A stretch of DNA of 64,000 nt from Verrucomicrobiota bacterium (lineage in GTDB: Bacteria > Verrucomicrobiota > Verrucomicrobiia > Limisphaerales > UBA11358), in NCBI GenBank assembly GCA_049517655.1, contig JBEKRQ010000003.1, positions 132,906 through 196,905 of the forward strand, read 5' to 3'. Shown here in pieces: positions 1 through 64,000 of this stretch. A program made the translations under genes and the position numbers. The notes below the pieces were generated by a model. That model saw only the letters and a list, made by a program, of their open reading frames with translations. It ran no database searches and was not told the DNA's origin. The stretch's first letter is position 1. Each line of letters opens with the position of its first letter.

Positions 1-119
1 TAGGACGAACAGGCGATGGCGTCAAGTCGCACCCGGGCGCGGTGAATTCCACCGTCATGGACCGGGTGCCAATCCGGACGTTGACCCCCGCTTTCCAAAA
101 CGTTATCAAGAATCCCGTT

Positions 120-1481
120 ATGGACGTTTTGATGCTATCGCGCATCCAATTCGGGGCGACAATCTCGTTCCACTACATTTATCCGCCGTTGAGCATCGGC
201 CTCGCTGTCCTGCTTGTCATCATGGAGGCGGCGTGGCTCAAAACCAACAATCCGGTTTATCACCAGATGGCGCGGTTTTGGACGAAGATTTTCGCGCTGA
301 CATTCGCCATCGGCGTGGCGACGGGCATTGTGATGGAGTTTGAATTCGGCACGAACTGGGCGACGTATTCGCGTTACGTGGGCGACGTGTTTGGCAGCGC
401 GCTGGCGGCGGAAGGCATCTTCGCATTTTTCCTCGAATCCGGTTTTCTCGCCGTGCTGATGTTCGGCTGGGACAAGGTAAGCCGCAAAATGCACTTTTTC
501 TCAACGTGCATGGTTTGCCTCGGCGCGTATTTCAGCGCGGTGTGGATTGTCGTCGCTAATTCGTGGATGCAAACACCTGCGGGCTACCACATCGTCGGCC
601 AGGGCATGCACGCGCGCGCCGAAATCACGGACTTTTGGCAGGTGGTGTTCAATCCATCCTCGATGGACCGTTTGTTCCACACGCTGTGTGGCGCGTGGCA
701 GGCAGGCGCGTTTCTTGTCATCAGCGTGGGTGCGTGGTATGTGCTGAAAAATAAATTCACCGGCTTTGCGCGGGCATCACTGCGCATTGGTTTGATTGTC
801 GGATTGGTTGCATCACTGCTCCAACTTGGCAGCGGCGACAGCAGCGCGCGCAGCGTGGCGAAAAATCAACCAGCCAAACTCGCGGCGTTTGAAGGACTTT
901 ACCGCACTACTTCCAATGCACCGCTCACGCTCGCCGGCTATGTGGACGAAAAAGATGAAAAAGTCATCGGACTGCAATGGCCGGGGCTGTTGAGTTGGCT
1001 GGTAGCCCATAACACGCACGCGACCGTGACCGGCTTGGATACTTTTCCGCCAAAAGACCGGCCGCCGGTGGAAGCATCGTTTTTGTTTTTCCACGGCATG
1101 GTGGCGATTGGTTTCGCGCTCATTGCCATTGCCGCGCTGGGCTGTTTTTATTTGTGGCGCGATGTGCTGTTTCAAAAACGCTGGATGCTCTGGATCCTCG
1201 TTTTTTCCGTGCTCGGCCCGCAAATCGGCAATCAACTCGGCTGGTTCGCGGCGGAAGTCGGGCGGCAACCGTGGATTGTTTATGGCCTGCTGCGCACGCC
1301 GGAAGGCCTGTCGGCGGTGGTAAAGGCGGATGCAGTGCTGACGTCGCTGGTTTTGTTCACGGTGATTTATTTTCTGCTGTTCACGGTTTTTATTTATTTG
1401 CTCAACGACAAAATCCAGCACGGCCCGGATGATACCGATTTGACACCTGCCGGCAAACTGGCTCTGCCAACAAAAAATTAA
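120..1481 (+). CDS. cydA: cytochrome bd-type quinol oxidase subunit I
   Basis: ORF 42..1481. [24 protein letters not shown] matches the conserved CydA N-terminus, so ATG at 120 is preferred. Multi-TM protein followed by cydB. Confidence 0.93.
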
Positions 1482-1508
1482 CTCAACCACGAATGAACAC
1501 AGGCACGA

Positions 1509-1582
1509 GTTTCAAGTTTCAAGTTTTCAGTTTTCAGAAAATGCGATTGGTTTTACTGAAAACTTGACACTGAAAACTGAAC
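1509..1582. repeat. imperfect inverted repeat (TTTCAAG/TTTTCAG units) inserted between cydA and cydB
   Basis: Left arm gtttcaagtttcaagttttcagttttcag pairs with right arm ctgaaaacttgacactgaaaactgaac. Confidence 0.7.
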
Positions 1583-1594
1583 ACTTTTTTCGCC

Positions 1595-2617
1595 ATGAAT
1601 TATGATTTGAACACCATCTGGTTCATTCTCGTCGGTGTGCTGTTCACCGGCTACGCGATGCTTGACGGCTTCGATCTCGGCATCGGCGCTCTGCATTTAT
1701 TCACCAGAGACGACGCCGAACGCCGCACACTGCTCAATGTTATCGGCCCGGTCTGGGACGGCAACGAGGTCTGGCTCGTGACGGGCGGCGGCGCGTTGTT
1801 CGCCGCGTTTCCGAACGTGTATGCGACGGTGTTCTCCGGTTTTTACATGGCGTTCATCCTGCTGCTCGTGTCGTTGATTTTTCGCGCCGTCGCCATTGAG
1901 TTTCGCAGCAAGCAACCGATGCGCTGGTGGCGGCAGACGTGGGACATCGGCTTTTCCGCGGGCAGTTTGCTGTCGGGCCTGCTCATCGGTGTTGCCATCG
2001 GCAACATTGCATGGGGTGTCCCGATTGACGAACGCGGTGAATTCGCGGGAACCTTTATTGTTTTGCTGAAACCGTATCCGCTTCTGCTTGGTGTAACGAC
2101 TGTGGCGCTATTCATGATGCACGGCGCGATTTACGGCGCATTGAAAACCGAGGGCGCGTTGCATGACAAACTGCGCAGATGGACAATGAAGGCGATCATT
2201 TTCTTCGTGATTTGTGCCACGGCGCTCACCATTGCCACGCTGCTTTGCGTGCCGCACATGACCGGACGCGTGCGCAACTATCCGTGGCTCTTTGCCATCG
2301 TGCTGGCGAACCTGCTGGCCATTGCCAACGTCCCGCGTGAATTTCATCATGGATGTGACTGGCGGGCATTTCTGTCGTCGTGCGCCGCGATGATTACCTT
2401 GATGGCGCTGTTCGGCCTGAACATGTATCCGGACCTCGTTTACAGCCTGCCGAATCCTGAAAACAGCCTGACGATTTACAATGCCGCCTCGTCGCCGAAG
2501 ACGCTGGGCATCATGCTCATCATCGCGTGCATTGGCATGCCTCTCGTCATCGCCTATACCGTGAGCATCTATTGGATTTTCCGCGGCAAGGTAAAACTGG
2601 ACAAGACGAGTTACTGA
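1595..2617 (+). CDS. cydB: cytochrome bd-type quinol oxidase subunit II
   Basis: N-terminus MNYDLNTIWFILVGVLFTGYAMLDGFDLGIG is typical CydB. Lies directly downstream of cydA. Confidence 0.93.
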   Translation: MNYDLNTIWFILVGVLFTGYAMLDGFDLGIGALHLFTRDDAERRTLLNVIGPVWDGNEVWLVTGGGALFAAFPNVYATVFSGFYMAFILLLVSLIFRAVAIEFRSKQPMRWWRQTWDIGFSAGSLLSGLLIGVAIGNIAWGVPIDERGEFAGTFIVLLKPYPLLLGVTTVALFMMHGAIYGALKTEGALHDKLRRWTMKAIIFFVICATALTIATLLCVPHMTGRVRNYPWLFAIVLANLLAIANVPREFHHGCDWRAFLSSCAAMITLMALFGLNMYPDLVYSLPNPENSLTIYNAASSPKTLGIMLIIACIGMPLVIAYTVSIYWIFRGKVKLDKTSY

Positions 2618-2624
2618 AACTTTT

Positions 2625-2698
2625 CCGCAGATTACGCAGATGTCGCAGATAAAAACAGAAAAGAAATCTGCGTAAATCGGCGAAATCTGCGGATAAAA
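2625..2698. repeat. ATCTGYGG-family palindromic element (full hairpin) between convergent cydB and GH97 genes
   Basis: ccgcagattacgcagatgtcgcagat ... atctgcgtaaatcggcgaaatctgcgg. The arms are reverse complements. Likely bidirectional terminator. Confidence 0.8.
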
Positions 2699-2703
2699 CA
2701 ACT

Positions 2704-4662
2704 CTACTCGAAGACCATGATAAAACCACCACGCGGTTGCAGCGTGACCTTCAGTTTCCTGTCGGAAGCAAGGCGGACCTTCTCTTGTCGGAACGAAAGG
2801 TTGCCGTCTTTGCCATCGGTGATGAGCGTGCCGGAGCCGCGAATGGGCAGTTCGCCCAGATCCAGCGTGAGGGTTTTTGCGGTCGCTTCGCCGTTGATAC
2901 CGGCAACATACCAGCGGCCTTCGCCCTGGCGCGCAAGGACCACAAACTTGCCCGGGAAACCGTCCAGGAACTTCGTGTCATCCCAGACGGCCGGCACACC
3001 CTTGAGAAAATTCCGCACATAGCCGGGTGCCTTCGCCATACCCTCCGGAATCTCCGCGTAATGCTGGATGCCCGAGGTGAAGAGCACCGACAATGCCAGC
3101 TCGAATGCGCTGGTGGTGCGGCGCTGGATATGGTTGATGTGATCGAGCACCATCGGGGTGAAATCCATCGGATCGAAGACGTTTCGTGTGAACGGCAACA
3201 TGGCCGCGTGCGAAGGCTCCTGGTCGGCGTTGTTCTGTTCAAACGTGACATATTCGAGGCCACGGACCGCCTCCATTGTCATCAGGTGCGGATAGGTCCG
3301 CTGCCAGCCGCGGGGCAGCGTCGCGCCGTGGAAGTTCATCAGGAAGCCATACGGCGCCGCGTCATCGAGAATGTCCAGATAGTAATTAATCACGGACTGT
3401 CCATCGCCGCCGAAGAAATCAATCTTAAGTCCGGCGACGCCCATGTCCTTCAGTTTCGCGAACTCCTTGACGCGGCTCTCGTGGGTGAGCATAAGGTCGC
3501 GCGGCGTCTGCGGGGCTTCGTTCCAATCTCCCGCCGAATTATACCACAGGAGAATGCCCACGCCCTTGCCGCGGGCGTAATCCACCAGTTTCTTCATCTT
3601 ATCATAACCGATCTGTTTGTCCCAGCCGGAGTCAATCAACGTGTAACGCCAGCCCATCCCGGCGGCGTAATCGATAAATCGTTTTTGCACCTCGTAAATC
3701 GTCTGGCCATCCCCGAGCAGCGGCCAGCTCCACGACGCCTTGCCGGGCCGGACGGACGTGTCCGCGGGATGCGCCGGCGGGTCGGCCAGATCAATGCCCA
3801 GCGTGGATTCGGCAATGGTCTTGAGACTGCCGACCGCGATGATGCGCCACGGCGTGAGCCACGGGAGCGGCGATTCGGGATTGACGGGACCGTTCTGAAA
3901 ATTCTCGCGCGGGTCGGGAAAGCCGACCGAATACTCCCCGTCCGGCGATTCGGCGCGCAGCCGCGTGGCGCAATAATTTCGCGACAGCGAACCTTCGCTC
4001 ACCAGGAGCCATGTGTCCCCGGAACAGAACAGGGCGGGATAAACCCAACCGGCGCTCGTCGGCGACGGCGTGCCGGCGGGGATGTCCTTTTTGTAGAATT
4101 CCTCGTAGGCAGGGTTTGTCTTTTTGAAACCGGTCTTGGCCACCGACATCGGCTGGAGCCATGCGCGCGTGCCCGGCGGAAAATGAAACGAGGAAACTTC
4201 CTCCGTCAACCGGCGCGTGCCGGAGTTCATCCCGGGGAAGAAATAGCGGAAGGCCACCCCGTCGTTGGAGACTTGGAAGATGATGTCCATGTCTTGATCG
4301 TCGGCGTTCAGCAAATGGAACACCTTCCGGTTCGCGAAATAGGTGTTCAACCGCCGCTTGGCGGTGAGAATCTCATATTGGTCCCGCACCGGTTCCGTAT
4401 CAACCGATGCCAGCCGAAGGCCTTTGGAAAAATCGGCGTCGTCGCGCACCAAACCGAGGCGCGAATCCAGTAGCACGGGTTTGCCATCGAACCAGATGGT
4501 ATAACGCGGCCCGTCGGCGGCACCGAGATAAAACTCGACCTCCAGCCGGCCATTGGGACTGGCAATGCCAGGCGCTTTTGACTCCGGCGCCGCATTGGCA
4601 ACACTGCAACAAATGAGGACCGCCGTTAATGTGGCGAATGGTTTGAGCGGATTGGATAACAT
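2704..4662 (-). CDS. glycoside hydrolase family 97 (alpha-glucosidase-like), secreted
   Basis: ORF 2704..4917 trimmed to the ATG at 4662 (MLSNPLKPFATLTAVLICCSVANA signal peptide). GH97-like blocks include RFIDYAAGMGWRYTLIDSGWD and GLKIDFFGGDGQ. Confidence 0.85.
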   Translation of the reverse strand: MLSNPLKPFATLTAVLICCSVANAAPESKAPGIASPNGRLEVEFYLGAADGPRYTIWFDGKPVLLDSRLGLVRDDADFSKGLRLASVDTEPVRDQYEILTAKRRLNTYFANRKVFHLLNADDQDMDIIFQVSNDGVAFRYFFPGMNSGTRRLTEEVSSFHFPPGTRAWLQPMSVAKTGFKKTNPAYEEFYKKDIPAGTPSPTSAGWVYPALFCSGDTWLLVSEGSLSRNYCATRLRAESPDGEYSVGFPDPRENFQNGPVNPESPLPWLTPWRIIAVGSLKTIAESTLGIDLADPPAHPADTSVRPGKASWSWPLLGDGQTIYEVQKRFIDYAAGMGWRYTLIDSGWDKQIGYDKMKKLVDYARGKGVGILLWYNSAGDWNEAPQTPRDLMLTHESRVKEFAKLKDMGVAGLKIDFFGGDGQSVINYYLDILDDAAPYGFLMNFHGATLPRGWQRTYPHLMTMEAVRGLEYVTFEQNNADQEPSHAAMLPFTRNVFDPMDFTPMVLDHINHIQRRTTSAFELALSVLFTSGIQHYAEIPEGMAKAPGYVRNFLKGVPAVWDDTKFLDGFPGKFVVLARQGEGRWYVAGINGEATAKTLTLDLGELPIRGSGTLITDGKDGNLSFRQEKVRLASDRKLKVTLQPRGGFIMVFE

Positions 4663-4676
4663 GCGGACTTTCACAA

Positions 4677-5768
4677 CTACATCACGCGCGCCCGGCCGCG
4701 GCCCTTGACCACTTCGCCAATCAGCCACGCCTTGTGCTTTTGCGCGCGGATGAATTTCAAGACCGCATCCGCCTGGTCCGCCGACACGATGGCGACCATG
4801 CCAATGCCCATGTTGAACACCTGGTAAAGCTCGGCATCCGGCACGCCGCCGCGCTTGGCGATGAGCCGGAAAATCGGCGGCACATTCCACGAACCTTTGC
4901 GGATGACCACGTCGCAATTCTTCGGCAACACGCGCGGGATATTGTCCACGAACCCACCACCGGTGATGTGGGCGAAAGCTTTTACCGGGTAGGGCGCGCT
5001 GTCCCCAGCGCGCCGCGGCGCTTTCGGAGAAAGCGCCCTACCATTGAAACGTTTGAGAAGCGCCTGCACCAGCGGGCCGTAGCTGACGTGGACCTTCAAT
5101 AATTCGGCACCGATGGTGTTTTTCAATCCCGGCACGCGGCTGGTCGGCTTGAGCTTCAGTCGCTCGAAGAAAATTTTTCGCGCGAGTGAATAGCCGTTCG
5201 TGTGCAGGCCACTCGATGCAATGCCGATGACGGCGTCCCCGGCCCTGACGGTTTTCTGGCCGTCGAGCATTTTGGATTTTTCCACGACGCCGACAATCAT
5301 GCCGCTCACGTCATATTCACTCTTTTGGTAAAAGCCCGGCATCTGCGCCGTTTCGCCGCCGATGAGTGCGCAATGATTTTCCGCGCACGCCTTCGCAAAA
5401 CCTTTGATGATTTCGATGAAAACACGCGGCTCCAGTTTTCCCGTGCCGAGGTAATCAAGGAAAAACAGCGGCTCTGCGCCCAGCACGGCGATGTCGTTGA
5501 CGCAATGATTTACGAGGTCGGCGCCGATGGTGTCGTGCCGGTTCATCGCGAATGCGATTTTCAGCTTTGTGCCAACACCGTCCACGGACGACACGAGGAC
5601 TGGCTCACGATATTTTTTCACGTCGAGTGCAAACAGACCACCGAAGCCGCCGACCTTGCCGAGCACCTCGCGGCGATGCGTGGCAGCGAGCAATTGCGGC
5701 AGCGTCGCCTTGACCTTGTTGCCCAAATCAATGTCCACGCCCGCGCGGGCGTAAGCCTTTTGTTTCAT
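4677..5768 (-). CDS. purM: phosphoribosylformylglycinamidine cyclo-ligase (AIR synthetase)
   Basis: MKQKAYARAGVDIDLGN..., DGVGTKLK and AHITGGGF motifs. ATG at 5768 preferred over 5807. Confidence 0.93.
   Translation of the reverse strand: MKQKAYARAGVDIDLGNKVKATLPQLLAATHRREVLGKVGGFGGLFALDVKKYREPVLVSSVDGVGTKLKIAFAMNRHDTIGADLVNHCVNDIAVLGAEPLFFLDYLGTGKLEPRVFIEIIKGFAKACAENHCALIGGETAQMPGFYQKSEYDVSGMIVGVVEKSKMLDGQKTVRAGDAVIGIASSGLHTNGYSLARKIFFERLKLKPTSRVPGLKNTIGAELLKVHVSYGPLVQALLKRFNGRALSPKAPRRAGDSAPYPVKAFAHITGGGFVDNIPRVLPKNCDVVIRKGSWNVPPIFRLIAKRGGVPDAELYQVFNMGIGMVAIVSADQADAVLKFIRAQKHKAWLIGEVVKGRGRARVM
4988..5042. repeat. GGTAGGG-type compound palindromic element inserted in frame in purM
   Basis: ggtagggcgc...gcgccctacc outer stem encloses two 9-bp stem hairpins (ggcgcgctg/cagcgcgcc and ggcgctttc/gaaagcgcc). 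It encodes the extra loop GRALSPKAPRRAGDSAPYP. Confidence 0.8.
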
Positions 5769-5880
5769 GCGCACAGACATTAACCGCCAAGACGCGCGGC
5801 ACGCCAAGTTAAAAAATTACGGAACGATGCCAAATTCGGAATCGCATTGCACTCCGGCGCGCTTATTGCAGAATGGACGG

Positions 5881-7104
5881 ATGAATTTGGACACGCTTTA
5901 TTCCGAATTGACACTTAAGCCCAATGCCAAGCTCGCGCTGGTCGTGCTCGACGGCTTGGGTGACATCGCAACGAAGGAACAAAACAGCCTCACGCCACTG
6001 GAAGCCGCTCGCACGCCGAACCTCGATGCGCTGGCAAAAAACTCGGCGCAAGGCCGCATGATCCCCGTCGCGCCCGGCATCACGCCCGGCAGCGGACCGG
6101 GACATCTCAGTCTGTTCGGCTATGATCCGCTGGAATTCCAGGTCGGACGTGGCGTGATTGAAGCGCTTGGCCTGGGCATGGAACTCAAGCACGGTGACGT
6201 TTGTGCCCGCGCCAATTTTGCCACACTCGATGCGAAAGGAATTGTCACCGACCGCCGTGCGGGGCGCATTCCCACCGAAACGTGCGAGAAACTGTGCGCC
6301 ATGCTTTCCGCAAAGGTGAAAAGGCTTGGCGACACGGAAATTATCATCAAGGCAGGCAAGGAACATCGCTTCGTTGTGGTCTTTCGCGGCAGAGAACTCG
6401 AAGGTCCGCTCACGGACGCCGATCCGAACCGCGAAGGTTTTCCCATTCCCACGGTTCATCCGCGCAACGAAAACAATGTTGGCCAGAAAAAAATGGCCGG
6501 GTTGATTGCTGATTTTTACAAGACCGCGCTGCCGATCATCGCGAGGGAAAAACCGGCGAACGGTTTTCTCATGCGCGGCATTGCGCATAAGCCGCACATT
6601 CCGCTGTTCGAAGAGCGTTACAAACTGAAGGCCGCGTGCCTGGCAGTTTATCCGATGTATAAAGGCCTCGCGCAACTCGTTGGCATGAAGAAAATCGAAG
6701 GCCCGGCAACCATTGCGGAGCAATTCGAGCGCTATCTCGAGGAACACGACAACTTCGATTTCTTTTTCATCCATTACAAATACACCGACAAATACGGCGA
6801 GGACGGCAACTTCATGGCGAAGATGAAGGCGATCGAGGATTTCGACGCCGCGTTGCCGATTTTGCTGAGGAAAAAGCCGGACGTGCTGGCCATCACCGGC
6901 GACCACTCGACGCCCTGCGCGGTCAAGGGCCATTCGTGGCATCCGCAGCCGGTGCTGCTGCATTCGGCGTTGAGTGGCTCGGACAAGCTCGAACGCTTCA
7001 CGGAAACCGGCGCGAACAGCGGTTCGCTTGGCGTATTTAAGGCGAAGTATTTGATTCGTCTCATGCAGGCCAACGCGAGGATGTTTGACAAGTTTGGCGC
7101 GTAA
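5881..7104 (+). CDS. apgM: cofactor-independent phosphoglycerate mutase, archaeal-type (ApgM family)
   Basis: LVVLDGLGD..., PGSGPGHLSLFGYDP and ITGDHSTP motifs. ATG at 5881 (MNLDTLY) preferred. Confidence 0.85.
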   Translation: MNLDTLYSELTLKPNAKLALVVLDGLGDIATKEQNSLTPLEAARTPNLDALAKNSAQGRMIPVAPGITPGSGPGHLSLFGYDPLEFQVGRGVIEALGLGMELKHGDVCARANFATLDAKGIVTDRRAGRIPTETCEKLCAMLSAKVKRLGDTEIIIKAGKEHRFVVVFRGRELEGPLTDADPNREGFPIPTVHPRNENNVGQKKMAGLIADFYKTALPIIAREKPANGFLMRGIAHKPHIPLFEERYKLKAACLAVYPMYKGLAQLVGMKKIEGPATIAEQFERYLEEHDNFDFFFIHYKYTDKYGEDGNFMAKMKAIEDFDAALPILLRKKPDVLAITGDHSTPCAVKGHSWHPQPVLLHSALSGSDKLERFTETGANSGSLGVFKAKYLIRLMQANARMFDKFGA

Positions 7105-7118
7105 ACTTTCCGGCAGCC

Positions 7119-7715
7119 ATGAATTTGCCGAACAAGCTGACGGTTTTGCGCTTCGCGCTGACGGCGCTTTTTCTGTGGGCGCTGTTCTCGCCGATTCGGT
7201 ATAACAACACTCTGGCGCTGGTTTTCTTTTCCCTGGCCGGTGCCACGGATTTTCTTGACGGCTGGCTCGCCCGCCGTCGCGGTCTCATCACCAATTTCGG
7301 CATTTTGATGGACCCGCTCGCGGACAAAATTTTGACGTGCTCGGCGTTCATCGCTTTTGTTGAGAGCAGTCACCTGAATCCAGGCGCGCCGGTCAAGGTT
7401 GCGGCGTGGATGGTCATCATCATCGTCGCGCGTGAACTGGCGATTACCGGCTTGCGACTGCTGGCGGCGTCCAAAAATGTCGTGCTGGCTGCGGAGAAAT
7501 TCGGCAAGCACAAAACCGTCTCACAAATCGTGACCATCAATGCGTTGCTGGTCATGGACGCCAGCGATGAATGGTGGCCGTGGCTGCGCGATGCGTTTCA
7601 TCCGTGGGTGGGTGAGTTTGCGCAGATCATGCTTTGGGTGACGGTCGTGCTGACGGCGGCGTCCGGCTTGATTTATTTATGGCGCAACCGCGCGATTTAT
7701 TTAAGCGACGTCTAA
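7119..7715 (+). CDS. pgsA: CDP-diacylglycerol--glycerol-3-phosphate 3-phosphatidyltransferase
   Basis: CDP-alcohol phosphatidyltransferase motif DFLDGWLARRRGLITNFGILMDPLADK in a small multi-TM protein. Confidence 0.88.
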   Translation: MNLPNKLTVLRFALTALFLWALFSPIRYNNTLALVFFSLAGATDFLDGWLARRRGLITNFGILMDPLADKILTCSAFIAFVESSHLNPGAPVKVAAWMVIIIVARELAITGLRLLAASKNVVLAAEKFGKHKTVSQIVTINALLVMDASDEWWPWLRDAFHPWVGEFAQIMLWVTVVLTAASGLIYLWRNRAIYLSDV

Positions 7716-7720
7716 AAGCA

Positions 7721-7794
7721 AATGGAGAATGAAGAAGGAAGAATGCAGAAATAAAACCTGAAGTTGAACGAAATGCGCTTCTTCACTCTCCATT
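7721..7794. terminator. hairpin between convergent pgsA and rodZ-like genes
   Basis: aatggagaatgaagaag (7721-7737) pairs with cttcttcactctccatt (7778-7794) with one mismatch. Confidence 0.55.
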
Positions 7795-7807
7795 CCGCCT
7801 TCTACAT

Positions 7808-8299
7808 TCAATGGTGCGACGGTAATGGCAGCGTTTCGCTGGAGTTCGCGGACTGATAAACCGCCGGCGGCAAACCGGCCAGCGGATCACTGTGCTTGTG
7901 GTACCGCCACGCAAAACCGACAAGTACGACAATCAAAACGATTCCCAATGCCGCGCCGCCTGCCAGCCCGATTCTCCAATTCAATCTTGCGAGCAAAAAC
8001 ATCAGATGGTCAACCACGGTCTTGGATTCTTCGGTGAACGGCGGCGGCTCCTTGAATTTTTCCGTTTGCCTCAACTCGACATTCAGCGCGGCCATGATGG
8101 CCGGCACATCGAGTTTGAGCAGTGTGGCGCAATTTTTCACCGAGCCGCGAATGTAAACCGGCGCGGAAAACACCTCGTAATTTCCTTCTTCAAGCGCGCG
8201 AATGTGATCGGTGCGGATTTTGGTGGTTTCCGCAACTTGATAAACCGTCAGTTTCCTGGCCTCGCGCGCGGAGCGGAGTTGTTCGGCGACCGTTGGCAT
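7808..8299 (-). CDS. RodZ-like HTH domain membrane protein
   Basis: N-terminal HTH (LRSAREARKLTVYQVAETTKIRTDHIRALEEGNY) followed by a single TM segment. Confidence 0.7.
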   Translation of the reverse strand: MPTVAEQLRSAREARKLTVYQVAETTKIRTDHIRALEEGNYEVFSAPVYIRGSVKNCATLLKLDVPAIMAALNVELRQTEKFKEPPPFTEESKTVVDHLMFLLARLNWRIGLAGGAALGIVLIVVLVGFAWRYHKHSDPLAGLPPAVYQSANSSETLPLPSHH

Positions 8300-8406
8300 T
8301 TCCCCTTATTTAGCGCGTTTGAAAGCCAATTGGCAATCATGGAAATTAACCACCAAAGCCCAAGAAACACCAGGTGGGTCTGGCGGTATCCGGGGAATTG
8401 AATTGG

Positions 8407-8509
8407 GAACATCGAACAACGAACGCCCAACATCGAACATCGAATGAACCGCAGACGGTCGGTGGCGACCAATTCGACGTTCAGTGTTCAATGTTGGATG
8501 TTCGATGTT
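8407..8509. repeat. long imperfect inverted repeat built of CATCGAA/TTCGATG units
   Basis: gaacatcgaacaacgaacgcccaacatcgaacatcgaatg faces attcgacgttcagtgttcaatgttggatgttcgatgtt and is followed by a T-run. Lies between the PAP2 and rodZ-like genes. Confidence 0.7.
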
Positions 8510-8549
8510 TTTTTTCCATGCTTGCAGAGCATGGTGCCCGGCGTTCCCA

Positions 8550-9212
8550 TCAACCTCGGGAATGAGATGCCGACGTGTCCGGACAAAAACTTTTTCCGAC
8601 CACTGCGCCGATGACCGAGCCAATGACCGCTCCGCCCACGGAATCCGAGAACCAATGGATGGTCATGGAGACACCAATGCCGACATAGAAAGCGTAGAGA
8701 AGCGCTATAAAACCCAGCCACCGTTGTTTCGGACAAAGCGTGAACACCGTCACGGCCATGGCGAAAGCGAGGGTGGCATGCGACGACGGCCAGCCCCAGA
8801 AGACTCCACCGCGCAGAAAACCGAAATGGAAGACGCGACTCATGTCTGCGCCGATGGCATGCGAAGGGTGGGCGCGACCCGTAACCGCTTTGTATGCGGA
8901 AGAGACAAGCGAGCCGAGGAGTGCGGCCTGACCGACAGCCCAACCGGTCAAAATAACCCTGGCATTTCTGGCAATGATGCCGAGCGCAAAAAGGATCAGC
9001 GGCAGGGCGAGAGGCAATAACCCGCCGATGTGGACGGCTGGAAACATCCATGAACGAAGCGTCGGATTGTGGGTGGCGAGGAAATAGCGCCAGTCGAAAC
9101 CGGACATGACGAGGATGAAAGTGAAAAGGATGGCAATGATATGCCAGACGATCATCCAGCCCTTGAAGCAGCCAATAAGATTGCCAGGCAACGTGACAAA
9201 AAACTGTTTCAT
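8550..9212 (-). CDS. PAP2-family membrane phosphatase
   Basis: PAP2 motifs KAVTGRAHP, WPSSH and SMTIHWFSDSVGG in a multi-TM protein. Confidence 0.8.
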   Translation of the reverse strand: MKQFFVTLPGNLIGCFKGWMIVWHIIAILFTFILVMSGFDWRYFLATHNPTLRSWMFPAVHIGGLLPLALPLILFALGIIARNARVILTGWAVGQAALLGSLVSSAYKAVTGRAHPSHAIGADMSRVFHFGFLRGGVFWGWPSSHATLAFAMAVTVFTLCPKQRWLGFIALLYAFYVGIGVSMTIHWFSDSVGGAVIGSVIGAVVGKSFCPDTSASHSRG

Positions 9213-9272
9213 GGCTTTCTATTATTTAGGTCGGTTGACTCGACATTAGCAATCCTGTAAAACGGCAATTAA

Positions 9273-10589
9273 TTGAAGATCATTGTTAAAACTTTAATCG
9301 CGTTGACTGGTCTGAGTGTCTTGATCGTACTCTTTCATTTTGAGGAGGACTGGCGTGGCAAACATGCATGGGAAAATTGCAAACGCGAACTCGAAGCCAA
9401 AGGCGAAGCGCTGGATTGGAACGCTTATATTCCCGCACCGGTTCCGGACGATCAAAATATCTTCAAGGCGCCCAAAATGCAGGAATGGTTTGTTGGTAGG
9501 AGCGAAACAGATTTATCAAAACGATTGGCAAATTCAAAAACGCCTTTTTTCGGAGAGTCGAGCCAAATCACGAATGAAGTTGAAGCTAAAAATTATCTGG
9601 CATGGAGTGATCAATTCACTCCGGACTTCGATCTGATTCGCAGTGCGCTTAAGCGTCCTTATGCGCGAATGGAAGGTGATTACAAGCCCCTTGTTGTGCC
9701 AGTCCCTAATTTTGTCACCGTCCGAATTGTGGCACAGACCCTGGCGCAGCGGGCGCATTGTTATTTATTATTGAATCAACCGGAGCAAGCGCTGGCCGAG
9801 TTGACAACCATGCACGATATGTGTCGTTTGCTTGAAGGTGTTCCAACAGGCAAACCCACGACTTTGGTTTCTGCAATGATTGATGTAGCTGTTGCAGGGC
9901 TATATGTGGATATCGTTGCCGAAGGTTTCCGGCGGCAGGCATGGCAAAAACCGCAACTCATCACACTGCAACGCCAACTCGGGCAAATTCATTTGACTCC
10001 TTTCGTTGTTGGGGCCATACGCCAGGAGCGTGCAGGGATGTGCTACATAATTGAAAATAATATGCTTCCCAGAATCAAAGATGTAAGAGCGCCTTACCTC
10101 ATGCGTGGATGTCTCTATCAGAATTTGGTGACTATTGCGCACCTCGAGCAGGAAGCGATTGACAGCTTTGACCCCGAAAGAAACGCCATTTTACTTGCAA
10201 ATGCGAACAATCTTCAACGTGAAGTGGTTGCGATGGGAAAGCGAAAATTTTTAAAGCCTTATACTTTCTTGGCTGCAATTGCTGTTCCAAATTTGACGCG
10301 GGCTTTCCAGACCCTTGGCCGAAATCAAACGAGTGTGGATGAGGCACAGATTGCCTGCACTTTGGAACGTTGCCGGCTCGCGCACGGCGAATATCCTGAA
10401 AAACTTGACGCGCTCGCACCACAGTTCATCGAAAAGATTCCAAATGACATCATCAACGGCCAGCCGTTGCATTATCGCCGCACAGCCGATGGAAAATTCA
10501 TGCTCTATTCCGTCGGTTGGAATGAAAAAGATGATAGTGGAGTCGCCAGCGACGAAATTAGCCAAGGCGATTGGGTCTGGAAAAATTAG
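9273..10589 (+). CDS. hypothetical membrane-anchored protein
   Basis: 438-aa ORF with a TTG start and one N-terminal TM segment. No family recognised. Confidence 0.55.
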   Translation: MKIIVKTLIALTGLSVLIVLFHFEEDWRGKHAWENCKRELEAKGEALDWNAYIPAPVPDDQNIFKAPKMQEWFVGRSETDLSKRLANSKTPFFGESSQITNEVEAKNYLAWSDQFTPDFDLIRSALKRPYARMEGDYKPLVVPVPNFVTVRIVAQTLAQRAHCYLLLNQPEQALAELTTMHDMCRLLEGVPTGKPTTLVSAMIDVAVAGLYVDIVAEGFRRQAWQKPQLITLQRQLGQIHLTPFVVGAIRQERAGMCYIIENNMLPRIKDVRAPYLMRGCLYQNLVTIAHLEQEAIDSFDPERNAILLANANNLQREVVAMGKRKFLKPYTFLAAIAVPNLTRAFQTLGRNQTSVDEAQIACTLERCRLAHGEYPEKLDALAPQFIEKIPNDIINGQPLHYRRTADGKFMLYSVGWNEKDDSGVASDEISQGDWVWKN

Positions 10590-10656
10590 CCACAGATAAA
10601 CACAGATTCACGCAGATGATCTTTTTATCTATGTTTCATCTGTGCAAATCTGTGGC
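10590..10656. repeat. ATCTGYGG-family palindromic element between convergent genes
   Basis: ccacagataaacacagattcacgcagatga ... tcatctgtgcaaatctgtgg. Confidence 0.8.
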
Positions 10657-13269
10657 TTAAACCGCTTGTTGTCCGCCGCCGTCCATTCCCGTGCCGTCCA
10701 GATCAATCAAAATGTCGCGCGGCTCGGCGCCTTTGCTGGGACCAACGATGCCGCGATTTTCCAGTTCGTCCATGATGCGCGCGGCGCGGGTGTAACCGAG
10801 CCGCAGCCGCCGTTGCAGCAGCGAGACGCTCGCCTTTTGTTCGCTGCGGATGACCTCGATGCACTTCTGAATCAGTTCCTCGTCCTCGTCTATGCCACTT
10901 TCATTTTCAAAACTGCCCGCCGGTTTTGAAAGTTGCCGGTGAATTTCCATTTCGTAACTCGGTTTGGCCTGCTTGGCAATGAACCCGACGATGCTGTTGA
11001 TTTCTTGGTCGGTGATGAGTGCCCCCTGCGCGCGAATCAACCTCGCCGAGCCGGGCGGCAGATAAAGCATGTCGCCTTTGCCGAGCAATTTGTCCGCGCC
11101 CATCGCATCGAGAATCGTGCGCGAGTCCACCTTCGCCGCGCACTGAAACGCGATGCGCGCGGTGATGTTCGCCTTGATGACGCCGGTGATGACGTCCACG
11201 CTCGGCCGTTGCGTGGCGACAATGCAATGGATGCCGGCCGCGCGCGCCATTTGTGTGATGCGCGCGATGGCCATTTCCACGTCAGCGGGCGCGACGAGCA
11301 TCAGGTCGGACAATTCGTCAATGATGACGACGATGTAGCTCAACTTTTCGGGAATAACGATGTCGTCGTCGCGCGGCACGACGATTTCCTCGTCCACTTC
11401 GACGGCGAAACCTTCCACGCCCGGCTCGACTTTTTCCCTTTTGGCCTTGAGCGGCAATTCGGGTTCGGTCTCCAACAACGGTTTGTTTTTGGGGCGCGAA
11501 TTGAACGAGCCGATGTTGCGGACCCCGACCCGCGCAAAAATCTGGTAACGCTTTTCCATTTCATTCACAACCCAGCGCAGGGCGAGAATGACTTTTTTGG
11601 GGTCGGTAATAACCGGGACGACAAGATGCGGCAGCCTGTTGTAGTGCTGCAATTCGACGACCTTCGGATCAATCATCACGAAGCGGAGCTGGTCCGGCGA
11701 GAAGCGGTAGAGCAGAGACGTGATGATGGCATTGATGCAAACCGATTTGCCGGAACCGGTGCTGCCGGCGATGAGCAAGTGCGGCATTTCGGAAAGGTCC
11801 GCCACGATGGGATGGCCATAAACGTCCTTGCCAAGCGCAATTGGAATTTTTGCCTTGGTGTTGCGCCACTCCTCGGACTCGAACATGTCGCGCACGATGA
11901 CATAGGAGGTGATCGGGTTCGGCACTTCGATGCCGACGGAACTTTTGCCGGGCACGGGTGCAAGGATGTGAACACGCTCGGCTTTGACTGCGGCAGCGAT
12001 GTTGTTGGAGAGCGCGCTGATTTTTTCGAGCTTCACGCCCGGCGCCGGATGAAATTCGTAGCGCGTGATGGTCGGGCCCTTGGTGATGTCGCCGAGCGAA
12101 ACTTCGATGTCGAACTGCGCAAGCGTCTGCTGCATGAGCCGCGCGTTGGCCATCAATTCCTCCTTCGACTCGGTTGGTTTGATGGTCGTGTCCGGGTATT
12201 GCAGAAGATCCAGCGGTGGCAACTGGTAATTGCCAATGACAGGCGTTGAAGCGACGCTGAGAGGCTTTGTTTTTTTCGCCGCAGCCCTGGTTTTGGGCGC
12301 GGGCGGCGCAACGGAAACCGTCGGTTCAGATTTTTCCGCTTCAATTTCCTCTTCAGTGACTTTCTCTGGCGCCGGTTTTTTGCCAAGGATGTCTTCCGTC
12401 GTCGCGGCTGCAGCTTCCTGGCCGGAAACCGCCTCACTTTCATCGGTGGGCCCGGGTTCTTTGAACACACCACCGGGCAAAATGGTTTTGCGGACGCGAG
12501 TGGATTTGGCCTGCGACACACTCAAATCGCGGACGGTCGGTTCAGGAACAGGTTGCAAATCCGCGCCGAGACCGGTGCGTGCGACTTCCTCCTGTAATTT
12601 TTTTGCCTGCCTTTCGAGTTCGCGCGCCCGGTGTTCAAGTGCGCCTTCGTCGGCGGATTCCGGTTCGGCTTCGTCGGATTCCTTTTCAAGGAAACCACGA
12701 ATCCATTCCCCGAGACGGAAATTCGTCAGGAACAGCAGGCTGATGAGGCACAGTGTCGCGTAAACAATCGTCGCGCCGACGGTGCCAAGCAGGCAAAAAC
12801 CGTATTCGTGACGCGGTGTCTGCCCGTAAGTTGCCCATCCAAGCCATCCCCCCGCGCTTTGCGACCCGATGGCTTCGTGAATTTTTCCTCGCTGGCCGCC
12901 ACCGTCCATGATGTAAAGCAGGCCGGTAAGCGACACCAGCAACACGGCTGACCAAACCAGCGACCAACGCAAACGCTCACGCAAGTGACTCGGAAAATTC
13001 AACAGATAAGCTAGGCCAAAGGCTGCGAACAGCACGGGCAAAAGGTACCCAACCAAACCAAAAGGTATAAATGAGGCCCACGCCAGGTACGCGCCCAACG
13101 GGCCAATCCAGTTATGCGCGGGTTTGTTCAGTTGCGTGGTCAGGAACGAAACGTCGTTGCGGTCGAATGAAAACTGCGCGACCAGCAGCAACAGCGCGGC
13201 GGCGAGCAGCGCAACGCCAATAATGTCGCTAAAGCCGTGTGCAGAATCCGATGGCGTCTTCCGTGACAT
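10657..13269 (-). CDS. ftsK: DNA translocase FtsK
   Basis: N-terminal TM segments, Pro/Glu-rich linker, FtsK/SpoIIIE motor with Walker A GSTGSGKS, and a C-terminal gamma domain. ATG at 13269 preferred. Confidence 0.93.
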   Translation of the reverse strand: MSRKTPSDSAHGFSDIIGVALLAAALLLLVAQFSFDRNDVSFLTTQLNKPAHNWIGPLGAYLAWASFIPFGLVGYLLPVLFAAFGLAYLLNFPSHLRERLRWSLVWSAVLLVSLTGLLYIMDGGGQRGKIHEAIGSQSAGGWLGWATYGQTPRHEYGFCLLGTVGATIVYATLCLISLLFLTNFRLGEWIRGFLEKESDEAEPESADEGALEHRARELERQAKKLQEEVARTGLGADLQPVPEPTVRDLSVSQAKSTRVRKTILPGGVFKEPGPTDESEAVSGQEAAAATTEDILGKKPAPEKVTEEEIEAEKSEPTVSVAPPAPKTRAAAKKTKPLSVASTPVIGNYQLPPLDLLQYPDTTIKPTESKEELMANARLMQQTLAQFDIEVSLGDITKGPTITRYEFHPAPGVKLEKISALSNNIAAAVKAERVHILAPVPGKSSVGIEVPNPITSYVIVRDMFESEEWRNTKAKIPIALGKDVYGHPIVADLSEMPHLLIAGSTGSGKSVCINAIITSLLYRFSPDQLRFVMIDPKVVELQHYNRLPHLVVPVITDPKKVILALRWVVNEMEKRYQIFARVGVRNIGSFNSRPKNKPLLETEPELPLKAKREKVEPGVEGFAVEVDEEIVVPRDDDIVIPEKLSYIVVIIDELSDLMLVAPADVEMAIARITQMARAAGIHCIVATQRPSVDVITGVIKANITARIAFQCAAKVDSRTILDAMGADKLLGKGDMLYLPPGSARLIRAQGALITDQEINSIVGFIAKQAKPSYEMEIHRQLSKPAGSFENESGIDEDEELIQKCIEVIRSEQKASVSLLQRRLRLGYTRAARIMDELENRGIVGPSKGAEPRDILIDLDGTGMDGGGQQAV

Positions 13270-13383
13270 GGCCCCAGCGTAACAATTCCGCACGGCAATT
13301 TCAAAGTTGAAATTGTCCGTGCCGGGTCAGTTCGCGCTTGCCAACGCGCGTCGGAAATTTGAGACTAACAACTCATTTGGAAT

Positions 13384-13459
13384 GCGCGGTTAGCTCAGTT
13401 GGCAGAGCACTACCTCGACACGGTAGGGGTCACAAGTTCAAGTCTTGTACCGCGCACCA
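13384..13459 (+). tRNA. tRNA-Val (anticodon GAC), CCA encoded
   Basis: Manual cloverleaf: acceptor GCGCGGT/ACCGCGC, D arm GCTC-AGTTGGCA-GAGC, anticodon arm CTACC-TCGACAC-GGTAG, T arm ACAAG-TTCAAGT-CTTGT, then A-CCA. Position 33 reads C. Confidence 0.8.
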
Positions 13460-13587
13460 GCCTTCGCTTGGAGCGCAGCGTAGAGCGAAGGCTGCCGCGC
13501 CGAAGCATGAAGTGCGTAGGCGGGCCAAGAGACACAGTGAACAACGCGCTCCAAGCTGCGGCTCGGCACGCCAGCCAGTTATTCAGT

Positions 13588-13833
13588 ATGAAATTCTTCT
13601 ACGTCTATATCTTGCAAAGTGAGAACAACGCGAAGCATTTTTACATCGGCTTCACAGAAAATTTACGAGACCGTTTGAGAGTGCATAACGCCGGACACGT
13701 TCCACATACAGTTAAGTTCCGGCCATGGCGGATAAAAACCGCAATTGCCTTTATTGAACGCCAACGCGCTATTGAATTTGAATGTTACTTGAAGACGGCT
13801 TCTGGGCGGGCATTTGCAAAAAAACGGTTTTGA
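13588..13833 (+). CDS. small GIY-YIG nuclease-domain protein
   Basis: MKFFYVYILQSENNAKHFYIGFTENLRDRLRVHN matches the GIY-YIG motif. 81 aa, immediately downstream of the tRNA. Confidence 0.8.
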   Translation: MKFFYVYILQSENNAKHFYIGFTENLRDRLRVHNAGHVPHTVKFRPWRIKTAIAFIERQRAIEFECYLKTASGRAFAKKRF

Positions 13834-13876
13834 GGCTTTCACTCTTCGAGCTACGCCTGGCACGCCAGCCTTCATT

Positions 13877-15208
13877 TCAGCAGGCCGGCGCGGATGGCGT
13901 CGCAGTCCATTCATTCAGGCCGCGCTCGTTGGTGTTCACTGGAAACAATCCGAGCAATTCCAACGCTTCGCCGACCAGATAAAGCGAGCCGGTGATGACA
14001 ACGGAATCATTATCTGGAATTTTTTCCAACGCTCCACGCAGAGAATCGCACGCGGAAATTTCAGCCGACAAATTTGCCGTGCGACAAGCCGCTGCCAATT
14101 GGCCCGGATTGGCGCTGCGTTCACTGGAAACCGGGACGGTAAAAATGCGCGACGCCAGCGGCGCAAGTATTCCGCAAATCCGCTGCCAATCCTTGTCCTG
14201 AAGCACGCCAAGAATCAGCGTCCGTTTCGTTGCGGGGGAATTTTTTTCCAGGGCTTCGCGCAGGACTTTCGCGCCGGCAACATTGTGCGCGCCATCGAGC
14301 AACAGCTTTTGACCCGAGGGCCGCGCGACCAATTGCAACCGTCCGGGCCAGTTCACTTTCGACAAACCGGCTCTGATATTTTCTTTGCTCACGGGAATTT
14401 TATTTTGAAGCGCTTCGACCGTTGCGAGTGCGAGCGCTGCGTTCAATTTTTGATGTTCGCCAGATAAGGACAAAACCTCAATTTGGGAGGGTTGCCATGT
14501 TGGCGACCCCAATTGATTTGGGACGGCGACACGCCGTCCCTCCCATGAATTGATTTTTGTTAAAGGCGCATTTTTTTCTTTCGCGATTTTTTCAATGACA
14601 GTCATGGCCTCCGGCTCGTCGGTTGCGGTCACGACCGGCACGCCGGGCTTGATGATGCCCGCTTTTTCGGTGGCGATTTTTTCGAGCGTGTCGCCGAGCC
14701 ATTGTTGATGGTCAAAGGCGATGTTTGTGATGACGCTGGCCAGCGGCGTGACGATGTTCGTGGCGTCCAGCCGCCCGCCAAGGCCGGTTTCCCAGATCAC
14801 CAAATCACATTTTTGCGCGGCGAAAAACCTCAGCGCCATGACCGTGACAACTTCAAAAAATGTCGGATGATGATCAGCGGGAAATTGTTTGAGCAAGGGC
14901 TGCAATTCTTCGACCAGCCGCACCACGTCCTGTTCGCTGATGAGTTGCCGATTAACCTGAATCCGTTCGCGGAACGAGACCAGATGTGGTGAGGTGAACA
15001 ACCCGGCGCGCAAACCGGCCGCGCGATAAATACTTTCGAGCATGGCGCAGGTCGAGCCTTTGCCATTTGTGCCGGCGACATGAATGAAGCGAAGCCGGTT
15101 TTGCGGATTGCCCGCGAGCGCGGCGAGTTTGTAAGTATTTTCCAGCCCAAACTTTGCGCCCAAAAGCCGCAAGCCGTAGAGAAATTGGATGGCTTCGGTG
15201 TAGGTCAC
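13877..15208 (-). CDS. folC: bifunctional folylpolyglutamate synthase / dihydrofolate synthase
   Basis: Mur-ligase P-loop HVAGTNGKGST with FolC-length architecture. Confidence 0.9.
   Translation of the reverse strand: MTYTEAIQFLYGLRLLGAKFGLENTYKLAALAGNPQNRLRFIHVAGTNGKGSTCAMLESIYRAAGLRAGLFTSPHLVSFRERIQVNRQLISEQDVVRLVEELQPLLKQFPADHHPTFFEVVTVMALRFFAAQKCDLVIWETGLGGRLDATNIVTPLASVITNIAFDHQQWLGDTLEKIATEKAGIIKPGVPVVTATDEPEAMTVIEKIAKEKNAPLTKINSWEGRRVAVPNQLGSPTWQPSQIEVLSLSGEHQKLNAALALATVEALQNKIPVSKENIRAGLSKVNWPGRLQLVARPSGQKLLLDGAHNVAGAKVLREALEKNSPATKRTLILGVLQDKDWQRICGILAPLASRIFTVPVSSERSANPGQLAAACRTANLSAEISACDSLRGALEKIPDNDSVVITGSLYLVGEALELLGLFPVNTNERGLNEWTATPSAPAC
14484..14545. repeat. GGGACGG-type palindromic element inserted in frame in folC
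   Basis: tgggaggg...ccctccca outer stem. Inner hairpin gggacggcg-aca-cgccgtccc is perfect. It encodes SWEGRRVAVPNQLGSPTWQPS. Confidence 0.8.
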
Positions 15209-15226
15209 TTTGTGTCTCGACCCAAC

Positions 15227-16840
15227 TTACAACGGCTTCTGGTGAACGTGCTGATGCGCAGCAGCGATAAAGCCTTTGAACAGCGGGTGCGGCTGGTGCG
15301 GCTTGCTCAAAAATTCCGGATGGAACTGGCTCGCGATGAAGAATGGATGCTCTTTGAGCTCGATGACTTCGACCAGCTTGCCATCGGGCGATAGGCCGCT
15401 GAAAACAAAACCGGCCTTCTCGAATTTCTCGCGGTAGGCATTGTTGAATTCGTAGCGGTGACGGTGTCGTTCGTTGACCACGAATGAGCCGTAGAGTTCC
15501 GCCGCCTTTGTGCCGAGCGCCAACTGGCACGGCTGCGCGCCGAGTCGCATCGTGCCGCCTTTCTTGGTGATTTTGCGCTGCTCGTCGAGCATGGCGATGA
15601 CCGGATGCGGTGTGGCCGGATCAAATTCCGTCGAATGCGCCCTGGCCAGTTTCAAAACGTTGCGCGCGAATTCGATGGTGGCGATTTGCATGCCGAGGCA
15701 AAGGCCGAGATAGGGAATTTTGTTTTCGCGGGCGTATTGCGCGGCCTTGATTTTGCCTTCAATGCCGCGTTCGCCAAAACCGCCGGGCACGAGAATGCCG
15801 CCGAGACCCTTCAATATTTTGGCTGCGCCGTCCTTTTCAATTTCCTCCGCGTCCACACGCACGATCTCTACGCCGCAATCATTGCCGATGCCGCCGTGGC
15901 TGATGGCTTCATAGACGGACTTGTAGGCGTCCTGCAACCCGATGTATTTGCCGACGACGCCGATGCGCACGCGATGCTGCGGCGCGATGAGCTTGCGTAT
16001 GATTTCCTGCCAGTGCGCCATGTTGGCGGGCGGCACATCGAGGCGCAGCAATTTGCAAACCAGGTCATCGGCATGCTCGCGCTGGAGCATGAGCGGCACT
16101 TCGTAAATGGAATGTTCTACATCCTGCTCTTCAATCACGGCTTCCACTGGTACGTTGCAGAACAATGAAATTTTCTGGCGCAACTCCTTTTCCAGCGGCT
16201 TTTCGCAGCGGCAGACGATGAGGTGCGGCGTGATGCCGATTTCGCGCAGTTTGGCGACGGATTGTTGCGTCGGTTTGGTCTTCAATTCGCCTGCCGCCTT
16301 GATGAACGGCACGTAGGTCACGTGCACAAACGCCACATTGCCCGCGCCGGCGTCCAGCGCAAACTCGCGGATGGCTTCCAGAAACGGCAGGCCTTCAATG
16401 TCGCCGGTTGTTCCGCCGATTTCCGTGATGACGACATCAGCCTTGCTTTGCTCTGCCAGGACGTGGATCCGATTTTGAATTTCCCCGGTGACATGCGGAA
16501 TGACCTGCACGGTCTTTCCGAGATATTTCCCCTCGCGCTCGTTGTTAAGCACGCTTTGATACACCTGGCCGCTGGTAAGGTTGTTCAGACGCGTGAGTTT
16601 GCAGTTCGTGAACCGCTCGTAATGCCCGAGGTCGAGGTCGGTTTCCGCGCCGTCGTCGAGCACGTAAACCTCGCCGTGCTGATACGGATTCATTGTGCCG
16701 GGATCCACGTTGAGATAGGGATCGAACTTCTGGAGCGCGACCTTGAGACCGCGATTTTCGAGAAGCGTGCCGAGCGACGCCGCTGTCAGGCCCTTGCCCA
16801 GCGAACTCACCACGCCGCCAGTAACAAAAATGAATTTCAT
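15227..16840 (-). CDS. pyrG: CTP synthase
   Basis: [17 protein letters not shown] start plus a C-terminal glutamine amidotransferase domain (GLCLGMQ). Confidence 0.95.
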
Positions 16841-16848
16841 TTTTTTAG

Positions 16849-16937
16849 GCCACAGATGAACACAGATTCACACAGATAATAAATTTACTTTGCTTGTCTT
16901 TCAAAAAATCCGTGTCCATCTGTGATAATCTGTGGCT
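16849..16937. repeat. ATCTGYGG-family palindromic element between kdsB and pyrG
   Basis: gccacagatgaacacagattcacacagataa ... atccgtgtccatctgtgataatctgtggc. Confidence 0.8.
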
Positions 16938-17682
16938 AAAGTTTTTTCAGAATTTGTTCCACCCGCGCCACGTCTTCCGGCGTGTCCACGCCCACGCCGT
17001 CGTAATCCACCTTCACGACCGCGATTTGAATTCCGTTTTCCAGCGCGCGCAACTGCTCCAGCTTCTCCGCTGTTTCAAGCGGCGACGCCGGGAATTTCAC
17101 CAGCCGCAACAGCATTTCACGCCGGTAACCGTAAATGCCCAAGTGTTTCAAAAAAACAAACGCCGCCAACTGTTCGCTCACCGAACCACTGGCGGCCTCG
17201 CGCAGATATGGAATCGTGCGCCGGGAAAAGTATAACGCATGACCGGCGGCGTTGACAACGACTTTTACAACGTTCGGATTGTCGAATTCCGCGGGATTTT
17301 TGATGCGCGTCGCGGCAGTGGACATTTCATTGTCGCGCAAAACGCCGGCGACCGCATCAATTACCGACGGCTCAATCAACGGCTCGTCGCCTTGGATGTT
17401 CACAACGGCATCACACGCGCAGCGTGCGGCGACTTCGGCGATGCGATCCGTGCCGCTCGGATGAGCCGCGAGCGTCATTTCCACACGACAGAATTTTTTT
17501 ACAACGTCGGCGATGCGCGAATCGTCCGTGGCCACGATGACTTCGCTCAACGATTTTGCCTTCCGGCACTGCTCAACGACGCGTTGAATCAGCAGTTTGC
17601 CCGCGATGGGCACAAGCGGCTTGCCGGGAAACCGCGTTGAAGCATAACGCGCGGGAATAATGCCAGCGATTTTCACGGGCAT
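16936..17682 (-). CDS. kdsB: 3-deoxy-manno-octulosonate cytidylyltransferase
   Basis: IIPARYASTRFPGKPL and NIQGDEPLI motifs. Confidence 0.92.
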   Translation of the reverse strand: MPVKIAGIIPARYASTRFPGKPLVPIAGKLLIQRVVEQCRKAKSLSEVIVATDDSRIADVVKKFCRVEMTLAAHPSGTDRIAEVAARCACDAVVNIQGDEPLIEPSVIDAVAGVLRDNEMSTAATRIKNPAEFDNPNVVKVVVNAAGHALYFSRRTIPYLREAASGSVSEQLAAFVFLKHLGIYGYRREMLLRLVKFPASPLETAEKLEQLRALENGIQIAVVKVDYDGVGVDTPEDVARVEQILKKL

Positions 17683-17707
17683 TGATTAAGCCACAACTTG
17701 CCGTGCC

Positions 17708-17747
17708 GAAGCAAGAAGCGAAGGCGGGATTGAACCCGGATGAAACA
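17708..17747 (+). repeat. 40-bp direct repeat, copy 1 (downstream flank of the RiPP-like locus)
   Basis: gaagcaagaagcgaaggcgggattgaacccggatgaaaca matches 23556..23595 at 39/40 in the same orientation. Confidence 0.85.
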
Positions 17748-17974
17748 TAGATTTTTTCAACCTGTCGCAGCCGTGGGTTTTTGCCGGCATGGGTTTCCGG
17801 GTCCTACCACGGCACCCGCATCGCTTTGAGCGGATGGCGCAGGACGAAGCGAGCCAGATTCCTGCGCAGGGGCCAGCGCCCCCGGCGCTCGGCGGCGGGT
17901 GTGTCCCGGAGCAATGCCCACGTCATTTGTGGACGAATGAAATATTTCATGAACTTCCGATACAATTCATCAAT

Positions 17975-19267
17975 TTACCGGTCTGGCATGGCGGTCAGAT
18001 TGACCGGATTCACCTGGCTGTCCGGGTAACTGAAATCTTCCCAACCGATCTTTGACCGCACGGCGGGATCAAGGTTGTTGTAGATGGGTGTTCCTGGCAA
18101 CGGACAAAGCCGTGCTGCGGAAATAATTTCAGGCCGGGCCCAGCGCAGGAACCGCACCGTGGCTTTAAAATCTTCGGGAGTTTCGCCCGGCAGACCCACC
18201 ATGATGTCCGCGAAAATGCGCAAGCCCGCCCGCCGTGTCAGTTCAACGGCGCGCCGGTTCAGCTCGATGTCCGTCTGTTTGCCAAGCCGCCGCAGCGACT
18301 CCGTCGAACCGCTTTCAAAACCGTATTCAACCTGGATGCAGCCGGCTGCCTTCATCTCGGCCAGTATTTCGGCGTCAGCTTGGTTGACCCGGAGGCACGC
18401 TTCCCATTTCAGTTGCTTGTGCAAGCCGGCCCGGCGGATGGCCGTGCATAATTCCAGCAATCTTCCACGATCCGCCCCGACAGTGTCGTCCTCAAAACGT
18501 ATGGCTGTCACGCCGAGGCACGTCGCGGCGTGGCGCATCTGGTCGAGGACGTATTCGATGGAGTGATAACGCACGCCCAATCCGGCGACGAGGTGGCCGG
18601 CGCAGAAGCTGCAGCGATGAGAACAGCCGCGGCTCGTGCGGAGATTGGTGGCCGGGAGTTTCAGGAACCGGATCAGCCACCGGCTGGGCGCTGTGAAATG
18701 TTTCACGTTGAACAGGTCGTAGGCGGGTGGCCCCAGACGATCGAGATCCTCCACCGCCGCGCGGGGAAGCGTGCGCGCCAGCGTCCCCTTGCGGCGGAAA
18801 ACAATTCCATTGACGGACGGCGAGAGGCCATGATCGGCCAGTTCCAGCATGGTTAATTCGCCTTCGCCGATGACAGCCGCGTCAATGGCCGGGCAACTGG
18901 TCAACAGTTCTTCCGGTAGAGCGGTTGGGTGCGGGCCGCCAGCCATCACCAGTGTTTGCGAACCCAACAACGTTTTGGCGTCTTCGGCAACAACCGCCGC
19001 TTCAGGCACACTGGAACTGACGAGCGACAAGCCCACGAGTTCGGGGCGAAATTCCTGCATCTGCGCCTGTAGTAATGCCCGTGCCGCAGCCCGATCGTAA
19101 CGATTCAACTCCAGCGTCTCCTCACAGAGATGGATTTTTACCTGATGCCCGCCCCGGCGCAGCACGGTGGCAATGCAGGCCAGTCCGGATGGAATCCAGC
19201 GGGAACGAAAAGCGCCCTTGGGCCAGGCCGAAGGCGGTGGTGCTGGATAGACGAGCAGGACGTTCAT
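17975..19267 (-). CDS. B12-binding domain radical SAM enzyme
   Basis: N-terminal B12-binding-like domain and CxxxCxxC (SRGCSHRCSFCAG). Its ATG overlaps the upstream stop (ATGA). An in-frame TAA at 17975-17977 is followed by a 56-codon continuation down to 17804. Confidence 0.85.
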   Translation of the reverse strand: MNVLLVYPAPPPSAWPKGAFRSRWIPSGLACIATVLRRGGHQVKIHLCEETLELNRYDRAAARALLQAQMQEFRPELVGLSLVSSSVPEAAVVAEDAKTLLGSQTLVMAGGPHPTALPEELLTSCPAIDAAVIGEGELTMLELADHGLSPSVNGIVFRRKGTLARTLPRAAVEDLDRLGPPAYDLFNVKHFTAPSRWLIRFLKLPATNLRTSRGCSHRCSFCAGHLVAGLGVRYHSIEYVLDQMRHAATCLGVTAIRFEDDTVGADRGRLLELCTAIRRAGLHKQLKWEACLRVNQADAEILAEMKAAGCIQVEYGFESGSTESLRRLGKQTDIELNRRAVELTRRAGLRIFADIMVGLPGETPEDFKATVRFLRWARPEIISAARLCPLPGTPIYNNLDPAVRSKIGWEDFSYPDSQVNPVNLTAMPDR

Positions 19268-20274
19268 TTGTGTTTTAGGAATTCCCGCAACAACTGTCGG
19301 CGGAACGAATCACGTGAAGCGTGGGCGCGCAGCACGACGCCACGGGTCAGCAATAGATTGCCCGGCCAGGCCCGGCGCTCAATCCCCAAACGTTTCATCA
19401 GGTTCACGCAATTTGGTTCGTCATACATTTTATAGGCCAATGCCAGTGCCGTTGCCAATGCGCGGTTCGTCCCGGTTCGTGGAACGGCTTGAGCAAGCCA
19501 GGTTTCGTCCAGCGTTCCCGCCGTCCCGCGAACGGCCTGGACAACGTCGCCAAGCACTTGCAGCCGGTCAACGCCGTGACTGGCCACACCGTGCACTGCT
19601 GCAATCAGCAACGTAGCCGCAGCGCTGGGGCGGAGTCGGTTCTGATGCGTCTCCAGTTGCAGGTCTTCATACGTTACGGACAATGCGCGCCGCAGCGACG
19701 GCGAATTCACCAGGTTCCAATGAATCTCCACCATGCCGCCGGAGCGATTGGGATGGCGCCAGCTTTCCTCGCCGTAACCGGTTTGATGCTTCATTGGCAC
19801 TACGACCGGCTGGTAACCCAATTCTCTGAACACCTGCCGGGTTTCTGGAAGAATCCGTTGTGGAATCAGCAGGTCCACATCGGTGAATGGACGCAACGAC
19901 GGATGCGAATAGAGACGATCGGCAAAATCGCCACCCTTCAGGATGACCGCCGGCAACCCCGCTTCTTGCATACGGGCGATGATTTCCAGGGCCTGCCGGC
20001 GCAGCACGAGTGATAATCCTGTCCGCTGCCGCATTCGTTGCCGTGCCCAATCGCACACTGCTGGGTCCGGCAGAAAGGAATGCCGTTGTTCATTTTCCCG
20101 GCTGGTCAACCGTTTAAGATTTTCCATGACGATGGCCAGCACGCCATGCCGATCCGCCAACTCCAGCAGCCGCCGCAGTTTTGCCGGTTCTGGTGGAGCA
20201 AGCTTGATGACCTCAGCCGGGCCGCGGGGATCCGCCAGCGCTAGGAGCAAGGAATGGATTTGATTCGGGAACAT
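19264..20274 (-). CDS. NTP_transf_5-like uncharacterised nucleotidyltransferase
   Basis: ILKGGDFADRLYSHPSLRPFTDVDLLIP block. Start MFPNQIH at 20274 overlaps the upstream stop (TGATG). Confidence 0.75.
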   Translation of the reverse strand: MFPNQIHSLLLALADPRGPAEVIKLAPPEPAKLRRLLELADRHGVLAIVMENLKRLTSRENEQRHSFLPDPAVCDWARQRMRQRTGLSLVLRRQALEIIARMQEAGLPAVILKGGDFADRLYSHPSLRPFTDVDLLIPQRILPETRQVFRELGYQPVVVPMKHQTGYGEESWRHPNRSGGMVEIHWNLVNSPSLRRALSVTYEDLQLETHQNRLRPSAAATLLIAAVHGVASHGVDRLQVLGDVVQAVRGTAGTLDETWLAQAVPRTGTNRALATALALAYKMYDEPNCVNLMKRLGIERRAWPGNLLLTRGVVLRAHASRDSFRRQLLREFLKHK

Positions 20275-21263
20275 CAAGACCACAGTGAAGCGAGCCGATC
20301 CGGCAACTCTTCCAGGCGCGGGCAAAGGCTGGCTTGGAAAGTCCGGCTGGAACGCACCAGTTCCCCCAGTGCCTCAAACGCCCGGCCCGCCACAGCCTCG
20401 CGACGCCGATCGGGCGCACGGACGTTTTCGCGGGTCAGGCGTGTCAGCGCCGTGACCTTGTCCACCGGCTCAATCCGATGGGACTTCGTATTTCGCGGAT
20501 TCAGAAAAAGAATCAATCCCGGTGATGCCGTCAGGCCGGTTGTCTGCGGTTTCAATGACCGTGCATCCAGAAGCCGCTCGCCGTGCAAACTGACGCCGCC
20601 CATGGGCAAATCCCGCAGCCAGGGGAGCAACTCAAACGTTCGTGAATGCACCTTGCAACGGATTCGGATTCCCCAGATTCGTCCCGGCTGGTTCGTGGTC
20701 GCGGCCTGGTAAAAAGTCATGTCGTCAGCCAGCATGCCCAGACCCGCCCCGGCCAGCGCCAGTGCCAGTGTGGTTTTTCCACGGCCGCTCATGCCCGAGA
20801 AAATGAGCGCGCGCCGCTGGCCGCCGACTTGGACGAACAGGCTGGCGGCATGGATTACGTGATGGCCGGCCAACCCGAGGCAATCACACAACAGCGGCAG
20901 GAAACAAGTTTCCAACAGACCAGCTTTGCTGTTTGGACTCACAACAATCCTGGCAATGCGCCCAGCCAGATCAATGTCAGCGCAGACATGATCCGGTATC
21001 TCAATCCGCCGCCGATTAAGACCACTGCGACAGATCATCCGGGTGCCGCCGGGCAGTGTGCCTGTCCAGAAGTTGCGCAATTCCGGGTCGGCTTTCTGAT
21101 GTGGCTGCCCATAATCCAGAATCACATGGAATCCCTCCACACCGTCGCCGGAGTCTGCATAAGCGCCCAGAAGCACATTAATCACATCCAGCAGCGATTG
21201 ACTTGGTGTCTCCACCGTCATTCGCATGCCATGCAGGTTGTAATGCGCCCTTGCCAATCTCAT
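20274..21263 (-). CDS. HPr-kinase-C-like P-loop protein (HprK-related kinase)
   Basis: GMSGRGKTTLALALAGAGLGMLADD resembles the HPr kinase/phosphorylase C-terminal P-loop region. Confidence 0.75.
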   Translation of the reverse strand: MRLARAHYNLHGMRMTVETPSQSLLDVINVLLGAYADSGDGVEGFHVILDYGQPHQKADPELRNFWTGTLPGGTRMICRSGLNRRRIEIPDHVCADIDLAGRIARIVVSPNSKAGLLETCFLPLLCDCLGLAGHHVIHAASLFVQVGGQRRALIFSGMSGRGKTTLALALAGAGLGMLADDMTFYQAATTNQPGRIWGIRIRCKVHSRTFELLPWLRDLPMGGVSLHGERLLDARSLKPQTTGLTASPGLILFLNPRNTKSHRIEPVDKVTALTRLTRENVRAPDRRREAVAGRAFEALGELVRSSRTFQASLCPRLEELPDRLASLWS

Positions 21264-21427
21264 GCTCGGCTCGATAGGGAAAATAAAAACAAACAGACAA
21301 TGCCGCTGCTGTCTTCAAGAAGACTGCAACATATTCAAAATTGGAATCCACACATAAACCAAACCTCTCCGAAAGTCAGCACAACTGGTTACCGACATCT
21401 CAAGGACGAGAAACTAGAGGCCTTTTG

Positions 21428-21453
21428 GCAAGCGTCTTTTGCTGGCCGCTTGC
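21428..21453 (-). terminator. hairpin 6 nt downstream of the last precursor gene (possible attenuator)
   Basis: On the minus strand GCAAGCG-12 nt loop-CGCTTGC. There is no clear U-tract. It sits in the 196-bp gap before the kinase gene. Confidence 0.35.
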
Positions 21454-21459
21454 GAGTCT

Positions 21460-21594
21460 TTACCCCGGTTCGGTTGTGACGCCCGGGCTGCCGTCTTCGG
21501 TTACTTCCTTGATCTGTTCACGCTTTTTGATCTCCGGCGGGGCGTAGTCGCGCTTTTTGGTCTCCGGCGGGGTTTGTTTTTTTGATGTTTTCAT
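21460..21594 (-). CDS. RiPP-like precursor peptide, paralog 6 (44 aa)
   Basis: Manual translation MKTSKKQTPPETKKRDYAPPEIKKREQIKEVTEDGSPGVTTEPG*. Its ATG overlaps the stop of paralog 5 (ATGA). Confidence 0.75.
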   Translation of the reverse strand: MKTSKKQTPPETKKRDYAPPEIKKREQIKEVTEDGSPGVTTEPG

Positions 21595-21728
21595 ACAGGC
21601 CCGGTGCTGCCCGGGGGAACGCCTTCTGTGACTTCCTTGATTTGTTCGCGCTTTTTAATCTCCGGCGGGACGTAGTCGCGCTTCTGTTTCTTGTTCTCCA
21701 GCGGGGTTTGTTTTTTTGATGTTTTCAT
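21591..21728 (-). CDS. RiPP-like precursor peptide, paralog 5 (45 aa)
   Basis: Manual translation MKTSKKQTPLENKKQKRDYVPPEIKKREQIKEVTEGVPPGSTGPV*. Confidence 0.75.
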   Translation of the reverse strand: MKTSKKQTPLENKKQKRDYVPPEIKKREQIKEVTEGVPPGSTGPV

Positions 21729-21742
21729 ATGATATTTCTACG

Positions 21743-21874
21743 TCAAACGGTGGTCCCGGGGGATGGGAATTCCGTGACTTCCTTGATTTGTTCGCGCTTT
21801 TTGATTTCCGGTTTGACGTAGTCGCGCTTCTGTTTCTTGTTCTCCGGCGGAGTTTGTTTTTTTGATGTTTTCAT
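21743..21874 (-). CDS. RiPP-like precursor peptide, paralog 4 (43 aa)
   Basis: Manual translation MKTSKKQTPPENKKQKRDYVKPEIKKREQIKEVTEFPSPGTTV*. Confidence 0.75.
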   Translation of the reverse strand: MKTSKKQTPPENKKQKRDYVKPEIKKREQIKEVTEFPSPGTTV

Positions 21875-21879
21875 ATAAT

Positions 21880-22347
21880 TTAATTTCGGATCAATTGTGA
21901 AACCAGTTGCTTGAGTTCGGCAACGTTCCGCTTGAGCGCCTGAATTTCCGTATCCTTTTCTTCCAGTTTCTGATTCAACCCCTGGATCGCCGCCAGCTCC
22001 ACGCCATGGAATTCCAAAGTGCTGATGTTCTTGTCATCGCGGCCGGGATAAAATGCGCCTTTAAAATCCTGCGCCATTGGACCGAGATGCGGGACATCAC
22101 CATCCTTCTCCCATTTGTAATTCCACCGTTCAATGGGAATGGCAGCCAGCTTTTCCAGCACGGCCACCGTATTCACTGATCGGAAGTTTTTCTTGGCGTT
22201 GCGATCCGATATGAGCACCGGTGTGATAGCTGGGCCCGAGCCTTCCGTGGTTTCCTTGATTTGTTCGCGCTTTTTGATTTTCGGCGGGACGTAGTCGCGT
22301 TTCTGTTTCTTGTTTTCCGGCAGGGTTTGTTTTTTGGATGTTTTCAT
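21880..22347 (-). CDS. precursor-leader paralog 3 fused to a Peptidase_S74 (endosialidase intramolecular chaperone) domain
   Basis: MKTSKKQTLPENKKQKRDYVPPKIKKREQIKETTE-GSGPAITPVLI-SDRNAKKNF... The C-terminal 109 aa carry S74-like blocks (SDRxxKKN, LEKLAAIPIERWNY, HLGPMAQDF, coiled-coil tail). Confidence 0.8.
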   Translation of the reverse strand: MKTSKKQTLPENKKQKRDYVPPKIKKREQIKETTEGSGPAITPVLISDRNAKKNFRSVNTVAVLEKLAAIPIERWNYKWEKDGDVPHLGPMAQDFKGAFYPGRDDKNISTLEFHGVELAAIQGLNQKLEEKDTEIQALKRNVAELKQLVSQLIRN

Positions 22348-22361
22348 ATAATGTTTTTACG

Positions 22362-22493
22362 TCAAAAGACGGTCCCGGGGATTTGTTGTTCTGTGACTTC
22401 CTTGATTTGTTCGCGCTTTTTGATCTCCGGCTTGACGTAGTCGCGCTTTTGTTTCTTGTTTTCCGGCTGGGTTTGTTTTTTAGGCGTTTTCAT
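22362..22493 (-). CDS. RiPP-like precursor peptide, paralog 2 (43 aa)
   Basis: Manual translation MKTPKKQTQPENKKQKRDYVKPEIKKREQIKEVTEQQIPGTVF*. Confidence 0.75.
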   Translation of the reverse strand: MKTPKKQTQPENKKQKRDYVKPEIKKREQIKEVTEQQIPGTVF

Positions 22494-22518
22494 ATTGTTT
22501 TCGTTTTTTCCACTCTTT

Positions 22519-22659
22519 TTAATCTATTGCCACAGTGACGGGTCCGGGGCCTTGTTCTGTGACTTCCTTGATCTGTTCGCGCTTTTTGATCTCCGGTTTG
22601 ACGTAGTCGCGCTTCTGGTTCTTGTTTTCCGGCAGAGTTTGTTCTTTTGAAGTTTTCAT
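22519..22659 (-). CDS. RiPP-like precursor peptide, paralog 1 (46 aa)
   Basis: Internal ATG of track ORF 22519..22737: MKTSKEQTLPENKNQKRDYVKPEIKKREQIKEVTEQGPGPVTVAID*. Confidence 0.75.
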   Translation of the reverse strand: MKTSKEQTLPENKNQKRDYVKPEIKKREQIKEVTEQGPGPVTVAID

Positions 22660-22745
22660 GCGATTAAAACTCGTTATTGAATGGCCGATTTGGAAATTCA
22701 AGTCTAATTGCGCGTGTTGTCCCAATTTAACAGACATCTGTCAAA

Positions 22746-23210
22746 CTATTTGCTCACGCCACCCATTGTTGCTGCACGTTCTTCTGCCAGACAGTAGGTC
22801 AGGAGTGTCGCCGCCGGCTGTTCTGGCGGCGGAGACAGACAGACGTCGTTGAGGGTGACCCAGCAATGCGCGTGCATTCGCCGACTGTCGAGCCGTGGCG
22901 GAAAAACTCCAATGTGCAGAACCGCCGGGCAACCCGCCAGCCTCAGGAAATGGAATAAAGTCAGCCCATGCCGCAGGCAGGCGCGCCGGCGCATATTTCG
23001 CGGTTGACGCAACCGATGGGCCACCAACCGGGAGATTTCTTCGGGCGGCATGCCGCCATAGGGTTTGAAACGGGGCAGCGGGGTCAACAAACGCAATAAT
23101 TGTTTTAACGGAAGGATTTTCACCAGCAACGGAATCAGCGTTGCCAGCAGCCAGATATGACCGCGCAACAGCAGTCGGCCTGCGGAAAACGTATGTTCAG
23201 GGTTCTTCAA
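22746..23210 (-). CDS. lasso-peptide B2-type (transglutaminase-like) cysteine protease
   Basis: ACLRHGLTLFHFLRLAGCPAVLHIGV....MHAHCWVTLND carries the Cys...His arrangement of the McjB C-terminal/B2 family. Overlaps pqqD by 14 nt. Confidence 0.78.
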   Translation of the reverse strand: MKNPEHTFSAGRLLLRGHIWLLATLIPLLVKILPLKQLLRLLTPLPRFKPYGGMPPEEISRLVAHRLRQPRNMRRRACLRHGLTLFHFLRLAGCPAVLHIGVFPPRLDSRRMHAHCWVTLNDVCLSPPPEQPAATLLTYCLAEERAATMGGVSK

Positions 23211-23487
23211 CGAGAAGTTTCTCCTCCAGCAACTTCGCTGCTAATGCCGTCATGTCCCTGCTCAACGTTTCCCGGGGAACCTGAAACTCGTTGAAGAGCG
23301 TGTCAATCACTGCGGCCAGCGATTGCCTGCCGTCCAGTCCACGCAAAAAGGCGGCGGTGGTTTCATTGCAGGTATACAGATAACCGGAGTTGAGCGAGAG
23401 CACGACCGTCTCTTCACCGGGCCCCAGCGATTGAAAGGTCACATCATCCGCCAATCGCAGGCGCGCATTCTGGGATAACGAGGGCAT
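23197..23487 (-). CDS. PqqD-family RiPP recognition element protein (lasso B1-like)
   Basis: 96 aa from the ATG at 23487. LADDVTFQSLGPGEETVVLSLNSGYLYTCNETTAAFLRGLDGRQSLAAVIDTL is typical PqqD. Confidence 0.78.
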   Translation of the reverse strand: MPSLSQNARLRLADDVTFQSLGPGEETVVLSLNSGYLYTCNETTAAFLRGLDGRQSLAAVIDTLFNEFQVPRETLSRDMTALAAKLLEEKLLVEEP

Positions 23488-23555
23488 TGAATTATTCACA
23501 CAGGTATTTAGCCACAGCCCCCGCCGACTCGTCACGCCGAAATGCAATGGAGTCG

Positions 23556-23595
23556 GAAGCAAGAAGCGAAGGCGGGATTGAACCCAGATGAAACA
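23556..23595 (+). repeat. 40-bp direct repeat, copy 2 (upstream flank of the RiPP-like locus)
   Basis: gaagcaagaagcgaaggcgggattgaacccagatgaaaca matches 17708..17747 at 39/40. Confidence 0.85.
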
Positions 23596-23681
23596 CCGCA
23601 ACGACTGGGGATTGGAAAACAGCCGGCGGGGGGTTAGACTGAACCCTGAATTACAACGCTGAACCTGAACCAAAAACCATT

Positions 23682-24029
23682 ATGCCATTGTTAAAACTCG
23701 AAACCACCGTCGCGCTTGCTGATGAAAAGAAGCAGGCGCTACTTGCGTCCCTCTCCAAAATCGTGGCCGGGACGATTGGCAAACCTGAACAATACGTCAT
23801 GGTCGTCGTCAACCCCGCGTCCATCCTCATGTCCGGCAAACCGGGCGCCGCCGCCTTCGTGGACATCCGCAGCATCGGCGGTTTGAACGATTCCGTGAAC
23901 CGGCAACTATCGCAAAAGATTTGCAGTCTGTTGAAAGAATCCCTTGGCGTTCCGCTAGACCGGATTTACCTGAACTTCACCAATGTCGCTGGTGGCAACT
24001 GGGGTTGTAACGGCGACACTTTCGGGTGA
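23682..24029 (+). CDS. MIF/phenylpyruvate tautomerase-family protein
   Basis: 115 aa with Pro at position 2 (MPLLKLETT...) and MIF-like spacing (VMVVV...MSG...AAFVDIRSIG). Confidence 0.7.
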   Translation: MPLLKLETTVALADEKKQALLASLSKIVAGTIGKPEQYVMVVVNPASILMSGKPGAAAFVDIRSIGGLNDSVNRQLSQKICSLLKESLGVPLDRIYLNFTNVAGGNWGCNGDTFG

Positions 24030-24163
24030 AACTCGTCACGCTTTCAAGAAACTGCCGGTGACGGCACTCATTCGCAATGCGCACGGCGTCGCGGAGTGGA
24101 AGCTGTTCCTCAATGAATGAACAATGGGAGGGCAAGCAACAAACTCTCCGCCACTGCGATGAA

Positions 24164-25315
24164 TCACGCCTCGCCGAGCAGCGCGTGAACCTTGGGCATC
24201 CATTCGCTGATCGGGATTTTCTGGGGACAGAGGTCTTCACAGTCGTGGCAGGCGATGCAAGCACTGGCCCGCGCCGCTTCCGGGATAAAGATCTGATACT
24301 TGAATCGCGCGCCGGGAATGTCTTCGTGGAGAAACCCTTCGTTGTAGATTTCGAAATTGGCCGGGATGTCCACTCCGTTGGGGCAGGGCATGCAGTAATT
24401 GCACTTGGTGCAGGGAATAGCGGCTCGTTCCCGGTACTTTTGCTGCAGGTCTGCGATCAGTTTCAGGTCCGCCGCGTCAAACGAATGGCTGCGAGCGTGA
24501 GCCGCCGAATCCAGGTTGGCTTTCACCTGCTCCATGTCGCTCATACCGCTTAACACAACCGACATTTCGGGCTGGTCCCAAAGCCATTGTAACGCCCAGT
24601 CCGCCGGGGAGCGCTTCACGCTGGAGCGCTCGATCATCTGGCGAATGGACGACGGCGGACGGGCCAGCCTGCCGCCGAGCAGCGGTTCCATGATCACGAC
24701 GGCCAGTCCCCTGGCGGCGGCGAGCTTCAATCCCAGAGTGCCCGCCTGATTCTCCGTGTCCATGTAGTTGTATTGAATCTGGCAGAACGTCCAGCGATCA
24801 TAACCGTTGATGATGTCACGGAAGCTCTCGTAATTGTCATGGAATGAGAAACCCAGGTGGCGGATGCGTCCGTCGCGAATGGCGGCCTCGGCTTTTTCTA
24901 GGAGCTTGAATTTCGGCACGACTTCGTTCCAGCGCTGTTTATCCAGGCCGTGGAGCAGGTAAAAATCAATGTGATCGGTTTGGAGCTTGCGCAGTTGTTC
25001 GTTCAACATCCGGTCAAAATCCGCCTCCTGTTGGATCAACCACACCGGGGATTTTGTGGCGATTTTCACCCGGTCCCGATGGCCGCGCAACGCCTTGCCG
25101 AGAACGGTCTCGCTGGCGCCTTCGTGATAGATGTAGGCGGTGTCGAAATAGTTCACGCCCCGGTCAAGCGCGTGGTGGATCATGCGCACGGCTTCCGCTT
25201 CGTTGATATTTGGGCCGTTGGGATTTCCGTCCACGGTGGGCAGGCGCATACAGCCAAAACCCAGAACCGACACATTCCAATCCAACTTGCCGAATTTTCG
25301 AAATTGCATGGTCAT
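24164..25315 (-). CDS. aldo/keto reductase with C-terminal Fe-S cluster domain
   Basis: AKR N-terminus (LGFGCMRLP, DTAYIYHEG) plus a C-terminal Cys cluster CTKCNYCMPCP...CIACHDCEDLCP. ATG at 25315 preferred. Confidence 0.8.
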   Translation of the reverse strand: MTMQFRKFGKLDWNVSVLGFGCMRLPTVDGNPNGPNINEAEAVRMIHHALDRGVNYFDTAYIYHEGASETVLGKALRGHRDRVKIATKSPVWLIQQEADFDRMLNEQLRKLQTDHIDFYLLHGLDKQRWNEVVPKFKLLEKAEAAIRDGRIRHLGFSFHDNYESFRDIINGYDRWTFCQIQYNYMDTENQAGTLGLKLAAARGLAVVIMEPLLGGRLARPPSSIRQMIERSSVKRSPADWALQWLWDQPEMSVVLSGMSDMEQVKANLDSAAHARSHSFDAADLKLIADLQQKYRERAAIPCTKCNYCMPCPNGVDIPANFEIYNEGFLHEDIPGARFKYQIFIPEAARASACIACHDCEDLCPQKIPISEWMPKVHALLGEA

Positions 25316-25360
25316 TGTTTCACGAGTGGAGATTTGAGGAAGCTCATTCGCGAACCAGCG

Positions 25361-25397
25361 CATCCGTGCTTCATCTGTGTTCGATCTGTGGCTAAAA
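25361..25397. repeat. ATCTGYGG-family half element
   Basis: catccgtgcttcatctgtgttcgatctgtggctaaaaa lies between the AKR start and the glmS stop. Confidence 0.7.
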
Positions 25398-25400
25398 AGG

Positions 25401-27341
25401 TCATTCCACCGTCACGCTCTTGGCCAGATTTCGCGGCTTGTCCACGTCACAGCCGCGCGCAACGGCGATGTGATACGCGAACAATTGCAGCGGCACGGTC
25501 GCCAGAATCGGGTAAATCGGCTCCAACGTCTTGGGCAGATAAATCACGTCGTCGGCCACTTTCCTGATTCGTTTGTCGCCTTCGGTGGCCAGTGCGATGA
25601 TGGGGCCTTTGCGCGCGCGAATCATCGCCAGGTTCGCCATGGTCTTGTCATACATCGAATCCTGCGGCACGACAAAAACCGTCGGCGTCTTCGGGTCAAT
25701 CAACGCAATCGGGCCGTGTTTCATTTCCGCCGCCGAATAGCCCTCGGCGTGGATATAGGAAATTTCCTTCAGCTTGAGCGCGCCTTCCAGCGCAATCGGG
25801 AACGTGTAGCCGCGACCAAGGAAAAAGAAATCGTCGGCCTTCGCATATTTTTTCGCGAGCTTCTTGAACGCGTTGTTTTGCGCGAGGATGGATTCAAGCT
25901 GTTTGGGCGCGGCTTCGAGCGCGCGCAGAATTTCCAATGCGCGATGGGCCGAAAGCTTCCGCATCCGGCCCAAGTGAACGGCCAGCAGCGCTAGAATCGT
26001 AAGCGTGGAAATAAAGGCTTTGGTCGAGGCGACTCCGATTTCCGGACCGGCGTGCATGTAAATGCCGCCGTCAGACTCGCGCGCGATGGTGCTGCCGACA
26101 ACGTTGACGATGGCCAGCGCGCGATGACCGCTGCGTTTGGCTTTGCGCAGCGCGGCGAGCGTGTCGGCGGTCTCGCCGGATTGCGAGATGACCAGCAGCA
26201 CGGTGTTTTTTTCAAGCGGCGCGTTGCGATAACAAAATTCGTGTGCGAACTCAACCTCCACCGGAATTTGCGCGAGTTCTTCAATCAGATATTCGCCCAC
26301 CAGCGCCGCATGCCAGCTCGTGCCGCTGGCGGCGATGACGATGCGGTCAATCGCGCGCAACTCGGCGGACGTCAAATTCAGGCCGCCGAACTTAGCGGTC
26401 GCGCCTTTGATGTCCACGCGGCCGCGCAGCGCGTTTTCCACCGTTTCCGGCTGTTCGAAAATTTCCTTGAGCATGAAGTGCGCAAAATCGCCGCGCACAG
26501 TGTCTTCCTGGCTGAATTCGAGCTTGCTGATTTGCACGTTGGCGGTGTCCGTGCCCAGATTCAAAACGTCAAACCGCTTGCTCGTGACCGTCGCCACGTC
26601 GTAGTCGTTTAGGTAAACCACTTTTTTCGTGTGGGCGACGATGGCATTGGCGTCGCTGGCCAGAAAATGCTCGCCTTTGCCGATGCCGATGATGAGCGGC
26701 GAACCGCGTCGCGCGCCGACGATGGTGTCGGGCCGGTCGGCACAAACGACTGCAATGCCGTAAGCGCCGATGACTTCGCGCAGCGCATCGCAAACGGCCT
26801 GCGTCAGGGGATTGGAACCATTCACCGGCTGGCGGGATGAGCCGGATTTGGACTGCGGTGACATGTCACCGCTTTTTAAAGCGCCGACATGTCGGCGCAC
26901 TCCAAAATTTTCCATGCGTCGTTTCTCGTAATAGTCACCGATCAAATGCGCGAGGACTTCTGTATCGGTGCCGGAGCGGAATTTATGTCCGGTCTTGAGC
27001 AGTTTTTGTTTGAGCGCGTCGTAATTTTCGATGACGCCATTGTGGACGACGGCGATTTTGCCGGATTGATCGAGATGCGGATGCGAATTTTCGTCGGACG
27101 GCGGGCCGTGCGTGGCCCAGCGCGTGTGGCCGATGCCGAGATTGCCTGCGACCGGTTCGGCTTTCAAGAGTCGTGCGAGGCCCTCACCGATTTTCCCCTT
27201 TTTCTTGAGGACGATTAGATCGCCATTGCACACCACAGCCACGCCTGCGCTGTCGTAGCCGCGATATTCCAGCCGCCGCAATCCTTCGAGCAAGATGGGC
27301 GTGGCCGCCTTTTTACCGACGTATCCAATAATGCCGCACAT
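25401..27341 (-). CDS. glmS: glutamine--fructose-6-phosphate aminotransferase
   Basis: MCGIIGYVG Ntn start, two SIS domains, and a C-terminal ...NLAKSVTVE. Confidence 0.95.
   Translation of the reverse strand: MCGIIGYVGKKAATPILLEGLRRLEYRGYDSAGVAVVCNGDLIVLKKKGKIGEGLARLLKAEPVAGNLGIGHTRWATHGPPSDENSHPHLDQSGKIAVVHNGVIENYDALKQKLLKTGHKFRSGTDTEVLAHLIGDYYEKRRMENFGVRRHVGALKSGDMSPQSKSGSSRQPVNGSNPLTQAVCDALREVIGAYGIAVVCADRPDTIVGARRGSPLIIGIGKGEHFLASDANAIVAHTKKVVYLNDYDVATVTSKRFDVLNLGTDTANVQISKLEFSQEDTVRGDFAHFMLKEIFEQPETVENALRGRVDIKGATAKFGGLNLTSAELRAIDRIVIAASGTSWHAALVGEYLIEELAQIPVEVEFAHEFCYRNAPLEKNTVLLVISQSGETADTLAALRKAKRSGHRALAIVNVVGSTIARESDGGIYMHAGPEIGVASTKAFISTLTILALLAVHLGRMRKLSAHRALEILRALEAAPKQLESILAQNNAFKKLAKKYAKADDFFFLGRGYTFPIALEGALKLKEISYIHAEGYSAAEMKHGPIALIDPKTPTVFVVPQDSMYDKTMANLAMIRARKGPIIALATEGDKRIRKVADDVIYLPKTLEPIYPILATVPLQLFAYHIAVARGCDVDKPRNLAKSVTVE
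26857..26898. repeat. double perfect palindrome inserted in frame in glmS
   Basis: ggtgacatgtcacc (14 bp) and gcgccgacatgtcggcgc (18 bp) separated by gctttttaaa. They lie within an extra segment of roughly 30 aa (FGVRRHVGALKSGDMSPQSKSG...). Confidence 0.8.
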
Positions 27342-27350
27342 AGTTTTTCG

Positions 27351-27429
27351 TCCGCAGATTGCGCCGATTTCACAGATTTTTCTTCATAAACTCAAAATAT
27401 AATCTGCGTCCATCTGTGTAATCTGCGGA
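27351..27429. repeat. ATCTGYGG-family palindromic element between gmhB and glmS
   Basis: tccgcagattgcgccgatttcacagat ... atctgcgtccatctgtgtaatctgcgga. Confidence 0.8.
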
Positions 27430-27430
27430 T

Positions 27431-27976
27431 TTATTTTTGTTTCAAAATCCATTCCGCTGCGCCGCGCAAATCGTCCACAATCACCGCGCGCTTCAGTTTG
27501 TCCGGTTCCGCGCGTTCCAGTTCCGCGCCGTAGCCGGTGCGGACCAGAATGCTCTTTTTCACGCCCGCGTTCCAGCCGCATTCCAAATCGGCCAGCTTGT
27601 CGCCGATGACAAAGCTTTGCGCCAGATCCACGCCAAATTCATCGCGCGCGTCGAACAAAAATTGAGGCGACGGTTTGCGTCCGCGCTGCGGCTGGCCGGG
27701 CGCTTCCGGCGCGATGTATATTTTCTCGAAGCGCACACCGTGGCGCGCCAGTTTGCTGCAAAGATGCTCGTTGACGCGTTCCACGTCCGCAAGTGTGAAG
27801 TAACCGCGTCCGATGCCGGATTGATTTGAGATGATGAACAGTTTGCAGCCTGCGGCGCAAAGCTGTTTCAAGCCGATGGGCGTGGACGGAAAAATTTCCA
27901 CGTCCTCCGTCCGGCACAGATAATTTTTTTCCACGATGATTGTGCCATCGCGGTCGAGAAAGACAGCCCGGTTCAT
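27431..27976 (-). CDS. gmhB: D-glycero-D-manno-heptose 1,7-bisphosphate phosphatase (HAD-IIIA)
   Basis: FLDRDGTII and ISNQSGIGRGYF motifs. ATG at 27976 preferred. Confidence 0.82.
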   Translation of the reverse strand: MNRAVFLDRDGTIIVEKNYLCRTEDVEIFPSTPIGLKQLCAAGCKLFIISNQSGIGRGYFTLADVERVNEHLCSKLARHGVRFEKIYIAPEAPGQPQRGRKPSPQFLFDARDEFGVDLAQSFVIGDKLADLECGWNAGVKKSILVRTGYGAELERAEPDKLKRAVIVDDLRGAAEWILKQK

Positions 27977-28162
27977 TCTTTTGATTGTGAGTTCAACTTC
28001 CACCGGAGTTCAAGCTTTAGCTTGCAAGGTTCAGACTCAAAGAGCGGCAGTCACCCTGTGACCAAATTGTGGTTTGATTATGGCAAGAATGGAATTGAAT
28101 TTTTTCCAATCTTTGCGCAACCTGTGATGATTTCATTTTTTCATCAACAACCAAAAATACAC

Positions 28163-29449
28163 ATGAGCAAAGGCAAAATGGGAATTCTGGTCGGTGGCGG
28201 CCCGGCGCCGGGCATCAACGGCGTCATCGCCGCGGCCACCATCGAAGGCATCAACCAGGGCTTTGAAGTCATCGGCTTTCAAGACGGGTTCAAATCGCTC
28301 GCGGCTGGCGAAGCAAAAAATTACAGGCCGCTGACCGTCCATGACGTGATAAACATCCATCTGCGCGGCGGTTCAATCCTCGGCACTTCGCGCACGAACC
28401 CGACCAAATCCGAGACCAGCATGCAGAACGTGTTCAAGGTTTTGGAACAGCTGGGCATCACGACGCTGGTGACAATTGGCGGCGATGACACGGCATTTTC
28501 CGCCAGCCAGGTCGCCAAGCGCAGCAACGGCAAAATCAAGGTGGCGCACGTGCCCAAGACGATTGACAACGATTTGCCGCTGCCCGGTGTGACGCCGACG
28601 TTTGGTTTCGAGACCGCGCGGCACAATGGCGTTCAGATCGTTCGCAACCTGATGGAGGACGCCCGCACAACGTCGCGCTGGTATATCGTCATCGCCATGG
28701 GACGCGCGGCGGGGCATCTCGCGCTCGGCATCGGCAAGGCGGCGGCGTCCGCGCTCGTCGTCATCGGGGAGGAATTTCGCAACCGGCAGGTCACGGTGGA
28801 TGAAGTGTGCGACATGATTATCGGCTCCATCATCAAACGCCGCGCCGAAGGCACGCAACACGGCCTCGTCATTCTCGCCGAAGGCCTGATTGAAGCGATG
28901 GGCGAGCAGGGTTTGCTCAAGGCGCTGCCTGAAGGACAATTGGAACGCTACGGCAAGGTTGCCTACGACGAACACGGCCATTTGCGCATGGCCGAAATCG
29001 AATTTGGCCGCCTGATGAAAGACCTTTTGACCGCCCGCCTCGAAAAGCTCGGCCTCAAAATGGCCTTCATTGCCAAGGATGTCGGTTACGAACTCCGCTG
29101 CGCCGACCCGATCCCGTTCGACGCCGAATACACGCGCGACCTCGGTCATGCCGCGATAAAATTCCTGCTGTCGCCCGAAGCCAAAAAATACGGTGCCATC
29201 ATCAGCTTCGTGGACGGCAAAATGAATCCGCTGCCGTTCGAGAAAATGCTCGACCCGAAGACCGGCCGCATGCAAAACCGCCGCGTCAATGTGGACGGCG
29301 AACCCTTTGAATGCGCCTGCGCCTACATGACCCGGCTCAAGCGCGAGGATTTCGAGGACGCAAAGCAACTCGCCAAGCTCGCCGTCGTCGTCAAATTGAC
29401 GCCGGAACAATTCCGCGCCCGCTTCGGTTACCTTGCAGGTTTGAAGTAA
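28163..29449 (+). CDS. pfp: phosphofructokinase, probably pyrophosphate-dependent
   Basis: PFK fold (GGGPAPGING). GGDD and PKTIDND occupy the two positions that in characterised enzymes separate PPi- from ATP-dependent PFKs. ATG at 28163. Confidence 0.8.
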   Translation: MSKGKMGILVGGGPAPGINGVIAAATIEGINQGFEVIGFQDGFKSLAAGEAKNYRPLTVHDVINIHLRGGSILGTSRTNPTKSETSMQNVFKVLEQLGITTLVTIGGDDTAFSASQVAKRSNGKIKVAHVPKTIDNDLPLPGVTPTFGFETARHNGVQIVRNLMEDARTTSRWYIVIAMGRAAGHLALGIGKAAASALVVIGEEFRNRQVTVDEVCDMIIGSIIKRRAEGTQHGLVILAEGLIEAMGEQGLLKALPEGQLERYGKVAYDEHGHLRMAEIEFGRLMKDLLTARLEKLGLKMAFIAKDVGYELRCADPIPFDAEYTRDLGHAAIKFLLSPEAKKYGAIISFVDGKMNPLPFEKMLDPKTGRMQNRRVNVDGEPFECACAYMTRLKREDFEDAKQLAKLAVVVKLTPEQFRARFGYLAGLK

Positions 29450-29613
29450 AAAATTTTAGAACTCATACAGCGGCGGGAAAATTCCCGCCGCCTTTTTTAT
29501 GAACCACAAAGGCACAAAGGTTTTATCCGCGAATTGCGCGAATTTTCACAAATAATTTTAACCGCAGCCTGTCCGCCGTAGCCTTGGCGGAGGCGGAAGA
29601 CGCAGAGAAGAAA

Positions 29614-29743
29614 TCCGCAGATTACGCAGATTGCCGCAGATTTTGAGGTAGGGCGCGCACTCCGTGCGCGCCGCAGGTAGGGACGCCTGCGCTACATTCT
29701 TTCAGAAAAGAATCCGTGTTTATCCGTGTCATCCGTGGTTAAA
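29614..29743. repeat. ATCTGYGG-family element with a GGTAGGG-type element nested between its arms
   Basis: Left arm tccgcagattacgcagattgccgcagat and right arm atccgtgtttatccgtgtcatccgtgg. The interior 29647..29695 is ggtagggcgcgcac-tcc-gtgcgcgcc... Confidence 0.7.
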
Positions 29744-29751
29744 CTTATTCC

Positions 29752-30453
29752 ATGAAACCGCTCGCCGATTGCCGGCTTTACGCCTTCGTTGACACGGCCT
29801 ATATGCATGGCCGCGCACCGGAAGTTGTCGCGCAACAACTCTGCGACGGCGGCGCCGATTTGATTCAACTCCGCGCAAAAAATTCTTTGCCCGATGAAAT
29901 CCGTGCAATGGCTGAAAAAATCCTGCCCATTACCCGGCGGGCAAACGTCGGCCTCGTCATCAATGATTACGTGGACATCGCCTACGACCTCAATACGGAT
30001 TTTTGTCATTTGGGACAGGAAGATTTTTTCGGTGCCGGGTTTAAAAACGTTTCTCAACTTAAAGGTAGGGACGGCTCTCCGAGCCGTCCGTTGGGACGCG
30101 GAACTTCCGTCGGCGCGCTCGGAGAGCGCGCCCTACCAGAAGTGCGGATTGGTTTGTCAACGCATTCTCCGGAACAGGCACAGCGCGCATTGGCGGCGGG
30201 CGCGGATTACATCGCCATCGGACCGGTGTTTGCGACGGGCACAAAGCCGACTGCAAAACCGGTAACGCTCGAATACGTCCGCTGGGCGGCGATGAATGTG
30301 ACCATTCCATGGTTCGCCATTGGTGGCATTAATCTGGAAAATCTCGACAGCGTTTTGGCGGCAGGCGCAAAGCGGATTTGCGTGGTGTCAGCAATTTTGA
30401 ATGCGAAAGATGTGACAAAAGCCTGCGCGGAATTTCGGAAAAGGTTGTGCTAA
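29752..30453 (+). CDS. thiE: thiamine-phosphate synthase
   Basis: LIQLRAK, HLGQED and ADYIAIGPVFATGTK motifs. Confidence 0.88.
   Translation: MKPLADCRLYAFVDTAYMHGRAPEVVAQQLCDGGADLIQLRAKNSLPDEIRAMAEKILPITRRANVGLVINDYVDIAYDLNTDFCHLGQEDFFGAGFKNVSQLKGRDGSPSRPLGRGTSVGALGERALPEVRIGLSTHSPEQAQRALAAGADYIAIGPVFATGTKPTAKPVTLEYVRWAAMNVTIPWFAIGGINLENLDSVLAAGAKRICVVSAILNAKDVTKACAEFRKRLC
30064..30137. repeat. GGTAGGG-type compound palindromic element inserted in frame in thiE
   Basis: ggtaggg...ccctacc outer stem with hairpins ggacggctc/gagccgtcc and ggcgcgctc/gagcgcgcc. It encodes GRDGSPSRPLGRGTSVGALGERALP. Confidence 0.8.
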
Positions 30454-30525
30454 ACACCTTCTCCAATCAATAGTTTCAATTTCGCTTGTCTTGAATCCTC
30501 ATTCATTCAAGCATTCATCCAAGCC

Positions 30526-32214
30526 ATGAAAACTCCCACTTCAGACAATTTCTTTCACCGGGCATCTGCAGTTTGTCTGGTCGGTTTGTTCCTTTGTGTT
30601 TTATTGCCGCAGTCACGCGCGGCTGAACCATACAAAGCGACGAATGGCGAATTTTCCGTCGTCGGCGATGCGGTGGTTGAATTGTTGCAAAGTCATGACA
30701 CGGCACGGTTCGCCAAAGAGTTAGCTCCGACCATCGAGGACTTTCGAGCCATCCTTTCAACTAATACGGTGGTGAAGGATGCAGACCCATTAAAAGGTTT
30801 TCAAGGCACGGTTGAAGACGACCGCCGAAGGGTTGAGTCAAGTGCCAAAGCGCTTTTAGCAAAGGCTGAGACATTGCATTTGGATTTTTCGAAGGGAAAA
30901 ATCCAAATGCACATTAACACACCAAAGTATTTGGGAACAACGCGATGGTCTAGTCTTCAAGCTGAGAATGAATCAGTGCCCTATGCGGAAGAAGTGGAGA
31001 TTGAATTTAATCTGGATTCGGACGCAACCAGTTCAACCAACGGCAATTTCAAGATCGCTGTGCGAGGTTTGAACAAGTTTCCGGGCGGCTGGCGAACTTA
31101 TCAAGGGGTTCAATGGCTGGCTTTTCCCACCAACATCGCGGATGAAAAGACTCAGCGTGAGATAAGCATCATGTCCTTGGCGATGGCATATAAAGGTTTC
31201 GATAGTCAACTTGATCCGTCACTCACCAAACTTGGTGAAACACTGGTTCGTTTCCTTCGCGAGCGGGATATGCGCCTTTACCAGCAAGAAGCTCTGGTCA
31301 CCGCCGACATGACTTGGGCGCAGCTTCAAAAGAGTGCCGGGGGGAAAGGGCCTTCACGGCAGGAGTTTGATAAGATGTGGAACGAGCATCAATCAGATTT
31401 GATTGACGCGGCACGTTCGACCCTCAAGCAGATGGATGACGCTGGCATTGATTTGAAGGATGCCAAGATTCAAATCCAAGAAGCTGCCGTTGAACAAAGC
31501 GATCTCCGCAGTGGCCCCGGCTCGTTGGATGGCTTGGAAGGTAATCAGTTTCAAGTCAAACTGTCGGTCAAATCGGAAAGGAAGGCCAAGATTGGAAAAT
31601 CTTTATCTGGGGACTATGTCCTTGCTGTCAACGAAATCACCCGCTTTGGGGATGATTGGAGAATTACCGACAAGGTTCGCTGGGATAAATTTCCGGCGGG
31701 CGTGGTTGACGAAAAAACCGAAGCAACTTTGGAGTTTGAAAACCATGTCGCCAAATATCGCAGTTTGCCACCAGGAATGGCTGCTCCCGAGATTGAATTC
31801 ATACGCTTCGACAACGAACAGAAGATGAAACTGTCCGATTTGCGCGGCAAAGTGGTGGTGCTGGATTTTTGGGCGACTTGGTGCGGCCCTTGTCAGGAGC
31901 CGATGGCAAAGTTGCAGACCATCCGGCAAGCCCATCCTGATTGGAAAGATAGCGTAACCATTGTGCCTTTAAGCATTGATGACACGTTGAAACAAGTCCG
32001 CGACCATGTGGACAAACGCGGCTGGACAAACACCTTCAATGTTTGGGCTGGGCCGGGCGGTTGGATATCAACGCCAGCAAAGACCTTTCGCGTGACTGGT
32101 GTTCCGACCACCTACATTATTGATACCAAAGGCAAGATTGTTAACGCTGGCTATCCTCTTGAAGATTGGATCGTTCAGATAGTGAATGGTTTGCTGAAAG
32201 CACAAAAGCCGTAA
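30526..32214 (+). CDS. secreted protein with C-terminal TlpA/redoxin-like thioredoxin domain
   Basis: Signal peptide. The C-terminus carries VVLDFWATWCGPCQEPM (CxxC redoxin). The N-terminal ~400 aa are unassigned. Confidence 0.75.
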   Translation: MKTPTSDNFFHRASAVCLVGLFLCVLLPQSRAAEPYKATNGEFSVVGDAVVELLQSHDTARFAKELAPTIEDFRAILSTNTVVKDADPLKGFQGTVEDDRRRVESSAKALLAKAETLHLDFSKGKIQMHINTPKYLGTTRWSSLQAENESVPYAEEVEIEFNLDSDATSSTNGNFKIAVRGLNKFPGGWRTYQGVQWLAFPTNIADEKTQREISIMSLAMAYKGFDSQLDPSLTKLGETLVRFLRERDMRLYQQEALVTADMTWAQLQKSAGGKGPSRQEFDKMWNEHQSDLIDAARSTLKQMDDAGIDLKDAKIQIQEAAVEQSDLRSGPGSLDGLEGNQFQVKLSVKSERKAKIGKSLSGDYVLAVNEITRFGDDWRITDKVRWDKFPAGVVDEKTEATLEFENHVAKYRSLPPGMAAPEIEFIRFDNEQKMKLSDLRGKVVVLDFWATWCGPCQEPMAKLQTIRQAHPDWKDSVTIVPLSIDDTLKQVRDHVDKRGWTNTFNVWAGPGGWISTPAKTFRVTGVPTTYIIDTKGKIVNAGYPLEDWIVQIVNGLLKAQKP

Positions 32215-32414
32215 ATTTATTTCAATCTCCACTCGCTGCGGCTGCCGTGAATTAAAAAACCTGTATCGCGGAGAACTTGAAGTTACTGGCGGATTTTGAA
32301 AGCGGCGGAGGGCCGCCGCAGTCCAAGACGTGGGCGCGTTTTCCAACGACCTTTAAACCTCGCGAAGCGTCTTGGAGTGCGCCAGTCCTCGGCGCTTTGG
32401 GCGGGCGGGAAATT

Positions 32415-32447
32415 ATTTCAGCGCGATGACCCGGATGGGGACGGTGA
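32415..32447 (+). repeat. 33-bp repeat (D-type), copy 1
   Basis: atttcagcgcgatgacccggatggggacggtga matches 35495..35527 at 31/33. Confidence 0.8.
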
Positions 32448-32477
32448 ATGTGGACGCAACCGGATGAAACCGGCGGC

Positions 32478-32825
32478 TCACTCAATCGGCACGCCCAAGG
32501 CTTTGGCAGCCGCCTGTATCGCCTGCTCTTTTGTGGTGCGCTCACGGTCGGACTTCTGTAGGCGCATCACATCAGCATGTTTCAAGAATGACTCTGCGCT
32601 GCTCAAAAGGCGTTCCACGTTTTCACGAAAACCGGGCGGGAAGGTTGAAGGACTAAAAATGAGAATCCCGTCCCTGACAAAGGCTGGATGATAATGACCC
32701 AGTTGCTCGTCAGTCTCCAACATCTGCCGAAACTTTTCAAAGACCTGCCCGCTCAATTTCGGGTCTGTGGTCATGGCAATGCTGTTTTCACCACAGAGTT
32801 CTCTGTTGATGGATTTGATTTTCAT
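32478..32825 (-). CDS. hypothetical protein
   Basis: 115-aa ORF with no recognised family. Confidence 0.4.
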   Translation of the reverse strand: MKIKSINRELCGENSIAMTTDPKLSGQVFEKFRQMLETDEQLGHYHPAFVRDGILIFSPSTFPPGFRENVERLLSSAESFLKHADVMRLQKSDRERTTKEQAIQAAAKALGVPIE

Positions 32826-32940
32826 GTGGTGGTAGTTGGTTTAGAATGCAATTAACTGCCACATTTTCAGATCTGTCAAACCGAATCGGAACTCCGGTAA
32901 CAATCTGATGCACCATGACCAGCCACCAGGCTGGGAGACA

Positions 32941-33240
32941 CTACGGCAAACGCCAGCCACCGCGCTCGATGTGCAATAGCAGACCAGTATCACGCAGGAC
33001 TTGAAGCCTGATTTTATCGTGGATGTGGCGATTATCTGGATGAAGCTTTTCCAACTCGCGAGTGAAATGGGGAGCACACGCGCCCCGCGTGTTGTTCGTC
33101 GCGCCCTCGCGGCGAACATTTCGGGTGTAATGAACGACATTGTGTAGCCTCATTCCCACGAATGCCAACGACGAGGGCGTCGTTGGCTGCACGCGAGGCG
33201 CGTGCGCTCCCCAGCACGATGTTCAAAACGTCCAATCCAG
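32941..33240 (-). pseudogene. fragment of a DpnI-like restriction enzyme gene (C-terminal winged-helix part), frameshifted and repeat-disrupted
   Basis: FTRELEKLHPDNRHIHDKIRLQVLRDTGLLLHIERGGWRLP* parallels the C-terminus of the intact gene at 38591..39358. LDVLNIV lies upstream in another frame. Inverted ggggagcgcacgcgcc / ggcgcgtgtgctcccc arms interrupt it. Confidence 0.75.
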
Positions 33241-33404
33241 CATGGTGGGACAGAGCCGCCGCTCTGCCCTAAAATTGGGGCGGCGCAGCAACGCCGCCCT
33301 ACCGTGATTTCACCCGAGGGGTTTGACGCGACAGAAGTGGACTCGCTCGCGCCATGGGGTGTTCACCCCATAGCCAGCCAGCCAGAACCGGTTAATCTAG
33401 CAGC

Positions 33405-33797
33405 ATGAAAATAAATCAACTCCGCTGGACAATCCGGCTGCTGTTATTGAATGTGACCCTTGCGCTTTTAGCCACTGGTTGCGCCACACCCACTGGATCC
33501 TACAATCAGGATTTCCATCAAAACCTTCCCACCTCACCCAACTATGCCATTGAGAATGTTAATGACACGGATTTCCACGTTATCGTCCATCAAGGCACTG
33601 CTTTGAAGGGATCGGATCGCATCATTTATGTGAAACAAGTGGCCTCGGCTGTTGCTGAAAACGAAGCCAAAAACAGGGGCTGGAAAAACTATGACCTTAA
33701 TTATGTTCAAGAATACGACCAAGGGTGGATGCACGTTGTTGTAGCCGATATCACCCGTAAGAACGCTGTCGAAAAAACACCCAGATCAACCCAATAA
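33405..33797 (+). CDS. hypothetical lipoprotein
   Basis: Lipobox LLATGC after a signal peptide. 130 aa. Confidence 0.6.
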   Translation: MKINQLRWTIRLLLLNVTLALLATGCATPTGSYNQDFHQNLPTSPNYAIENVNDTDFHVIVHQGTALKGSDRIIYVKQVASAVAENEAKNRGWKNYDLNYVQEYDQGWMHVVVADITRKNAVEKTPRSTQ

Positions 33798-33824
33798 CAA
33801 ACCATAGGTTTCACCGATTCGGTT

Positions 33825-33869
33825 TTAACCGCCAAGACGCCAGACACCGCGCTCGACGTGTAATAGTAA
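33825..33869 (-). repeat. relic of DpnI-like gene 3' end (copy R2)
   Basis: The minus strand reads LLLHVERGVWRLGG*. Confidence 0.65.
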
Positions 33870-33951
33870 GGACAAGGCGCTACTCAGCTCCACCTGTGAC
33901 CTAACATGACGAGTTTTACGGCTGATACCTAGTTTTGTCAGATTGGCTCCG

Positions 33952-34299
33952 TTAAACTGTAAATACTTTTGCGGCAAGATTTATCGCTTGATCCATCGCG
34001 TTGGTCACTTGCGTTGCAACTGAAATAACATGAATCCAATCACTTATTTGTGTCTGGACACTCTGTAGTTTGGCGTTCACCGCAGCGACATTGGCTTTGA
34101 GTATGGTGTACTGAGTCGTGCTGGAATCTAAAGCTCCTTGGTTCAATGTGGTCAAGATATCAGACACAGCTTGAGCTAAACCGTTAATGGCGTCTTTTGC
34201 TTCAATAGTTGAAGCAACCCAATACGCTTGATTTAACAAGTTGTACAACCGTTGAAGCGACTGCTGGTAATTGTTCTGGACAGGAGAAGAGATAATCAT
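33952..34299 (-). CDS. hypothetical protein (helical, A+T-rich gene)
   Basis: 115-aa ORF 12 nt downstream of the 34311..35357 ORF on the same strand. Confidence 0.5.
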   Translation of the reverse strand: MIISSPVQNNYQQSLQRLYNLLNQAYWVASTIEAKDAINGLAQAVSDILTTLNQGALDSSTTQYTILKANVAAVNAKLQSVQTQISDWIHVISVATQVTNAMDQAINLAAKVFTV

Positions 34300-34310
34300 A
34301 TGCGAGTATT

Positions 34311-35357
34311 CTATTTAGAACTTTGCAGAGAGTTATAATATGTGTTGATTCTTTGTGATTCGGTGATGAGTTCGTTGATAAGCGTGTTGATATTGGTCGT
34401 GTTATTTGAAAAGGCTTCTCCTAAGGCTTTATGGGCTGCTGCCAATTTAACCGTGGCCGACTCCATCGATGCAAACGTAGTATCGGCATTTCTCATTTCT
34501 TGTGTCAAAGCTGCCATTTCCTGAATCTCTGTGCGCTTTTCACCGGGATTCTTATCAAATTGACTCAGGTTGTTTAGAATATACTGGTTGTTGTTTCGTA
34601 AAGTGTCATCGTAATCATTTGCCAACTGTTGCCTGAGAATTTCAAAATCCCTCTGCAAAAGCTGGCAAATGTCCGCAACAGGCTGTTGCATTAGGGCAAT
34701 GTTTTTTTCGGCTTCTTTTTGTTGCTTCCAAGTGATCAGCCAGTGTCCCAGTGTATTGACGGCAACCGTAAAAATCTGAAGTTCCTGTGTTGTGGCCGGT
34801 GCCTTATTGAAAAAAGATGCTTTGACAAGAGCCTGATCAACATTGGTCAAAGCTTGTCCAAGCTTTGTTGTATCCTGGTCGAAGTTCGTGAGTGAACTAT
34901 TACCCATAAGGACAGACAAATTGGCCGCATATGATTTTAATCCATTAAGAACGTCAAGCCTGACCTGCAACGCATTCGTATCCATAAAAGGCTTAATGGC
35001 ATCCGGGTTATAACCTGTTTTGATGTCATAATTTAAAACCGTAACGCTTACTTCCTCCTTAAAGTGATTGTCCTCAACCAGCTTGAAGGCCTGTGTGGTG
35101 TTATTTGCTGTTAACGTTACTGCATCTGAAAAATTTTTGATCTGCTTGGCGGCATCAGGACTGGCACACCCCGCAATAGCGGCCATCAACGCAGCCAGCA
35201 ACAAGTAATTGATGGATCTACGGTGAAATTTAGAGTCTTCAGTTCTATCCGGCTGTAGCTCGAGGTTGAGCTTCCCGTAACAAAAGTGACCCGGACTTAG
35301 TTTGCCCAACGGCTCGGGTTGTTCGAGTTGACGAATGAGTCTTTCTCTGTTGGCCAT
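34311..35357 (-). CDS. hypothetical lipoprotein
   Basis: 348-aa ORF with an internal signal/lipobox LLLAALMAAIAGCASP, so the true start is uncertain. No family recognised. Confidence 0.5.
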   Translation of the reverse strand: MANRERLIRQLEQPEPLGKLSPGHFCYGKLNLELQPDRTEDSKFHRRSINYLLLAALMAAIAGCASPDAAKQIKNFSDAVTLTANNTTQAFKLVEDNHFKEEVSVTVLNYDIKTGYNPDAIKPFMDTNALQVRLDVLNGLKSYAANLSVLMGNSSLTNFDQDTTKLGQALTNVDQALVKASFFNKAPATTQELQIFTVAVNTLGHWLITWKQQKEAEKNIALMQQPVADICQLLQRDFEILRQQLANDYDDTLRNNNQYILNNLSQFDKNPGEKRTEIQEMAALTQEMRNADTTFASMESATVKLAAAHKALGEAFSNNTTNINTLINELITESQRINTYYNSLQSSK

Positions 35358-35494
35358 AATTTTCCTCTGGATTTTCGAAAATCAGCAGAAATTTCAGATT
35401 ATGTCAATATCCGTCTTATTCGCGGCGGGCTTTTATTCATCCAATCACTCGCTTGCCAACGTTTAGTGTTTTGGTCAAACGCAACGCCGCACTC

Positions 35495-35527
35495 ATTTCA
35501 GCGCGATGACCCCGATGGGAACGGTGA
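35495..35527 (+). repeat. 33-bp repeat (D-type), copy 2
   Basis: atttcagcgcgatgaccccgatgggaacggtga, directly abutting relic R3. Confidence 0.8.
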
Positions 35528-35532
35528 TTGAC

Positions 35533-35586
35533 TCAAGGAATCCGCCAGCAATTCCGTTCAACATGCAAAAGCAGATTGCGGTCGCG
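35533..35586 (-). repeat. relic of DpnI-like gene 3' end (copy R3)
   Basis: The minus strand reads RDRNLLLHVERNCWRIP*. Confidence 0.7.
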
Positions 35587-35617
35587 GCTTGCTTTGCCTC
35601 TTGGCGTTGAAAAGGAT

Positions 35618-35656
35618 TTCACGGAATCTGCCAGCAACCGCGTTCGATTGTAGGAG
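35618..35656 (-). repeat. degenerate relic of DpnI-like gene 3' end (copy R4)
   Basis: The minus strand reads LLQSNAVAGRFRE. Nucleotide pattern ttcacggaatctgccagcaaccgcgttcga parallels the other copies. Confidence 0.5.
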
Positions 35657-35801
35657 TCGAGGTCACAAGACTGGTTCCGAAAAGGAAATTTGAGACTCGT
35701 TTCTTAATCCAACGAACAATATACAATCAGCGAACAAGTAAGAGTCAAAAAACACCGGAAGTTTACTTGACGTCCGGAGTTGAAAGCAGAAAGGTTCCGT
35801 T

Positions 35802-36806
35802 ATGCCTGCGTATTGGATGATTACGGATCGGGCCATCAAAAATGGCCTGCCCACCGACGACCAAGGGCCGTTGAAATATTTTGTAAGCGACAAGGCGCCG
35901 CTCGATAACTTTAAAAACTGGCAGCCCGTTTCCTCCGATGCCTTCACAAAGTTGCTCACCGCTGCCGCCGACCAATTCCCCGCGTTGGACCACGCCGAAA
36001 ACGAGAAGCAAAATCACGTCACGTTTTTCGTTCATGGCTACAATGTCGGTTGGGACGATGCCGCCCGCCGTTACCAACAACTCTGTGCTGACCTTTACAG
36101 CGGCCCGGACAGTCTCGGCATTTGCATCAGCTTCGACTGGCCATCGCTCGGCAGCGTGCTCGGTTATTTGCCCGACCGTGACCACGCGCGGGATTGTGCG
36201 AACGACCTGGTTGATGTGCTCGGCCAGCTTTACGACTGGTTGCTGGACAAACAGCAAGCCGCCATGGATGACCCGGCTGATGCGTGCAAAGCCAAAATAT
36301 CCGTGATTTCCCACAGCATGGGCAATTATGTCGTCCAGAAAGCCATGGCCGCCGCTTGGACGCGCAAAAACCAGCCACTGCTCGTCAGCCTCATCAATCA
36401 ACTCGTCATGATTGCCGCCGACGTGGACAACGACCTCTTTCAACCGGACGCCAGCGACGGCAGCGATGGCAATGCACTGGCGAATCTCACCTATCGCATC
36501 ACCGCGCTTTACAGCGGGCGCGACGCGGTGCTGGGTGCTTCCGCCGGCCTGAAACATTTCGGCACACGCCGTTTGGGACGCACCGGGCTGGCCGTTCGTC
36601 CGCCCACCGGCAAGGACAATGTCTGGGACATTGACTGTTCGAGTTTTTTTCCGGACAGCGTGGGCGGCATGGACATCCACAGCGCCTATTTTGGCCAATA
36701 TGGGACCCTGCCTTTGATTCGCGATTTATTGCGCGGGCTTGACCGTTCCGTTCTCTACGCACTCGGCGAAACGCAAGGTCACGCCTGGCCACCGGCTCCT
36801 AAATAA
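35802..36806 (+). CDS. alpha/beta hydrolase, DUF900-like
   Basis: HVTFFVHGYNVGWDDA and the nucleophile elbow ISHSMGNYV. Confidence 0.7.
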   Translation: MPAYWMITDRAIKNGLPTDDQGPLKYFVSDKAPLDNFKNWQPVSSDAFTKLLTAAADQFPALDHAENEKQNHVTFFVHGYNVGWDDAARRYQQLCADLYSGPDSLGICISFDWPSLGSVLGYLPDRDHARDCANDLVDVLGQLYDWLLDKQQAAMDDPADACKAKISVISHSMGNYVVQKAMAAAWTRKNQPLLVSLINQLVMIAADVDNDLFQPDASDGSDGNALANLTYRITALYSGRDAVLGASAGLKHFGTRRLGRTGLAVRPPTGKDNVWDIDCSSFFPDSVGGMDIHSAYFGQYGTLPLIRDLLRGLDRSVLYALGETQGHAWPPAPK

Positions 36807-36823
36807 TCACAAAACAATGACAT

Positions 36824-37660
36824 ATGAGCATTACCATTAAGAGCAAAACCGTGGACATCAAAATAGAAATTAACGGCAATGAAGCGGACGGTCATGTGAT
36901 CCCATTAGATGTGCAACATGAAGAATCCGAAAAGATCATGCGGATGCATTACTCGCTAATGGGTGAAACAATACCAATGTTGTCTCCGCTGTTCGGTGAA
37001 TTCTCAACTGATGAAAAAACTGATGAAAAGATGGCAACATACCGTTACGACTGGTCGGTCGGCCTCACATTGATAGACCCTTGTTATTTGTGGAACTGGA
37101 TGAAAACCATACGGGAGAAACGCGCCATGGCAGTTCAATTGTTAATTGACTGCGGCGATAGCGGATACAGCTTTACAGAACTTTCCGCAGTCTTGCTTAC
37201 ATTGCAACCCTCTCTCGAAGGCTCGTCATTATATGATAAGTATGCAGATAAAATTGGGGATAGCCTGTCAAAGTTGTCAGAGATCACCCAACCGTTTAAT
37301 CAGACGGCTGCAGGTGTCTTCAGGCTTACCGCAGCGATGTCTAATTTAATTAGTTCCGGTGAAAAGAATGACAAAAAATGGTTCATTTACAGGTTTCTTG
37401 ATGAAAGAAAGAAATGCTGTGCCATAGAATGGAACATCAATCGGAACGTATTCGAGAATTACGGACCGCTTTTGCGGGGTTCCCTAATCCTAAACTTTCA
37501 CGGAACCAAAAATGCAGGCAGTAATGGTTCAATAGAAATGCTTCTTCGGCCTCGACTTGGGTTTGCCAAGTACGAGATTGCTTATTTGCCGCCGGAAAAC
37601 GAATTGGAGAAGAAAGATCCGGTTGCTTTATCTATAAAACCAACCGAAAAAAAGCGCTGA
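36824..37660 (+). CDS. hypothetical protein (partner of DUF900-like hydrolase)
   Basis: 278-aa ORF 17 nt downstream on the same strand. No family recognised. Confidence 0.55.
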   Translation: MSITIKSKTVDIKIEINGNEADGHVIPLDVQHEESEKIMRMHYSLMGETIPMLSPLFGEFSTDEKTDEKMATYRYDWSVGLTLIDPCYLWNWMKTIREKRAMAVQLLIDCGDSGYSFTELSAVLLTLQPSLEGSSLYDKYADKIGDSLSKLSEITQPFNQTAAGVFRLTAAMSNLISSGEKNDKKWFIYRFLDERKKCCAIEWNINRNVFENYGPLLRGSLILNFHGTKNAGSNGSIEMLLRPRLGFAKYEIAYLPPENELEKKDPVALSIKPTEKKR

Positions 37661-37731
37661 AATGTAAAATGGGTGGATGCTTAAAACATTCACTTCAGCC
37701 CGACTCGTCGCGGCTAAACGGAGTGAAGATG

Positions 37732-37754
37732 GATGACCCAGATGGGAACGGTGA
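37732..37754 (+). repeat. D-type repeat, partial copy 3
   Basis: gatgacccagatgggaacggtga, 15 nt upstream of relic R5. Confidence 0.7.
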
Positions 37755-37769
37755 CGGTGCCGCGCAACC

Positions 37770-37805
37770 TCACGGCAGACGCCAGTGACCGCAAAGTGGT
37801 TGAAG
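37770..37805 (-). repeat. relic of DpnI-like gene 3' end (copy R5)
   Basis: The minus strand reads LQPLCGHWRLP*. tcacggcagacgccag is identical to the intact gene end at 38591. Confidence 0.6.
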
Positions 37806-37930
37806 GTTGAGATGCGCGATTGCTGGCCCTTGAATTGATATTCATTTGTGTCAATATCAAGAACTGACCCGTTTTTTTGGCGATTGGTGTCGCGGGCAGA
37901 GCAACCATCAACGAATGAAAGATCCGGTTT

Positions 37931-38590
37931 ATGAAAACTGACCTGGAATTGAAGAAGGACATATTAGCTGAACTCGCATACGAGCCAAGCATCAACGCCG
38001 CAGACATCGGTGTCTTGGTGAAGCAAGGGGGTGTATTGCTCAATGGCTCGGTAAGCAGTTATGCTGCGAAAGAGGCGGCGGCGCACGCGGCCAAACGGGT
38101 TGCCGGGGTGAAGGGTGTGGCGGATGAAATTGCCGTTCATCTGCCTGCTTCCTCCCGCCGTACCGACGACGAGATTGCTGCTGCCGCAACCAAATCGATA
38201 GACTGGACTATCACGGTTCCGGCCGGTGCCGTCACGGTAATGGTCCGCGATGGCTGGCTTACTTTGAAGGGCGTTGTCGAGTGGGCGCACCAGAAGTACG
38301 CCGCTGAAGAAGCGGTGCAGCGTTTGACGGGGGTTAAAGGGATAAACAATTTAATCATAATCAGACCGAAGCAACCGACCCCCTCGAACGTAAACACGGC
38401 AATTAAGGCAGCCTTTGAGCGGCACGCACTGCTCGACGCCGGGAAGATCACGGTGGAGACTTCCGGAAGTAAGGTGGTGCTCCGCGGCACTCTTGGCAGT
38501 TGTTTGGAGCGTGAGGAAGCTGAGCGCGCTGCCCGGTCTGCACCCGGCGTGTCCGAAGTCGAGAATAACATTATTATTCATATGTGGTGA
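37931..38590 (+). CDS. BON-domain protein (OsmY-like, three BON repeats)
   Basis: Repeated ...V.V.V..G.V.L.G.V........A...A..V.GV..V.N.I... units. Confidence 0.75.
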   Translation: MKTDLELKKDILAELAYEPSINAADIGVLVKQGGVLLNGSVSSYAAKEAAAHAAKRVAGVKGVADEIAVHLPASSRRTDDEIAAAATKSIDWTITVPAGAVTVMVRDGWLTLKGVVEWAHQKYAAEEAVQRLTGVKGINNLIIIRPKQPTPSNVNTAIKAAFERHALLDAGKITVETSGSKVVLRGTLGSCLEREEAERAARSAPGVSEVENNIIIHMW

Positions 38591-39358
38591 TCACGGCAGA
38601 CGCCAGATGCCGTGTTCGACGTGAAGCAATAATCCGGCGTCGCGCAAGACTTGGAGTTGTTGGCGAATCTTATCTTTGACGTGCCGATTGTCGGGATGAA
38701 GTTTTTCCAACTCGTGGGTGAAGACGTAAACATTTTCGTTGGTGAATTCCGTTTTTCCCAAGCGACGGACGATATTCAAAACGTCCAGCGTCCAGCCGCG
38801 TTCTTTGGCTTTGATTTCGCCAAGTGGTTTGACGCGTCGGAATTTCTCGCGGACTTCATTCTCCGGCGTAACTCGACTTTCCGTGACCACAGCAATTCGT
38901 GCGTCAACTGGAATCCGATTCAAAGCAAAGTTGCATCCAATCCAACCAGCGCGTCTTGCTGTTGGCGAAAGCGGTTTTCGTTTGATGATGGCTGACGGCG
39001 GAAAAGCAAAATATGGAACAAGTAACAAATTTCTAACTCTCCAAGTTGCCAAGTCGTAGTGTAGAAAATAGAAGTTCGGAGTTCGGTCGTTTTTAATTGC
39101 TTCCATCATTGCGCCATAAGCGCCATCCGTGATGGAACTGCCGATTCGTGTCTTTTGGCTTTTTAGCTGATACCAAAATCCGCAATTCGGGCAGCGATAG
39201 TCATTGGCTTTCGTGTTCGGTTTGAGCCAATCCAATTTTGGTGAAGAACAATTTGGACAATAAAAATTATCAGCGCCCCAAGCTTCTGTGACATTTCCAG
39301 CCTTTTGCGAACCGCTTTTGTAAGTGGCTGCAAGTTCGCCAGACATGGAAAGCTTCAC
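38591..39358 (-). CDS. DpnI-like (methyl-directed type IIM family) restriction endonuclease homolog
   Basis: Collinear with my recollection of S. pneumoniae DpnI: TYKSxSQKA, YCPNC...CPNC, LKS, DGAY..MM, PNF.FL.Y, RKPL.PTARRAGWIGCN. C-terminal winged helix ...KIRQQLQVLRD. GTG start. Confidence 0.8.
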   Translation of the reverse strand: MKLSMSGELAATYKSGSQKAGNVTEAWGADNFYCPNCSSPKLDWLKPNTKANDYRCPNCGFWYQLKSQKTRIGSSITDGAYGAMMEAIKNDRTPNFYFLHYDLATWRVRNLLLVPYFAFPPSAIIKRKPLSPTARRAGWIGCNFALNRIPVDARIAVVTESRVTPENEVREKFRRVKPLGEIKAKERGWTLDVLNIVRRLGKTEFTNENVYVFTHELEKLHPDNRHVKDKIRQQLQVLRDAGLLLHVEHGIWRLP

Positions 39359-39389
39359 GCGCTGATTAGATCAACGCGGCTGCAAAGAC

Positions 39390-40817
39390 TCAACTCGATT
39401 TCACGCGAAAGATTTCTGTTTCGCAGCGGACGACGTGCGTTGTTTCCCGTTTCTTACCAGTCGGTGTTTTAGCCCATGCCTCCTGCAAACCTACGTCAAC
39501 AGTCGTGTGAACGACCGCGCCGCGCTCGACCTCGGCGCATGAAAGAAACACGAACTTGCATTCGTGAAAGATGCGCTCGGTCGGCACTTGCGGTTTGTCG
39601 TCCATCGAGCGCGATCCATTGATCGAATCGGAAAACAGATCAAGATCATTTTGAGAAAAAACTGAAACTTCAATTCTTACTTGGAAATTCCGCAACCAAA
39701 TCAAAACGATTTCCCGTTCGGCGCGTTTGGCCGTCAGCGTGAGGTAGGCGAAGTTCAATTCAATTCCGACGCAGCCGCGTTTGATGTGGAGCGCGGCGAT
39801 GGCGGTTGTTCCGCCGCCGAGAAACGGGTCGAGAACCAAATCGCCTTCGTTGGTCGAGGCCAACAGGCAGCGTTCAACCAGCGCAATCGGTTTCTGAGTA
39901 GGGTGCTTGCCGAAAGCTTTCTCGCCGTTGGACGGAGAAGGAAGCGTCCAGACGGACGAGAAAGAGGAGTCAGGAGTATGGAGTAAGGAGGAAGTGTCAG
40001 ATTCTTGCTCCCTGCTCCTTGCTCCTTCATCCTTCGTCGCGCTGGCGACGTCTCTCCACACGGTTTTCATCTGTTTGCCGGTGACTTTCCGCATTTCCTG
40101 ATAGTTAAATACGTGTTTACTTTTTTCATTTTTGGCCGCCCACAGAACGGTTTCAGTTGAGTGCGTGAAATAGCGGCAGCTCAAGTTCGGCGGCGGATTG
40201 GGTTTTTCCCAGGCGATGTCGTTGAGGATTTTGTAGCCGAGTTGTTGCAGGGCATAGCCGATGGAGAAAATGACGTGATGCGTGCCGCTCACCCAAATCG
40301 TTCCGTTGGGTTTGAGCACGCGCTGACAGCGTCGCAGCCATTCGAGATTGAATTCGTGGTTCAGTTCCGGTCCACGCGATTTATCCCAGTCGCCTTTATC
40401 GACCTTCACCATTTTGCCGGCGTGACAGGTGATGCCGCCGTTGGACAAGAAATACGGCGGGTCGGCAAAGATGGCGTCGAACCGGCCATCGGGATATTTG
40501 GTGGCGATGGCGTCGAGGAGTTCGAGACAATTACCGTGGTAAAGCCAGAGGCCGCGCGCGGAATCAGAGTAAACAAGGCGCGGCAGGCCAGAAGCCGGAG
40601 GTCGGAGATCGGACTTCTGACTTCCGATTTCTGACATCTGAACAATTGAGCCGTCTTCGCGAAGTTTGAAATGCGCGGAGGTCAGAGGTCGGAAGGCGGA
40701 TGCCGGATGCCGGAGGTCAGAGGTCTGACTTCTGTCTTCTGTCTTCCGGCTACCGGGTTTCGGCGGCTTGGATTTGTAGAACGAGCGGCGTTTGGTTGGT
40801 TTCGACTTTTTCGGCAC
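39390..40817 (-). CDS. beta-class N6-adenine (or N4-cytosine) DNA methyltransferase, DpnA/M2.DpnII-like
   Basis: FADPPYFLSNGG ... DKGDWDK ... NLSCRYFTHSTET ... GKHPTQKP ... LDPFLGGGTT. The start is uncertain (GTG 40817 or ATG 40637). The N-terminal part, an internal loop and the ~110-aa C-terminal tail are non-canonical. Confidence 0.82.
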   Translation of the reverse strand: MPKKSKPTKRRSFYKSKPPKPGSRKTEDRSQTSDLRHPASAFRPLTSAHFKLREDGSIVQMSEIGSQKSDLRPPASGLPRLVYSDSARGLWLYHGNCLELLDAIATKYPDGRFDAIFADPPYFLSNGGITCHAGKMVKVDKGDWDKSRGPELNHEFNLEWLRRCQRVLKPNGTIWVSGTHHVIFSIGYALQQLGYKILNDIAWEKPNPPPNLSCRYFTHSTETVLWAAKNEKSKHVFNYQEMRKVTGKQMKTVWRDVASATKDEGARSREQESDTSSLLHTPDSSFSSVWTLPSPSNGEKAFGKHPTQKPIALVERCLLASTNEGDLVLDPFLGGGTTAIAALHIKRGCVGIELNFAYLTLTAKRAEREIVLIWLRNFQVRIEVSVFSQNDLDLFSDSINGSRSMDDKPQVPTERIFHECKFVFLSCAEVERGAVVHTTVDVGLQEAWAKTPTGKKRETTHVVRCETEIFRVKSS

Positions 40818-40822
40818 GCCCA

Positions 40823-40949
40823 GATCAATTGATCAGATCACACTTTGAGATCAAGGCATTTTCAGAGCACTTGAATGGAGTACGGAATGGCACACCGGGA
40901 TCAACTCCGATAAATCGCGAGCGGGTTGATCAGAAGAGCGGATCGGATC
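40823..40949. promoter_or_regulatory. cluster of eight GATC sites upstream of the methyltransferase/DpnI-like operon
   Basis: GATC at 40823, 40831, 40836, 40849, 40899, 40928, 40941 and 40946. The first two form the perfect palindrome GATCAATTGATC. Confidence 0.6.
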
Positions 40950-41089
40950 AAGGGAATTCCTGCCGCAAAAAGGCACAAAAGTCTCAAAGAATTTCTTTTG
41001 CGCATTTTGCGACTTTTGGCGGCAAAGATTTTTATCCTTTGTGTTCTTTGCGTTCTTTGTGGTTAAGCCGCATCCGTGTCCAAGAACTT

Positions 41090-41608
41090 TTATTTTTCTC
41101 CCTTGTCGCCGGTAAGATACCGTTCGATGTGGCGGTCGAGGTCGGAAAGGGCTCCGGCACAAGTCGCGGCCTGCACGCGCTCCACCATTTCAAAGCACCA
41201 AGCCTCTTCCTCCACCTGTTCATTGATGAACCACTGCATGAGAACCTGCGCCGGGTAATCCCTGGCGCCAAGGGCGGCTTCGTAAACCGAATTGATGCCT
41301 TGTGTGTTGGACTGTTCCATGGCTTGTGCGTGACTGGCCACTTCGAGGAGCGACTTGAAATCGTACTTGGGCGCGGCGATGGCAGTTGTCTTCGGCATTG
41401 CATCGCGGTCAATAATGTGGGCGCTGATTTTCTCCGCGTGAACGTGTTCTTCGGCAGCCTGTTTGGCGAAATAACCCGCAAAGCCAGTCAAGTTCTGGGC
41501 CTCACACCAGATGGACAAGGCACGATAACTGTGGGCGGCACTGAGTTCCTGATTAAACTGGCGGTTGAGTTCGGTTAGCACTTTGGCGGGGATTTTAGAG
41601 GGATGCAT
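41090..41608 (-). CDS. ftn: ferritin
   Basis: LNRQFNQELSAAHSYRALSIW...EEHVHAE ferritin-like di-iron motifs. ATG at 41608 preferred. Confidence 0.85.
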   Translation of the reverse strand: MHPSKIPAKVLTELNRQFNQELSAAHSYRALSIWCEAQNLTGFAGYFAKQAAEEHVHAEKISAHIIDRDAMPKTTAIAAPKYDFKSLLEVASHAQAMEQSNTQGINSVYEAALGARDYPAQVLMQWFINEQVEEEAWCFEMVERVQAATCAGALSDLDRHIERYLTGDKGEK

Positions 41609-41854
41609 AGTTATTCTTTTGTTGGTTTCCTTATGCACCAGATTGGTGCCAATAGCAAGCATGCACTTGCCGAAGAACATGCCCGCTTCGCTGATGATTT
41701 TCACACAACTGCCTTCGCGCGAGTGGCGCTACGGCGCGTCAAGAAGACGCAAAGACGCAGATGTTTGAATCGCGCGAAGGCCGCGACGGTTGCGAAGGAT
41801 TTTGAAGAATTATTTCCCCTTCGTGTGCTTCGTGTTCTTCGCGCGAAACTTTTC

Positions 41855-41884
41855 GCGTTTATCTGTGCTATCTGTGGCTAAAAG
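41855..41884. repeat. ATCTGYGG-family half element
   Basis: gcgtttatctgtgctatctgtggctaaaa. Confidence 0.65.
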
Positions 41885-41990
41885 TGCCTTCGTGTCTTGG
41901 ACTCGCTCGCGCCCGCTCGCTCGGCCCTCACGGGCTTTCGGCTTTGCCAAACTCCTCTCATCGCTTCCCAAGCGATTCGAGTGTGGTTAT

Positions 41991-43001
41991 CTAATTGCGC
42001 GTGATGATGACATTCCCGCCATCGGGCACGACGTCGAACATGACATACTTTTTCGAGGCGACATCAACGATTTGCGCGTTGACCGGTTTGTTGTTCTGTG
42101 AAACGGCGGCTGACAGCCAATTCTCCGGCAACGGCCTGCGCAACGTAATTGGATAGTTAAAAATCGTGTCATCGAGATTATCGGTTACCTGAAGGGTGAT
42201 GCTGTCGTTGCCTGCGGCGGTTTCCCTGACCGATGCCGCGTTGCGCTCGAGGATGTAACGGGCGACGTTGCCGAATGTTTCCACCCAGAATTTATCCTTG
42301 TTGGCGCTCAAATAATCAATGCTGCCTTGCAGTGTCGCGGTCGTAATGGGCGAATAACCTCCGTCGTTGTCGATGCCATGAATCAGATACACGCACCAAC
42401 GTTTTGTGGCGGCGGTTTGATTCGCTTTGTTATTGAAATCCTGCGCGGTCTTCACCGCGCCCTGCGTGCCGCAAACGAACGAGCTTATTTCCATGAAGTT
42501 CGCGGGGTTGGCAGGCACCAATTGCCCCGAGCATGTCCGCGCGGCGATGTAATATTGCGAAACGAGCGAATCGTTACCGGGCACGCAATACGGGTAGGCC
42601 ATGGTAACGCATTTTTGGCCGGGGATGTTCGTGCTGATTGCGTCCTTGGAATCCTTGAGTTCTGTTGCCTGCTGTGAGTCCGGCAATTTCCCAAAATTGG
42701 CATGTGTCACGGTGTGACTGGCGATTTCGTGTCCCTTGGCTGCGGCGGCTTGCAGTTTTGACCATCCGGGAAACATGGAATTACCAGTCACGGTGAACAG
42801 CGTCAGCTTGAAACCTTTCTGATCGAACATCGGTATCGCCACGGTAAATTGGTTCGAGCAACCGTCATCGAACGTGTAGGAAATCGCCGCCGGCCGGAAC
42901 CCACGCCATGTTCCTACCTCATACGGCGACGCAATCGAACCGGCCAGGCTGGCTGAAGCGATGAATGTCATGATGAAAAAAAAGAGGACAGATGTTTTCA
43001 T
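41991..43001 (-). CDS. polysaccharide deacetylase (CE4/NodB-like), secreted
   Basis: Signal peptide, then ISYTFDDG...GHEIASHTVTH. Confidence 0.8.
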   Translation of the reverse strand: MKTSVLFFFIMTFIASASLAGSIASPYEVGTWRGFRPAAISYTFDDGCSNQFTVAIPMFDQKGFKLTLFTVTGNSMFPGWSKLQAAAAKGHEIASHTVTHANFGKLPDSQQATELKDSKDAISTNIPGQKCVTMAYPYCVPGNDSLVSQYYIAARTCSGQLVPANPANFMEISSFVCGTQGAVKTAQDFNNKANQTAATKRWCVYLIHGIDNDGGYSPITTATLQGSIDYLSANKDKFWVETFGNVARYILERNAASVRETAAGNDSITLQVTDNLDDTIFNYPITLRRPLPENWLSAAVSQNNKPVNAQIVDVASKKYVMFDVVPDGGNVIITRN

Positions 43002-43048
43002 AAATGTATCTTTCCTGAATTATTGCCATAATGTTGCGAGATAACAAG

Positions 43049-43114
43049 CATCCGCAGATGACGCAGATTGCGCAGAAAAAACAAATCAGCGAAATCTGTG
43101 GAATCTGCGGATAA
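43049..43114. repeat. ATCTGYGG-family palindromic element
   Basis: catccgcagatgacgcagattgcgcag ... cgaaatctgtggaatctgcggataaa. Confidence 0.8.
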
Positions 43115-43201
43115 AGAAAGCTTAGTGTCTTTGTGTCTTCGTGGTTATTCCTTTGGGTTATTCGCTCGAATTGGCGTTCATGGCAGGTTAAATTAATTTG
43201 C

Positions 43202-43567
43202 ATGTTGTTGGTCACGTCGGACAAGTCGAAGCAGTTGCTGTATTTGAGTTACATAGGGCAAGTGCGGCTGGATGAGCTTCAGCGCGCTGAAAAGGATTTG
43301 ACGATGCAAATGGGGGAATTGTCACCGGGCTTTCGAGTGCTGGCGGATTTCAGCCGGGTTGAGTCCATTGGATTGGATTGCGCGCCTGAACTCGGCCGGC
43401 TGATGGATTTGATTGGGCAAGCGGGTGTGGGCTTGGTGGTGCGAGTCATTCCGGATCTGGGAAAGGACATCGGGTTGAACATCCTGACGGTTATTCATTA
43501 CCCGCAACAACTGCAGGTGATTACTTGCAAAAGCGTGGCCGAGGCAATCAAAGCGCTGGCACTTTAA
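43202..43567 (+). CDS. hypothetical protein (possibly STAS-like)
   Basis: 121 aa from the ATG at 43202. The fold assignment is a weak impression only. Confidence 0.45.
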   Translation: MLLVTSDKSKQLLYLSYIGQVRLDELQRAEKDLTMQMGELSPGFRVLADFSRVESIGLDCAPELGRLMDLIGQAGVGLVVRVIPDLGKDIGLNILTVIHYPQQLQVITCKSVAEAIKALAL

Positions 43568-43761
43568 TTTTTGGTTCGCGCGAAGGCCGCGATGGTTGCA
43601 AAGGATTTAAAGAATAATTTTCCCTTTGTGCGCTTCGCGCTCCCCGCCTCGGCGCAGCCAACGGTGAAGCCTGGGTTCGCGCGAAAACATTTTTTAATAC
43701 AAGGACGCGAAGGCGCAAAGAAAGGCTTGTTTTCCGCCACTTTTAAGGCGATAATTCCATC

Positions 43762-43968
43762 ATGGAAATTGTCTTCACCGTGACGCAGGAAAGCGATGGC
43801 GGTTATGTCGCTGAATGTCTTTCGCATGACATTTTCACGCAAGGCAACACGTGGGAGGAATTGCGCGCCAATGTGCGCGAGGCTGTGTCGGCATTTTTTT
43901 TCGACCAGCCCAAGCCCGCCGCCGTGCGGCTGCATCTGGTGCGGGATGAACTTCTGGCCAACGCATGA
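43762..43968 (+). CDS. hicB: HicB-family antitoxin
   Basis: MEIVFTVTQESDGGYVAECLSHDIFTQGNTWEELRANVREA is UPF0150/HicB-like. 4-nt overlap with the next gene. Confidence 0.75.
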   Translation: MEIVFTVTQESDGGYVAECLSHDIFTQGNTWEELRANVREAVSAFFFDQPKPAAVRLHLVRDELLANA

Positions 43969-44204
43969 AACTACCGCGCGATTTGAGCGGCGCGGAGTTA
44001 ATCAAGCTGCTCTGCAAGCATCATGGTTATCGCCGGGTCAATCAGGAGGGCAGCCATGTGATTCTGGAGACGAATTCACCGCGACACCATCGGCTTGCGG
44101 TTCCCGACCACAATCCACTGCGCATCGGGACACTCGGCGCCATTCTCCGTGCCGTGGCGGAAGTCAAGGGCGTGCAAAGGGAAGACATCCTTAATCCGCC
44201 TTAA
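43965..44204 (+). CDS. hicA: HicA-family mRNA interferase toxin
   Basis: LSGAELIKLLCKHHGYRRVNQEGSHVIL...RLAVPDHNPLRIGTL is YcfA/HicA-like. Confidence 0.72.
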   Translation: MKLPRDLSGAELIKLLCKHHGYRRVNQEGSHVILETNSPRHHRLAVPDHNPLRIGTLGAILRAVAEVKGVQREDILNPP

Positions 44205-44205
44205 C

Positions 44206-44300
44206 TGGGAGGGACGGCATGTTGCCGTCCTTGATATTTGGGACGCGAACATCGTGTCCCTCCCGAATTACGCGGCTCGCTTGGGACAGCGAGCCCTACC
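44206..44300. repeat. GGGACGG/GGTAGGG-type compound palindromic element (intergenic)
   Basis: tgggagggacggca-tgt-tgccgtcc ... gggacgcga-aca-tcgtgtccctccc ... ggctcgct-tgggac-agcgagccctacc. Confidence 0.8.
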
Positions 44301-44488
44301 TTCAAAGACGCTCTGCGCCTCTGCGTCTTCCGCCTCCGCCAAAGCTTCCGCCTTCATCTGATTTCGGCGAGACAAGCCGGCTGCCAGGCTGCGAACTTCA
44401 TGAAGCCGCCCTGGTACCATTATGAAAACAGGAGGCCCGCGCCTCGCTGTCGGTTGCGAAATTTACTGGCGACGGAGTCTCTCTAGAA

Positions 44489-47101
44489 CTACTTGATCAA
44501 CCGGTAAAACGTGGCGGCTGGAGTTGGCGTGTTGGTGATGATGTTAAGGCCACCCACGACTGACGGAGAGCCCGGTACAGCGGTCCAGATTGACCCAGCG
44601 GACAAATTATGCGTTTCCTCCAAGGAGAACCCCCCCGGAGCCACAGGCCAGGAAATCACGACCGAACCGCCCGAACCCGCAATGCCTAGTCCTGGCGCAT
44701 TGAGCACGTTGAAGGGAACGCTTTGACCGGAGTGTCCAGGAATGCTGGATTGAAGGGTCACGTTGGCCGCAGGCTGGAGCACTGCAAGATGGCCGGCCCA
44801 GACACCATTGGTGAAGTTTCCGGACACGGCAGGGCTGACCGGGACAGACACGACATTGGTGCCATACCGCAAATCAACATAATACGTAACACCGTCCTCA
44901 GAGTTGGGAAAAACATCTCCCGATCCCCACCAGTAGGCATTGATGGTTCCATTCGTAAACGTTGCCTGCAGGGTATCGTCAAAATAGGCGGTCCAGTTCA
45001 CGCCACTTCCGTGGACCCCTATCCTGTAGGTGATGCCGGCGAGCAACACGACGGAATTTGTCAAGGGCGTCTCCACCCAGGTGCCTGGAACACTCGTAAC
45101 ATTTTGGGATGCGAGCAGAACCCCATTGTCTGTCCAGAGCGAGACCTTGTCCCCGAAATAGTAGCGGAAGCTGGTCACCACCAGGTTGGTGCTGGGCGTG
45201 AATGAATAGCCCAGGGTATACTCAATACCACCGGTGAAAGAATCTGGCTGTACCGGAGGACCCAAGACGGTATTGGTGGCCGGGGCCGTGCCCGGCGCCC
45301 AGGCGCCGATGGTGACGGGCAGCATGTAGTTCACTCGATAATTGTTGATGTCCTGTGCGGTGATATTGGTGACTTGGAACGGTTGGGCTACGAATTGAGG
45401 CGAGGGCACGACGCTCCATACAAAATGGTCAGGCGGGGGATTGTTATCAAGGATCGTCATGGAAGCGGATCCATCGGTCCACCTCGGAACGTGCGCGGTC
45501 ACGGTGACGATCTGTGGCCCGTCAATCAGAGTGTTGCCCGGAACCGTGACATTGAACACAGCCGACGTTTGGCCCGTGGGAATGACGACGGTGGACGGAA
45601 CAACCAACTTTGAAGTGTCACTGGAAGCAAGATTGACGGTGTAATTTGCCGCCACGACCGAAGATGCGCTCACGTGGCCGGCGTTGACCAATGTCCCGGC
45701 GCCTTTTGTAGCGGTCGCGGGGAGTGTTACCGTCAATGTCGCTGTGTGGATGTTGGAAACCAGAATCATGGACTGCCTCGTGCCGTAACCGATGGCCACG
45801 GCGGTGATGGTGGCGCTTTGATCCCCGTCCAAGAGCCCGTCGTCAACGATGGTCAGGTCAAAAGAGACGGCGTTGGTTTGCCCGGTGGGAATGACCACAC
45901 TGGCGGGCACTGTCACTTTGTTGGTGTTGCTCGAGGTCAAATTGACAACCAGATCGTTGGTTGGAGCCGGATTGATCGTGATACCGCCCTGACCGGCGAG
46001 CACCCCCTGGCCTTCGATGGCCGTTGGAGGAATGACCAACTGAAAGTTGGAGCCCGGCACAACGATTTTGGCGATGGTCACGTCCCCGCCATTGGGTACC
46101 ACGTCGAACATGACGTACAACTGCGAATTGTTCGTAACAATCTGTGTCGGGACAGTCGCACCGTTCTGCGTGACGGCGGCCCAGGTCCAATTGGTCGGCA
46201 GCGGCCGGCGGAGGGTGATGGGATAGTTGAAAATCGAGTTGTTGAGATTGTTGGTGACCTGAAGGGTAATGCTGCTGCCTGTATTGGCGGTTTCCGTGAC
46301 CGACGACGCATTGCGCTCTTGTATATAACGAACGACGTTGCCGAAGGTTTCCACCCAGAATGTGTTCTGGTTGGTGCTGAAAAAATTGACGCTTGCTTGC
46401 AGTGTCGCACTTGGAAGCGGCGAATAGTCATCGTTAATGTCAATCGAATGAATGAGATACACGCACCATCCGCCCGAAGCGATGGCACTGTTGGCTGTGT
46501 TCGTAAAATCCTGGAGTGTCTGCACCGATCCAGAGTTACCGCAAATGAACGAGCTTATTTGCATGAAATCCGGGGGAGTGCTTGGAACGACTTGTTGCGA
46601 GCAAGTCCGCGCGCCAATGTAGTATTGGGCTACGAGTGCTTCATTGGTGGGAACGGCGCAATTGGGATATGCCAGGGTCACGCAGAGCTGATTAGTTATA
46701 TAGGAATTGATGGTACTCTGGGAATTCGCCAGTTCGTTCGTCAATTGCGTAGGCGATACTCCGTTAAGGCTGGGATGCGTCACGGTATGGCTGCCAATTT
46801 CGTCTCCATACGACGCTGCGGTTTGTGCCATTGACCATGTAAAAGTGGTCCAGTAATTAATAACAGTGAATAATGTTATCTTGAAACCCGCCTGGTGAAA
46901 CATCGGAACCGCTATGCTATACTGATTGGGCACGTTATCATCAAAGGTGTAGGAAATTGCCGCCGGGCGGAATCCCTCCCACGTTCCAATTTCGTACGGA
47001 GCCGCTATCGAACCGGCACGGCTGACTAGGGCGGTGGACGCCATCATCAAGAAAACAACTACCGGTGAGATGAAAAAGGAATTTACGAAAGGCTTTTTCA
47101 T
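44489..47101 (-). CDS. large secreted polysaccharide deacetylase (CE4) with repeated beta-sandwich domains and a DUF4082-like region
   Basis: The N-terminal ~330 aa are paralogous to 41991..43001 (ISYTFDDN...GDEIGSHTVTH). Two tandem ~100-aa repeats follow (VVIPTGQT..V.F...V), then a C-terminal extension. Confidence 0.75.
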   Translation of the reverse strand: MKKPFVNSFFISPVVVFLMMASTALVSRAGSIAAPYEIGTWEGFRPAAISYTFDDNVPNQYSIAVPMFHQAGFKITLFTVINYWTTFTWSMAQTAASYGDEIGSHTVTHPSLNGVSPTQLTNELANSQSTINSYITNQLCVTLAYPNCAVPTNEALVAQYYIGARTCSQQVVPSTPPDFMQISSFICGNSGSVQTLQDFTNTANSAIASGGWCVYLIHSIDINDDYSPLPSATLQASVNFFSTNQNTFWVETFGNVVRYIQERNASSVTETANTGSSITLQVTNNLNNSIFNYPITLRRPLPTNWTWAAVTQNGATVPTQIVTNNSQLYVMFDVVPNGGDVTIAKIVVPGSNFQLVIPPTAIEGQGVLAGQGGITINPAPTNDLVVNLTSSNTNKVTVPASVVIPTGQTNAVSFDLTIVDDGLLDGDQSATITAVAIGYGTRQSMILVSNIHTATLTVTLPATATKGAGTLVNAGHVSASSVVAANYTVNLASSDTSKLVVPSTVVIPTGQTSAVFNVTVPGNTLIDGPQIVTVTAHVPRWTDGSASMTILDNNPPPDHFVWSVVPSPQFVAQPFQVTNITAQDINNYRVNYMLPVTIGAWAPGTAPATNTVLGPPVQPDSFTGGIEYTLGYSFTPSTNLVVTSFRYYFGDKVSLWTDNGVLLASQNVTSVPGTWVETPLTNSVVLLAGITYRIGVHGSGVNWTAYFDDTLQATFTNGTINAYWWGSGDVFPNSEDGVTYYVDLRYGTNVVSVPVSPAVSGNFTNGVWAGHLAVLQPAANVTLQSSIPGHSGQSVPFNVLNAPGLGIAGSGGSVVISWPVAPGGFSLEETHNLSAGSIWTAVPGSPSVVGGLNIITNTPTPAATFYRLIK

Positions 47102-47263
47102 AAAGGAATGCGAGATGATAAATCCTGCAGGTGTTCAGGGCAAGCAAAAAACCTGATGAAAACCGAAAAAACAGTAGCGATCTTGATGGGTAATTTCCCG
47201 GAAACGGTGGCGGCGGGCGGTTTCCGGCCTTGCATAACCGCTGCGGGTCACAAACCCGCGCTC

Positions 47264-49360
<2,097 letters not shown>

Positions 49361-49938
49361 TTAGCCATATGCGAATCAAAAGGAAAGCAGGGTAGGGCTG
49401 CGCTGCCGCGCAGCCTAAATTCCGCAGTTGATTTAGCCGCAAGAGAACACAGAAATCACAAAGAGAAGAACCCAATCCGCTCCATCACCAAGGTTTATGT
49501 TCACCTGCCAGGTGAAGCCGTTGGCAGATAACCATTCGATGGATCCCATTTCTTATGTGTTCTTTGCGTTCTTTCATGGCCATTCCAATTGCGCTTTTTA
49601 GGATAATTTTAAGCTCCAGCGGAGCGCCATCTTCTGCAAGGAGGGAGAATATATCGCCCCGACGGGGCTTTGTGTTTTTGGTTTTACAACTACAAAGATG
49701 TCGCGCCTACGGCGCTTGAACCCGCAACTACCCAAACCCTCATCCGGCCTACGGCCACATGGACTTGCTCACGCCCGTTCGCTCGGCCTTGCGGCCTTCG
49801 GCTGTGCCGAATTCTTTTCGCCGCTTCCCAAGCGGTTCAAATCTCCCATCCGATGGGAGAAGGAATATTTTTTGGAATGTTTTACCCACGGTTAAAACCG
49901 TGGGCTATTTTCTTTCCGCCATTACATGGCTTGTGTTG

Positions 49939-49970
49939 AAATCTGCGTCAATCAGCGCAATCTGCGGATA
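49939..49970. repeat. ATCTGYGG-family half element
   Basis: aaatctgcgtcaatcagcgcaatctgcggata. Confidence 0.7.
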
Positions 49971-50042
49971 GAGCGCCTTGGCGTCTTGGCGTGAGATTAA
50001 AAACCTTTTTGACCGGCTGGCGATACGGTTTAACGTAAGCGC

Positions 50043-50903
50043 GTGCGGAAGAACCTGGCCAGTGCGTTTCAGTTGTTCGGGGAGCAAAGCCTCCGGACTG
50101 CGGCGTTGCCGAAATCTTACACGGATTTGCTGGGGCGAAAGTTGTTCCTGTTTTTGCTGACGGTGCAGGGACTGGGCGCATTTGCGTTGATTACGCTGGG
50201 TGTCATGTTGAAAAAAACCCGCGTGGCGCGGAATGTGATCTGGCCCCGGATCCGGCAGGAAATCGTCCGCGCCGGGGTGGGATTGCTGCCGATGTTTTTG
50301 TTTGTGGCGTTTGCGCTGGGATTTCTCGTCATCGGACAGGCGGTATCGGCTTTGGCGCGCGTCGGGGCGACCCAGTATCTCGGCTCGACGATGGTGATTG
50401 TGGTGGTGCGCGAACTGGGGCCGTTGCTGGCGGCGATGCTGGTGCTGACGCGCGTGGGCACGGCGAACGTGATTGAGCTGGGCACGGCACGCGCGACGGG
50501 CGAGGTCGAGGCACTGGAGGCGCTCGGCATTGATCCGGTGCATTATCTGATTGTGCCGCGTGTGGTGGGAATGGCGGTGGGAGTTTTTGCGCTGACGATT
50601 TATTTAATCATCGGCGCGCTGGCGAGCGGGTATTTGTGGGCGTTCTTGCAGGATGTCCCGTTGACGCCGGGGACTTATTTCAAGGAACTGACCGAGGCAT
50701 TGGGCTGGCTGGATTTCGCGTTGCTGGCGTTGAAAACAATCGCATTCGGATTTTTCATCGCGATTGTGACGTGTTATCACGGGCTGGCGCAGCCGTTGCG
50801 GTTGACTCAAGTTTCGCAGGTGGCGGTGCGCGCAGTGACGCAAGGCATCATCGTGTGCGTGCTGATTGACGCGTTGTTCATCCTGCTTTATCTCGTCGCA
50901 TGA
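50043..50903 (+). CDS. MlaE-family ABC transporter permease
   Basis: Multi-TM protein with VVRELGPLLAAMLV and ALGIDP motifs typical of MlaE/YrbE. GTG start. Confidence 0.8.
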   Translation: MRKNLASAFQLFGEQSLRTAALPKSYTDLLGRKLFLFLLTVQGLGAFALITLGVMLKKTRVARNVIWPRIRQEIVRAGVGLLPMFLFVAFALGFLVIGQAVSALARVGATQYLGSTMVIVVVRELGPLLAAMLVLTRVGTANVIELGTARATGEVEALEALGIDPVHYLIVPRVVGMAVGVFALTIYLIIGALASGYLWAFLQDVPLTPGTYFKELTEALGWLDFALLALKTIAFGFFIAIVTCYHGLAQPLRLTQVSQVAVRAVTQGIIVCVLIDALFILLYLVA

Positions 50904-51688
50904 GTGAAAACCCGGACATGAAGGTGTTGGAAATGCGTGATGTCGCCGTCGGGACGATGCACAACCTGGAAAAGGTCGTGGTCGAAGGAGTGAATTGGAC
51001 GGTCGCGGCGGGTGAATTCTGGGTGATTGCCGGCGAACAACATTCGGGGAAGACTGATTTTCTCATGACGGTGGCCGGGTTGATGGCGCCAGTGAGGGGC
51101 AGTTACTGTTTTTTCGGGAACGAAGTGCGGCTGTTTGACGAGACGCGACTGGCGGAGCGGTTGCGGGTGGGATTTGTTTTTGAAGGCGGGCAGTTGTTCC
51201 ACCATCTCACGCTCGGACGGAATGTGGCGTTGCCGTTGCAATATCACCGCGATTTGACGGATGACGCGGCGGACCGCGAGGCGCAACCGCTGCTGGAACT
51301 GATGGAATTGTCGCCGCTGGCCGGCGCGTCGCCGGCGGGCGTAAGCCGCAACTGGCTCAAGCGCGCGGGTCTGGCACGGGCTTTGATGTTGAAACCGGAC
51401 GTGTTGTTGTTGGACAATCCGTTGCGCGGACTCGACACGCGGCACGCCAGATGGTGGCTGGATTTTCTCGACGGTCTGTGCCGCGGCCATAAGTGGTTGA
51501 ACGGCCGGCCGCTGACCGTGGTGGCAACGGCGGATGATTTGTCCCGCTTTGCGGGATGGCGGGATGATGCGCGGCGTTTCGCGCTGTTGCAGAACAAACT
51601 CTTCCGCCTGCTTGGATCGTGGAATGAAATGGAGTCGGCCACCGACCCGGCTGTGAGGGAATTGCTGGGCGCGCCGCATTCAGACTGA
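50900..51688 (+). CDS. ABC transporter ATP-binding protein (MlaF-like, degenerate motifs)
   Basis: Walker A GEQHSGKT. VSRNW occupies the signature position, and Walker B reads LLLDNP instead of LLLDEP. 4-nt overlap with the permease gene. Confidence 0.7.
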   Translation: MSENPDMKVLEMRDVAVGTMHNLEKVVVEGVNWTVAAGEFWVIAGEQHSGKTDFLMTVAGLMAPVRGSYCFFGNEVRLFDETRLAERLRVGFVFEGGQLFHHLTLGRNVALPLQYHRDLTDDAADREAQPLLELMELSPLAGASPAGVSRNWLKRAGLARALMLKPDVLLLDNPLRGLDTRHARWWLDFLDGLCRGHKWLNGRPLTVVATADDLSRFAGWRDDARRFALLQNKLFRLLGSWNEMESATDPAVRELLGAPHSD

Positions 51689-51705
51689 AATCGCAAAAGA
51701 TTTTT

Positions 51706-52896
51706 ATGGCACTGCAAGATTTGACACCGCAATTGCGAACACGCTTGAGCCGCATGGAACGCGCGGTGGGCTGGTTCGTGTTTCTGGCGACAGCGCTGCT
51801 GCTGTTCGGCTTCGGCTATTACATCTACCACACGGCGGACCGCAAAGGCTGGTTCGTCATCAAGGCGAAGTTTCATACCTACGTCCAAAGCTCGGCCGGG
51901 TTGAATACCGGGGATCCGGTGGTGATGATGGGCTTTCCCGTTGGCCAAATTACACTAATCCACGCGATGCCGCCGGGCGACACGCGCAATGTCCGGGTGG
52001 AATTTGAAGTCCGCGACCCGTATTTCCGCTATATCTGGTCGGAAGGATCCTTTGTAAAGGTGAACGCGGCCGACTTTCTCGGCAAACGGGAGATTGAAAT
52101 CACGCGCGGCACGAACGGCCCCGCAATCTGCGTCACACAGCCGGGTTCCGTGAAGACTATTGCTGAACTGGAACAACTCGTCGCCACGGAAACGAACCAC
52201 TGGCAGCTTTATCAGGATGTCTTCGACGAAAATTCCAACCTGGTTTTCGCCGTTTATACGATGCTGGACGCGACAAATCTGCAGCGCATCGCGGAATTGA
52301 AGCCCGATTCCATCTACGCCTACAATAACACCGTCAACCGCAACCGCATCGTGGCGTCATGGCACCGGCGGTCGCATCGTTACGAAAATTTCAAATCCGA
52401 TTCCGACGACTCCCGGCTACGCGCCGTCGAATCCCCCGCTGTTACCGAGCGTTTGGAGCAGGTCATTGCGCAGGTGGAACTGGCGTTGCCGAATATTCTC
52501 GCCCTGACGAATCAAATCGCCACGGTGTTGGATAACACGGCAAATGCCACGTCGAATCTCAACGTCACCCTCGTCGAAGCGCGGCCCATGGTGACGAATT
52601 TCTCCATCATCAGCGAGCAATTACGCGAGCCGGGCGGTCTCGGCGTTTGGGCGCTCGGCACGAATGGCAATCAACAGGTGCAGGGGAGTTTGACGAATGT
52701 GGATGCGCTGCTCACACATCTTGCCGACATCACAAGCAATCTCAACGCTCAGGTGCAGGCCAACTCGAACATGCTGGGCGGGATTTCAAAAGCGGTGGCC
52801 GATTCCGACGATTTCGTTCAAGGCTTGAAACGGCATTGGCTGCTTCGCTCGGCGTTCAAAACAAAAACCAACGCGCCACCGGTAAAAGGAAAGTGA
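51706..52896 (+). CDS. MlaD/MCE-domain protein
   Basis: N-terminal TM segment, then an MCE core (GLNTGDPVVMMGFPVGQI). Confidence 0.72.
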   Translation: MALQDLTPQLRTRLSRMERAVGWFVFLATALLLFGFGYYIYHTADRKGWFVIKAKFHTYVQSSAGLNTGDPVVMMGFPVGQITLIHAMPPGDTRNVRVEFEVRDPYFRYIWSEGSFVKVNAADFLGKREIEITRGTNGPAICVTQPGSVKTIAELEQLVATETNHWQLYQDVFDENSNLVFAVYTMLDATNLQRIAELKPDSIYAYNNTVNRNRIVASWHRRSHRYENFKSDSDDSRLRAVESPAVTERLEQVIAQVELALPNILALTNQIATVLDNTANATSNLNVTLVEARPMVTNFSIISEQLREPGGLGVWALGTNGNQQVQGSLTNVDALLTHLADITSNLNAQVQANSNMLGGISKAVADSDDFVQGLKRHWLLRSAFKTKTNAPPVKGK

Positions 52897-52897
52897 T

Positions 52898-53527
52898 TCA
52901 GGCGGGTTGCCCCAGAAACCGGCGCAGGCGGTTGAGCATCGTCCTGGCGAAGTGTTCGTAGTGCGCGAGCGGGCGGCCGTAGGTTTTGATTTCGTCAATC
53001 GTGGCCAGCGTCATGCAGAAATCGAGGTCATGAAAGCCGCGCCCGCGTTTGACACGCCGCAGCCAGCGGCTTAAGTCAGTGATTTCCTCGATTTCGTCGT
53101 CGAGCCCGGGATGAAATGACATGTTCCATTCGTTCCGGCACAGATAACCTTCGCTTTCATCCTTCGCGTCAAACCACGAATCGCACAGCAAAACACAGAC
53201 GGATTGGCCGCGATCCCGCATGGCGTGACCGAGCCGGTAAAACACGATGCGCGCGCCGGATTCGGAGAAGTGGTCGAACGCGATATTGAGCGCATCATCG
53301 GATGGGGTCGTGAATTTGGTTTGAAAGCCCAAATGAAAACCACCCTGCGCACCGAGCTCTTTTTCGAAGCAAAGATTTTCCTCAAAAATCCAGAGCAGAT
53401 TGGTCGAAAGGTCGCGCTCGGCCAGCAGTTTTTTCCAGATGTCAATGGCTTTGTCCAGAGTTGGACGATTGGACGGCGTGGATGGGTTCATTGGCGGTAG
53501 TATTAACCATGGCCATGGCGAAACCAA
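52898..53527 (-). CDS. hypothetical protein
   Basis: 209-aa ORF (alternative ATG at 53491). No family recognised. Confidence 0.45.
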   Translation of the reverse strand: MVSPWPWLILPPMNPSTPSNRPTLDKAIDIWKKLLAERDLSTNLLWIFEENLCFEKELGAQGGFHLGFQTKFTTPSDDALNIAFDHFSESGARIVFYRLGHAMRDRGQSVCVLLCDSWFDAKDESEGYLCRNEWNMSFHPGLDDEIEEITDLSRWLRRVKRGRGFHDLDFCMTLATIDEIKTYGRPLAHYEHFARTMLNRLRRFLGQPA

Positions 53528-54456
53528 TTCACAAATTGCGTGATACCCTGCTCGATTTTGACCTGCGGATTATAGCCAAGGTGGGCGTGTGCCTTCGAGA
53601 TGTCGGCGAAGGTGACGGGCACGTCGCCGGGCTGGACCGGCTGGCGGTCAATCACGGCTTTTCTGTCGAACGCGGCTTCGAGCAGTTCAATAATGCGGGT
53701 CAGCTTCACGGTTTGCGATTCGCCGAGGTTGAAAATTTCGTAACCGAATTCCTTTTTTGTGCAGGCGATGATGCCGTCGAGCGTGTCGGTGATGTAAGTA
53801 TAATCACGTTCCATGCTGCCGTCGCCAAAGACCGGGATCGGCTTGCCGGCGTAAATGAGCGTCGCGAATTTGCGGATGGCCAGGTCGGGTCGCTGGCGCG
53901 GGCCGTAAACAGTGAACAAGCGGAGCACTGCCACGTCCATGCCGTAAATGTGGTGATAAACATGGCCGAGCGCTTCGCACGCAAGCTTGCTGGCGGTATA
54001 GGGCGAAATGGCGGAAAAAACCGGGTCGCTTTCGCTGAACGGCACTTTGGAATTTACGCCGTAAACCGACGATGACGAGGCGATGATGATTTTTTTGACG
54101 CGGTTATTTCGCGCGGCTTCGAGCACATTGACCGTGCCTTCCACGTTGACCCGCTGGTAAAGGGCCGGGTCAAGGAAGCTCGGCCGCACCCCGGCGCGCG
54201 CGGCGAGATGGATGACCTGATCAAATTTGACGCTGCCAAACAGGGCGTCGAGCGCGGCGCGGTTGGTCAAGTCGCCGTGAACGAATTCAAACGGTTTGGC
54301 GAGTGATTTGATTTCACGCAGATTCTGGCGCTTGAGTTGCGGATCGTAAAAGTTGTTGAGGTCGTCGAACGCCCAGACAGCGTGGCCGTCGCTTAGCAAC
54401 CGCTCGCAAACGTGCGAGCCGATGAAGCCCGCGCCGCCGGTGACCAGAAAGTTCAT
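53503..54456 (-). CDS. NAD-dependent sugar-nucleotide epimerase/dehydratase (SDR family)
   Basis: MNFLVTGGAGFIGSH Rossmann motif and YxxxK (YTASKLACE). Confidence 0.85.
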   Translation of the reverse strand: MNFLVTGGAGFIGSHVCERLLSDGHAVWAFDDLNNFYDPQLKRQNLREIKSLAKPFEFVHGDLTNRAALDALFGSVKFDQVIHLAARAGVRPSFLDPALYQRVNVEGTVNVLEAARNNRVKKIIIASSSSVYGVNSKVPFSESDPVFSAISPYTASKLACEALGHVYHHIYGMDVAVLRLFTVYGPRQRPDLAIRKFATLIYAGKPIPVFGDGSMERDYTYITDTLDGIIACTKKEFGYEIFNLGESQTVKLTRIIELLEAAFDRKAVIDRQPVQPGDVPVTFADISKAHAHLGYNPQVKIEQGITQFVNWFRHGHG

Positions 54457-54465
54457 GGCCAGACG

Positions 54466-55137
54466 CTAACAATCAGAACGCGGGCTGTCGAGTGTGCAGG
54501 AAGTTTTGCAGTCTATCTGGGTGTTAGGTGACGTGTATCGCAAAACCAACACATTGAGAACGTAGGCGGCTATGCCTATCCAGGGAAAGACGGTCAATGC
54601 AGAAATTCGCTGCATGAGACCAACGTTTGCGCGCGTGACGAGTCCACCGATTCCCGTCATTATCGCGATCGTGCCAATCATAAGAATATTCGTGCCGATG
54701 GAATACATGTTAAGAAGTCTTGCCTCACGTCGCTTCCATAAGGCAGCCGTTAAAAACATCGGTCCAAAGATGATCACAAGCGCTAAATATTTTCCGCCAT
54801 GTCTGGGATCTGGCCATGGAAAGATTCCAGTCAATAAACCGGCCAATCCAAATAGGACAAGGACCGACGACGTAAGGCAAGTCAGCATCAGTCTCGCGCC
54901 AAGACGTTGCAATGCGCGGAAAAATCCGAATGCGCCGATTAAAATTGCGGCCCCGGTGATGATGACACCAACATTGAATATCTCGGGATGAGGCGTGCCA
55001 CTGGCCCCAAGATCGCTTATTACCTGCCGCATATGGCTGTAGCCAGGATAAAAAAGCGCACTCAGCACGATGATGCCAAAATAGATAAAGGGAACCATCA
55101 TCGCGACTCTGAGGGAAATCACTTCAAGCTTTTTCAT
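54466..55137 (-). CDS. DUF998-like integral membrane protein
   Basis: Six predicted TM segments. ATG at 55137 preferred. Confidence 0.55.
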   Translation of the reverse strand: MKKLEVISLRVAMMVPFIYFGIIVLSALFYPGYSHMRQVISDLGASGTPHPEIFNVGVIITGAAILIGAFGFFRALQRLGARLMLTCLTSSVLVLFGLAGLLTGIFPWPDPRHGGKYLALVIIFGPMFLTAALWKRREARLLNMYSIGTNILMIGTIAIMTGIGGLVTRANVGLMQRISALTVFPWIGIAAYVLNVLVLRYTSPNTQIDCKTSCTLDSPRSDC

Positions 55138-55414
55138 ATATTCTACCGCCACGAAGCTGCCTAACACATAATGGGCGGCAATTTCTGCAGCCCATCCTGT
55201 TTCATGGTTGCGACTTTATCTGGTTTCACAAGTTTCTGTCCAACATTCTCTGGCTTTGTTGCTTTGTTTCTTTGTTGTTCAATTTTCGGGATTGGCTTTT
55301 GTTGAGCCGTTTTGCGCATTGACAATGGCTGCGGTAAAACTATTCTCCGCGTCCGTTTATTTTGCGGGCAACCGCCAGTGCGGTTTTCCCGCCCGAGGAA
55401 GGAAGTGAATTGCG

Positions 55415-55612
55415 TTGACAGAAATCAGACTAAAAAAAGGCGAACCGGTGGATCGCGCGTTGCGGCGGCTGAAGAAAAAAGTCGACCGCGAAGGCACGCT
55501 CAAGATCGTGCGCAATCACCGGCATTTCGAAAAGCCGAGTGAAAAGCGTCGCCGCAAGGAAAAGGTCGCGCGTTTTTCCGCGATGCTCACCGCGCGCTAC
55601 GCGGATTTGTAA
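55415..55612 (+). CDS. rpsU: 30S ribosomal protein S21
   Basis: EIRLKKGEPVDRALRRLKKKVDREGTLKIVRNHRHFEKPSEKRRRK. TTG start. Confidence 0.9.
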   Translation: MTEIRLKKGEPVDRALRRLKKKVDREGTLKIVRNHRHFEKPSEKRRRKEKVARFSAMLTARYADL

Positions 55613-55982
55613 TTTTCTCATTGCAACCAGACCGGACACGGCAAAGATTTTGTCGTATCCGGTCTGCTGTTTTGTGCGTCAATCCGCAATCGCAAATCGG
55701 CAAGTGGATCGCGTTGGTCCAATCGGTGACGTTTGGGTTCATGCTTGTGGCTTCCAAAGGCGAAAGCTTTGTTAAAGATTCCAAATTAGGGCAATAATAT
55801 ACTTGACTCATTTTGCGTCTGTTCTGGATTGTCGCCGACATAATCGGTTTATTGCTTGGCGCGTTTCCGCGCTCGCTGTTCTTTAATTTTTTTATCCAAC
55901 TCTGCCTTTGGGACTTTCATCAGTCCTTTGGCTAGGGCTTGGAACTTTTGGAACGGCGTTTTCCCCGGTATTGTTTTTTCTT

Positions 55983-56927
55983 TCATGCTGGTTGAGGTTC
56001 GCCAATCAACTGTGCATAGGTCAAACGCTTTCCAAAGATTAAGCCGACCGCCTTCAAGAATCGCGTTTGGTCGTTTTCTTCACGGTTATTGAACCGGAAA
56101 ACTTGTTCATCAACGTAGCGTTTCAAATGAACCGGCTCGACGCTGACATACGTTCCTTTAATGCACCGCTTGAACAAGCTCCAAAAGTTTTCTAGTCCGT
56201 TGGTGTGAACATTGCCACGCACGTATTCTTTTGCGTGGTCAATTACTTGGTGAACAAAATCACGGTTAAGCCCCTTGTAGCCTAGCCAATAATCGGTGAA
56301 GATTTGTGAGCCTTTTTCGACGCTTTGATAAACTTCATCTTGGAGCGTTCGCATTTTGGTATCGGGAATGTGGTTGGCTTTAATTTTCCCGTCTCGCTCT
56401 AAAATTCCCATGACAATCGCTTTGCCCACTCCGCCCGTGCCACGTCCACGTCTGCAATTTCTTTCCTTGTGCATGTTACAGGCAAGTCCCCCAATCCAAG
56501 TTTCGTCCACTTCGACCTCACCCTTGAATTTTTCAAACGTGCCAGTCTGCATGGCGAGCCGGATTCTTTGGAGCATGAACCAAGCAGTCTTTTGCGTGAC
56601 GCCGATTGCACGGTGGACTTCGTAGGAACTGACGCCGTTCTTTGCATTGGCAATCATCCAGATTGCGGTCAGCCATTTATCCAACGGCAACGCGCTGTCC
56701 TCGAAAATCGTGCCGACACGCACCGAGAACTGGCTTTTCTCTTTGCAGCATTTGCATTTCCAGATTTTGCGCGTGGCAATGAAACTCACGTCCTCACATT
56801 GGCAACGCGGGCATTTTATTTTATCCGGCCAGCGCAGTTTCACCATAAAGTCAAACGCCACTTGCGGGTCTGCAAAATAGCGGACAGCTTCGACTAGGGT
56901 TTGGGGGAATTCGTTATTCATTTTCAT
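55983..56927 (-). CDS. IS1595-family transposase (zinc-ribbon + ISXO2-like DDE domain)
   Basis: N-terminal CPRCQCE...CKCCKE zinc ribbon, followed by VEVDETWIGG and the downstream DDE region. Confidence 0.88.
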   Translation of the reverse strand: MKMNNEFPQTLVEAVRYFADPQVAFDFMVKLRWPDKIKCPRCQCEDVSFIATRKIWKCKCCKEKSQFSVRVGTIFEDSALPLDKWLTAIWMIANAKNGVSSYEVHRAIGVTQKTAWFMLQRIRLAMQTGTFEKFKGEVEVDETWIGGLACNMHKERNCRRGRGTGGVGKAIVMGILERDGKIKANHIPDTKMRTLQDEVYQSVEKGSQIFTDYWLGYKGLNRDFVHQVIDHAKEYVRGNVHTNGLENFWSLFKRCIKGTYVSVEPVHLKRYVDEQVFRFNNREENDQTRFLKAVGLIFGKRLTYAQLIGEPQPA

Positions 56928-57723
56928 TTTGCTCCGTTTCTTTGGGATATTGCTTTCGGAAAGTTGTGTAGGCTTCTGTAATTATAGTGCTCATCATTGC
57001 CTTCCATGCCGCCCTAGTTTGCTGGTCATATTTAGAAATTGTATCTACCGTTGTTTTTATAAGTGCCAAAGCCCGCACTCCTTCGCTAAGTCTTATGCCG
57101 TGTTTCTTGCTGATAATTCCTACTTTTGTATCCCCTCCACAAAAGGCGTCCACTTTCTTTACTTCTTCAACGGTATAAATCGCGGTAATTATAGCCTCGC
57201 TGTCGTCTAGGTTGTAAATTTCAGAGCGATTCAAAATAAATTCCGCAACCGTAGCTCCACATCCCATAGTGGCGTAATTATATTGTCTAGTGGCGATTCC
57301 CGGCCAGAAGTTCAAAATGTATATGTAAGGTTTTGGTTTTTCCTTTCCATAATAATAGGCAACCATCAAAGCGAAATTATTGTCGGGGTCTTGAAAGTAT
57401 TCGTGTGCGAATTGTCTGTTGTCTTCCCAATGGTTCAGCCGGATGACTTCCTGTTTTAATTGCCGCAGAGTATCTTCACAAACTTCCGCTGGCTTTCGAT
57501 AATCGTTAATCGGCGTAGCCTTGGCAAGATTTGTAAATATCTCCACCGCACGAGAAGAAAGTTCTGCGTTGCCAGATTGCGCGACCAATGCGCCGTCTCC
57601 ACCCTCAAAAAATACGCCAGATATTTTGTTCGTGTCCGTCCTTTTGGACGAACCAGAAGAAGTTTGGCTGTCGCTGGCAAGAATAATACTGCCATCACAA
57701 ATTAATCCCACTATAATCGTCAC
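56914..57723 (-). CDS. proteasome-beta/HslV-like Ntn hydrolase (IS passenger)
   Basis: Track ORF 56914..58308 trimmed to the GTG at 57723, which is preceded by aaaaggaaaa. (M)TIIVGLICDGSIILASDSQTS starts with Thr after Met removal, as in HslV and proteasome beta subunits. The upstream part of the track ORF is antisense to cca. Confidence 0.7.
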   Translation of the reverse strand: MTIIVGLICDGSIILASDSQTSSGSSKRTDTNKISGVFFEGGDGALVAQSGNAELSSRAVEIFTNLAKATPINDYRKPAEVCEDTLRQLKQEVIRLNHWEDNRQFAHEYFQDPDNNFALMVAYYYGKEKPKPYIYILNFWPGIATRQYNYATMGCGATVAEFILNRSEIYNLDDSEAIITAIYTVEEVKKVDAFCGGDTKVGIISKKHGIRLSEGVRALALIKTTVDTISKYDQQTRAAWKAMMSTIITEAYTTFRKQYPKETEQNENE

Positions 57724-57825
57724 AGGCGTTTTCCTTTTCTTTAGTTTCTGAAAAGGATGCCCGTTTAGCCCTTGTGAGTCAAGTATATTATTACCCAAAT
57801 TAGCTTTGCGCCTTCGCGCCTTTGC

Positions 57826-59166
57826 GTGAGAATGAATTCTGTGAATTTTTCTCTGCGCGAGACCGCTGGTGAAATTGTCCGTCGCTTGCAAACGGCGGGC
57901 TTCGCCGCCTTCTGGGTCGGCGGTTGTGTGCGCGATTTTTTGCTCGGACGCGAGCCGCAGGATTACGACATCGCCACGGACGCGCGCCCGGAACAAATCG
58001 AAAAGCTGTTCAAACGCACCATCGCCGTCGGACGCAAATTCGGCGTGATGGTCGTCGTTGAAGACGGGCATCAATTTCAAGTCGCCACGTTTCGAGCCGA
58101 GGCGGATTACATGGATGGCCGGCATCCGGAGCAGGTAACATTCAGCGACGCGCAAGCCGACGCGCGTCGCCGTGATTTCACCGTCAACGGACTTTTTTAC
58201 GATCCGATCGTCGAAAAACTTCACGATTGGGTCGGCGGCGAAAAGGATTTGCGCGCCAAAATCATCCGCACCATCGGTTCGCCAGACGAACGTTTTGCCG
58301 AAGACCATTTACGTCTGCTGCGCGCGGTGCGATTTGCCGCGCAACTGGATTTTGAAATCGAGCCGCAAACGTTCGTGGCGTTGAAAGCCAACGCGCCAAA
58401 AATCGGAAACATCAGCGCCGAACGAATTCGCGACGAACTCATCAAGTTATTTTCCCCGCCGCATGCCGCACGCGGCTTGGTTTTGTTGCGCGACAGCGGG
58501 TTGCTCGAACCGATTTTGCCCGAACTCGCGGCGGCGATTTCATGCGAACAATCGCCGGATTTTCATCCTGAAGGCAGCGTGTTCGAGCACATCCGGTTGA
58601 TGCTCGAAAAACTGCCGCCGAACACGCCTTCATCGCTGCCGTGGGCGGTGATTTTGCATGACATCGGCAAGCCCGTGACGGCTGAACACGATCCGCAAAC
58701 CGGTGCGATTCATTTTTACGAACACGAAAAAACCGGCGCGGTGATGGCGGAAAGAATTTTGCAACGGCTGCGGTTTCCTAAAAAACAAATTGAGGAAATT
58801 GTCGCGTGCGTGCGGCAGCACATGCAGTTCAAGGACGTTAAACAAATGCGCAAGGCGACGCTGCGGCGGTTGTTGATGCGCGAGACGTTTCCCCTTGAGC
58901 TCGAATTGCACCGGCTGGACTGTCTCGGCTCGCACGGCAAGCTGGATCATTACGAATTTTTGGTGGAGCAGGCTGCGGAATTGAAAAAGAAACCGTCAAT
59001 TCGTCCGCCGCTGCTTACAGGGGATGATTTAATCAAGCTGGGCATGAAGCCCGGCCCGGCAATAGGCGCGCTGCTGGCGGAAATCCGCGAGAAGCAATTG
59101 CAGGACGAATTTAAAACACCGCGTGAGGCAAAAGCCTGGGTGAAGAAACAGCTCAAAGCGGAATGA
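57826..59166 (+). CDS. cca: CCA-adding tRNA nucleotidyltransferase with HD domain
   Basis: GGCVRDFLLGREPQDYDIAT and RDFTVNG motifs plus a C-terminal HD (ILHDIGKP). The start may be the ATG at 57832. Confidence 0.9.
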   Translation: MRMNSVNFSLRETAGEIVRRLQTAGFAAFWVGGCVRDFLLGREPQDYDIATDARPEQIEKLFKRTIAVGRKFGVMVVVEDGHQFQVATFRAEADYMDGRHPEQVTFSDAQADARRRDFTVNGLFYDPIVEKLHDWVGGEKDLRAKIIRTIGSPDERFAEDHLRLLRAVRFAAQLDFEIEPQTFVALKANAPKIGNISAERIRDELIKLFSPPHAARGLVLLRDSGLLEPILPELAAAISCEQSPDFHPEGSVFEHIRLMLEKLPPNTPSSLPWAVILHDIGKPVTAEHDPQTGAIHFYEHEKTGAVMAERILQRLRFPKKQIEEIVACVRQHMQFKDVKQMRKATLRRLLMRETFPLELELHRLDCLGSHGKLDHYEFLVEQAAELKKKPSIRPPLLTGDDLIKLGMKPGPAIGALLAEIREKQLQDEFKTPREAKAWVKKQLKAE

Positions 59167-59265
59167 ATCCGCTAATAGCGCGAATTTACACTAATTGGAG
59201 CCGACACCTTTTGTTGATACGGCCTGCGTCGTTCGTGGATGGTTACCACTGAACGATATGATATC

Positions 59266-59583
59266 TCATCCATTCGGCAGGATGGATTTGCAGACGGCGA
59301 CGAACTTCTCCGGCTCGTCGGGCGAAAAGCCGATGCGTTTGGTAAATAACAAACCGGATTTTTTTATCAGCAACACGTGACGGCAGAAGTTGCAATTATC
59401 AAGCTTCACGCCCCATATAGGACCCGGCGGGCGAACTTCGACAGCCTGAATTTCATCTGTCGGCACAACGAATGTGTGAAAGAGAAGCCACGATTGCAGT
59501 TCGAGCCGGTCGCGGTAGATGCGATATTCCTGCCACAGGCTTTTGGCGGTTCTTCTCGAAACGTAAATCGGTGTGGGGTTCAT
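59266..59583 (-). CDS. hypothetical protein
   Basis: Part of track ORF 59266..59808. Start ambiguous (ATG 59583 or 59637). No family recognised. Confidence 0.4.
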   Translation of the reverse strand: MNPTPIYVSRRTAKSLWQEYRIYRDRLELQSWLLFHTFVVPTDEIQAVEVRPPGPIWGVKLDNCNFCRHVLLIKKSGLLFTKRIGFSPDEPEKFVAVCKSILPNG

Positions 59584-59614
59584 TTTTGCGGAGGAGGTGA
59601 CAGGGAAAATTTCG

Positions 59615-60061
59615 TCACCATGAAACGAGAATTTCATACCAGTCTGCGCCGTCAAAATCGTTGTCACTGATCTTGATGGCGAGTGTTTCATCGTTCTGAG
59701 AAGTCGGCATCTGCGTGATCGTGACATCACCGCGTCCGGCTCGTTTCGATATTTGGATTTTTTGCGGGTCACGTGGTTTGAATGCAGGGCTGATACCTTC
59801 GAACGCACTGCTCACGTTGTCCTTCCAATTTGGCGACCATGCTTTGCCGTTCACGTATATTGCTTTCTCCGGTAGCTTGAACGTTTCATGCTCGATCCAG
59901 AGCCGGTTGCCGCTCAACTTGACAACATCACTTCCATCAATAAAAGCTCTAATCGTCAACTGCTGGCGATTGCCACAGCCGGAAGCCAGACTTGCAACGA
60001 GAGCCACCGCACATAGGAATCCGACGACATTGAATTTGAACAGGTTGATTTTCATATTCAT
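59615..60061 (-). CDS. hypothetical lipoprotein
   Basis: Signal peptide with lipobox LASGC. Confidence 0.6.
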   Translation of the reverse strand: MNMKINLFKFNVVGFLCAVALVASLASGCGNRQQLTIRAFIDGSDVVKLSGNRLWIEHETFKLPEKAIYVNGKAWSPNWKDNVSSAFEGISPAFKPRDPQKIQISKRAGRGDVTITQMPTSQNDETLAIKISDNDFDGADWYEILVSW

Positions 60062-60092
60062 TTATTTGTCTTTGTTGATTTTGTTGACCAGA

Positions 60093-63000
60093 TCACTTGA
60101 TGAAATATCCGGCGGACTTCCACTGCCCATCTTTTTCCAGCATGAACGTGATGGTTTCAATCGCGGATTTTTTGTTGGCGAATGAAGTCTCGAATTGCAT
60201 GACGACATATTGTCCGTCCGGCGCGCCGGGCATTTCCGTCATCCGTTGCGCCGACTTCAATTTGCGGGACACCAGATCGCCCAGAGGCTTGCGAAACGTT
60301 TCCATCGAATTTGCCCAATTCGGTTCCGTGACCCCGCCTTGGAAAATAGCGGCAGCTTCGTTCCAGCTCTCGGAATAGCGCCCGTCATCAATGAGCGCCA
60401 GCCATTTTTGCGCGGCTGAAACGGCGGCCTTTTCCGCTTCGGAGTTTGGATTGGAAGCGGGCGGAGCATTGGTGATCCAGCTTGCTTTACTTTCTTCCAG
60501 CGCTTCGGCCTTGGTTCCAAAATAGAGTGCAGCGAACGAACCACCATCGGTATACATAGATGCGTGTGGCAGTCCCGGAACGAGGTGGGAATCAATCAAT
60601 TCAAAATCGCCCCGCCCTTTGGCAATCTGCAACCGCTGTTGCGGGTCTTCGGGAACATTTTTATTTGTCGAAGTGATGTAAAGCGCCAGCTCCGCGTTGT
60701 CGCGACTGACTAGGTTGTAATGGCCTTTGACCGTCATCCGATCTTTGGTTCGCTTTACTGAAGTGATTTCAATGGAATCGCCTTCGGGGAAAGAAGCCTG
60801 GCCGATGTAATAGGCTTCGGAGTTTGAATTGGAAGCTGGCGACGCGGGAGAAGCAGGCTTGCCCCGCCGAAAGCTGATGCCGCCGTTGACGGTGCTGACC
60901 TTGACGCTCGCGCTGCCGTTGCCAAGACTGCCTTTCAAGTTGTTGCCGACGGGAAATTCCTTTTTCGCTTTGAGCGAAGGGAATTCTGAAGTGATGCTGC
61001 CGTTGACTGTGCTCGCCGAAAAGTTTGCGTCGGCATCATCAGGCAATGCCAGTTCGACCTTGCCGTTGACCGCATCGAGCGACACCGATTGTCCTCCGCC
61101 GAGCAAGATCATGTCCGCGGTGATCCGGCCGTTCACGGTGGAGAGTCTCAAATTGCGGGCGGCGTCCTTGATTTGTGTTTCGCCGTTGACGGTGGACGCG
61201 GCGATGTCGCCCGAAATGCCATCAATCACGATGCGTCCGTTGACGCTGCTGATGTCCGCCAGGCGCGCGTGCTGCGGCACCTGGATGGTGTAATCCACGC
61301 TGGCGTCATTTCGCTTGTCGTTTTTGAACCACAGCCAGCTCCATGGAAAACCAGTCACGCTTGAGGGTTGTTCCGTATGAACGATGGCTCTGTCCAGCCC
61401 CGAATCAATGTTGATTTTGACGGCTTCAACACTTTCGCTGGTCTTGCCGTGGATGGCGGCGTTGATGACGACGACGTTGCTGCTCCAGCCGTGAATTTCA
61501 ATCCGGCCTTTGACGTTGTCGAGACTGAAACTTCCCTCCGCGTTGAGCGGAAATGATTGGCTGGAATCCTTCCGAAACTCGCCTGCCTCCTGACGAATAC
61601 CGGCTTGCGGCAGATTCTGTGCGGTAAGTTCCGGCCCATGATCCCTTGTGTGATGCAACGCGAGCACATACAGGGCAGCCGCGATGATTGCAATCGCAAT
61701 TGGAATCAGAACGATGCAACCCGTGACAACCGCAAAGCGCCGCCAAAAACGGTCGGGTTGTGGTGCGGACGTTGCGGTGCCGGGCAAAGCACAACCGAAA
61801 GCTGATTTGACATCGTCACGCGCCAGGACAATGAGCGCCCAGATTCCGATGGGCAAACCGATGAGGCTGCAAGACACGATTGAAATGATGCCGGCTGCAA
61901 TGGCCCAGGCGTAACTCCGCCGCTGCAACATCTGGAACCCGCCGAACAGGATCAGCAGCCCAGGAATTACCTTGAAAAGCACGATACTGAAAATTGCCAC
62001 CGAACCCCATGCACCGAAAAAATTTCCGAAACCGGGGAATCTGTCCAGCCATCCGCTACCACCCGTAAACAAAAACAAAGCGGAAAATGCCGACAACAAT
62101 TTCCACAACGCCGCTACCATCAAGCCCACGGCAGGCGCAGTCACTTTTCCCTGGCTGAAGGCAGCCGGTCCGCCAGCCACCATCGCTGGCGGGATGGTCC
62201 CGGTCTGGGGAGACGTGCCTGGTTGTTTTCCAAGCGAGGTGGAAGCCAATGCCGCAGGAGCGATGGGTGCGGTACCGGCTGTCCTTGCGACATCGGTTTG
62301 CAATTCGCCGGTTTTTGGGTGAAGCCAGTTTGTTATTCTCCTTCCTTGGCCATCGGTGAACGCCTTGCAGAGGATTAAAATCCAGTCAATTGTAGCCCAG
62401 ATGCCGAGCCCGCCCAACGTGCATAACTGCAAGATCGCGGTCCCCGTTTTCCCGACGTAAAACCGGTGCGCGCCGAACACGCCGAAAAAGAAGGCCAGCA
62501 GAAATGCCGGCAGAATGATCTTATCACTGGTTGCCTGGCCTGCCGGGATCGAAAACGCAGGCGGGATGGTCCCGGCCTTGGCCGTAAATCCCACGGTCGA
62601 TGGAGGAGCCGTCCCAGCAATGGTTTCCACCGCCGTTTTCATCTGGCTTGCCTGTTGATAACGGCGCTCCGGTTCCTTTTCCAACGCGTGCAACACCACT
62701 TCATCGAGCCGCACGTCAATTTGAACTTTCTGCGACGGCGGCTGGAATTTTCCCAACGGCAATTCGCCGGTGAGCATTTCGTAGAACACGACGCCGAGCG
62801 AATAAATGTCCGCGCGATGATCCACCGTCATCGGTTTCTCAATTTGTTCCGGCGCCATATAATGCGGTGTGCCTACCACATCCTTCGCGCCGGTGAGTAT
62901 CTGTTGCCCGGCCTCGACACCCAGCATCTTTGCGATGCCGAAGTCGGCAATTTTCACCCGGCCTTGTTTGTCCAATAGGATGTTTTCCGGCTTGATGTCG

Positions 63001-63569
63001 CGATGGACAATGCCCTGTTCGTGGGCGTATTGCAGCGCTTTGCAAATTTCCGGCACGATCTTGAGCGCTTCAGCGGGCGAAAGTTTCCGCGCCTGAAACA
63101 ATTGCCGCAACGTCAGGCCATCCACAAATTCCATCAGCAGGTAATAATTTCCCTGCACCTCGCCGAAGTCGTAAACCGTGACGATGTTTGGATGATGCAA
63201 TCGTGCCAGCATCCGGGCTTCACGTTCAAACCGTTCGGCGAATTTCGAGTCATTCTGTTTTTCCGGTGAAAGGATTTTCAGCGCCACCAGCCGGTCGAGC
63301 CGCGGCTGGCGGGCTTTGTAAACCGCCCCCATGCCGCCGCGCCCGAGGCATTCGAGGATTTCCAACTGCGGAAATAATTTTGCGATTTCAGATACCGGCG
63401 CAGGTGGTGATTTGGAAACGGCAGGGCCATGCGGGTCAGTCTCGCCCGTGACCTCCGTTTGGGTGGCCAGATTCAAGGCGACCAGGCAGCGCGGGCAAAG
63501 CCCTTCCGGTGCGTCCGGCGGCAGCGGCGCGCCGCAACGATTGCATTTTGACGAAGTTTCGCTCATCAC
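60093..63569 (-). CDS. multidomain Ser/Thr protein kinase (zinc ribbon, kinase, TM2 domain, polytopic region, DUF4097-like repeats, DUF4019-like C-terminus)
   Basis: CNRCGAPL...CPRC; kinase motifs GRGGMGAVYKA, HRDIKPENIL, DFG; TM2-like FGAHRFYVGK; repeated VNG(R/K)I beta units. Confidence 0.85.
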   Translation of the reverse strand: MMSETSSKCNRCGAPLPPDAPEGLCPRCLVALNLATQTEVTGETDPHGPAVSKSPPAPVSEIAKLFPQLEILECLGRGGMGAVYKARQPRLDRLVALKILSPEKQNDSKFAERFEREARMLARLHHPNIVTVYDFGEVQGNYYLLMEFVDGLTLRQLFQARKLSPAEALKIVPEICKALQYAHEQGIVHRDIKPENILLDKQGRVKIADFGIAKMLGVEAGQQILTGAKDVVGTPHYMAPEQIEKPMTVDHRADIYSLGVVFYEMLTGELPLGKFQPPSQKVQIDVRLDEVVLHALEKEPERRYQQASQMKTAVETIAGTAPPSTVGFTAKAGTIPPAFSIPAGQATSDKIILPAFLLAFFFGVFGAHRFYVGKTGTAILQLCTLGGLGIWATIDWILILCKAFTDGQGRRITNWLHPKTGELQTDVARTAGTAPIAPAALASTSLGKQPGTSPQTGTIPPAMVAGGPAAFSQGKVTAPAVGLMVAALWKLLSAFSALFLFTGGSGWLDRFPGFGNFFGAWGSVAIFSIVLFKVIPGLLILFGGFQMLQRRSYAWAIAAGIISIVSCSLIGLPIGIWALIVLARDDVKSAFGCALPGTATSAPQPDRFWRRFAVVTGCIVLIPIAIAIIAAALYVLALHHTRDHGPELTAQNLPQAGIRQEAGEFRKDSSQSFPLNAEGSFSLDNVKGRIEIHGWSSNVVVINAAIHGKTSESVEAVKINIDSGLDRAIVHTEQPSSVTGFPWSWLWFKNDKRNDASVDYTIQVPQHARLADISSVNGRIVIDGISGDIAASTVNGETQIKDAARNLRLSTVNGRITADMILLGGGQSVSLDAVNGKVELALPDDADANFSASTVNGSITSEFPSLKAKKEFPVGNNLKGSLGNGSASVKVSTVNGGISFRRGKPASPASPASNSNSEAYYIGQASFPEGDSIEITSVKRTKDRMTVKGHYNLVSRDNAELALYITSTNKNVPEDPQQRLQIAKGRGDFELIDSHLVPGLPHASMYTDGGSFAALYFGTKAEALEESKASWITNAPPASNPNSEAEKAAVSAAQKWLALIDDGRYSESWNEAAAIFQGGVTEPNWANSMETFRKPLGDLVSRKLKSAQRMTEMPGAPDGQYVVMQFETSFANKKSAIETITFMLEKDGQWKSAGYFIK

Positions 63570-63610
63570 CTGTTACTTAAGAAAATCCGGCGGGTTGTTA
63601 CATGGTTTCG

Positions 63611-64000
63611 CTACGTGCTCAATACCGCCAGCAAATACCGGAGTTCGGTGTCAATGTCTTCACCTTCGGCGAGTGTATTGGCGATTTCCTCGCGGAACAA
63701 TTCGCGGTAGCGTTTCCGCAGCCGATGCACCGCCACGCGCAATGCATTCTCATTCATCTTGAGTTCATCAGCCACAGTTGTGTAGGGAATTTCGCGTTTG
63801 TCGGCGGTCAGAAAGATTTTGAGCCGTTCGAACTCATTGATTTTTCCCGACTGTTCAAACTCCGCGCGCAGTCGCGCCATCGTCTGTTCCAACAGGGTCA
63901 AAGCCCAACGGCGTTCATACGCGCGATCGGGCGAGATTTCCTCTGCCATGAATTCGGTTTGGAATTTGCGTTCGGCGAATTCGGTGTCGAGTGGGACATG
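63611..64000 (-). CDS. ECF-type RNA polymerase sigma factor (5' end outside window)
   Basis: The frame stays open to the window edge. The sigma-4 region reads IPYTTVADELKMNENALRVAVHRLRKRYRELF. Lies directly upstream of the kinase gene. Confidence 0.8.
   Translation of the reverse strand, partial: HVPLDTEFAERKFQTEFMAEEISPDRAYERRWALTLLEQTMARLRAEFEQSGKINEFERLKIFLTADKREIPYTTVADELKMNENALRVAVHRLRKRYRELFREEIANTLAEGEDIDTELRYLLAVLST

Follow-up and report, generated by a model that had tools for sequence, protein, structure and literature searches.

Bacterial insertion sequences (ISs) are generally regarded as encoding little more than a transposase, and the few accessory proteins known, such as IstB, those of IS66 and TnpB, each opened a field of study. 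Typical members of the IS1595 family are about 0.7-1.1 kb long and contain one ORF, and the target site duplication (TSD) of the family is normally 8 bp; longer IS1595 members with passenger genes are listed in ISfinder. DDE transposition can be controlled by host proteolysis, as in the case of Lon, which acts on the IS903 transposase, and of ClpX, which acts on the Mu transpososome, and such proteolysis or remodelling of the transposase sets its cis-preference or completes transposition. Some eukaryotic transposons have captured a protease and retain its gene stably, namely a Ulp1-like protease in MULEs and a cysteine protease in Maverick/Polinton elements. None of these analogues is a proteasome-type Ntn hydrolase, and Lon and ClpX are host-encoded and ATP-dependent. 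No paper tying IS1595 or any other IS to a proteasome homologue was found in our literature search, which left the 2009 paper defining the family and the passenger entries of ISfinder uncovered.

The operon of Anbu, a bacterial proteasome homologue, contains transglutaminase-like, ATP-grasp and Alpha-E genes. Orphan bacterial proteasome homologues, including WPH, PHI and Anbu, were described by Fuchs, Alva and Lupas in 2021 in what is the most thorough survey of these proteins, and no genomic context was found there for the stand-alone homologues (PMC8665760). The homologues range from barrel proteases to connectase, a monomeric ligase with a signature insertion between S3 and S4 over the active site; insertions after H1/H2 may preclude ring assembly, and the H5 coiled coil of Anbu makes ring-to-ring contacts (PMC8665760).

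The element described here lies between rpsU and cca in a 64-kb stretch of DNA, which was analysed as a whole and is referred to below as the window. It resembles the IS1595 family in its zinc-ribbon and DDE_Tnp_IS1595 transposase, its short inverted repeats (IRs), its 8-bp TSD and the presence of extra genes within the IRs, and differs from it in that the operon of this lineage has two fixed additions, a proteasome homologue and a 45-aa protein. This gives the first genomic-context clue to the function of one family of orphan bacterial proteasome relatives. For proteasome evolution, it supplies the context of one stand-alone homologue family, and for transposon biology it suggests either that such elements encode their own post-translational control or that they carry a conflict module. 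The reading that we tentatively prefer, without regarding it as established or even as probable, is that the protease belongs to the transposon as an accessory factor and acts post-translationally on a protein that governs the activity of the element.

Anatomy and insertion site of the element

The element proper occupies positions 55790-57795 of the window (2,006 bp), in the spacer between rpsU (55415-55612) and cca (57826-59166). Its features are as follows.

55782-55789: left copy of the TSD, CAAATTAG; an identical octamer is at 57796-57803
55790-55810, plus strand: terminal IR at the transposase-distal end, GGCAATAATATACTTGACTCA, found by IR search and shared with related elements
55849-55986, minus strand: 45-aa basic protein, MKEKTIPGKTPFQKFQALAKGLMKVPKAELDKKIKEQRARKRAKQ; the ORF is conserved in related elements
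55983-56927, minus strand: IS1595-family transposase of 314 aa, identified with Pfam and NCBIfam
56914-57723, minus strand: proteasome-beta-like Ntn hydrolase of 269 aa, recognised by PF00227, PDB profile search, AF2 model and Foldseek
57724-57774, minus strand: leader from the IR to the GTG start with ribosome-binding site (RBS) AAAAGGAAAA, conserved across elements
57775-57795, minus strand: terminal IR at the protease-proximal end, reading GGTAATAATATACTTGACTCA on the minus strand, from IR search and other insertions
57796-57803: right copy of the TSD, CAAATTAG, identical to the octamer at 55782-55789

The IRs are 21 nt long and match at 20 of 21 positions, the ends of the element reading GGCAATAAT... 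and GGTAATAAT...; GGCAATAAT appears to resemble the consensus of the ISNwi1 subgroup in ISfinder, to which the element may tentatively be assigned. The IR pattern GGGYAATAATATACTTGACTC has exactly two matches in the window, at 55789-55809 on the plus strand and at 57776-57796 on the minus strand, with no match expected from 100 shuffles, and the pair was the longest inverted repeat of the region in a repeat search. An earlier note on this DNA had located the IRs correctly and given them one position too many (22 bp, 21/22 matching). The direct repeats that it proposed, AAATTA or the octamer CCAAATTA, have to be replaced: comparison with nine other insertions fixed both the TSD and the element limits, the TSD being 8 bp of the form C-N6-G, here CAAATTAG, from which the limits at 55790 and 57795 follow. 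The IS is complete; it entered the rpsU-cca spacer by DDE transposition and in doing so duplicated CAAATTAG.

The transposase scores 137.7 bits against PF12762 (DDE_Tnp_IS1595, ISXO2-like; cut-off 27, E 4e-40), 42.9 bits against PF12760 (Zn_ribbon_IS1595; cut-off 25.4, 4.7e-11) at its N-terminal residues 24-63, and 184 bits against the NCBIfam model transpos_IS1595, NF033547 (cut-off 75); it has at least 7,999 homologues at E<=1e-40. Because of these transposase domains, the IRs and the 8-bp TSD, the element is an IS1595-family IS, as the earlier note had it. The window contains one copy, with a G+C content of ~0.45 against ~0.55 in the flanks. An identical protease was found on 19 contigs, with the same insertion site in 19/19. 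An empty site was not recovered among relatives found via the exact S21 protein, as these are too distant. In them rpsU and cca are separated by an AP_endonuc_2 gene, and their DNA is similar only in coding regions.

Protease, transposase and 45-aa protein are encoded in this order inward from one IR, all on the minus strand. The 269-codon protease ORF starts at a GTG after aaaaggaaaa, with the Thr codon directly next, and lies inside the IRs, overlapping the transposase gene by 14 nt, all of which had been read correctly from the letters in the earlier note. The note had seen only two genes, the 45-aa gene at 55849-55986 having escaped it; the start of this gene overlaps the transposase stop codon (ATGA), an overlap of 4 nt. 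Since the coding regions overlap at both junctions, translation of the three genes is probably coupled. A -35-like TTGACT sits in the IR adjoining the leader, to which the operon promoter is assigned by inference only; a sigma-70 consensus scan of the leader revealed no strong or convincing site. At its other side the element ends 30 nt from the cca start codon, a distance also given in the earlier note (about 30 bp), and the effect of the insertion on the cca promoter that the note suggested is, judged from geometry only, plausible, as the insertion has moved the original upstream sequence 2 kb away.

The proteasome-like protein

The protease matches the Pfam family Proteasome (PF00227) with 29.5 bits at a gathering score of 22.4, and the best match in a profile search of the PDB is an archaeal beta subunit (1.8e-13), against which the Anbu chains are weaker (E ~4e-5 to 5e-4). 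The AF2 model (pLDDT 94.4, pTM 0.89) predicts the alpha-beta-beta-alpha sandwich fold of the proteasome. The top Foldseek matches of the model are 20S beta subunits (T. acidophilum, M. tuberculosis) and Anbu, with E about 1e-10; there are 1,056 matches to the PDB at E<=0.001, and among the 50 listed all are proteasome subunits or Anbu. Compared with the archaeal-type 20S beta subunit (PF00227, MEROPS T1), the fold is alike (Foldseek E about 5e-11, TM ~0.75 on the target), whereas sequence identity is only 14-20% and the score against the NCBIfam beta equivalog model is 28.5 bits, far from its cut-off of 224. The earlier note had called the gene upstream of the transposase a proteasome-beta-type Ntn hydrolase with N-terminal Thr, had proposed HMM searches and structure prediction as checks, and had named the lack of a significant proteasome-family hit as a refutation; the match above the gathering score, the predicted fold and the conservation of residues described below uphold the claim.

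The residues assigned as catalytic in the protease are Thr2, Asp18, Lys33, Gly51, Cys155 and Asp192, and the 20S beta features to which they can be compared are the N-terminal Thr, the equivalents of Asp17, Lys33 and Gly47, and a Ser/Asp spacing of 37 residues. Among 88 homologues Thr2 is conserved in 84/84, Asp18 in 88/88, Lys33 in 87/88, Gly51 in 88/88 and Asp192 in 85/88. In the proteasome catalytic pentad, Ser129 and Asp166 are 37 residues apart (PMC11947121), and the Cys/Ser-to-Asp spacing is 37 residues in 81/88 homologues. The pentad Ser position, in a motif G-(C/S)-G around Cys155, is occupied by Cys here and in 59/88 relatives and by Ser in the other 29. Unlike in the 20S beta subunit, both Ser129 and Ser169 are replaced by Cys in the protease of the element; this double substitution (C/C in 59/88) is confined to the IS1595-linked clade. 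The Thr/Asp/Lys triad is kept, and the catalytic apparatus appears complete, provided that Cys can take the part of the pentad Ser; peptidase activity is inferred. The start codons indicate that the protease is made without a propeptide: the residue preceding Thr is Met or Val (ATG or GTG start codon) in all but one homologue, and Thr1 would become N-terminal once the initiator Met is cleaved off, as happens in HslV. Some gene calls include an in-frame stretch, KKRKTPV, ahead of the start. It was ruled out as a propeptide, since with that one exception Thr directly follows an ATG or GTG codon and the conserved stretch is the RBS.

The protease further differs from 20S beta subunits in having no propeptide, no alpha subunit and no nearby ATPase gene. 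Genes for an alpha subunit or an AAA+ ATPase were absent in and beside the element at every locus examined, which agrees with what the earlier note had said of this one. The earlier note had paired proteasome beta with HslV, which needs refinement: among 88 family members the NCBIfam model for archaeal beta matches 84, alpha models match 35-41 and HslV models 2-3, so that by these profiles the protease is closer to 20S beta, and to alpha, than to HslV. It is like HslV in being bacterial, in having no alpha ring and, putatively, in a mature enzyme starting at Thr after Met removal, but there is no adjacent hslU, the protease of the element gives no match to the HslV models and it is ~90 residues longer, its H2 insertion and H5 helix having no counterpart in HslV. 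From Anbu it is set apart by the weaker match than to beta and by the absence of the usual Anbu operon partners at every locus examined. Like the orphan homologues (PMC8665760), the protease is stand-alone and beta-like, lacks an AAA+ partner and a propeptide, and occurs in PVC bacteria. In descriptive features it agrees with WPH and PHI: it resembles alpha as well as beta subunits, has extra residues inserted after H1/H2 and ends in a long H5 with a predicted coiled coil.

In the AF2 model, the parts not found in 20S beta are a helical insertion at ~97-116, which forms an extra helix after H2, and a C-terminal helix of 43 residues. It is possible, though we think it distinctly improbable, that the protease is a non-degradative, connectase-like enzyme, a sequence-specific processing enzyme or ligase that switches the element on or off by cleaving or modifying a single defined substrate, for example the N-terminal zinc-ribbon region of the transposase or the 45-aa basic protein. 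The range of proteasome homologues extends to a monomeric ligase, and the insertion at 97-116 is of a sort possibly incompatible with ring assembly (PMC8665760); no partner ATPase is encoded, the changes of Ser129 and Ser169 to Cys are specific to the IS1595-linked clade, and the small protein is co-transcribed and strongly conserved. However, the S3-S4 insertion of the connectase type is absent, the long C-terminal helix resembles the coiled-coil H5 of Anbu and so favours an oligomer, and no candidate recognition motif was identified.

Related insertions and their gene content

The earlier note had left it to be checked whether other copies of the element carry the gene, and had named copies with the gene outside the IRs as evidence against its reading. 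No related copy is so arranged. Nine additional, independent insertions have the protease gene in the corresponding place between their IRs, and eight of these, at unrelated sites, are bounded by TSDs of their own, 8 bp long with the form C-N6-G. The lineage is mobile, with TSDs at nine sites. The ends recur in nine other elements; the end sequence at the transposase-distal side is common to L004, L006, L013, L014, L035, L049, L051 and L052, and the order protease-transposase-small protein is kept in L004, L006, L013, L014, L017, L023, L035, L049, L051 and L052. The leader and RBS are conserved across the related elements, and in most of them the protease start lies 72-75 nt inside the IR, this distance being 108 nt in L052. 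Three transposase relatives (86%, 74% and 66% identity) were picked blind to their neighbour genes, and in 3/3 the protease gene is directly upstream.

The protease family is also associated with two more lineages of transposase from this superfamily. In the type B architecture (L032, L041, L012), protease and transposase genes are convergent between perfect IRs of 26-27 nt with 8-bp TSDs, including GGTGACGC and AATTGAAT, and the transposase is only 35-39% identical to that of the present element. In five loci, an IS1-like DDE transposase adjoins more distant protease homologues of the GSG type; no IRs were resolved around these IS1-like elements, and a location of the protease inside them is therefore not shown. 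Some homologues stand alone, without a transposase (L045, L047, L034), in surroundings of plasmid, ICE or toxin-antitoxin character; solitary relatives adjoin ParAB with a relaxase, SocA/PemK and Phd/YoeB modules.

The protease gene, with an omega of 0.12-0.24, is under purifying selection. Variation of the protein concentrates in the post-H2 insertion and the C-terminal helix, and the active site is invariant. The phylogenies of protease and transposase disagree with each other: L006 and L051 have transposases of 95% identity and proteases of 31%, L013 and L014 have proteases of 86% identity and transposases of 77%, and protease alleles of 22-61% identity sit on nearly identical transposase backbones. 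Judging from these comparisons, protease and transposase modules have been exchanged between elements, since the protease alleles are far older than the neighbouring transposases.

These observations bear on another possible, if rather doubtful, explanation, in which the protease is genuine cargo: it would have no role in transposition but be of use to the host or to the carriage of the element, and the IS would merely spread it as a "transporter IS" does. It might, for example, serve in stress proteolysis, in defence against phage or counter-defence, or in degrading a host restriction or immunity protein. The recombination of deeply divergent alleles onto near-identical transposase backbones is typical of conflict or specificity modules, and a diversity that spares the active site and falls on the insertion and the C-terminal helix accords with this, as does the occurrence of relatives alone beside the partition, relaxase and toxin-antitoxin genes of other mobile DNA. 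ISfinder recognises IS1595 members with passenger genes, and the related elements have a variable fourth ORF slot at their other end, which is evidence that they do carry cargo. True cargo slots, however, vary in content, whereas the protease slot is constant (12 loci and the 3/3 blind picks), its distance from the IR and its overlap with the transposase start are the same in all related elements seen, and the family is associated with three different transposase lineages. Nor did the searches point to defence or to a phage origin: the protease has no match to any PADLOC defence model, no relative of it was found in IMG/VR viral contigs, and its only PHROG match is the generic "peptidase HslV family" (1e-8). 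A match to the anti-CRISPR protein AcrID1 (17.8 bits against a cut-off of 30, in only 2/88 relatives) was rejected as chance. No protease homologue was present in 72,556 plasmid records. The protease gene is a constant, position-fixed and constrained part of this IS lineage, and of two other transposase lineages, and not chance cargo; the earlier note was right in placing it inside the element, but its words "passenger" and "unusual cargo" understate the case.

The 45-aa protein is 58-84% identical among eight closer elements and 37-49% identical to that of L052. It has 37 homologues, every one "hypothetical" or unnamed, and no match in Pfam, NCBIfam, PADLOC or PHROG. That protease and small protein form an addiction or toxin-antidote pair stabilising the element in its host seems to us very unlikely. 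The two genes are always co-transcribed, relatives of the protease occur among toxin-antitoxin genes, and the elements are single-copy and stably retained at the same site in many samples; but the transposase stands between the two genes, the small protein is absent from type B elements and stand-alone protease homologues, the protease gene is disrupted in some elements (L019, L023, L031), and neither protein matches a toxin-antitoxin family.

Possible roles of the protease

If the protease is an accessory factor of this kind, as we tentatively prefer, its most likely target would be the transposase or the transpososome, which it might turn over, process or disassemble, and it would then be an element-encoded equivalent of Lon acting on the IS903 transposase or of ClpX acting on Mu. 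Alternatively, its target may be a host factor. Proteolytic activity, substrate, oligomeric state and any role in transposition are inferred. Several observations weigh against the accessory role. There is no physical or genetic link between protease and transposase, and the incongruence of their phylogenies argues against a tightly co-evolving pair of enzyme and substrate. Since the element encodes no unfoldase or ATPase, a folded transposase could be degraded only with the help of a host protein. The homologues that stand alone without a transposase imply that the protease can work outside an IS, and IS1595 relatives (<=43% identity) borne on plasmids of cultured bacteria, which have no proteasome-like gene, transpose without it. 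Each examined element occupies one site per genome, and there is thus no sign that the protease gene promotes proliferation.

A broader form of the proposal, which we consider unlikely though worth stating, is that across a whole branch of the IS1/IS1595 superfamily the protease serves as a cofactor, either obligatory or regulatory, in transposition; as a threonine protease encoded by the transposon, or as a connectase-like processing enzyme, it would degrade, process or disassemble the transposase complex. If this were true, these elements would be the first known prokaryotic transposons to bring their own proteasome-type enzyme, and a biological role would be found for a family of orphan bacterial proteasome homologues. 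At 50% identity (E<=1e-30) the protease family falls into at least 431 clusters. No additional Pfam domain was found in its longer members, of up to 856 aa, which are probably over-extended gene calls like a 464-aa ORF in the window. Almost all clusters come from uncultured soil and peat bacteria.

An IS1595-family element between rpsU and cca

The interval between rpsU (S21 match, 7.7e-18) and cca (by Pfam, a gene of the CCA-adding enzyme or poly(A) polymerase family) is occupied by an insertion with a G+C content of ~0.45, compared with ~0.55 in its flanks, and with the following features.

55790-57795, the element, 2,006 bp, with ends GGCAATAAT... and GGTAATAAT...
55789-55809 (+) and 57776-57796 (-), terminal inverted repeat (IR) GGGYAATAATATACTTGACTC
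55782-55789 and 57796-57803, target duplication CAAATTAG, placed from the aligned ends of related elements
56914-57723, minus strand, protease ORF, 269 aa, GTG start preceded by aaaaggaaaa
55983-56927, minus strand, transposase ORF, 314 aa
55849-55986, minus strand, small protein ORF, 45 aa

The IR is the only inverted-repeat pair of its kind in the window (0 expected by chance in 100 shuffles), and the three minus-strand ORFs between its arms overlap one another. The transposase matches Pfam Zn_ribbon_IS1595 (4.7e-11) and DDE_Tnp_IS1595 (4e-40) as well as NCBIfam transpos_IS1595 (184 bits, cut-off 75). With these domains, the IR pair and the 8-bp duplication, the element fulfils all IS1595-family criteria that can be tested, and the proposal of the earlier note that such an element lies between rpsU and cca holds. 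Direct repeats do flank the element, as had been stated, but their boundaries had to be shifted: judged from the ends of related elements, the duplication is the 8-bp CAAATTAG. Since the direct repeat always has an 8-bp C-N6-G form, the duplicated target includes the G at the outer edge of 'GGG' and the C at the outer edge of 'CCC'. The protease and transposase genes had been recognized correctly, but the third gene had been overlooked.

In relatives with an identical S21 protein (L053-L061, about 4200-5250), rpsU is in all cases followed by an AP_endonuc_2 gene (286-303 aa, a xylose-isomerase-like TIM barrel), which in several of them separates rpsU from cca. The window spacer (55613-57825) lacks this gene and is occupied by the IS; the intact 8-bp duplication argues against the IS having caused the loss. 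An 18-nt inverted repeat just past the rpsU stop codon (55628-55666, 89% complementary, 3-nt loop) is probably the rpsU terminator; this putative hairpin is intact and lies outside the IS. In another Verrucomicrobiota MAG (L049/L050) a related element (3045-5346, transposase 86% identical) lies ~1.4 kb from a cca gene (6698-8140) with 81% DNA identity to that of the window. A PfkB gene lies between the two and the insertion site differs from that in the window; the proximity of element and cca there may be a coincidence.

A proteasome-like Ntn hydrolase

The profile searches and structure prediction carried out on the protease bear out its assignment to the proteasome family. It matches Pfam Proteasome with 29.5 bits (gathering score 22.4), and when a profile built from 22 homologues is searched against PDB, archaeal 20S beta subunits come out on top (1.8e-13), with Anbu at ~4e-5 to 5e-4. 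Among 88 homologues, NCBIfam archaeal beta models match 84, bacterial beta models 37 and alpha models 35-41, all with scores far under the curated cut-offs. The AlphaFold2 model is confident (pLDDT 94.4, pTM 0.89), and its best Foldseek matches are beta subunits of T. acidophilum, M. tuberculosis and eukaryotes together with Anbu (E about 1e-10). In the model, the additions to the core are an extra helix following H2 (residues 103-111, inside a variable segment, 97-116) and a 43-residue C-terminal helix (216-258). The product had been described as proteasome-beta/HslV-like; Pfam, the fold and the N-terminal Thr support the first half of this description, but HslV models match only 2-3 of the 88 homologues, again far under the cut-offs.

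In the catalytic columns Thr2 is found in 84 of 84 sequences, Asp18 and Gly51 in 88/88, Lys33 in 87/88 and Asp192 in 85/88. The G-(Cys/Ser)-G motif carries Cys in 59 homologues and Ser in 29, and the distance from this Cys/Ser to the Asp is exactly 37 residues in 81/88. Conservation clusters around the active site; the post-H2 insertion and H5 hold most of the variation. With a single exception, the residue preceding the Thr is Met or Val (ATG or GTG); the start codon thus directly precedes the Thr, translation begins there, and there is no propeptide. As far as can be judged from sequence, removal of Met would expose Thr1. A longer ORF produced by mechanical listing (56914-58308, minus strand) was rejected as an over-extension upstream of the start codon, through the IR and antisense to cca. 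At least one public gene call (P0001, 294 aa) also extends the gene upstream of its start codon, and several database entries of the family are likewise over-extended at the N-terminus.

By sequence, fold and catalytic triad the protein qualifies as a proteasome-like Ntn hydrolase. Unfulfilled partner-gene, threshold or best-match criteria rule it out as a canonical 20S beta subunit, as HslV and as Anbu. Combined alpha and beta similarity, a post-H2 insertion and a long H5 are shared with the WPH and PHI groups of Fuchs, Alva and Lupas (PMC8665760); these descriptive features fit either group, and membership has not been shown. That survey says expressly that its new homologues showed no informative genomic context, and it does not mention transposons. 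The family is almost entirely uncultured. A search of 1.84 billion representatives gave at least 431 clusters of it (50% identity, E<=1e-30), and one of 185,579 species genomes found only 4 loci (Limisphaerales, another Verrucomicrobiota MAG, Chloroflexia and Terriglobia).

Constancy and mobility of the protease gene

Related elements were gathered through both protease and transposase searches, and their ends were aligned. The flanking direct repeats are 8-bp C-N6-G sequences throughout.

Target duplications of the window element and related elements
Window: CAAATTAG
L004: CTATCAAG
L006: TTGATTTG
L013: CTAAATAG
L014: CAAAATAG
L035: CAAATTAG
L049: CTACGGAG
L051: CAAATAAG
L052: CAAGTTAG

No matching duplication was found at the ends of the L017 element. 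That the whole unit transposes and takes the protease gene with it is proven by nine insertions, all in unrelated neighbourhoods and each bearing a duplication of its own.

Gene order is identical in every related element seen: IR, leader, protease, transposase, small protein, optional ORF, IR. In most elements the leader measures ~72-75 nt (that of L052 has 108 nt), and most share a conserved ribosome-binding site; the proteasome-like gene encodes 250-330 aa and is overlapped or abutted by the transposase gene; the small basic protein (45-52 aa) has the conserved core GKTPFQKFQALAKGLMKVPKxELDKKI. HMM searches run locally on every locus retrieved confirmed the trio in L001, L004, L006, L013, L014, L035-L040 and L049-L052, and detected protease and transposase in L017 and L023. 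Three transposase homologues chosen from the hit list with their neighbours unknown (P0095, P0108 and P0158; 86%, 74% and 66% identical) all have a Pfam-Proteasome gene immediately upstream. IS1595 transposases occur on 176 plasmids of cultured bacteria, at <=43% identity to that of the window, and no protease homologue was found in any plasmid record searched. The related elements support and extend the original reading of an IS1595-family element with a proteasome-type gene. The element type is known; here it carries a conserved proteasome-like accessory gene. No literature linking any IS with a proteasome homologue was found, and earlier curation as anonymous 'passenger genes' is not excluded.

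The optional fourth ORF (~88-142 aa) is variable and lies between the small protein and the second IR (element coordinates 1936-2202 in L013, 1918-2238 in L014, 2055-2450 in L017, 1982-2290 in L035, 1984-2250 in L052 and 3685-4113 in L004). Several of its products resemble small membrane or signal-peptide proteins. The window element has no ORF in this slot, which looks to be where these elements carry true cargo. In L004, the nearest relative that is not identical (protease identity 72%), an ISL3-family insertion (6216-7454) splits the IS1595 transposase gene and leaves the protease gene undamaged.

Other transposases, module exchange and possible function

In a second architecture (L032, L041, L012), the protease lies at one end and a convergent transposase, only 35-39% identical to that of the window, at the other. 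The L032 and L041 units are enclosed by perfect 26-27-nt IRs of related sequence (CGGGAyTAT...TTGACAAA) with 8-bp duplications (GGTGACGC and AATTGAAT, respectively), and that of L012 by a related 28-nt IR (86% matching). In a third association, more distant GSG-type homologues adjoin IS1-like DDE transposases (L009 2846-3730, L024 4512-5576, L025 1061-1891, L027 1478-2305, L028 4852-5736), which are homologous, 57-68% identical to one another, and match the NCBIfam IS1 family best (55-66 bits, under the cut-off of 100). No element ends could be defined at these loci, and three different relative orientations of transposase and homologue are seen.

The protease gene is under purifying selection (omega 0.12 for L013/L014, 0.17-0.24 for deeper pairs). 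The identity matrices are incongruent (transposases 66-95%, proteases 22-86%): L006 and L051 are 95% identical in the transposase and 31% in the protease, L013 and L014 77% and 86%. At a transposase dS of about 0.6-0.7 protease synonymous sites are already saturated, and in a sliding comparison the DNA, unalignable up to the protease/transposase junction, is 78-98% identical from exactly that point on. Taken together, these observations mean that the modules have been exchanged by recombination; the small protein is shuffled too. Old protease alleles have persisted on a comparatively homogeneous transposase backbone.

Anatomy, mobility, protein family, gene constancy and selective constraint are demonstrated; the function of the protease is not. 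We tentatively favour, without considering it established, an accessory role in the biology of the element itself, because the slot never holds anything else in the related elements seen, because the protease is the first gene of the transposase operon and probably translationally coupled to the transposase, and because three transposase lineages of one superfamily recruited the same protein family. The protease might act by turnover or processing of the transposase; alternatively, it might disassemble the transposition complex or remove a host factor. Lon, for IS903, and ClpX, for Mu, are precedents for proteolytic control of transposition. The main rival, a genuine cargo gene with a conflict or stress function, remains possible: it would suit the allele diversity, the module swapping and the stand-alone relatives found on mobile DNA of other kinds, one of which sits between parAB plus relaxase and a SocA/PemK module and another next to Phd/YoeB, but slot invariance and the lack of any defence-model match speak against it. 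A connectase-like specific enzyme, though unlikely, and an addiction module, though less likely still, are also conceivable.

The transposase gene is itself mosaic, since its first ~350 nt (element coordinates about 900-1250, window about 56545-56895) are 82-97% identical among elements at the DNA level, whereas identity falls to 47-68% in mid-gene. Recombination in the recent past could explain the conservation of this 5' third, as could an overlapping signal or RNA; alternative-frame ORFs are open across part of it in several elements.
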